From the IMG/VR virus record IMGVR_UViG_2541047882_000006: 33,679 nt of DNA. The stretch is one strand, 5' to 3'. Within the stretch, counting starts at the first letter, position 1. Each line of letters opens with the position of its first letter. This DNA comes from a virus. Taxonomy: Duplodnaviria; Heunggongvirae; Uroviricota; Caudoviricetes. Of the stretch, positions 1 to 33,679 are shown piece by piece. A program made the translations under genes and the position numbers. Under the pieces are notes generated by a model that worked only from the letters and a program-made list of their open reading frames with translations, had not been told where the DNA came from and did not search any database.

Positions 1-136
1 CACAACATCCGAGGACAGCATCGTCCGCTGGCCCACAGAAGTCCGGAAAGTCATGGAAGGTCGTTGTTGGGAGGAGGTACAAATTCTCTCATGCAAAAAA
101 TACGTAAAATCGATAATAGCTGGAAATAATTCAATA

Positions 137-198
137 CATGCACTCTCGAAAGTGCATCAGCCAACCGCAGAACGTTATTGCATACAACGTTTCTGCGG
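137..198 (-). terminator. two hairpins just downstream of tfaR (minus-strand sense); possible intrinsic terminator
   Basis: Inverted repeats atgcact/agtgcat (137-156) and ccgcagaacgtt/aacgtttctgcgg (165-198); on the minus strand the second hairpin is followed by a T-rich tract. No strong U-run, so weak. Confidence 0.3.
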
Positions 199-212
199 CA
201 TAATCCCAATGA

Positions 213-797
213 TTACTCCCTGACAGGATTTGCAGGCCACTCAATATCAGGTGCAGTTGATGTATCAACACGGTTCAGCAACACCCGATACTTTTTCCAG
301 GCTTCCAGCAACAAGGTTTCTTTCTCCGTTGCGATCTCCAGATCTGCAGCATCCTGAAGCGGCGCAATATGCTCACTGGCTACCTGCATCAGGTTGTTTT
401 TTGTTTCTTCCGCCTCCCGGATCCGGAACAGTTTTTCTGCTTCCGTATCCTTCACCCAGGCTGTGCCGTTCCACTTCTGAAACTCCCCTTCCGGCGATAA
501 CCAGGTAACATTTTCCGGTAACGGACCGAGTTCAGAAATAAATAACGCGTCGCCGGAAGCCACGTCATAGACGGTTTTTCCCCGATGATCTTCAACGAGA
601 TGCCACGATGCCTCATCACTGTTGAAAACAGCCACGAAGCCTGCCGGAATATCTGGCGGTGCAATATCGGTACTGTTTGCTGGCAGACCTGTATGAGGCG
701 GAATATATGCGTCACCTTCACCAATAAATTCATTAGTTCCGGCCAGCAGATTATAAATTGTTATGGTCCGTGCTTGTTCACTCATTCTGAATGCCAT
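213..797 (-). CDS. tfaR: tail fiber assembly protein (Tfa family)
   Basis: 194-aa track ORF; sequence recognised as Rac/lambdoid Tfa. Its ATG overlaps the stop of the upstream stf fragment at base 797. Confidence 0.85.
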
Positions 798-2600
798 TAT
801 GCAAGCCTCACAATATAGTTAAATGCGATGTTTTTGACGGTGTTTTCCGCGTTACCAGCAGCGTTAACGGTGATGGTGTGTCCATGTGAGCCAATCGCAA
901 CAGAGTGCGTATGAGCACCAATACCGACAGTATGCGCGTGTGCACCTGCAGATGCTGCTGTGCCGGACAGTGAGTGGCTATGATTACCATCTGTACTGGT
1001 ATTAGCTAACGCCCCCGTAGACATACCTACTGAGCCTTGTACACCCCAGGTATTTTGACCTGAGCTTGTATAACCATATTGATAAGTATCTTTAAAAACA
1101 CTGGGGTTAAATCGACGGCCATCTCTATGGCTGTGATTACCAGCTGCATTCGTGCTGCCACTTAAACTATGGGTATGCGCACCAGTGTTATTCGTGGATT
1201 TAGTGCCGTAATCAAACGACGATGTGGTTTTCGTCCCCAAATCCGTACTGGATGCGCTGGCGCTGTGGGTGTGCGATTTAATGCCGTCCTGTTCCTGAGA
1301 CAATACGGCACGACCACTGGCAGGTTTACCCTTAATCGTCCAGCCACGCATATCAGGGATCACGCCTGACGGATAAGCAGCTGCAAGTTTCGGGTAAGCA
1401 GATTTGTCAAAAGTCTGCCCCTGCATCACGGCATAACCAGACGGAACGGTATCTGATGGCCACGGGATTGGTGCGCCGACTGGGTAGCTTTCTGGTGGAA
1501 GATTTTTCGAGGTATAAACTTCTGCCCAGTCTTCCTCAAAACCATAACCGTCTCTTGAAGAACGGTAGAACAGACCTCTATTTCTGTAATGTGCCTTCAT
1601 CTGCAGGGTGCGGCAACTTCCGACTCCGGTATAGAAGTTAACCAGAATATAGCTGTCGCCAGAGCGGGTGACATTGTAAGCGCCTGATTCGGCATTCCAG
1701 GGAACGCCACCATCAGCATCCGCATATGACCCTGTTGCCCTTCTTGCGAAAGCGGCAACATGCGCAGCGGTTAAAGTGATATCAGTAGAACCATCAAATG
1801 GAACACCGGATATTTTTCTTGCAGTCTGAAGTTTTGTAGCAGTTGCAGCATTACCAGTGGTGTTCTGGTTACCCGTAGTGTTTACACCTGGAAGGTTAAT
1901 ATTTGCAGAACCGTCGAAAACAACTCCACCGATAGATCTTGCCGTCTGCAATTTCGTGGCTGTACTTGCATTACCATTCAATGAACCAGTTAATCCACCT
2001 GTAACAGACAACGGACCTGAAACTGTTCCTCCGGTTGTTGGCAGCGCTCCAATATCTGATGGTGTAGGTTTCTGATGTGAGCTATACATCGTATAAACAA
2101 CACCACCGGTAACGCTGGAAGGCTTACTCGCTGAATATGTTGGCGAGGTATAAATAGAAACTGACGCATTTGTAGTACAATCCCAATGGATATTTACACT
2201 CGTCGCATAATTGCCAATCTCAACGTAAATATCATATGTATCGCCGGATGTGTTGATCCAGGCGAAATTCGTTAATCCGACGGCTGTACGCTTCCACAAA
2301 GCTCCGGTAATCCCTTTGGGGTTTCCATTGCCTGCTCGTAGAACCAGTTCTGAAATGCCTGCCTGCTGTGGGGAGCCGACGTTGTAACCAGCGCCACCAA
2401 TCAATGCGATGTAAACGATGGAACTCGCTTGTGGCATGGTAACCGTTGCCAGTTTGAACCACCCTGCCCCGCCAGAGAAAGAGATCGTTACTGAATTTAA
2501 AGTGCCAATATCTTTCGGTGTTAATGTTATATCCGCAGTCAGTGCTTTCCCGTTAACTTTTCGGTTAGATGGTACCCTGCCATTCGCATTGTCATTCGCT
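797..2600 (-). pseudogene. stfR: side tail fiber protein, C-terminal portion only (5'-truncated)
   Basis: Longest start-initiated ORF is 797-2437 (546 aa) with tail-fiber-type repeats ([40 protein letters not shown]). The frame stays open about 55 codons further upstream with no ATG/GTG/TTG and runs into the J remnant in the +1 frame. K-12 StfR is about twice this length as I recall it. Confidence 0.75.
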
Positions 2601-2603
2601 GCT

Positions 2604-2780
2604 TTAACTGCCTTCAGTGTCCAGCACTGGCGTACTGTTCAGCAGCACGCTTTTTAATCCATCCACCGGACCTTCAACCGGCCCTTCGCTGATGGCATCG
2701 ATCACACTCAGCAACTGCGTGGACTTCAGGTTGTCCTTCGCTTCGCGCGGGGTATGCCCCTTACTGCTGCCTTTACCCAT
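2604..2780 (-). pseudogene. remnant of lambda J-type central tail fiber gene (first 58 codons, then stop)
   Basis: Reverse complement from 2780 translates [58 protein letters not shown]-stop, matching the N-terminus of lambda gpJ as I recall it and diverging right after TEG. A full J gene would encode over 1100 aa. Confidence 0.8.
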
Positions 2781-2840
2781 TCGTCATGCTCCATAAACGA
2801 CAAAACCGCCCGGAGGCGGTTTCACATAAAACATTTTGCA

Positions 2841-3488
2841 TCAGCGACCAATCACCACAACCTGACCACCGTCCCCTTCGTCTGCCGTGCTGATCTCCTG
2901 AGAAACCACCCGCGACCCCACACGCATTTCACCGTACAGAACAGGCAAAACATTGCCCTGAGCAACCATGTTATCCAGTGAGGAAAAATAGGTGTTCTGT
3001 TTGCCGTTATCTGTACTGGCTGCCGTGGACGTCCTGGCTTTCGGTGCCAGCATCTGCGCCACTCCGCCCAGGACCATACTGGCCCCTGCCGCATACATGC
3101 CCGATACAGCCGCGGCACCCAGCCAGCCCACAGGGTTCCACCATGCCACCGCAATCAGCGCCGCCCCAAGCACCACCTGAAACACACCGCCACTTTTAGC
3201 TCCCACCAGACGCGGCACGATGTGGATCACGGCACCATTTGCCAGCGGCTCATTAAGACGGGCAGACAATTCGGTTTCACCGGCATCACGCCCGGCAATG
3301 CGTACCTGATACCAGCCGTCGCTCAGTTTCTGACGAAACGCCGGGATCTGTATGGCCAGCGCCCGGATGGCTTCGGACCCCGTTTTCACTCGAAGGTCGA
3401 TGCGGCGGCCAAATCGTTGTAAATCCCCGTAAAGGCAGATGCGTGCCATGCCCGGTGACGCCAGAGGGAGTGTGTGCGTCGCTGCCAT
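2841..3488 (-). CDS. tail tip assembly protein I (lambda gpI-like)
   Basis: 215-aa track ORF; N-terminus MAATHTLPLASPGMARICLYGDLQRF and C-terminus near-identical to lambda gpI as recalled; sits between K and the J remnant in lambda order. Confidence 0.9.
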   Translation of the reverse strand: MAATHTLPLASPGMARICLYGDLQRFGRRIDLRVKTGSEAIRALAIQIPAFRQKLSDGWYQVRIAGRDAGETELSARLNEPLANGAVIHIVPRLVGAKSGGVFQVVLGAALIAVAWWNPVGWLGAAAVSGMYAAGASMVLGGVAQMLAPKARTSTAASTDNGKQNTYFSSLDNMVAQGNVLPVLYGEMRVGSRVVSQEISTADEGDGGQVVVIGR

Positions 3489-4129
3489 TTGTCGGTATAC
3501 CTCTCTCGTTTGCTCAGTTGTTCAGGAATATGGTGCAACAGCTCGCCGTCGCCGCAGTAAATGGCGGCATGATTCGGCACCGATGAACCAAAACAGCACA
3601 GCAGCACATCGCCCGGCTGGGCCGCTGACAACGGCACCTGATACAGCCCCGTTGCCTCCATATTATCCAGATAGAGATTCTGACCGTTACGCCACCAGTC
3701 ATCCTCGCGATGAAAATCCGGCATCTCAATCCCCGCCAGATGATAAGCATCCCGGAACAGCGTGTAACAGTCCGTCACCCCGTGCTCAAAGCGCCGCCCG
3801 GTGAGATGCGGCACACAGCGGAACTTATGAATTGTCCCCCGGCAGACCAGCCACCACGGCAAATCACTCTGCACCTGCAGCCGCCGGTCGGCCTCACTCA
3901 GCCAGGGCAGACCACCGGGGTGGCTGTGGACCAGCGCCACCACCTCACCCTGCATTTCTGCCTGCAGCCAGTCTTCCGGCGACATACGGAAATACGCCTC
4001 CGGCTCACCGGAGATATTCACGCAGGGGAAATATCTTTCCCCCTCCGGCGTGCTTACCACGAAGCCGCACGACTCCGCTGGCGCACATCGCCGGGCGTGC
4101 GCCAGAATCGCTGATTCTGTCTGTGTCAT
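3386..4129 (-). CDS. tail tip assembly protein K (lambda gpK-like, MPN/JAB plus NlpC/P60-type domains)
   Basis: Track ORF 3386-4171; start placed at the internal Met (MTQTESAILAHARRCAPAESCGFV), which matches the lambda gpK N-terminus. HSHPGG motif present. Overlaps I by about 100 nt, as in lambda. Confidence 0.85.
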   Translation of the reverse strand: MTQTESAILAHARRCAPAESCGFVVSTPEGERYFPCVNISGEPEAYFRMSPEDWLQAEMQGEVVALVHSHPGGLPWLSEADRRLQVQSDLPWWLVCRGTIHKFRCVPHLTGRRFEHGVTDCYTLFRDAYHLAGIEMPDFHREDDWWRNGQNLYLDNMEATGLYQVPLSAAQPGDVLLCCFGSSVPNHAAIYCGDGELLHHIPEQLSKRERYTDKWQRRTHSLWRHRAWHASAFTGIYNDLAAASTFE

Positions 4130-4133
4130 GGGT

Positions 4134-4832
4134 TTACTGCGAAAGTTTGTTAATGGAAAGGAAGCCGCCAAAGTTGCCGACGTTATTGCGGAACTTACAA
4201 CCGCTCAGGCATTTGCTGCATTTATCCTTCGTGATATCGGACGTCGGCTGGTCATATTCATCCGCGACCGCCGGACCGCTATAACCGCACTCATCGCCGC
4301 GATAGGTCCAGGTGCAGGTGTTGGCCAGCATGATACGTCCCGGAAAAACAGCGCCATCCGTTTCAGTCGGCGTGGACAGTACAAAAGAGGCACTGACCGC
4401 GCTCAGTTCGCTGCACTGCTCGATGCGCCAGCGGCTGATCACCTCCTGCTCCGGATCGGCTTCGCTGTTTCCGTTGACGAAGTTCACCGCATCCAGAAAG
4501 CGGGCGTAAACCTTACGCCGGACCACCGTTCCGCCGACCAGACTCTGCAGATCTTCCGCCATCCCGGTGATCATGCCGTGCAGGTTAGAGACCGTCAGTG
4601 TCGGACGGGCAGCACTGCCCTTGCCGTTCATCTCAAATCCACTCCCCTGAATGGGATAGGCCTGATACTGCCGACTCTGCCAGGTGACAGACTCACCTTT
4701 TTCGTTCTGCTCATTACAGAAAAAGTAGCGATCCCCGCCTACCTCGGTCAGGTCGATTTCCCAGAGCACCACGCTGGCCGACTGCTCCGCACGAATGCAT
4801 TCATTCAGCGTTTCCTGTTGTATGTCCTGCAT
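4134..4832 (-). CDS. minor tail protein L (lambda gpL-like)
   Basis: 232-aa track ORF, same length as lambda gpL; conserved Cys-rich C-terminus (CSKCLSGCKFRNN); lambda gene order. Confidence 0.9.
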   Translation of the reverse strand: MQDIQQETLNECIRAEQSASVVLWEIDLTEVGGDRYFFCNEQNEKGESVTWQSRQYQAYPIQGSGFEMNGKGSAARPTLTVSNLHGMITGMAEDLQSLVGGTVVRRKVYARFLDAVNFVNGNSEADPEQEVISRWRIEQCSELSAVSASFVLSTPTETDGAVFPGRIMLANTCTWTYRGDECGYSGPAVADEYDQPTSDITKDKCSKCLSGCKFRNNVGNFGGFLSINKLSQ

Positions 4833-5170
4833 CAGATCACCACTTCGTCAAACTGACACGAAAAATCGGTATAGGTGATATGTTCTGTCGCTGACCACGT
4901 TCGACACACCACTCTGATTTTTCTGTTAATACCCGGCGGGCGCCAAAAAAAAGATTTATAGCCTTCATGCCGGGCTAAAAATTTTTCAAATGAATCACGT
5001 TCATTCGCCTCAACTTTGAAATCACAGGTGAAAACGCGCAGAGAATGATTAAGTCCATTTGGACTTCGTTGCTCATAACCATCGCCAAATCTTACAGTTT
5101 TTATCGATGGTTTATTTTCTGTTTTCATTCCATCCTCTGGTAACCAGTGAAATTCTTCCGTATTAGCCAC
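4832..5170 (-). CDS. minor tail protein M (lambda gpM-like)
   Basis: 112-aa track ORF; [16 protein letters not shown] and [15 protein letters not shown] resemble lambda gpM; lies between H and L. Confidence 0.8.
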
Positions 5171-8100
5171 TTAACATTCCCCCATCACGTCGCATATTTA
5201 ACAGATTGCCCTGCACCCGCTGATCAACCATCCCCATAAGTGCTTTTATTGCCTGAGGGCCAATCTCTCCATTCTGGCCGTCATTTTGAATAGTGATTTG
5301 GTATACAGGGGCATAGGTAATATCTCCGCCTCCATTACCACTTTTACTATTAATAGCTCTGACACCAAGAGAACCATCGGAAGTTCGTGTTAATGGCATA
5401 ATGGCTTCCGGACCAGCCTCACCAAAAACACCAGCCCCTCTTGCAAAAGCAAAAAATTGCGGGGAATCATAAATACCGTTCGAATACGTGTTCAATGACG
5501 GAGACTCATAAACACCGCCCTTTGCATTCGGAATAAATTTACTAATAGCACTCCCGATAGTTCCTAAAATCCCCCCAGAAGAACTGTTACTAATGCTGTC
5601 GAAAATCCCAGTAATTGAAGCCTTTAATGCTATTCGACTAAGATCCGAAATCACGGAAGTAGCGAAAGAACGAAAATTTGCCTTGCCTGTCGTGACAAAA
5701 TCACCCAACGCATCGGTCATTCCATCAAACATCTGAGTCGTGGTTGATTTTATCTGCTCACTGATATCCTTAGTGTCATCCAGCCAGTTATTGAATCCCT
5801 GGGAGGCACCACTAACCCAGTCTCCTGCCTGAATATCGAGCTGCTCGTTTTTCTGTCTGACAATTTCTTTTTCTCGTTCCAGAGCATCATTCAGAGCCTG
5901 CATTTTCTCCTGAAAAACATGATTTGACATCCCACGGGATTTATCTGCATAGTCACGTTCAAGTTGCAGACGCTGATTGTTATATTCACGTTCAATCCGC
6001 AGTAATTCCTGCTGGCGTTGCTGATTTTTATCGCCAACCCCATAACCAGCAATCTGAATATCATACCCCTGTTGACGATTATCAATCGAAGCCTGCAATG
6101 AATCACGCCATGCAGCTATTTCGGCGGATTCCTTGATTAGCCTGTTATTTTTTTCAATCGCAACATTTTTCTCCATCAACGCGGTTATTTCTTCCCGGTG
6201 TAAGAGAAGCGATTTCTGATCCTGGGTTAATTTCGATGACGGTCGTGACTCCAGGTCGGCAATCTGCTGACGCCACTTAACCAGTTCCTGTTCAGAGGAA
6301 CTTAATTTAACGGTTAATTCAGTTTGTGAACTTAGTAACGCATTCTGTTGATTCAGATGATCAATCATTCGTTGGGCAGCATCATCCGAATAACCTTTCG
6401 CCTTTGGTTGCTTTGGATCTTTATAACGCTCATTTATTTGAGCGATAAAATTATTATATTCTTCCTTTGAATACTGACTCTTTAGCTTTTCCAGTTTTGC
6501 AAGTTCACTAGCTCTCTGCTGCTCCCGGGTCTGATATTGTTTTGAAAAGGCATCTGCTCTCTGTCTGAGTTCAATTCCTTCCTGTTGTCGCTTGTTGTAA
6601 TCGTTTATTGATGAATTTAGGACGTCCTGAGCAATTTTTTCTGCTTGAAGTACGCCCAATTGCTGCTTTAATCGTGCCAGCCTTTTATTTTGAGCTCCGC
6701 CATCTCCAATGCCACCTAACCCGAAAACTCCGGGTCGGGTATTTTTTTCTATTTCATCAATTTGACGGAGAACATCTGAGATTTTTTGATCAAGGGAGGC
6801 CTCACGGCCAATATCCAGCATGGAATCCCATGCCCATTTTGCGGAGTCTGCCACAGCTTTCCATGCAGTCTCAAGATAACCAAGATTTTCTTTAATCTGG
6901 TTGGTGCGCTGGATCATTGAGGATGAGTATGCTTCTGTCGCAATGCGGGCGGCCTCCTGCTGGTTCCCTTCATCCTGTAGCGCCTTAATCTGGTTATAAG
7001 TCGCAATTGTCAGAAAATGGTACTGATCATTAAGTTTTGATATGGCACTGACAGGATCCTTTGCAATTTCATTGAAGTCATTAACCAGTTGTTCGGTTGA
7101 TATTCCTGTTACTTCGCTCGTTTTTACTATCGCTGTCGTCACTTGCTCCAGCGAACTGCTCGCTACCTTTCCCGAACGCACAAGCTGGTTTAATACTGCC
7201 GCCGCAGCGCCAGTTGTCGAATCAGCCGCATTCCCGGCACGTTGAGCTATATCGGCCAATTGCCCGCTGGTTGTCCCCAACTGATTTCCGGTAAGAATAA
7301 GAGATTTATTAAATTCGTCCTGCTCCTGAGAGCCTTTATAGTAAGCCAGCCCTAAGACGCCAACGGCTGCTGCGGCCAGGGTAAAAGGATTAATTAATCC
7401 CAGCACATAAGAACCAACACCTTTGATCGCCGGGCCAATCCCACCGAACATATCTTTTAGCTGGCCGCCCTGCTGCATTAACACCATAAAAGGCGACTGA
7501 CCAGTGGACAACCCAACAACAATATCCGTCATTTGTGCAGGCAACATGCGCATAGCAAAAGCCGTTTGTTTTGCCGACATTCCGGTTTTGCTTAATTGAG
7601 ATTGAGTAACCTCAAGCTCACTCCGCATAGCACGAAGTTTTCCAGAAAGTTCCTCATACATTTCAGGAGAGAGCATCCCCTTAGCTTTTGCTTCATTGAG
7701 CTGTTTCTGTTGTTCTACCAGACGATTAAAAGCAGTTCCGACAGGGTCAAGTTGAGCAATCAGACGTTGCAAAGCAGCAACCTGTTCATCATGCGCTTTT
7801 GCTGCTTCTCGCTCTGCCTGAGCCTCTCCGGTAAGCTCTCGCCGTGTTTCCTGTATTTTTCGGCTATAATTCTCAAACTGAGAACCATTTATTTTCCCGG
7901 ATGCAAACGCAGCATTAAGTTCATCCTGCTGTTGTTCAAGATTTCTTAGCGCCGCAACCAGAGGGTCGATCTTGTCCAGCATTCTTTGAAAGGCCTGAGC
8001 CTGCGATTCCTGCTGGGCGGCAGCAAGTTTTCCGGCCTTCTCGGCTTCTCTCTGCGCTTGCGCAACCCCGCTCAATTCCTCTGTGGTTTCATTAAGTTTA

Positions 8101-8396
8101 CGGACAAGAAATTCATATTCTTCTTTATCAATAAGCCCTTTATCGAAAAATTTCTTTAATTCAGAATAGCGTCGACCGACAGTATCAATTGCGGCACCAA
8201 CTGGATCAATAGCTGCTTTTAATTTTGCGAGCGCGTTCTTCTCATCTTCTGTTGCCTTAGTCACTTTCCCTGCGCTATTTGCAGCAGTTTCCCCGGCCTG
8301 CGTCATTTTGACTAATGAGGAGGTCAGATTGTCAGCATTATTTTTTGCTCCAGTGCTATCAATAATTATTGCGAGACGCGAGGTTTGCTCTGCCAT
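5163..8396 (-). CDS. tail tape measure protein (gpH-like)
   Basis: 1077-aa track ORF; long coiled-coil N-terminal half with three ~65-aa tandem repeat units, hydrophobic central segment, C-terminal region resembling lambda gpH ([19 protein letters not shown]). Confidence 0.85.
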
Positions 8397-8420
8397 TTAT
8401 TAAAACTCCAGACAACAAAA

Positions 8421-8438
8421 AGCCCACCGAAGTGGGTT
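8421..8438 (-). terminator. terminator-like hairpin between T and H (minus-strand sense)
   Basis: Minus-strand RNA reads cccac-uucg-guggg followed by cuuuuuguugu: a short GC stem with a UUCG loop and a U-tract, about 25 nt upstream of the H start codon. Confidence 0.3.
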
Positions 8439-8559
8439 TCAGGCGACATAATAGTAGATATAGCGATTACGAGGCCACGCAATGCTTTTCTCCAGGAGCA
8501 TCATCGATTTAATTAAAGACACCATCACATCTCTGTAACAGAGTGTACGTAATTAACAA

Positions 8560-8880
8560 CTACACACACTGCTCCTGAAAATACTGGTCATCCAGTGCAA
8601 AGATCACTGCTTCAAACTCATCGCGCTCAATCAATACCGGATGAGTGGCTAAATATTCATTTATCTCTGTCAGAGATAAAGGCAAAGGCACCCCGGTCAT
8701 TCCAGCATAACGTCGGGCACGGGATATTACCGAATAGGCGTACAACAATTCCTTAAGCACCGGGTCTATTTCTGGTTCCGGTATCGGTGGCAACCTGAGT
8801 TTTTCTCGCTTCCATCTTGCCTTTTCCCCCCTTTCTCCCCCGAACTCCGATAACCACCGCTGGGCGGCTATGGCTTTTTT
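8560..8880 (-). CDS. tail assembly chaperone T segment, expressed as a G-T fusion by -1 programmed frameshift
   Basis: Track ORF 8560-8793 (TTG called as start). The same frame is open upstream through the G stop. A slippery heptamer A_AAA_AAG lies at 8874-8880 (minus strand), two codons before the G stop at 8868-8870. Confidence 0.65.
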   Translation of the reverse strand, partial: KKAIAAQRWLSEFGGERGEKARWKREKLRLPPIPEPEIDPVLKELLYAYSVISRARRYAGMTGVPLPLSLTEINEYLATHPVLIERDEFEAVIFALDDQYFQEQCV

Positions 8881-9317
8881 ATCGTATCCTGCTTCTGCTG
8901 CTCTTTACCCTGGGCGATGCTGGCTGCTTCTGCAAGGATCTGCCAGTACAACTCTGGATTCTGCTTAAGCAGCGCGATCCCTCGTTCTGGCGTATATTCC
9001 AGTGCAACCTCAGCACCATTAACCAGTTCACCAACCCCTTTCCAGTCTTTCAGCAGATAACGAGCAGCATTATCAATGAGTAAATCATCAACAGAATCTA
9101 CCTCGGAAACCTTTGAAATATCAAACTCCTTCGTTCCGACGTGCAAACTGGCATCCATTTTCTCAATGTGACGACGGATTAATGCATTACGGGAGCGATA
9201 CTGATCGTTATCGCTGCTTGCCACCAACAGTTTTAACCCGTCTACAGGTTTTAAGTCCTTCATTGGCGTAAACCAGCGTTCTCCACCGATGATAATTTTC
9301 TGATTAAGAATAAACAT
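8868..9317 (-). CDS. tail assembly chaperone G (lambda gpG-like)
   Basis: 149-aa track ORF directly upstream of the T frame and H in lambda order; ends with the slippery site; GAGG ribosome-binding site 7 nt upstream, inside the IS903 target duplication. Confidence 0.7.
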   Translation of the reverse strand: MFILNQKIIIGGERWFTPMKDLKPVDGLKLLVASSDNDQYRSRNALIRRHIEKMDASLHVGTKEFDISKVSEVDSVDDLLIDNAARYLLKDWKGVGELVNGAEVALEYTPERGIALLKQNPELYWQILAEAASIAQGKEQQKQDTIKKP

Positions 9318-9319
9318 CC

Positions 9320-9328
9320 ATAACCTCA
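9320..9328. repeat. 9-bp target site duplication ATAACCTCA (left copy) flanking IS903
   Basis: Identical 9-mer at 9320-9328 and 10386-10394, immediately outside the 18-bp terminal inverted repeats. Confidence 0.8.
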
Positions 9329-10385
9329 GGCTTTGTTGAATAAATCAGATTTCGGGTAAGTCTCCCCCGTAGCGGGTTGTGTTTTCAGGCAATACGCACG
9401 CTTTCAGGCATACCTGCTTTCGTCATTTTGTTCAGCGCTCGTACCAGGGCCATAGCCTCCGCAACCTGACCATCGTAGTCACGCAGCGTCAGTGAACCCC
9501 CGAACAGCTGTTTTACCCGGTACATCGCCGTTTCCGCTATCGAGCGACGGTTGTAATCTGTTGTCCATTTCCACCGCGCATTACTCCCGGTCATTCGCTG
9601 ATTAGCCACTGCACTGTTACGGTCTGCATATTCACCGGGCCAGTAACCCGCACCTTTTCGGGGAGGGATAAGGGCGCTGATTTTCTTACGCCGCAGTTCA
9701 TCGTGACAGAGCCGGGTGTCGTAAGCGCCGTCTGCCGATGCTGCCCTGATTTTTCTGTGAGTCTGCCGGATAAGACCCGGGAAGGCTTCTGAGTCCGTCA
9801 CATTGTTCAGCGACAGGTCTGCACAGATGATTTCATGTGTTTTACTGTCAACGGCGAGATGCAGCTTACGCCAGATACGGCGGCGTTCCTGGCCATGCTT
9901 TTTGACTTTCCACTCGCCTTCACCGAAGACCTTCAGCCCGGTGGAATCAATTACCAGGTGTGCGATTTCACCCCGGGTGGGCGTTTTGAAACTGACATTA
10001 ACCGACTTTGCGCGCTTGCTGACACTGGTGTAATCCGGGCAGCGCAACGGAACATTCATCAGTGTAAAAATGGAATCAATAAAACCCTGTGCAGCCCGCA
10101 GGGTCAACCTGAACACGCGTTTAATGACCAGAACGGTGGTGATGGCGAGATCAGAATAGCGCTGAGGTCTTCCCCGTGATGAAGGCGTTGTCGACTCATA
10201 CCAGGCCTGAATGGCTTCATCATCCAGCCAGAAAGTTATGGAGCCACGGTTGATGAGGGCTTTATTGTAGGTGGGCCAGTTGGTGATTTTGAACTTTTGC
10301 TTTGCCACGGAACGGTCTGCGTTGTCGGGAAGATGCGTGATCTGATCCTTCAACTCAGCAAAAGTTCGATTTATTCAACAAAGCC
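9329..10385 (-). mobile_element. IS903 (IS5 family) insertion sequence, complete
   Basis: 1057 bp bounded by perfect 18-bp inverted repeats GGCTTTGTTGAATAAATC (9329-9346) and GATTTATTCAACAAAGCC (10368-10385); one transposase ORF; 9-bp direct target duplication; length and repeats match IS903 as I recall it. Confidence 0.85.
9385..10308 (-). CDS. IS903 transposase (DDE, IS5 family)
   Basis: Track ORF 9385-10353 (322 aa from a TTG). Starting at the in-frame GTG (VAKQKFKITNWPTYNK) gives 307 aa; C-terminus MTKAGMPESVRIA recognised as IS903 transposase. Confidence 0.8.
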   Translation of the reverse strand: MAKQKFKITNWPTYNKALINRGSITFWLDDEAIQAWYESTTPSSRGRPQRYSDLAITTVLVIKRVFRLTLRAAQGFIDSIFTLMNVPLRCPDYTSVSKRAKSVNVSFKTPTRGEIAHLVIDSTGLKVFGEGEWKVKKHGQERRRIWRKLHLAVDSKTHEIICADLSLNNVTDSEAFPGLIRQTHRKIRAASADGAYDTRLCHDELRRKKISALIPPRKGAGYWPGEYADRNSAVANQRMTGSNARWKWTTDYNRRSIAETAMYRVKQLFGGSLTLRDYDGQVAEAMALVRALNKMTKAGMPESVRIA

Positions 10386-10394
10386 ATAACCTCA
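10386..10394. repeat. 9-bp target site duplication ATAACCTCA (right copy) flanking IS903
   Basis: See left copy. Confidence 0.8.
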
Positions 10395-10443
10395 TTCAAT
10401 GCGTCCCCCTGTAGTGCAGTACCACAGGGGGAATAACGGAAAA

Positions 10444-10872
10444 TCAACTAATCGCATCAGCACTGGCTTTTGCGATCACGGCAGTCGGGGAGCATTTTTT
10501 TCTGGTTGTCGGCTTTTTACCCTGAGCAACAAGCATCGCAAACTTAGCCTGCTGGTCAGAAATGCCGAATTCATCGGGACAGAACGAAAATTCCTCCGCG
10601 TCGCCCTCATTCAGGCCCGCATCGAATACTGGCTTTTTTTCCTGAGATTTTTCGTTCCGCTTTTGTGCAGTCTGCGCAGATTTTTTCTGCGCACTTTTTT
10701 GCGCAGTTTTGCACATTTCTGTCTGCGCATTTTTCGGAGTTTTTTTGATGTAACGACGGGCTGTTGCGTAATTCAGTCCCCTTGCTTCACACCATGCCAC
10801 CGGAGATATACCGGAGCGGGTGTATTCAGCAATATACTCCTGCTGCAACGCCCCCCAGTCCGGTCTGCTCAT
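10444..10872 (-). CDS. small-terminase-like DNA-binding protein (resembles Rac YdaY region)
   Basis: 142-aa track ORF; N-terminal helix-turn-helix-like segment (ISPVAWCEARGLNYATARRYIKK) followed by a basic, low-complexity tail. Assignment by sequence impression only. Confidence 0.45.
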   Translation of the reverse strand: MSRPDWGALQQEYIAEYTRSGISPVAWCEARGLNYATARRYIKKTPKNAQTEMCKTAQKSAQKKSAQTAQKRNEKSQEKKPVFDAGLNEGDAEEFSFCPDEFGISDQQAKFAMLVAQGKKPTTRKKCSPTAVIAKASADAIS

Positions 10873-10875
10873 CAG

Positions 10876-11127
10876 TTAGTCCTGATTTTTATCCACCCTG
10901 AGTAGTTCGCGCAGAGCAAAGGCATCCCCTTTTCTGGCAAGCTTAAACAATGCCGCTCGTAACTCGGCTTCACCTTTCGCTCTGCCCTTACGGATGGCCG
11001 CATAAAAATCTGTCATTGCTTCCCGATTTTCTTTCAGTCGGTTCAGATCAACATCCAGAACGTCAGCGATTTGTTGTGCAGTCATCCGGCACGCTGCCAG
11101 AGACTCGACTTTCGAATACGGAATCAT
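10876..11127 (-). CDS. small HTH protein (resembles Rac YnaK / terminase small subunit N-terminal fragment)
   Basis: 83-aa track ORF; TAQQIADVLDVDLNRLKENREAMTDFY resembles terminase small-subunit DNA-binding domains. Confidence 0.45.
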   Translation of the reverse strand: MIPYSKVESLAACRMTAQQIADVLDVDLNRLKENREAMTDFYAAIRKGRAKGEAELRAALFKLARKGDAFALRELLRVDKNQD

Positions 11128-11995
11128 TTGTCACCCCCATTGATATGCAGGGTGTCTTCTTCCTGTATTTTTCGTGAAGGATTTTTACTGCAGCGTTGTT
11201 CCAGGTGACCTGATGGTGAATGCGTTTATGGCTGGCACCCATCAGTGAGATTTTTACGCACGACGGCGCATACATGACGGAGTAAAAACTTTTAACGTAG
11301 GTTCCGGAATCCAGATACAGCTCGGTCATTCCGCCGCTGTTTTTCTGCGTCTGTTTCTGCCCTAACTGGACAGCACCGATCGTCATAAACAATTCACCAC
11401 AGCGACCGAGATTCGTGTACGTATTCACATCCTCGTTAATGCGCCCCATGAATGAGAACGGTCGATCAACCGAACAGATAAAGCTGTTCATTGCCTTGCG
11501 TTTCACCCACGAAGCATGGCCGCCATTGTCACCAAGAAAATCCCCGCCCTGCGACATAGCGATGGAAAGAGCAGGTATTGATTCGTAGTACGCCAGCATT
11601 TCAGAAAGGATCGCATCCAGTTTCCTTATCGGAAAATAGGCCTGGTCATAGTTGCGATCCACCCGAAACTGGAACTCGTGATAATCATCATCGAGCTGAA
11701 TGAAGTATTTACACCCGACCAGTTTTGCCAGGTCGAAACAGGCATTACGGGCGTAAAAAATTGAGCGGCGGTCACAGAAATTATCGGCTTCGTCAAAACG
11801 ACTGGCGATATCGGCTTTGGAAAACACCAGCACCTGTTCACCAAATTCAGCCATGTACTGATGCCGTGTCTTATCTTCATCATCAACAACGATAAAAATT
11901 TTCCCGGTATAGCCAGCACGACGCAACGTCCGGTAAGTCAGAACTTTGTCCGGTCGCCCGTGAGTCAGAATAAAGGCGCAAAAATCATCACGCAT
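11063..11995 (-). CDS. hypothetical 310-aa protein, possibly a nucleotide-sugar transferase-like (GT-A-like) fold
   Basis: Track ORF 11063-12016; start moved to the internal ATG (MRDDFCAF) preceded by GGAGG and overlapping the ParB-like stop (ATGCGTGA), suggesting translational coupling. Two acidic DxD-like motifs (FIVVDDEDK, IQLDDDYHEF). Fold assignment is speculative. Confidence 0.5.
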   Translation of the reverse strand: MRDDFCAFILTHGRPDKVLTYRTLRRAGYTGKIFIVVDDEDKTRHQYMAEFGEQVLVFSKADIASRFDEADNFCDRRSIFYARNACFDLAKLVGCKYFIQLDDDYHEFQFRVDRNYDQAYFPIRKLDAILSEMLAYYESIPALSIAMSQGGDFLGDNGGHASWVKRKAMNSFICSVDRPFSFMGRINEDVNTYTNLGRCGELFMTIGAVQLGQKQTQKNSGGMTELYLDSGTYVKSFYSVMYAPSCVKISLMGASHKRIHHQVTWNNAAVKILHEKYRKKTPCISMGVTNDSVFESRVSGSVPDDCTTNR

Positions 11996-12779
11996 ATTCC
12001 TCCTCCTCACCACCATGCATGATCTCCACCATGCGCTGCGTCATCCGGACAAATCCATTTTCAATAGCCTGCTGATAATCAATGATCACCAGCGCCGACT
12101 CCTCGAAAAAACACTGAATTTCAGCGGGGGCGTGAGCGTAATAGTCCGCAATTCTGCTGAAATTAAACACCGTGTGACGTTCTGCCGCACACAGGAGGAA
12201 TTTCTCAATATCAGGCTCAAGGGACGCCGAACGTATCCGGCTGATCAGCTCCTGAGTTTTCGTATCGTCGTACAGTTCACTGATATCCGGTTTACCGCCC
12301 GACGGCTCATAAACAGGCGTATCAATTTTCGTCGTATACGGCTCCTCCTCATTTCCTGTACCGGGCAAAACATCCGTCAACAGTTCATCAATTTCTGTCG
12401 GGATGAAGCCTGTCAGGGAGACATCAAAATCAGCATTGATTAGGTCCGACAGCTCCATCCGCAACAGATCTTCATCCCAGCCAGCATTCATCGGCAGGCG
12501 ATTATCTGCCAGGCGGTACGCCTGTTTCTGCTCATCCGTCAGGCCAGACAGAACAATGACCGGAACAGAATCCATTTTGAGCATTTCAGCCGCCATAACA
12601 CGACCGTGACCCGCAATAATTTCGCCCTTTTCGTCAATCAGCACCGGATTAGTCCAGCCGAATTGCTTAATACTTTCTACCAGTTGTGCCACCTGCTCAG
12701 TACTGTGCGTCCTGGCGTTGTGCGCATACGGTGACAATTCTTGTAATGGGCGATAGACTATCTTTAATTTCTCGCTCAT
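11988..12779 (-). CDS. ParB-like nuclease domain protein (ParB/sulfiredoxin N-terminal fold) with C-terminal extension of unknown function
   Basis: 263-aa track ORF; ParB N-terminal-domain hallmarks (PLQELSPYAHNARTHS, IIAGHGR, QAYRLADNRL); AAGG ribosome-binding site upstream of the ATG. Confidence 0.7.
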   Translation of the reverse strand: MSEKLKIVYRPLQELSPYAHNARTHSTEQVAQLVESIKQFGWTNPVLIDEKGEIIAGHGRVMAAEMLKMDSVPVIVLSGLTDEQKQAYRLADNRLPMNAGWDEDLLRMELSDLINADFDVSLTGFIPTEIDELLTDVLPGTGNEEEPYTTKIDTPVYEPSGGKPDISELYDDTKTQELISRIRSASLEPDIEKFLLCAAERHTVFNFSRIADYYAHAPAEIQCFFEESALVIIDYQQAIENGFVRMTQRMVEIMHGGEEEEYA

Positions 12780-12916
12780 ACAGCCTTGCTTTATGAATAA
12801 AACGCACCCCAGCAGCCAGTGCTACTGGGGACGGAGGTGTTGCTGGTAAAGTTAGGTATTGGATCAATGAGTGAGTCAACATAATATTAAACTCACAATT
12901 ATAAATCAGCCATATA

Positions 12917-14374
12917 TTAGGAGCGCCAAAAAAAACCTGAAAACAATATAATAACAGGATAAATTTCAAGGCGACCAAGAATCATAGCTATGCACATTAA
13001 ACATTTTGCAATGTCATTAAGCACTCCGAATGACGATGCAGTAGCCCCAAAACCTAATCCCATATTATTAATACATGCAGCCACTGTTGCAAATGATGTA
13101 AGAAAATCATATCCCATACCATTTAACACCAGTATAAAAAACACCGTGAAGAGAGTATAAAGAAAAAAGAAACTCCATACAGACCTCATTACACGATCTG
13201 TAACTATCTTCCCTCCTACATTTACACTCAACAACGCTCTGGGATGAGAAAGCTGATTTATCTCGTGTTTGCTTTGTTTGAAAAGTATAAGAAATCGAAG
13301 TGACTTAATTCCACCACAAGTTGAACCTATACATCCCCCAAAGAAACTTGACAACAGCAAAAACACTATCGTATGCGTGGGCCAACTTGCATAATCCTGC
13401 GTAGCTAAACCATTATCAGTGAGCATGGAGCTGGCAAGAAAAAACGAATGAATAAAACTTCCATGCAAGTCATACATACCTATATGCCAGACCTGGAAAG
13501 AGGTAACAATGATCACCCCTAAGGCTATTAACAGAAAGAAACGAAGTTCAATATCTCTGATTAAAGGTTTTATCGTTTTCCTGCTAATAACAATATACCA
13601 AAGAGTGAAGTTGAAAGCCGATAGCAGGGAAAAAGAACCAGCCACCAGCTCAACCAAATAGTTATTAAAATATCCGATACTCTCGCTATGAGTTGAGAAA
13701 CCACCAAGCGAAACTGTGGAAATCCCGTGACAAATAGCATCAAACAAAGGCATTCCTGCAAGTCTATAACAGACAATACAAGCAATACCTAATAAAGAAT
13801 AAGTTATCCACAGTGTCCGTGACGTATCGGCCAGGCGGGGAGTGAGTTTGTCATCCTTAAATGGCCCCGGCATTTCTGACTGATAAAGCTTTGCACCACC
13901 AATACCCAATAATGGCAATACAGCAACCGCCAGAACAATAACTCCTAAACCACCTATAAAATTTAACTGTGACCGATAGTACAAATATGCCCGAGGTAAT
14001 GAACTAACATCATCAATTACAGTTGCTCCTGTTGTTGTTATTCCAGAAACCCCTTCAAACAGAGCATCAATGAACGTTAAATTAAGTTCTGAGTCAATCC
14101 ATAAAGGGAATGCACTAATAACAGAAAACAAAATCCAAAACATTACAATTATAATAAACCCATCACGGGTACGTAATTGAATGCCAGATTTCTTAGTTGT
14201 ATACCACGCTCCGCCACCAATGCAAAAAAATATAACGAAAGTTATAAAGAAAACGAACAGGCTTTTTTCTTTATAAAACAATGCTACAACCATTGGTGGC
14301 AACATTGAAAGACTATAGAGCCAAACCAGGAACCCACACATATGAGTAACAACTCTTACATGAGATGTATTCAT
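12917..14374 (-). CDS. trkG: Trk-system potassium uptake protein TrkG (prophage-borne TrkH paralog)
   Basis: Track ORF 12917-14392; start placed at MNTSHVRVVTHMCGFLVW to match K-12 TrkG (485 aa as recalled); polytopic membrane protein; AT-rich. Confidence 0.9.
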   Translation of the reverse strand: MNTSHVRVVTHMCGFLVWLYSLSMLPPMVVALFYKEKSLFVFFITFVIFFCIGGGAWYTTKKSGIQLRTRDGFIIIVMFWILFSVISAFPLWIDSELNLTFIDALFEGVSGITTTGATVIDDVSSLPRAYLYYRSQLNFIGGLGVIVLAVAVLPLLGIGGAKLYQSEMPGPFKDDKLTPRLADTSRTLWITYSLLGIACIVCYRLAGMPLFDAICHGISTVSLGGFSTHSESIGYFNNYLVELVAGSFSLLSAFNFTLWYIVISRKTIKPLIRDIELRFFLLIALGVIIVTSFQVWHIGMYDLHGSFIHSFFLASSMLTDNGLATQDYASWPTHTIVFLLLSSFFGGCIGSTCGGIKSLRFLILFKQSKHEINQLSHPRALLSVNVGGKIVTDRVMRSVWSFFFLYTLFTVFFILVLNGMGYDFLTSFATVAACINNMGLGFGATASSFGVLNDIAKCLMCIAMILGRLEIYPVIILFSGFFWRS

Positions 14375-14511
14375 ATCTAAATATTCTTTCAATTATAACC
14401 ACCTTGCTGCAATATTATGATTATACTGTATAAAATTTAACTCCTCTTAGATCTTACTTCACTGTTCCTTATGAAACAATCATCAAAATGAATCATATTG
14501 TAGTTAAGATT

Positions 14512-14976
14512 TTACTTTAAACACTGCTCGGTTATGTATTGCTGAGCACCTTCAAGTTGGGCCTGCATCATTACCAGTCGTTCCCGGAGGGTGAAATAAT
14601 CCCGTTCAGCGGTGTCTGCCAGTCGGGGGGAGGCTGCATTATCCACGCCGGAGGCGGTGGTGGCTTCACGCACTGACTGACAGACTGCTTTGATGTGCAA
14701 CCGACGACGACCAGCGGCAACATCATCACGCAGAGCATCATTTTCAGCTTTCGCATCAGCTAACTCCTTCGTGTATTTTGCATCGAGCGCAGCAATATCA
14801 CGCTGACGCATCTGCATGTCAGTAATTGCCGCGTTCGCCAGCTTCAGTTCTCTGGCATTTTTGTCGCGCTGGGCTTTGTAGGTAATGGCGTTATCACGGT
14901 AATGATTAACAGCCCATGACAGGCAGACGATGATGCAGATAACCAGAGCGGAGATAATCGCGGTTACTCTGTTCAT
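14512..14976 (-). CDS. i-spanin Rz
   Basis: Track ORF 14512-14988; start at [17 protein letters not shown] (N-terminal transmembrane helix) directly after the endolysin stop; coiled-coil periplasmic domain; contains the embedded Rz1 frame. Confidence 0.8.
14571..14756 (-). CDS. o-spanin Rz1 (outer-membrane lipoprotein), embedded in Rz in the +1 frame
   Basis: 61-aa track ORF; lipobox LVVVGC; proline-rich mature region ([16 protein letters not shown]); fully nested in Rz as in lambda and phage 21. Confidence 0.75.
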
Positions 14977-15470
14977 TGCTGACCCCACAAACAGATTTCA
15001 CGCTCAATCTCACGACGAGTCATGAGACCTTTCCATTGCTTACCGCCAGCATATGTCCAGCGACGTAGCTGATCACATGCGCCTTTGATATCGCCCTGGT
15101 TTATTTTGCGAAGAAGCGTCGATGTTCTGAAATTGCCAGCACCCACGTTGTAAACGAATGAGTAAAGAGCGCCGCGCGTTGTTTCCGGTATATCGACTTT
15201 GATGTACGGGTTAATTTGTCTGGCGACAGTGGCAAGGTCTTTATTCAAGAGTGTTTTGCATTCTGCTTTGGTATACGTTTTACCGAGCATGATGTCTTTT
15301 CCTGTATGCCCGTGACATACAGTCCATACACCAACAATATCTTTGTATGGTATGTAGCTGACACCTTCCAGACCATCGTTACCACTTGGGCCAGTGATTA
15401 ACACTGATGCTATAGCAATTGCTCCGCCACCAATAGCAGCAGCAACGACTTTTCGTAATGATGGAGGCAT
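14973..15470 (-). CDS. SAR endolysin (T4-lysozyme-type glycoside hydrolase with N-terminal signal-anchor-release segment, phage 21 R-like)
   Basis: 165-aa track ORF; N-terminal weakly hydrophobic Gly/Ala-rich segment ([18 protein letters not shown]); catalytic E-x8-D-x5-T pattern ([16 protein letters not shown]). Confidence 0.85.
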
Positions 15471-15685
15471 TATTCACCTCTCGCAGCCTTGCGCTTATCT
15501 TCTTTAATCTTGAAATAAAGGTTTGTCAGGTACGTCAGCAGGCCAAATACCAGACTACCCAGCACACCGATTGCAGCCCACTGTGACGGAGTTACTCTAT
15601 CGAGCAACTGTAAAAACCAGTAGCCAGCACTGCCTGCGGAGGTGCCGTAGGCAATGCCTGTTGAAATTTTGTCCATGGATTTCAT
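15470..15685 (-). CDS. holin (phage 21 S-type pinholin)
   Basis: Track ORF 15470-15742; start placed at [14 protein letters not shown] (dual-start motif MKSM); two transmembrane segments; C-terminal [13 protein letters not shown] recognised as S21-like. Confidence 0.8.
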
Positions 15686-15936
15686 AGCCTCACCTCCGCA
15701 CGGAACGGATGGCATAGTTATTATGTGTAGGCTTTCAGACACATCAATCAGAGCCTTAATTGATATATATGCTGGAGACGATGCAATATAAAAAGCTCGC
15801 CGTAGCGAGCTAATAAAATGTATTTCTCTGATATTATGTTTATTTGTATTAGCTCAGACTTGACATCACAGGTTTCGTATATAGAACATCATCAAATCTG
15901 TCAGTTTGCTATGAATGAGATATAGTAATTGAAGAG

Positions 15937-16332
15937 CTAACCTCGCATGTCAAAGCCAGATTTCTGAAAATCTCTGTAGACTTCCGGATTGTTGAAGGCC
16001 GGAAATTTGGCTTTATGAGCTGCGGACTTTATCGCTTCGCAATAGGCTTTATCACCGTTACTGGTAGATATTTTTAACGCCGTGCCATCCTGAGAGAATT
16101 CCATATGCAACCTGCATTTTTTCCCTTTCCAGTTATGCGGCTCATCAAGTTTGGCATTAATTGCAGCTCTGATTCCCCGCGCTTGCGCCCCCCATTCATC
16201 CTGATCATCCCAGCGTCCTGAACTGCAACTACCTGTAGCAGTAGTTTTGTGGCAATCTGAAGGGTGTAAAGGTGTGCATCCCGCAACAAAACCGACCCAA
16301 AAAGTCAACATAACGATTTTCTTTAATCCCAC
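15937..16332 (-). CDS. lipoprotein with TolA domain III-like C-terminal domain (paralog 2, divergent)
   Basis: 131-aa track ORF; signal peptide and lipobox (FVAGC); C-terminal ~80 aa share the two-Cys pattern and the PEVY-x-F motif with the upstream paralog and with TolA domain III. Confidence 0.6.
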   Translation of the reverse strand: MGLKKIVMLTFWVGFVAGCTPLHPSDCHKTTATGSCSSGRWDDQDEWGAQARGIRAAINAKLDEPHNWKGKKCRLHMEFSQDGTALKISTSNGDKAYCEAIKSAAHKAKFPAFNNPEVYRDFQKSGFDMRG

Positions 16333-16482
16333 TTCTTGCTCCTCAATCCATTAAAATCTCAGCAATAGTAGTTGTTACGTCCGCCACTGGCTCAGAGCTG
16401 ACTATCCGCTAAATTTAGCTCAGTGCCGTAGCTGTGTCAGAACAAACCTAAGCCGAAACCGTTTATTACAAAACAATAAATA

Positions 16483-16911
16483 TCAGGGTTTAAAATCCAG
16501 CACCCCATTTTGAAATACTTTATATACTTCCGGCGAAGGGGGGGCAGGTATATCAGCATTCTTTATCGCATTCATCGCTTCACGACATAAATCGAGGTCT
16601 CCACTTTCTCTTTTAACCTCCAGTAGAAGGCCATTCGGGGCCATATGCATTCTCAGTGTACACTCTTTTCCTGAATACTTACTCGCATCCCCGAACTGTT
16701 TTTCGATGGCGCTCTTGATTTGATGGGCATACAGACGGATATCCTCACTAACATCAGAAGTACGTTCAGATGAACTCACATACTGTGTCTCTATTGCTTT
16801 ATCGGAGTAATATGATGTACGGTCATGATAATTTGTCGATACAGCATCAGTGCACCCGATAATAATCCCACTAATAATCAACGTAAGAATTGATGCGCTA
16901 CGAAAACCCAT
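16483..16911 (-). CDS. lipoprotein with TolA domain III-like C-terminal domain (paralog 1)
   Basis: 142-aa track ORF; lipobox IIIGC; C-terminus YAHQIKSAIEKQFGDASKYSGKECTLRMHMAPNGLLLEVKRESGDLDLCREAMNAIKNADIPAPPSPEVYKVFQNGVLDFKP aligns closely with the E. coli TolA C-terminus (...YAGQIKSAIESKFYDASSYAGKTCTLRIKLAPDGMLLDIKPEGGDPALCQAALAAAKLAKIPKPPSQAVYEVFKNAPLDFKP) as I recall it. Confidence 0.7.
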   Translation of the reverse strand: MGFRSASILTLIISGIIIGCTDAVSTNYHDRTSYYSDKAIETQYVSSSERTSDVSEDIRLYAHQIKSAIEKQFGDASKYSGKECTLRMHMAPNGLLLEVKRESGDLDLCREAMNAIKNADIPAPPSPEVYKVFQNGVLDFKP

Positions 16912-17849
16912 TTTTCCTCACATATGTCATATAGTAAAGGATTATATATACCGTTGTTTTGGACGCTCAAACAGCGAATCAGATCAAATAAAACGCACAT
17001 TTGTTAACATTTACACAAAGTCTGCGTGGGATATTCTGAAAGAATATCCATAATGTGGAGAGAATCTATTGAAGTGCATGGTGCCGGGTGCCTCCCGGTG
17101 AACAAAATGTTCGTGATACCTGTCGGCGACAGAAAAGGTTAATGGTATCACCCCACCGCACAGGGGGATTCACCATGCAGGAGTTTTCTTAGCAAACTCA
17201 CTGCGCGCCCGGCAACTCCCAACCACATAAAAATGCGGAGTTTGTGGCATTTATGCATATAACTCGCAGGAATTATCTTAAAAAACTGATGTCGATCCGG
17301 ATTAAAAAGAAGCAGGTCATCATCAGATGACTGGAAAAAAGGAAAACAAAAAATACTCATCATACAGTTTTGATTGCAGGGATGAGCCTGCTATGCACAA
17401 TATGCAGAATATAAGCAAGATAAAAATATGCAGGCATATTATTTCGGATTTTGTTATTAACACAACCTTTTTAATAATCATTTGGCATACAATAAACCAG
17501 CCCAGAAAGAACCGCCTAAACAGGCGGTTGGTCAATACAAAGGATGCTTCGTCTTTATTATAGTAATCTGAGGCGTCGGGTGTCTTGTATCAGACAACAT
17601 ATTGTCCCGCTAAACAGCGAATTACAAACCACCCTGCAATGATCTCTCATCTCATTTTATATGAGTTGACGACATCAGGATAACGCATCATCAGCCCCTG
17701 CCAAGAAATATCAAAACTCCCGCCAGCAATGTGTTATCACAATATTGTAAAAAAAACACAGCACCGAAACTATAACTGGTCTCTGTTATAATTTGGAGCA
17801 GAAAGACCAGTTGCCCAACTAGCAGCATTCTCCCCTGCTTTCCTGACGT

Positions 17850-17876
17850 AAAAAAACCGCATTAAGCGGTTTTTTT
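17850..17876. terminator. bidirectional intrinsic terminator; candidate late terminator tR' downstream of the Q-like gene
   Basis: Perfect inverted repeat AAAAAAACCGC-attaa-GCGGTTTTTTT: GC core stem with an A-run on one side and a T-run on the other, about 80 nt downstream of the Q-like stop codon. Confidence 0.6.
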
Positions 17877-17956
17877 ACGATGTCCATGTCTGCAATCCGC
17901 CTCGCGATACAGCTTTGCGAAGCATAGCAAAATTGAAGCAGTTTATACGTAAGAAA

Positions 17957-18499
17957 TCAAGCCATTTTCTCAGCAAATGATTCACGCATGGGAATATATA
18001 GGGCATACTCAGCAACAGCTAACCAATTAGCAATCCGTTTTTCGCATGTGCTAAAACACCACTCTGGGTGTGCATCATTTAGCAATTCAGCCATTTTGCG
18101 CTTAGTCATCCCCCGCCCTTCATAGCGTTGCCGGAGAATGCAAATCAATCCTGGATGCTCTGCCAGCACCTCACTTATGACTCGATCAATACATAACGCC
18201 TCTGCATCAGTACAATGCGCCAGCCAGCTCTTTTGCTTGCCGTTGATCATCTCTCGCAAAAACGCTTCCAGCTCAGCTTTCTCTATTCCCGCTTTTTTCA
18301 TTCTGCGCAGGGCTTCATTAATGGCTGTTTTCGTCAGTTTTTTGGATGCCAACAACTGATTGAACATATTCCCTGACCTGCCACCGCCAATATACGACCA
18401 GCGCCCCCACATACGTAGTTTTCCCTGAATCCAGACACTTTCCAGCGTGGTGAGGCGAAGGTGTTCTCCGCTTTTTCCTGTATTCGTTGGGTAAATCAT
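17957..18499 (-). CDS. putative late-gene antiterminator (Q-like), assigned mainly by position
   Basis: 180-aa track ORF immediately upstream of a terminator and the lysis cassette, following nin-type genes. No confident sequence match recalled. Confidence 0.4.
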   Translation of the reverse strand: MIYPTNTGKSGEHLRLTTLESVWIQGKLRMWGRWSYIGGGRSGNMFNQLLASKKLTKTAINEALRRMKKAGIEKAELEAFLREMINGKQKSWLAHCTDAEALCIDRVISEVLAEHPGLICILRQRYEGRGMTKRKMAELLNDAHPEWCFSTCEKRIANWLAVAEYALYIPMRESFAEKMA

Positions 18500-18786
18500 A
18501 AATGACCTTTCTTTCTCCAGATTTCTTGTGTGCGAAAAACCCCTTCAGCATGCATCAGGCGCAATTCTTCTTTGGTGTAATCGCTGGTTTTTACCCGCCC
18601 GTCGATTAGATCGTGGCATGAGCTACAGGCTATCGCCGCCTGCATATCGTGTGGTTTTGTCGCTGTTCCGCACGTCCCCGCCAGCCTGTAATGCGCCAGC
18701 ACAGAGGTTTCGGGATTGTGATTGCAGTAGCCAGGGATTCTGATCTGGCACATCTGGCCTTTAGCCGCTTTACGTAAATTCACCAT
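18496..18786 (-). CDS. YbcO-like nin-region protein (DUF1364-type, Cys-rich)
   Basis: 96-aa track ORF; LRKAAKGQMCQIRIPGYCNHNPETSVLAH...IACSSCHD resembles DLP12 YbcO as recalled. Confidence 0.6.
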   Translation of the reverse strand: MVNLRKAAKGQMCQIRIPGYCNHNPETSVLAHYRLAGTCGTATKPHDMQAAIACSSCHDLIDGRVKTSDYTKEELRLMHAEGVFRTQEIWRKKGHL

Positions 18787-19385
18787 TACGCAAACTCCAG
18801 TAGTTGTGCGGCCACATTTTCAACTTCCTCCTGAGAGGAGAATTTACGGAACAGAATCCAGTTCCACAGCACATTCAGTACAGATTTATAAACCTGCTGA
18901 AACTCGACTTCGTCCATATTCGCAAAAGCGATGGATTTTGCCCGACGCCCACGGCTACCGTCCGGATAAATATGCTCGGTGTAAAATCCGGCCTGAATGG
19001 TTACCCACTCGCGGAAAGCCTCAAACGACTTTAGCAACGCCGTATCCCGGGTTCTACGAGTCGCAACGGTGTTAAGGTATTGCTCTGCGGCATCACTCAG
19101 GGCTGATGTGTGTTCCCGACCAACTGATTCGCACAGGTAATCCACGAAACCAGACAGCAGTTCTCGTTCGCGAGGCGTGATCGCCCCACCGACCGGAGTC
19201 CAGTAATCGAATCCCAGTTGCAGGAGTTTGAAAAAACGCTTGTGGAATGCGTAGTTACGCACACGCTTAAAGTCTGCGTGTATCCACTCACCTATTTTGA
19301 TTTGATGCAGAAAATCGCAACTCTCCGGCGTCGCCGGGAGAAGTAAACCAGAAGAGGTTTGTTTGACCAGTTGTATATGCGCCAT
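18786..19385 (-). CDS. nin-region phage protein (DUF1367-like), hypothetical
   Basis: 199-aa track ORF, stop overlapping the downstream gene start; family assignment from memory, uncertain. Confidence 0.45.
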   Translation of the reverse strand: MAHIQLVKQTSSGLLLPATPESCDFLHQIKIGEWIHADFKRVRNYAFHKRFFKLLQLGFDYWTPVGGAITPRERELLSGFVDYLCESVGREHTSALSDAAEQYLNTVATRRTRDTALLKSFEAFREWVTIQAGFYTEHIYPDGSRGRRAKSIAFANMDEVEFQQVYKSVLNVLWNWILFRKFSSQEEVENVAAQLLEFA

Positions 19386-19660
19386 TTCTCAATCTCTCGA
19401 TGGCGCAGTGCAGCAGATGCCAGTTGTTCAGGCTGACGTATAAAGTATAAATAAACTGGTTCCAGTGTAAAGCCCCCACATTGATGGAATAAAAATCAAA
19501 CAATAGATTGCTGGGATAAAAATACAACGCTTATTATTAAAAGCGGTTAGACAAATTAAATTTTAATGTTATGCAAATCTGCCAGATTAGCATAATATCT
19601 CATTTGAAAACCGCTGAAATAACAATCTTATCAGGATTAATCATATTAAGGTGAGTAAAT

Positions 19661-19747
19661 ATGGAAAACAACAAATCTGCACATTACGCTCCTTTTTTAT
19701 CTGTAATACTTTTTGTATTTTGTTGTGTATGGGCGGTATTTTTATAA
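19661..19747 (+). CDS. candidate small hydrophobic peptide (28 aa)
   Basis: ATG at 19661 preceded by AAGGTGAG 5 nt upstream; translates MENNKSAHYAPFLSVILFVFCCVWAVFL; ends just before a strong hairpin. Below the ORF-track size cutoff. Confidence 0.3.
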   Translation: MENNKSAHYAPFLSVILFVFCCVWAVFL

Positions 19748-19762
19748 AACACACCCACAAAT

Positions 19763-19792
19763 AAATCAAACCCGCTACAGCGGGTTTGATTT
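19763..19792. terminator. bidirectional intrinsic terminator between the small ORF (+) and the S8 protease gene (-)
   Basis: Perfect 13-bp inverted repeat AAATCAAACCCGC-taca-GCGGGTTTGATTT, flanked by A/T-rich sequence; convergent genes on either side. Confidence 0.55.
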
Positions 19793-19801
19793 ATATAGTT
19801 G

Positions 19802-22066
19802 TTATACGGAAACTGGCACACGAGCAGGCAATGGATAGTGAGCCCAGTTATTAGCATTTAAAGCTCTTACACCATCAGCATAAACTTGTGTGTTTCCATC
19901 TAATGATTTTAAAGTTACTACAATAGTTACAGGTAAAGGCTCCATTAAGGCCGGTTCATTCGCTCTCAACGTTGTTTTAGCCTGAAGAGCCCAGTTACCC
20001 GAAGTAATTCCTTTATTAAATGCCTTGCGATGAATTTTTACTGGTGACCACTTTCCACCATGCTCAATTTGAGCTCTCTCATATCCAGATTGACCGTTTT
20101 CTCCTTCCATAGGCACTTTTCCTTTTATAGTATTATTCTCAATTAAGCCAAAACTTAGCTCTACGTTCGCGCGAACATATTCACTGCCGGCATTAGGGTT
20201 TAGTGGTGGTGCATATGCAGCAGTAATTACAATCTCACCTTTAAATTTTCCATTTTGAATAAGTGCCGATGGTATGGGATAGTTTTCCTTTCTCCACCTC
20301 ACCCCAGGAACCAAGAATGTTTGGAAAATCAGAGTAAACCTATCATCACTATCATATAAGGTCTCAATAACCTCATTAGGAATTCCCGCTCCCAAATAGC
20401 GTCTTTCACTTGGCGAGTAATCAGGAGAAGATAATTGAGCGGAATGAATTAATAATGCTTTAATCAATGATGGTGAAACATTAAAGTCTGAATTAGTGGC
20501 TATTCTCTGCCATGTATGCGCAGCTAAACTTGCCACAATTGGAGCAGCAAAACTAGTACCAAAATTAGAGCAAAGCCTATTATCTGGCCCTACGACCTTT
20601 AAACTGCTTGCTCCTACATTCCAAGGTCTATGAACCCCACCGCCAGCATGGATTATATCTGGCTTTGGAGTAAATACAGGCCCAGGGCCACGACGAGTAT
20701 ATGGTGTCGGTGTTCCAATTTCACTTAAAGCATCATTAGCTTCCATATGAGAAACTGAACCAACTGTTAGTGCTCGGACTGACTCTCCAGGAGAGGAAAT
20801 TAAATCAGCACCTCCAAGCGGATCAGGATTTGGCCATGTACGTATAGGTTCATCTACATAATTACCTGCAGCAACTACAAACAAAATACCAAATTTATCG
20901 CTGAGCCGATCTAACTCCATCGCAAAATCACTAAACATCTGCTCATTACATGGTCCGCCTCCCAAAGACAAATTCCAGACTTTTATATCTGGTCTTTTAT
21001 TTACAGCATCTGCTAGCCTCAGAATTAAATCTGATATATAAGATCCATTTTCATCTAAAGCACAAACATCATGGATTTTAGATTTTGTATCAGGAATCCA
21101 TGGATGATTGTCATTTAAAAAATGAGCGCCTGATATCAATGAAGACACCATAGTCCCATGTTCATAACTCGTATCAGGAGGAATTACGTATGTTTCCCTA
21201 CTCACTACCCAAGGAGTAATTGTTGCCGCGATGGGGCTTACCCCAGTGTCAAATACAGCAACAATGGGTAATTCTTCTGATGGTACGGGAAAGCTATTTG
21301 TTTCAATGCCAACAGAATCACTTACACTAACCGGGAATGCTGAATATTTTGGTTCTGGAATTAACGTTCTTATACCCGGGTAATCAATGAGAATGTCTAA
21401 TATATATCTATCACTTGGGGATAAATCCATTATCCTTAATAAGGGAAGACCACATTTTTGTCTAATTTCATCATATTTAACTCCGTATTGTTCTAATATA
21501 GAAATAACGTTTTCATAGTTGTTGTAAGTTGCATCTTCACCTGTGTACTCAAATAGTCGTACAAGGATGTTTGATGATTCAAACAAACCATCAGTGCCTC
21601 CCGGAACCTTCCTATTCTCATCCCAAGGTTCAATGCGCTCAATCGCGCTTAGATTAGCCAAAATCGCTTTAATATTCCGATTTAAAATGACTGACTCTAA
21701 TACGTCAAAACAGCCGGCATGAGCAGCAACCAACATTTCATCTATTTTGGCATGACCGGCATTTTGCAATCCAGCCTCTTGAGCAATTTTGTTCGGCCTA
21801 TGCGTTTTGGCTATTCCCTGGTCTCTTAATTTGAAAACCAAAGTACCCAAGCTTCCAGGGTACTCTGAAAGTTTGGATTCTAAATAATGTTTACTGGTTG
21901 TTAAATTTCTTACTAGCCCTTGTCTATATTCGGCTGTTACATCAACCAATACCTTTGCCCCACCGCCAGCGTTTACTATTGCACCCAAGTCACTACTGGA
22001 AAAAGGGATTCTTAACGTTGGGTTTGTAACTTTTGCGTTACTAAACTGTGTACCCCTTCTGCTCAT
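19802..22066 (-). CDS. subtilisin-like serine protease (peptidase S8) with large N- and C-terminal extensions; IetS-like
   Basis: 754-aa track ORF; S8 motifs in order D (VAVFDTGVS, ~aa 273), H (YEHGTMVSS, ~303), N (VVAAGNY, ~402), S (GTSFAAPIVASLAAH, ~505); no N-terminal signal peptide; AGGAG ribosome-binding site; start overlaps the upstream ATPase gene by 26 nt. Confidence 0.8.
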   Translation of the reverse strand: MSRRGTQFSNAKVTNPTLRIPFSSSDLGAIVNAGGGAKVLVDVTAEYRQGLVRNLTTSKHYLESKLSEYPGSLGTLVFKLRDQGIAKTHRPNKIAQEAGLQNAGHAKIDEMLVAAHAGCFDVLESVILNRNIKAILANLSAIERIEPWDENRKVPGGTDGLFESSNILVRLFEYTGEDATYNNYENVISILEQYGVKYDEIRQKCGLPLLRIMDLSPSDRYILDILIDYPGIRTLIPEPKYSAFPVSVSDSVGIETNSFPVPSEELPIVAVFDTGVSPIAATITPWVVSRETYVIPPDTSYEHGTMVSSLISGAHFLNDNHPWIPDTKSKIHDVCALDENGSYISDLILRLADAVNKRPDIKVWNLSLGGGPCNEQMFSDFAMELDRLSDKFGILFVVAAGNYVDEPIRTWPNPDPLGGADLISSPGESVRALTVGSVSHMEANDALSEIGTPTPYTRRGPGPVFTPKPDIIHAGGGVHRPWNVGASSLKVVGPDNRLCSNFGTSFAAPIVASLAAHTWQRIATNSDFNVSPSLIKALLIHSAQLSSPDYSPSERRYLGAGIPNEVIETLYDSDDRFTLIFQTFLVPGVRWRKENYPIPSALIQNGKFKGEIVITAAYAPPLNPNAGSEYVRANVELSFGLIENNTIKGKVPMEGENGQSGYERAQIEHGGKWSPVKIHRKAFNKGITSGNWALQAKTTLRANEPALMEPLPVTIVVTLKSLDGNTQVYADGVRALNANNWAHYPLPARVPVSV

Positions 22067-23195
22067 ATGCTCCTGACTCCTTCAGAATGTTTGAAATTAC
22101 TCTTGATGTAAGTTTGTACAAATTAGCAAGAACTCTGATAGAAAATAATTTTTTATCTTTAGAACGTAACCAACGAATTTCATCTTCGTAAGTGCTTAAA
22201 TTTACACCTTCCATAAGCGATTGAGCAAGATACAAACGCCTATACAATTTGTGGTGATTTATCACACTTGCACCTTCAATAACTGCATCCCTACGTGCAT
22301 CCAAGCTCACCTGTTCAATTATTGCTCCGGATAATCCTTCCGATTTTCTTGATAAATCACTTAAATCTAGATCGCTACATATCATATTCTTTAAACGATT
22401 TTTCCAAATTAACTCTCTCTGATGTATGTCAGGCAGAGGCATTGGAATTCTGAAGCTAAATCGCCTCCAGATTGCAGGATCCAGAAGTTGCTCATGGTTA
22501 GTTGAGGCAATAATTACCGTATCCTCTGATGCCGCATCCATATTCTGCAATAGTGAAATGACAACTCGCTGAAGCTCACCTATATCTCTCTCATTACCTC
22601 TTGCTCCAGCTAAAGCATCAAATTCGTCTAAAAAAAGCACTGATGGCCTCTGCATTACATAATCGAAAACCTGTCTAAGATTTTTGCTGGTTTGTCCCAA
22701 TAAACTACTAATCAAAGTATCGCAACGCACTGTAAGAAGTGGAAAATCTAAGCGGGTAGCGATGTACTTAGATAACATAGTCTTACCTGTTCCTGGCTTT
22801 CCATACACGAGCATACGACTCGGCAATGCTGCATCAGCTTTAACAAACTCATCATAACGTTGAACATTAGTGATAAACTCTTCAACACGGGTACTGATTG
22901 CTGCAGGCAGAAAAATCTCTGAACTGTCTAATTTAGGATAACTGACATCAACAGTGTTGAGTCGACTATCAATATCTACCGGTAATGAGCCCAGAGATAT
23001 CCCACCTCCAGCCCTTTGAGCTCCTGCCAACGCCTGGGGAGCTCTAAGCAACCTTTCTCTTATCATTCTGGCTTGCTTGACCTCCCCTTTTTGTTCGAGC
23101 TTATCTGCCAGCAACCCAGCATAATTACTAGCCATCGAAGCATTTGCCTTTGTTGCACCTTCAATGATTTTTAACACTTCTGATAAATAATCCAT
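22041..23195 (-). CDS. AAA+ ATPase; IetA-like
   Basis: 384-aa track ORF; Walker A GKPGTGKT (~aa 132-139), Walker B VLFLDEFD (~185-192), sensor-1 IIASTNH, arginine pair WRRF; ~125-aa N-terminal and ~130-aa C-terminal non-ATPase regions. Confidence 0.8.
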   Translation of the reverse strand: MDYLSEVLKIIEGATKANASMASNYAGLLADKLEQKGEVKQARMIRERLLRAPQALAGAQRAGGGISLGSLPVDIDSRLNTVDVSYPKLDSSEIFLPAAISTRVEEFITNVQRYDEFVKADAALPSRMLVYGKPGTGKTMLSKYIATRLDFPLLTVRCDTLISSLLGQTSKNLRQVFDYVMQRPSVLFLDEFDALAGARGNERDIGELQRVVISLLQNMDAASEDTVIIASTNHEQLLDPAIWRRFSFRIPMPLPDIHQRELIWKNRLKNMICSDLDLSDLSRKSEGLSGAIIEQVSLDARRDAVIEGASVINHHKLYRRLYLAQSLMEGVNLSTYEDEIRWLRSKDKKLFSIRVLANLYKLTSRVISNILKESGAYEQKGYTV

Positions 23196-23388
23196 TCAAC
23201 ACTCCCACAACAAAAAGCCACAGCAATCAAAAAATGAGCACGCAGAATCAAAATACTCTCTAATCGTAACGCATTTTGAGATTTTTGATACGTTTTTTTG
23301 GGATTATGTAACGCCAAATGGTCATTTTGTGTCAGAAAAATAAATCTTAGTACCGAGAATATGTAGCTTCCATCCTTCATCGTTCTAT

Positions 23389-23835
23389 TCATCCCTGATC
23401 TCCAAGCCTCTCTCGAAAACCATTCTGATAAAACGCCAGCACACGCTGCATAACTTCGCTCTTCCGGCACTCGCGACAGATTATGTTCAGACGCCTGTCG
23501 TAGCGGCGTATTTCTCCGTCTGGTAATGACCAGATAAGGTCCGGATCAACCACAGATGGTTTCTTCACCTTTGCCCTAGATAGTTTTTTGCGGGCATTTT
23601 GCCAGTCCTTACGAGCCTGTTCAGACGGGAATAACCCGTAACCAGAGTTGTATACATCGCCACTGGCAACCAGCTCTCTGGCGAGAACGCTCATCAGATA
23701 TCTTGTCGCACCTGTCTTGGCTTCCAGTTGCCGTAACGTCTCGCGCCCACTCCGGCGTACTAGTTCAACAACCTGCCCTTTAATTTTTTCCCGCTCTTCT
23801 TGTGTAAATACTTTTGCCATAAGCGCCTCCGGCAA
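23389..23835 (-). CDS. hypothetical protein (nin region)
   Basis: 148-aa track ORF on the same strand upstream of the ATPase gene; backbone-like GC; no recognised motifs. Confidence 0.4.
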   Translation of the reverse strand: MPEALMAKVFTQEEREKIKGQVVELVRRSGRETLRQLEAKTGATRYLMSVLARELVASGDVYNSGYGLFPSEQARKDWQNARKKLSRAKVKKPSVVDPDLIWSLPDGEIRRYDRRLNIICRECRKSEVMQRVLAFYQNGFRERLGDQG

Positions 23836-23996
23836 TCACTTTTCCGATACAACACGGCGGGAAGAATCAGTAATCTGTCGAACAATATCCCGGTGCTTGT
23901 TCAGCTCCCGCAGCGCGGCGCAGACTCGCTCCCACTTCTGGACATGATTTTTCGCCCGACGCAGTTCACGGTTTGCCATATGCAGCGATGGTAAAA

Positions 23997-24248
23997 TCAG
24001 GTTATCCGCTTGCGTTTCAGTAAACGATGGCAACGACTGCACAATGTCCGCCACAGTTTCTGTTTTAATATCTTCCTGTGTTGCAGCTTCCTGTACTGGC
24101 AGGTGTACGCGCTTTTATCAACGAAACCAGCCTTTTTCAGTTCCCATAGTTCGTTCAGCACTTCTTCACGGCTGATATCAAGTCGCGCAGCAAGTTCTAT
24201 GGATGTAGCTTTTCCCATTGCTTTCAGTGCGTCAAAAACAGTCTCCAT
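23997..24248 (-). CDS. hypothetical small winged-helix-like protein
   Basis: Track ORF 23997-24299; start moved to [43 protein letters not shown], preceded by GGGAGA; HTH-like segment. Confidence 0.4.
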
Positions 24249-24270
24249 TAAATTTTTCTCCCGGTAAAAA

Positions 24271-24810
24271 TTACTTCGCAATTCCTGGCTGGACGACATT
24301 CGGACGCCAGCTCTCCCAGTTAAAATTCACCCATCGCCCGCCGTTCATGGTCATGCGATCCATAATCCTCTCGCCGAGCAATGTTTTCATGGCCTCATAA
24401 TTCAGGTTTGTCAGCATCCCCACGCTGCGCATCGACGCTGTCCGGCGATCAACAATCTGGTGCAGCACCACCTGCTCGTTTTTTGTCTCGCGCTGAATGC
24501 CAATTTCATCAAGAACCAGCAGATCCACTTGGCACAGTTCCCGCAAAAATTTTTCGCCTGATTGCCCGTCGTCATAGCTGGCGTGTAGGGCACTCATGAC
24601 ATCAGCCACGGTAACCACAATCACTGTCTGGCCATCTTTCAGCAGGCGATTCCCGATAGCCGCCGCCAGATGGTTTTTTCCGGTACCAGGTTTTCCGCTG
24701 AACGCAAAATTTGTACATCGAAGATGCAGAGTCGGTGACGCAGCTCGCGCGGAAGGATTGCCAGAATTGCTGGGATCAGCTTCTGAATTTTTTCTCTTTG
24801 CGTTTTCGTT
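24271..24810 (-). pseudogene. DnaC-like helicase loader (Rac YdaV-type), 5'-truncated
   Basis: Frame open from a stop at 24811-24813 with no ATG/TTG and no GTG before 24624. Walker A FSGKPGTGKNHLAAAI and the downstream segment (DLLVLDEIG, IVDRR, GMLTN, GERIMDRM) closely match E. coli DnaC as I recall it, but only ~22 codons lie upstream of Walker A and do not resemble DnaC. Confidence 0.65.
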
Positions 24811-24995
24811 TCACCTTTCAACCAACGGTGATAGATATTCTGCTGATTGTTCCAGTCCTTGCCTGGAACCAGGGGCAATTCGCCGCCCCCCTGGCGCAGA
24901 TATTCTTCAGTAATTGCATTGGCTACCCATGCCTGCCCTTTTTCGGCTGCTAGGGCAAACAACACTGATTCGATGTGCTCATGCTTGATTTTCAT
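24639..24995 (-). CDS. YdaT-like protein, possibly C-terminally altered by a deletion junction
   Basis: 118-aa track ORF directly downstream of ydaS; N-terminal MKIKHEHIESVLFALAAEKGQ; 3' end overlaps the DnaC-like frame in another frame. Confidence 0.45.
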   Translation of the reverse strand: MKIKHEHIESVLFALAAEKGQAWVANAITEEYLRQGGGELPLVPGKDWNNQQNIYHRWLKGETKTQREKIQKLIPAILAILPRELRHRLCIFDVQILRSAENLVPEKTIWRRLSGIAC

Positions 24996-25017
24996 GAATC
25001 ATTTGCCTCTTGATGTT

Positions 25018-25314
25018 TCAGGTATGATCAAATGAGGATTTGTTACTGTCATTTAGTTGCTTCACTGACATATTCTGCGAACAACATGCCGAACGTCGTA
25101 AATATGACCAGTCAATATCAGGACGAAGTTCTTCGCACAGAACCTCACCTCTTGTTGCACGTTCAATTGCTGGACATCTCTCGGCAGGCAATTGACGTAC
25201 CCCTTTGATCCATTGATTTACGCTTGGAGGTGATACACCTAAAAGCCTAGCCATTGCTGATTGCCCACCGACAACAGCACAAGCTTGCTTGAATGAATAG
25301 TTCTCTTTTTTCAT
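25018..25314 (-). CDS. ydaS: Cro/CI-type HTH regulator YdaS (Rac)
   Basis: 98-aa track ORF; HTH MARLLGVSPPSVNQWIKG; divergent from racR across an operator-rich spacer; recognised as K-12 YdaS. Confidence 0.8.
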   Translation of the reverse strand: MKKENYSFKQACAVVGGQSAMARLLGVSPPSVNQWIKGVRQLPAERCPAIERATRGEVLCEELRPDIDWSYLRRSACCSQNMSVKQLNDSNKSSFDHT

Positions 25315-25339
25315 CGAATGAACTCCAAAAACACACAGA

Positions 25340-25430
25340 AATATTAGGCGACGCCTAACGCAATTGTCAATAGGCTGTGCCTAATGCGGTAAGGGTAGGG
25401 ATTGCCTAATGTAATGCGCATAGGAGAATA
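25340..25430. promoter_or_regulatory. divergent racR/ydaS control region with palindromic operator-like sites
   Basis: TTAGGCGaCGCCTAA (25344-25358), ATTGtCAAT (~25363-25371), TAGGCtgtGCCTA (25371-25383) and further GCCTAA half-sites in the 123-bp spacer between the two start codons. Confidence 0.6.
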
Positions 25431-25437
25431 TTAAGCA

Positions 25438-25914
25438 ATGCTTAGTGGTAAAGACTTAGGCCGAGCGATAGAGCAGGCCATTAACAAAAAAATCGCATCG
25501 GGATCCGTCAAATCAAAGGCGGAGGTCGCACGCCACTTCAAAGTCCAACCACCATCAATTTATGACTGGATTAAGAAAGGCTCTATAAGTAAAGATAAAC
25601 TTCCAGAATTATGGCGTTTCTTTTCTGATGTTGTTGGTCCAGAGCATTGGGGGCTTAACGAATACCCCATACCAACCCCCACCAATTCAGATACAAAAAG
25701 TGAACTTTTAGATATAAACAACCTTTATCAAGCAGCCTCTGATGAAATAAGAGCGATTGTAGCTTTCCTGTTATCTGGAAATGCTACAGAACCAGATTGG
25801 GTTGACCACGATGTTCGCGCCTATATAGCAGCGATGGAAATGAAAGTGGGTAAGTATCTGAAAGCTCTAGAATCTGAACGGAAAAGCCAGAACATCACAA
25901 AAACTGGAACTTAA
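25438..25914 (+). CDS. racR: Rac prophage repressor RacR
   Basis: 158-aa track ORF, recognised as K-12 RacR (same length as recalled); HTH near the N-terminus. Confidence 0.85.
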   Translation: MLSGKDLGRAIEQAINKKIASGSVKSKAEVARHFKVQPPSIYDWIKKGSISKDKLPELWRFFSDVVGPEHWGLNEYPIPTPTNSDTKSELLDINNLYQAASDEIRAIVAFLLSGNATEPDWVDHDVRAYIAAMEMKVGKYLKALESERKSQNITKTGT

Positions 25915-25989
25915 ACTTATATGGTCTGACGGAAAACTCCTGGATTCCGTTATTTAACCCCCCCATCACTTTCTGCTGTCGCCATCACC

Positions 25990-26045
25990 TATTAGGTTAC
26001 GCTCAAAACATTAGGCATAGCCTATTGACAATCAATTAGGCATTA
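25990..26045. promoter_or_regulatory. second operator-like cluster downstream of racR (candidate leftward-operon operator/promoter)
   Basis: TAGGCataGCCTA (26012-26024), ATTGAcaaTCAAT (26024-26036) and TTAGGCAT (26036-26043): same half-site family as the racR/ydaS spacer. Confidence 0.5.
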
Positions 26046-26367
26046 CCTATAGTTCCAGCATACCACCCACCCCGCCCCACAGAACGCCGGGCAATACTTC
26101 GAGTTACCAGGCAGTGGTAAGGGGTTAAGTAGCCAGCCCGAGGCGTATGAATATGACGGCGGGATTCAAATTTTGCAGTGCAGCAGTTAGTTCCGCCACC
26201 CGGCGTTAAGGGGAGAGATAAGATGGTGCATTACGAAGTAGTTCAGTATTTGATGGATTGTTGCGGTATCACTTACAACTAGGCTGTGCAGGCTTTACGC
26301 AGCAACGACTGGGATCTCTGGCAGGCAGAAGTCGCTATACGTAGCAACAAGATGTGAGATTCGCAAA

Positions 26368-26523
26368 ATGCAAAAAATCGACCTCGGCAACAACGAATCC
26401 CTGGTGTGCGGCGTGTTCCCCAACCAGGATGGAACGTTCACTGCCATGACGTATACCAAAAGCAAAACATTTAAAACCGAAACTGGTGCGCGCCGATGGT
26501 TGGAGAAGCACACAGTAAGCTAA
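26368..26523 (+). CDS. small Rac protein (YdaF/YdaG-like, 51 aa)
   Basis: ATG at ~26368; translates MQKIDLGNNESLVCGVFPNQDGTFTAMTYTKSKTFKTETGARRWLEKHTVS; convergent with sieB, 3' ends overlapping. Below the track cutoff. Confidence 0.5.
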   Translation: MQKIDLGNNESLVCGVFPNQDGTFTAMTYTKSKTFKTETGARRWLEKHTVS

Positions 26524-27008
26524 CGATTAAAACGTCTACTCCTGCTGTTCCAGAATAACTTCATAAAATGGGAGTATTTTTCGGTGACGAGATAATAAGA
26601 ACAGTTTGCGCTATCACTCTGATGTTGAATGATGCCCTTCCGTTCTAATTTTTTCATAACCGGGTTACGGCAAGGAGAAGTGATAATAAGATTTCCTGTT
26701 TTAAGGAAATCTTTAAATACAGCGATTTCTTTCTCAGATAAACGAAGCAATACTCGTTGCTCTGGTAGTAATGAATAATGCTTTTGAATATGTGCTCGCA
26801 ATCTTGAGAAGGAAATGGCGACCACGAAAGAAAAGGCAAAAACGATAATCTGAAAGAGCCAAGGTATTTCAGTATAAGCATTGAATGCGACAGTAAACTC
26901 TTTCGGTATCAGCCAGAGAGTGAGACCAAAAATGATAATCGTATACATAAGTCTTTCGAGTGGCTCGTTAGCAAAAAGTTTCAACAATGGAGTAAATGCA
27001 TCCAACAT
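26520..27008 (-). CDS. sieB: superinfection exclusion protein B
   Basis: Track ORF 26520-27131; start placed at MLDAFTPLLKLFANEPLERLMYTIIIFGLTLWLIP to give the 162-aa K-12 SieB; membrane protein. Confidence 0.85.
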   Translation of the reverse strand: MLDAFTPLLKLFANEPLERLMYTIIIFGLTLWLIPKEFTVAFNAYTEIPWLFQIIVFAFSFVVAISFSRLRAHIQKHYSLLPEQRVLLRLSEKEIAVFKDFLKTGNLIITSPCRNPVMKKLERKGIIQHQSDSANCSYYLVTEKYSHFMKLFWNSRSRRFNR

Positions 27009-27225
27009 ATCAATAACTCTCAACTGTAAGGGTATTGAAATGTTAACACAAGCTCTCGCTGTAGGGGTATAGCCGAGACCACCGAAGCCCGGAGGTGGTG
27101 AAATAAAACCGGGCACAACACGAAGGCGCATTTCCGATATCCATAAAGAGTCGGTCTTGTCTGTTAAATTTAAATGGTGGGAGTGCGCCTCCGGTTGTAA
27201 ATAACGACATTGCTGTGTGTAGTCC

Positions 27226-27290
27226 TGGCGGCATCAGTTTTTTTCTTGAAGTTCGGCTGATGTCCGCCCTTTTTAAAGTGAATTTTGTGA
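27226..27290 (+). terminator. hairpin plus T-run in the sieB-kilR intergenic region; possible terminator or regulatory RNA element
   Basis: Imperfect inverted repeat GGCGGCATCAG ... CTGATGTCCGCC followed by CTTTTTAAAG; approximate coordinates. Confidence 0.25.
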
Positions 27291-27449
27291 TGCGGTGAAT
27301 GCGGCTAAGCGCACGTGGCACAGTTAAAAGTCATGTTAGTCCTTATTGGTTTGGGTGGGAAAGCCGACTGTAATTGTTAACTGGTTGCAGTCACCTGGAG
27401 GCACCAGGCACCGCATCAACAAAGTTCATTTGTAAAAATGGAGATAATT

Positions 27450-27671
27450 ATGATTGCACATCACTTCGGAACTGATGAAATACCACGTCAGTGTGTGACT
27501 CCTGGCGATTATGTTCTTCATGAAGGCCGGACATATATTGCCTCGGCAAACAATATTAAAAAGCGAAAACTATATATTCGTAACCTGACCACAAAAACAT
27601 GCATTACTGACCGCATGATTAAAGTCTTCCTCGGTCGTGATGGTTTACCTGTAAAGGCGGAGTCATGGTGA
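27450..27671 (+). CDS. kilR: killing protein KilR (cell-division inhibitor)
   Basis: Track ORF 27438-27671; start at [14 protein letters not shown] gives the 73-aa K-12 KilR. Confidence 0.85.
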
Positions 27672-27841
27672 TGACTAAGAAAATAAAATGTGCTTACCAC
27701 CTTTGCAAAAAAGACGTTGAAGAAAGCAAAGCTATTGAAAGAATGCTTCACTTCATGCACGGGATTTTATCAAAAGACGAACCGAGAAAATATTGCAGTG
27801 AAGCTTGTGCCGAAAAAGACCAGATGGCACATGAACTTTAA
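27671..27841 (+). CDS. ydaE: small Cys-rich protein YdaE (56 aa)
   Basis: ATG overlaps the kilR stop (TGATGA); translates [56 protein letters not shown] (C-x4-C ... C-x3-C). Below the track cutoff. Confidence 0.7.
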   Translation: MTKKIKCAYHLCKKDVEESKAIERMLHFMHGILSKDEPRKYCSEACAEKDQMAHEL

Positions 27842-27915
27842 TTAATTGACTATTCGAAACTGAATTTATGCCAGAAATGGCAGGTATTCGCTCAACCTTA
27901 ATTAAGGAGAAAAAC

Positions 27916-28191
27916 ATGATTACCAATTATGAAGCCACTGTTGTAACTACCGATGACATTGTTCACGAGGTGAATCTGGAAGGAAAGCGCATTGGCTACG
28001 TAATTAAAACAGAAAATAAAGAAACCCCATTCACTGTGGTTGATATCGATGGTCCATCAGGCAACGTAAAAACACTTGATGAAGGTGTCAAAAAAATGTG
28101 CCTGGTGCATATCGGAAAGAATCTGCCCGCAGAAAAAAAAGCCGAATTTCTGGCAACTCTAATTGCAATGAAATTAAAAGATGAAATCTGA
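27916..28191 (+). CDS. racC: RacC
   Basis: Track ORF 27868-28191; start at MITNYEATVVTT preceded by AAGGAG; 91 aa, recognised as K-12 RacC. Confidence 0.8.
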   Translation: MITNYEATVVTTDDIVHEVNLEGKRIGYVIKTENKETPFTVVDIDGPSGNVKTLDEGVKKMCLVHIGKNLPAEKKAEFLATLIAMKLKDEI

Positions 28192-28292
28192 AAGAAATAG
28201 CCTGCGTATGGCGCAGGCTATGAACAGTGTGTATCCGGCAAGATCATTCACTGAACAAAACGAATTTTAATCTGAGTTGAGGTTAAAAAACA

Positions 28293-30893
28293 ATGAGCAC
28301 AAAACCACTCTTCCTGTTACGGAAAGCGAAAAAATCATCCGGTGAACCTGACGTCGTCCTGTGGGCAAGCAACGATTTTGAATCGACCTGTGCCACTCTG
28401 GACTACCTGATCGTTAAGTCAGGTAAAAAACTGAGCAGCTATTTTAAAGCTGTTGCCACGAATTTTCCTGTCGTTAATGACCTGCCCGCTGAAGGTGAGA
28501 TCGATTTTACCTGGAGTGAACGCTATCAACTCAGCAAAGACTCCATGACATGGGAACTAAAACCGGGAGCAGCACCAGACAACGCTCACTATCAAGGCAA
28601 TACCAACGTCAACGGCGAAGACATGACTGAGATTGAGGAGAATATGCTACTCCCAATTTCTGGCCAGGAACTGCCCATTCGTTGGCTTGCTCAACACGGC
28701 AGCGAAAAACCGGTAACGCACGTTTCACGCGACGGACTCCAGGCATTACACATTGCTCGGGCTGAAGAACTACCGGCTGTTACTGCCCTGGCTGTTTCCC
28801 ACAAAACCAGCCTGCTCGACCCGCTGGAAATTCGCGAACTCCACAAACTGGTTCGTGACACTGACAAAGTTTTCCCTAATCCTGGTAATTCAAACCTGGG
28901 ACTGATAACTGCTTTTTTCGAAGCATACCTGAACGCTGACTACACCGATCGAGGACTGCTGACAAAAGAGTGGATGAAGGGTAATCGTGTTTCACACATC
29001 ACTCGCACGGCTTCCGGTGCTAATGCTGGCGGCGGAAACCTCACCGATCGCGGCGAAGGTTTCGTACACGATCTGACGTCACTGGCGCGCGACGTAGCCA
29101 CTGGCGTACTGGCCCGTTCAATGGATCTGGACATCTATAACCTTCATCCGGCACACGCTAAACGCATTGAGGAAATTATCGCTGAAAATAAACCGCCCTT
29201 TTCTGTTTTCCGCGACAAATTCATCACCATGCCTGGCGGGTTGGATTATTCCCGCGCCATCGTGGTTGCGTCCGTAAAAGAAGCACCAATTGGGATCGAG
29301 GTCATCCCCGCGCACGTCACTGAATATCTGAACAAAGTACTGACTGAAACCGATCATGCCAACCCTGATCCGGAAATCGTGGATATTGCCTGCGGTCGCT
29401 CCTCTGCCCCGATGCCGCAGCGAGTAACAGAAGAAGGAAAACAGGATGATGAAGAAAAACCGCAACCATCTGGAACAACGGCAGTTGAACAGGGAGAGGC
29501 TGAAACAATGGAACCGGACGCAACTGAACATCATCAGGACACGCAGCCGCTGGATGCTCAGTCACAGGTAAATTCTGTTGATGCGAAATATCAGGAACTG
29601 CGGGCAGAACTCCATGAAGCCCGGAAAAACATTCCATCAAAAAATCCTGTCGATGCCGATAAATTGCTTGCTGCATCACGTGGTGAATTTGTTGACGGAA
29701 TTAGCGACCCGAACGATCCGAAATGGGTAAAGGGGATCCAGACTCGCGATTGTGTGTACCAGAACCAGCCAGAAACGGAAAAAACCAGCCCAGATATGAA
29801 TCAACCTGAGCCAGTAGTGCAACAGGAACCGGAAATAGCCTGCAATGCCTGCGGCCAGACTGGCGGGGATAACTGCCCTGACTGTGGTGCGGTGATGGGC
29901 GACGCAACATACCAGGAAACATTCGATGAAGAGAGTCAGGTTGAAGCTAAGGAAAATGATCCGGAGGAAATGGAAGGCGCTGAACATCCGCACAATGAGA
30001 ATGCTGGCAGCGATCCGCATCGCGATTGCAGTGATGAAACTGGCGAAGTCGCAGATCCCGTAATCGTAGAAGACATAGAGCCAGGTATTTATTACGGAAT
30101 TTCGAATGAGAATTACCACGCGGGTCCCGGTATCAGTAAGTCTCAGCTCGATGACATTGCTGATACTCCGGCACTATATTTGTGGCGTAAAAATGCCCCC
30201 GTGGACACCACAAAGACAAAAACGCTCGATTTAGGAACTGCTTTCCACTGCCGGGTACTTGAACCGGAAGAATTCAGTAACCGCTTTATCGTAGCACCTG
30301 AATTTAACCGCCGTACAAACGCCGGAAAAGAAGAAGAGAAAGCGTTTCTGATGGAATGCGCAAGCACAGGAAAAACGGTTATCACTGCGGAAGAAGGCCG
30401 GAAAATTGAACTCATGTATCAAAGCGTTATGGCTTTGCCGCTGGGGCAATGGCTTGTTGAAAGCGCCGGACACGCTGAATCATCAATTTACTGGGAAGAT
30501 CCTGAAACAGGAATTTTGTGTCGGTGCCGTCCGGACAAAATTATCCCTGAATTTCACTGGATCATGGACGTGAAAACTACGGCGGATATTCAACGATTCA
30601 AAACCGCTTATTACGACTACCGCTATCACGTTCAGGATGCATTCTACAGTGACGGTTATGAAGCACAGTTTGGAGTGCAGCCAACTTTCGTTTTTCTGGT
30701 TGCCAGCACAACTATTGAATGCGGACGTTATCCGGTTGAAATTTTCATGATGGGCGAAGAAGCAAAACTGGCAGGTCAACAGGAATATCACCGCAATCTG
30801 CGAACCCTGTCTGACTGCCTGAATACCGATGAATGGCCAGCTATTAAGACATTATCACTGCCCCGCTGGGCTAAGGAATATGCAAATGACTAA
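28293..30893 (+). CDS. recE: exodeoxyribonuclease VIII (RecE)
   Basis: 866-aa track ORF, same length as K-12 RecE; C-terminal nuclease domain; 3' end overlaps the recT start. Confidence 0.95.
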
Positions 30894-31695
30894 GCAACCA
30901 CCAATCGCAAAAGCCGATCTGCAAAAAACTCAGGGAAACCGTGCACCAGCAGCAGTTAAAAATAGCGACGTGATTAGTTTTATTAACCAGCCATCAATGA
31001 AAGAGCAACTGGCAGCAGCTCTTCCACGCCATATGACGGCTGAACGTATGATCCGTATCGCCACCACAGAAATTCGTAAAGTTCCGGCGTTAGGAAACTG
31101 TGACACTATGAGTTTTGTCAGTGCGATCGTACAGTGTTCACAGCTCGGACTTGAGCCAGGTAGCGCCCTCGGTCATGCATATTTACTGCCTTTTGGTAAT
31201 AAAAACGAAAAGAGCGGTAAAAAGAACGTTCAGCTAATCATTGGCTATCGCGGCATGATTGATCTGGCTCGCCGTTCTGGTCAAATCGCCAGCCTGTCAG
31301 CCCGTGTTGTCCGTGAAGGTGACGAGTTTAGCTTCGAATTTGGCCTTGATGAAAAGTTAATACACCGCCCGGGAGAAAACGAAGATGCCCCGGTTACCCA
31401 CGTCTATGCTGTCGCAAGACTGAAAGACGGAGGTACTCAGTTTGAAGTTATGACGCGCAAACAGATTGAGCTGGTGCGCAGCCTGAGTAAAGCTGGTAAT
31501 AACGGGCCGTGGGTAACTCACTGGGAAGAAATGGCAAAGAAAACGGCTATTCGTCGCCTGTTCAAATATCTGCCCGTATCAATTGAGATCCAGCGTGCAG
31601 TATCAATGGATGAAAAGGAACCACTGACAATCGATCCTGCAGATTCCTCTGTATTAACCGGGGAATACAGTGTAATCGATAATTCAGAGGAATAA
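30886..31695 (+). CDS. recT: single-strand annealing recombinase RecT
   Basis: Track ORF 30829-31695; start at [18 protein letters not shown] gives 269 aa as in K-12 RecT; overlaps the recE stop by 8 nt (ATGACTAA). Confidence 0.95.
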
Positions 31696-31751
31696 TTCAG
31701 CCTGGCGGTGTAATGCACCGCCAACTTGAAATATTTTTTATGAGAAAAATT

Positions 31752-31946
31752 ATGAGATATGACAATGTTAAACCATGTCCATTTTGTGGTTGTCCATCAG
31801 TAACGGTGAAAGCCATTTCAGGATATTACCGAGCGAAGTGTAACGGATGCGAATCCCGAACCGGTTATGGTGGAAGTGAAAAAGAAGCACTCGAAAGATG
31901 GAATAAACGAACCACTGGAAATAATAATGGAGGTGTTCATGTATAA
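31752..31946 (+). CDS. ralR: restriction alleviation protein / type I toxin RalR (Lar)
   Basis: Track ORF 31713-31946; start at MRYDNVKPCPFCGCPSVTVKA gives the 64-aa K-12 RalR; Cys-rich. Confidence 0.85.
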   Translation: MRYDNVKPCPFCGCPSVTVKAISGYYRAKCNGCESRTGYGGSEKEALERWNKRTTGNNNGGVHV

Positions 31947-32148
31947 AATTACCGCCACTATTGAAAAGGAAGGTGGCACTCCTACTAACTGGACAAGATA
32001 TTCAAAATCTAAACTAACGAAATCAGAATGCGAAAAAATGCTCTCAGGTAAAAAAGAAGCAGGCGTTTCCAGAGAGCAGAAAGTAAAACTGATAAATTTT
32101 AATTGCGAGAAACTTCAGTCCTCGAGAATTGCATTGTATTCAAATTAA
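31939..32148 (+). CDS. ydaC: YdaC
   Basis: Track ORF 31867-32148; start at MYKITATIEKEGG preceded by GGAGG; overlaps the ralR stop. Confidence 0.7.
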   Translation: MYKITATIEKEGGTPTNWTRYSKSKLTKSECEKMLSGKKEAGVSREQKVKLINFNCEKLQSSRIALYSN

Positions 32149-32226
32149 AACTTCATAGCTGATTATTAATAATCAACATCGGGCGTCAATTTCAGTCTAA
32201 CATTGGCGCCTGCCAGAGGTGATGCG

Positions 32227-32442
32227 ATGGCACAAGTAATCTTTAATGAAGAGTGGATGGTTGAATACGGCCTGATGCTTCGCACTGGTCTGGGGGCCAG
32301 ACAAATTGAAGCATACCGCCAGAACTGTTGGGTGGAGGGCTTCCACTTCAAACGAGTATCTCCTTTAGGTAAGCCAGACAGCAAACGAGGGATTATCTGG
32401 TACAACTATCCAAAGATAAATCAGTTTATCAAAGACTCATGA
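32227..32442 (+). CDS. xisR: excisionase (XisR / YdaQ)
   Basis: Track ORF 32203-32442; start at [15 protein letters not shown]; lies immediately upstream of the integrase gene. Confidence 0.75.
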
Positions 32443-32443
32443 T

Positions 32444-33679
32444 ATGTCTAAATTACCAACAGGTGTCGAGATTAGAGGTAGATACATTCGCATCTGGTTC
32501 ATGTTTCGAGGAAAACGATGTCGGGAAACATTAAAAGGCTGGGAGATTACAAACAGTAATATTAAAAAGGCCGGAAATTTAAGAGCGCTGATAGTTCATG
32601 AAATAAACTCCGGTGAATTTGAGTATTTAAGACGTTTTCCCCAGTCCAGCACTGGGGCAAAAATGGTGACAACGAGAGTCATAAAAACGTTCGGAGAGCT
32701 TTGTGATATCTGGACAAAAATTAAAGAGACAGAGTTAACAACAAACACAATGAAGAAAACGAAATCACAATTAAAAACACTCAGAATAATAATTTGTGAA
32801 AGTACCCCGATATCACATATTCGTTATAGCGATATCTTAAACTACCGGAATGAACTGCTGCATGGAGAAACGCTTTACCTGGATAATCCAAGATCCAACA
32901 AAAAAGGAAGAACCGTGCGCACAGTTGATAACTATATCGCCCTGCTCTGTTCGCTGTTGCGTTTTGCGTATCAGTCGGGATTTATATCAACCAAACCATT
33001 TGAAGGAGTAAAAAAATTACAGCGAAACAGAATAAAGCCTGATCCGTTATCTAAAACAGAATTCAATGCATTAATGGAAAGTGAAAAAGGACAGAGCCAG
33101 AACTTGTGGAAATTTGCCGTTTACTCAGGACTTCGTCACGGGGAACTGGCAGCTCTGGCGTGGGAGGATGTGGATCTCGAAAAGGGAATAGTGAATGTCA
33201 GAAGAAACCTGACGATACTTGATATGTTCGGTCCCCCAAAAACAAATGCCGGGATCCGAACAGTAACACTACTGCAGCCTGCTCTTGAAGCACTGAAGGA
33301 GCAATACAAACTGACCGGGCATCATCGCAAAAGCGAAATCACCTTTTATCATCGGGAGTACGGCAGAACCGAAAAGCAAAAACTGCATTTTGTTTTCATG
33401 CCCAGGGTGTGTAACGGAAAACAAAAACCTTATTACTCGGTAAGCAGTTTGGGGGCAAGGTGGAATGCAGCAGTAAAACGTGCTGGTATTCGCCGCCGTA
33501 ATCCGTACCATACGCGACATACTTTTGCCTGCTGGCTGTTGACGGCAGGAGCGAACCCGGCATTTATAGCCAGCCAAATGGGGCATGAAACTGCGCAGAT
33601 GGTGTATGAAATTTACGGTATGTGGATTGATGACATGAACGACGAACAGATAGCCATGTTGAATGCGCGGTTATCGTAG
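32444..33679 (+). CDS. intR: tyrosine site-specific integrase IntR
   Basis: 411-aa track ORF, same length as K-12 IntR; C-terminal catalytic region (HTRHTFACWLL, HETAQMVYEIYG); the window ends at its stop codon. Confidence 0.9.
   Translation: MSKLPTGVEIRGRYIRIWFMFRGKRCRETLKGWEITNSNIKKAGNLRALIVHEINSGEFEYLRRFPQSSTGAKMVTTRVIKTFGELCDIWTKIKETELTTNTMKKTKSQLKTLRIIICESTPISHIRYSDILNYRNELLHGETLYLDNPRSNKKGRTVRTVDNYIALLCSLLRFAYQSGFISTKPFEGVKKLQRNRIKPDPLSKTEFNALMESEKGQSQNLWKFAVYSGLRHGELAALAWEDVDLEKGIVNVRRNLTILDMFGPPKTNAGIRTVTLLQPALEALKEQYKLTGHHRKSEITFYHREYGRTEKQKLHFVFMPRVCNGKQKPYYSVSSLGARWNAAVKRAGIRRRNPYHTRHTFACWLLTAGANPAFIASQMGHETAQMVYEIYGMWIDDMNDEQIAMLNARLS

Follow-up and report, generated by a model that had tools for sequence, protein, structure and literature searches.

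The prophage Rac resides in K-12 and in many other E. coli strains, and its left operon codes for KilR, for RalR, for the RecET pair on which recombineering is built and for excision functions. In the present literature the control exerted by RacR is limited to ydaS/ydaT and is placed in the spacer between ydaS and racR, and the question raised by this locus is whether the repressor gene is in fact bracketed by two operator sets commanding two outward early promoters, as in phage lambda. We addressed this question using a viral stretch of 33,679 nucleotides (IMG/VR record IMGVR_UViG_2541047882_000006; hereafter the window), whose immunity region is that of prophage Rac, with 99.6% identity to E. 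coli K-12 and 99.9% to FORC 064. Six differences from K-12 are found in 24900-26600, none of them in any of the operator half-sites or promoter hexamers named below. An initial annotation made from the sequence alone had pointed to operator-like palindromes of two families, TTAGGC-N1-3-GCCTAA and ATTG-N-CAAT, on both sides of racR and likened them to a lambda OR/OL arrangement. Considered as a whole, the two clusters are best explained as OR and OL operators belonging to the immunity module of RacR in prophage Rac, a reading to which we assign a probability of about 0.8.

Palindromic sites cluster on both sides of racR

The motif clusters flanking racR are a confirmed observation. All palindromes quoted in the initial annotation were found in the sequence, the 123-bp spacer between ydaS and racR was measured as 25315-25437, and the first good downstream site begins 97 bp after position 25914, in agreement with the "about 100 bp past the racR stop" given there. 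Two corrections are required: the gap between TAGGC and GCCTA is constantly N3 at every site, not N1-3, and the list of sites, correct for those quoted, had overlooked two sites in the spacer (O3 and O4) and a weak third one downstream.

The search across the window, suggested there as a check, was performed with the pattern TAGGCNNNGCCTA (TAGGC-N3-GCCTA) and gave six matches at no more than one mismatch versus 0.49 +/- 0.63 expected, while six were reached in none of 100 shuffles. Five of the six are located around racR, within 25345-26049, and the exact TTAGGC hexamers are distributed in the same manner, 7 of the 8 present in the window falling inside the ~700 bp of 25344-26041. The remaining match, at 15648 with one mismatch, was set aside as lying inside an ORF and fitting the chance expectation of 0.49. 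Since with two mismatches allowed the total comes only to chance level (9 matches versus 9.3 expected in the window), the signal consists in the clustering of near-perfect sites.

The ydaS-racR spacer contains the published right operators

The spacer separates two divergent genes. On the minus strand ydaS (25018..25314), recognized by its ORF and by the K-12 annotation, encodes a Cro-like regulator and is the first gene of the rightward (PR-type) operon; its product scores 107.7 bits with Pfam YdaS_toxin and 36.8 bits with P22_Cro (cutoff 30.2). On the plus strand the annotated ORF racR (25438..25914) encodes the prophage repressor of 158 aa, for which the PDB returned no solved relative. The promoter PydaS, analogue of PR, occupies 25341..25370 on the minus strand, with -35 TTGACA (25370-25365), 18-bp spacer and -10 TAATAT (25346-25341), and matches the promoter consensus at 10 of 12 positions in our scan; its start site has been mapped and its -10 element mutagenised (PMC9638921).

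Four operators are arranged along this spacer. O1 (TTAGGCgacGCCTAA, 25344..25358) matches the RacR operator perfectly, overlaps the PydaS -10 and, in published footprinting, showed protection even at the lowest concentration of RacR (PMC9638921). O2 (aTAGGCtgtGCCTAA, 25370..25384), likewise a published operator, adjoins the -35. O3 (gTAGGGattGCCTAA, 25395..25409) bears one core mismatch, is kept as ATAGGAattGCCTAA in all homologue loci and belongs to the "four inverted repeats" described earlier (PMC11014345). O4 (TTAAGCaatGCTTAg, 25431..25445), having two mismatches, lies over the racR ATG, as reported (PMC9638921), together with the leaderless racR promoter, and every homologue locus keeps it at position -6 relative to the ATG.

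The GCCTAA/TTAGGC repeats of the spacer were described by Krishnamurthi 2017, where three RacR-DNA complexes were obtained on it by EMSA and enrichment was found by ChIP-qPCR (PMC5700373); RacR also represses a ydaS reporter (PMC5700373). DNase I footprinting of RacR on the spacer gave the consensus W-TAGGC-n3-GCCTA-W, and in the same work a single ydaS start site with -35 TTGACA and -10 TAATAT was mapped along with three racR promoters, one of which is leaderless (Wisniewska 2022, PMC9638921). The racR mRNA is leaderless in vivo, and YdaS has been reported as an autorepressor acting at the spacer (PMC9638921). The consensus obtained here is identical to the published one (PMC5700373, PMC9638921), O1-O4 being the footprinted sites and PydaS the mapped promoter. 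The right operator set is already published as RacR operators, and recognition of GCCTAA-type half-sites by RacR, predicted in the initial annotation, had for the spacer been established experimentally (EMSA and ChIP-qPCR, PMC5700373; footprint, PMC9638921); for the downstream cluster it is comparative evidence that speaks strongly for it.

A predicted left promoter with its own putative operators follows racR

Downstream of racR two sites fit the footprint-derived consensus W-TAGGC-n3-GCCTA-W at the N3 spacing, with 0 and 1 core mismatch, respectively. OL2 (TTAGGCataGCCTAt, 26011..26025) has a perfect core and its last base is the first base of a -35 hexamer; OL1 (TTAGGCattACCTAt, 26036..26050), with the single core mismatch, sits between the two promoter hexamers and reaches into the -10, covering its first three bases. 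The two are 25 bp apart. The promoter that they enclose, a predicted PL-type one on the plus strand (26025..26053), consists of -35 TTGACA (26025-26030), 17-bp spacer and -10 TATAGT (26048-26053); it is near-consensus, with 11 of 12 matches in the promoter scan, and its predicted start site falls near 26058-26061. Its design is about the same as that of the mapped ydaS promoter: read 5' to 3', PR is TTAGGCacaGCCTATTGACAATtgcgTTAGGCgtcGCCTAATAT and PL, nearly identical to it, TTAGGCataGCCTATTGACAATcaaTTAGGCattACCTATAGT. A possible weak third left operator, OL3? (TTAGGTtacGCTCAA, 25992..26006), seen in the sequence, comes down to two mismatches in locus L006 but is doubtful, given that its left half is conserved and its right half varies among RacR-type variants and that other genera contain no full palindrome there. 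Sites of one consensus overlap the -35/-10 elements at both promoters; OR has four of them, OL has two or three. On its two sides racR has outward-facing early promoters, the left one predicted, with downstream genes running in the matching directions.

The downstream cluster is situated outside the fragment studied in the published work on the RacR spacer, where footprints and EMSAs were confined to the spacer fragment (PMC5700373, PMC9638921). No description of this cluster or of a left promoter was found in the accessible literature, including work on sbcA, the RacR regulon and ChIP-exo, nor were the operator and promoter strings found printed there; in the RacR papers and the 2025 YdaT paper no mention was found of sites or a promoter downstream of racR, or of ydaG/ydaF as direct RacR targets. 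The left set overlaps a strong predicted promoter of the kilR/recET operon, one that is apparently undescribed so far. Assignment of the cluster as OL and PL of Rac appears strongly supported on sequence grounds, and we infer that RacR binds there. The rightward promoter that the initial annotation placed upstream of kilR is predicted here directly in front of ydaG-ydaF, kilR coming ~1.4 kb downstream of the promoter.

The second family of that annotation, ATTG-N-CAAT, represented downstream by ATTGAcaaTCAAT at about 26024-26036, did not survive as an operator family: at both promoters it coincides with the -35 hexamer TTGACA plus flanks. As the PydaS and PL sequences are almost the same, the word is more simply viewed as a -35 in its context. 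It could alternatively represent a second operator family, used by another regulator such as YdaT or YdaS, given that the word ATTGACAAT adjoins operators at both promoters and that YdaT is described in the literature as protecting ~100 bp of the spacer and recognising AATCAA-type half-sites, one of which occurs at 26030-26035. The YdaT-box (TTGATT-N6-AATCAA), however, requires TTGATT six bases upstream of AATCAA, where TAGCCT is found instead, so that at the ATTG..CAAT motif the box is absent and only its AATCAA half is present; furthermore, the palindromic partner is lost in the downstream copy of variant L001 and in L006, L007 and L010, all keeping TTGAC. A separate motif was rejected on these grounds, and we deem a second operator family very improbable.

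The downstream palindromes might also be taken for a racR transcription terminator, in so far as TAGGCTATGCCTA, with a tail containing T after it, was picked up on the minus strand by the terminator scan, or for a functionless chance or relic duplication. Against the former, this match has a 5-bp stem and lies on the strand opposite to racR, the number of such matches stays at chance (2 versus 1.5), the scan matches as a class being minus-strand only with 5-7 bp stems, and on the racR strand the scan gave no intrinsic terminator within 25915-26060. A chance cluster is excluded by the motif statistics, and a relic would agree poorly with the purifying selection on half-site cores and with the conservation of the pair across genera described below. 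Both versions have next to no probability.

Half-sites are conserved among RacR-type prophages and in other genera

Conservation of the motif in related prophages, on which the initial annotation made its proposal depend, was assessed in 20 distinct RacR-type sequences from E. coli, E. ruysiae, O157 prophages and viral contigs. Half-sites turned out to be kept while spacers drift: variable positions amount to 3/60 in half-site cores, 0/24 in the -35/-10 promoter hexamers, 7/18 in the N3 spacers and 65/177 in other non-coding DNA, the cores being less variable than other non-coding DNA (Fisher test, p = 3.8e-7) and than the N3 spacers (p = 9e-4). In the O157 variant L001, with nucleotide identity of ~87%, the half-sites are retained at both clusters with altered spacers (GAC to TTA, ATA to GTA) and altered DNA between the sites. 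The core of OL2 is invariant among the 20 variants, and the site is conserved in L001, L006, L007, L008, L010 and L011.

RacR homologues were collected from Mixta, Morganella, Klebsiella, Proteus, Achromobacter and Pigmentiphaga. Across these genera the N-terminal 80 residues, comprising the DNA-binding domain, are 71-81% identical, and the C-terminal part is 9-46% identical or replaced; in Achromobacter a genuine Peptidase_S24 domain, of the LexA/CI type, replaces this part and is fused to the DNA-binding domain. Every homologue locus has three consensus sites, lying at about -66, -41 and -6 relative to the start codon. In Mixta, Morganella, Proteus and Achromobacter a block of the form GCCTA-TTGAC-N-TAGGC-N3-GCCTA-(-10) stands just after the racR homologue; its two sites are exactly 25 bp apart and flank TTGAC(A/T), and the final two bases of the proximal site are at the same time the first two of a TAnnnT -10. 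Plus-strand ORFs follow the block in Morganella and Proteus. In total, the downstream cluster is found in 6/8 independent homologue loci, the other two being uninformative or lacking it: the Klebsiella locus (L009), where racR is followed by an inserted gene of 391 aa and the sequence ends just beyond it, has no downstream pair, and that of Pigmentiphaga (L012) has none in the ~825 bp available. The distance between OR and OL ranges from 616 to 1235 bp among homologues, without constant helical phase.

The lambda-like bracket thus gains support from a conserved promoter between conserved half-sites, with the same design in four genera. Further support comes from the cassette boundary at the predicted start, from PL analogues in CP-933P and Qin, and from RNA-seq derepression, all considered next.

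The immunity cassette is exchanged as far as the predicted start site

Heteroimmune prophages sharing the flanks of Rac have the segment 25002-26060 swapped and contain a different repressor, a different Cro and a different palindrome, present both in the spacer and after the repressor gene (of GTACAT type in L002). Homology to these loci ends at 25001, that is, at the ydaT start with the YdaT-box, and is found again from 26060-26063 onward, only a few bases away from the predicted start. The cro-OR-repressor-OL/PL module is, by these boundaries, the unit exchanged between heteroimmune phages.

The same picture emerges from 104 viral contigs (57 distinct sequences) picked only by a 21-mer of the downstream leader. 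At least 12 promoter/operator types, counted by eye, occur among the 57, each with a TTGAC-like -35 and with the same leader directly after its -10; in several types words of the promoter region recur 650-1100 bp upstream, at the repressor-cro spacer. One leader-joined type is CP-933P, its ParE2 matching PDB 5cw7 (E = 7e-60), where the same leader is joined just after PL933P; for this prophage PL933P and OL1-3 have been identified, and PaaR2 and YdaS each repress PL933P ~100-fold (Jurenas 2021, PMC8630535). In phage Tritos, which has a CI repressor, the same leader is present and the dicF-dicB operon is joined. For Qin, the accepted counterpart of PL is dicBp, which has three operators and is repressed by DicA (PMC10448788).

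Genes of the left operon and their derepression

The first gene after the predicted promoter is ydaG (26223..26357, plus strand), identified from the K-12 annotation and comparison and interrupted in this sequence by TAG at codon 20. It is followed by ydaF (26368..26523, plus strand; 51 aa), the second gene of the leftward operon, and by the toxic gene kilR (27450..27671, plus strand), transcribed in the same direction, both recognized as ORFs and from the K-12 annotation; kilR lies ~1.4 kb from the predicted promoter, past the antisense sieB. The K-12 order after kilR is ydaE, racC, recE, recT, ralR, rcbA, xisR and intR. All genes annotated in K-12 on the promoter strand, from ydaG to intR, are co-directional, and only sieB is antisense.

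When racR expression is lowered by C.Csp231I, RNA-seq registers a rise of ~40-fold for ydaF, ydaG, ydaE and racC and of >70-fold for ydaC, kilR and ralA (PMC6765115); the recombination genes of Rac are known for zygotic induction. A RacR-controlled PL after racR, if real, would account directly for this rise, 40- to >70-fold, across the entire left arm, and would mark out a place at which reporter, footprint and 5'-end experiments can be aimed. Another group ascribes the silencing of kilR to a Rho-dependent terminator "inside racR", acting on a read-through transcript from the racR promoter, and in view of this model read-through from racR could contribute to the derepression seen by RNA-seq.

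In another view the downstream sites would be auxiliary operators only, at which bound RacR reinforces repression at the ydaS-racR spacer by looping, with no promoter among them and the left genes served by read-through from the racR promoters. The octameric state of RacR would suit this arrangement, the Rho-dependent model puts kilR downstream of a transcript running through racR, and published work reports no start site near 26060. Yet TTGACA-17-TATAGT scores 11/12 and is invariant in 20 variants; a TTGAC-type -35 and a TAnnnT -10 recur, in the same position, in four other genera and in at least 12 other immunity types, and the positionally equivalent PL933P and dicBp are active promoters. 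We therefore regard the absence of a promoter as quite unlikely.

The downstream sites could, alternatively, be intended mainly for YdaS and not for RacR, serving, for example, a late turn-down of the leftward operon. Repression of PL933P ~100-fold by both PaaR2 and YdaS in CP-933P is in favor of this, as is the reported autorepression by YdaS at the spacer, but the sites fit the footprinted RacR consensus and track the RacR DNA-binding domain across genera, and a drop in RacR derepresses the leftward genes. Since it is more likely that both proteins bind, as happens in lambda, this proposal is a refinement of the OR/OL reading and not its alternative; in the strict form, with YdaS as the main ligand, it seems unlikely.

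A common leader follows the left promoters

The leader shared by the leftward operons, of roughly 160 nt, occupies 26060..26222 on the plus strand. It begins with a C-rich segment (17 C, or 57%, and 4 G, or 13%, in the first 30 nt) and closes with the ribosome-binding site that serves the first gene. Homology to it, starting at about 26056-26068, was found in 3,808/5,426 complete E. coli genomes (~70%), and a phage recorded as infecting Actinobacillus contains it with 76% identity; in phage records it is unannotated or mis-annotated. A search of Rfam 15 with 25900-26600 gave no match at E <= 1. A stable conserved fold was considered and is not supported by the single-sequence z of -1.46 or by the consensus fold, with a covariation term of -0.16 and one pair showing compensatory changes, the sequences being too alike for a fair test.

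We tentatively suggest, as a possibility which is itself doubtful, that the leader is an undescribed cis-acting element (Rho-loading or processivity/antitermination), operating jointly with an octamer of RacR that connects OR to OL. An element of this kind would set the reach of PL transcripts into kilR/recET in N-less prophages and might be the real basis of the Rho-dependent silencing of kilR; combined with the bridging octamer, it would make two control layers over the left operon of Rac.

Proposed mode of control by RacR

Earlier work has shown that RacR dimers bind W-TAGGC-N3-GCCTA-W and shut off PydaS; in the OR/OL reading they recognise these 15-bp sites via the conserved N-terminal helix-turn-helix domain. 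The four spacer sites cover the strong ydaS promoter (that of the Cro/CII operon) together with the weak or leaderless racR promoters, as established experimentally in the literature. OL2 and OL1 are positioned on either side of the predicted PL -35, the proximal one over the -10. Judging from this geometry, we propose with high confidence that RacR occupies OL1/OL2 and occludes the strong left-operon promoter. Bound RacR would exclude RNA polymerase from PL and thereby keep the leftward early operon silent (ydaG, ydaF, kilR, ydaE, racC, recE, recT, ralR, rcbA, xis and int). By analogy, YdaS as the Cro counterpart probably uses the same sites.

Purified RacR elutes as an octamer in size-exclusion chromatography, which its authors account for by the four spacer repeats, without reference to OL (PMC11014345). 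Since the purified protein is octameric, a RacR tetramer on OR and another on OL may join, and a DNA loop of ~0.65 kb between OR and OL, as with lambda CI, can be envisaged speculatively. Within the O1/O2 pair, as within OL2/OL1, the spacing of the sites is 25-26 bp, and 667 bp separate the start of one pair from that of the other. Looping between OR and OL, if it takes place, would supply a lambda-like reason for the RacR octamer.

Comparison with known immunity regions

The arrangement predicted for Rac has a close counterpart in lambda, where the repressor gene is likewise enclosed by a pair of early promoters that point outward. In both, the -35 and -10 elements are overlapped by several palindromes of similar sequence, with ~24-26 bp from one to the next, and the repressor, translated from a leaderless mRNA, forms an octamer. 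Unlike that of lambda CI, the C-terminal domain of RacR is different and non-cleavable; the spacer of Rac has four sites instead of three, its putative OL lies only ~0.65 kb from OR without rexAB-type genes in between, and neither an N gene nor a nut site can be recognised downstream of its promoter.

Two sister prophages offer further parallels. In CP-933P the PL is positionally equivalent and joins the same leader, its -35/-10 elements are the same as those of PR, the OL operators resemble OR and the repressor is octameric (PMC8630535); in contrast to Rac, the repressor is another family member, the operators are of GTTTAGTAA type and a toxin-antitoxin pair is inserted between the repressor gene and PL. 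Qin resembles Rac in its short non-cleavable repressor, in operator triplets on both sides of the repressor gene and in a left promoter driving an operon with a cell-division inhibitor (PMC10448788), but differs in operator sequence, and Qin of K-12 is devoid of the shared leader at the megablast level, the single K-12 match being Rac. An OL/PL in Rac leaves the general picture of lambdoid immunity regions unchanged and is what the lambdoid paradigm and the two sister prophages would predict.

RacR domain in different repressor architectures

The DNA-binding domain of RacR, the prophage repressor (racR, 25438–25914, plus strand), recurs in repressors of otherwise different construction. In a metagenome-assembled genome (MAG) of Achromobacter xylosoxidans, a 365-aa product (locus L011, 1501–2598) carries this domain with 72% identity over 80 residues, fused to a Peptidase_S24 self-cleavage domain, while in Pigmentiphaga (L012) a 301-aa protein, 71% identical over 80 residues, continues into a different long C-terminal region. 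The operators of the TAGGC-N3-GCCTA type are retained at both sides of the Achromobacter fusion gene. Cleavable and non-cleavable repressor architectures in two proteobacterial classes thus share one operator specificity. RacR and operators identical to those of E. coli were also encountered on a 5.2-kb contig (L005, JARKOR010000130.1) of a “Candidatus Nanosynbacter” MAG assigned to Saccharibacteria; this contig is most likely a binning contaminant.

Borders of the immunity cassette and transcription beyond racR

The left boundary of the exchangeable immunity cassette is marked by a 30-bp island at the start of ydaT (24972–25001), which holds the YdaT-box known from the literature (ATGATTCATGAAAATCAA, minus strand) and is 96.7% conserved in two heteroimmune loci, L023 and L138. 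On the other side, a non-coding leader of approximately 160 nt (26060–26222) begins at the predicted start site of PL, the predicted plus-strand promoter following racR (26025–26053), and is common to at least 12 heteroimmune prophage types; of 5,426 complete E. coli genomes, 3,808 contain it. The leader is rich in C at the 5′ end, no Rfam family corresponds to it, and phage records leave it without annotation or mis-annotate it, for instance, as “head-DNA stabilization protein D”; the role of a rut site or of an antitermination element is only a guess.

Most immunity types other than that of RacR possess an obvious intrinsic terminator, composed of a GC hairpin and a T-run, directly upstream of the PL-type promoter (loci L024, L028, L086, L098, and L137, among others). 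For the RacR type, no intrinsic terminator was found on the plus strand 3′ of racR (25915–26060), which fits the Rho-dependent termination reported there.

In ydaG (26223–26357), the gene that the predicted promoter would transcribe first, codon 20 reads CAG in K-12 but TAG here (position 26280), so that the gene is truncated in this strain. The ydaS–racR spacer differs from K-12 solely at 25388 (G here, A in K-12), where the −10 element published for the minor promoter PracR2 (AGTAAG in K-12) has its first base.

Directly 3′ of the racR homologue of Klebsiella sp. R390 (L009), a 391-aa ORF without assigned function is inserted (2129–3304). Since the matching position is occupied by rexAB in lambda and by paaA2-parE2 in CP-933P, this ORF may, by analogy, represent a moron or defence gene.
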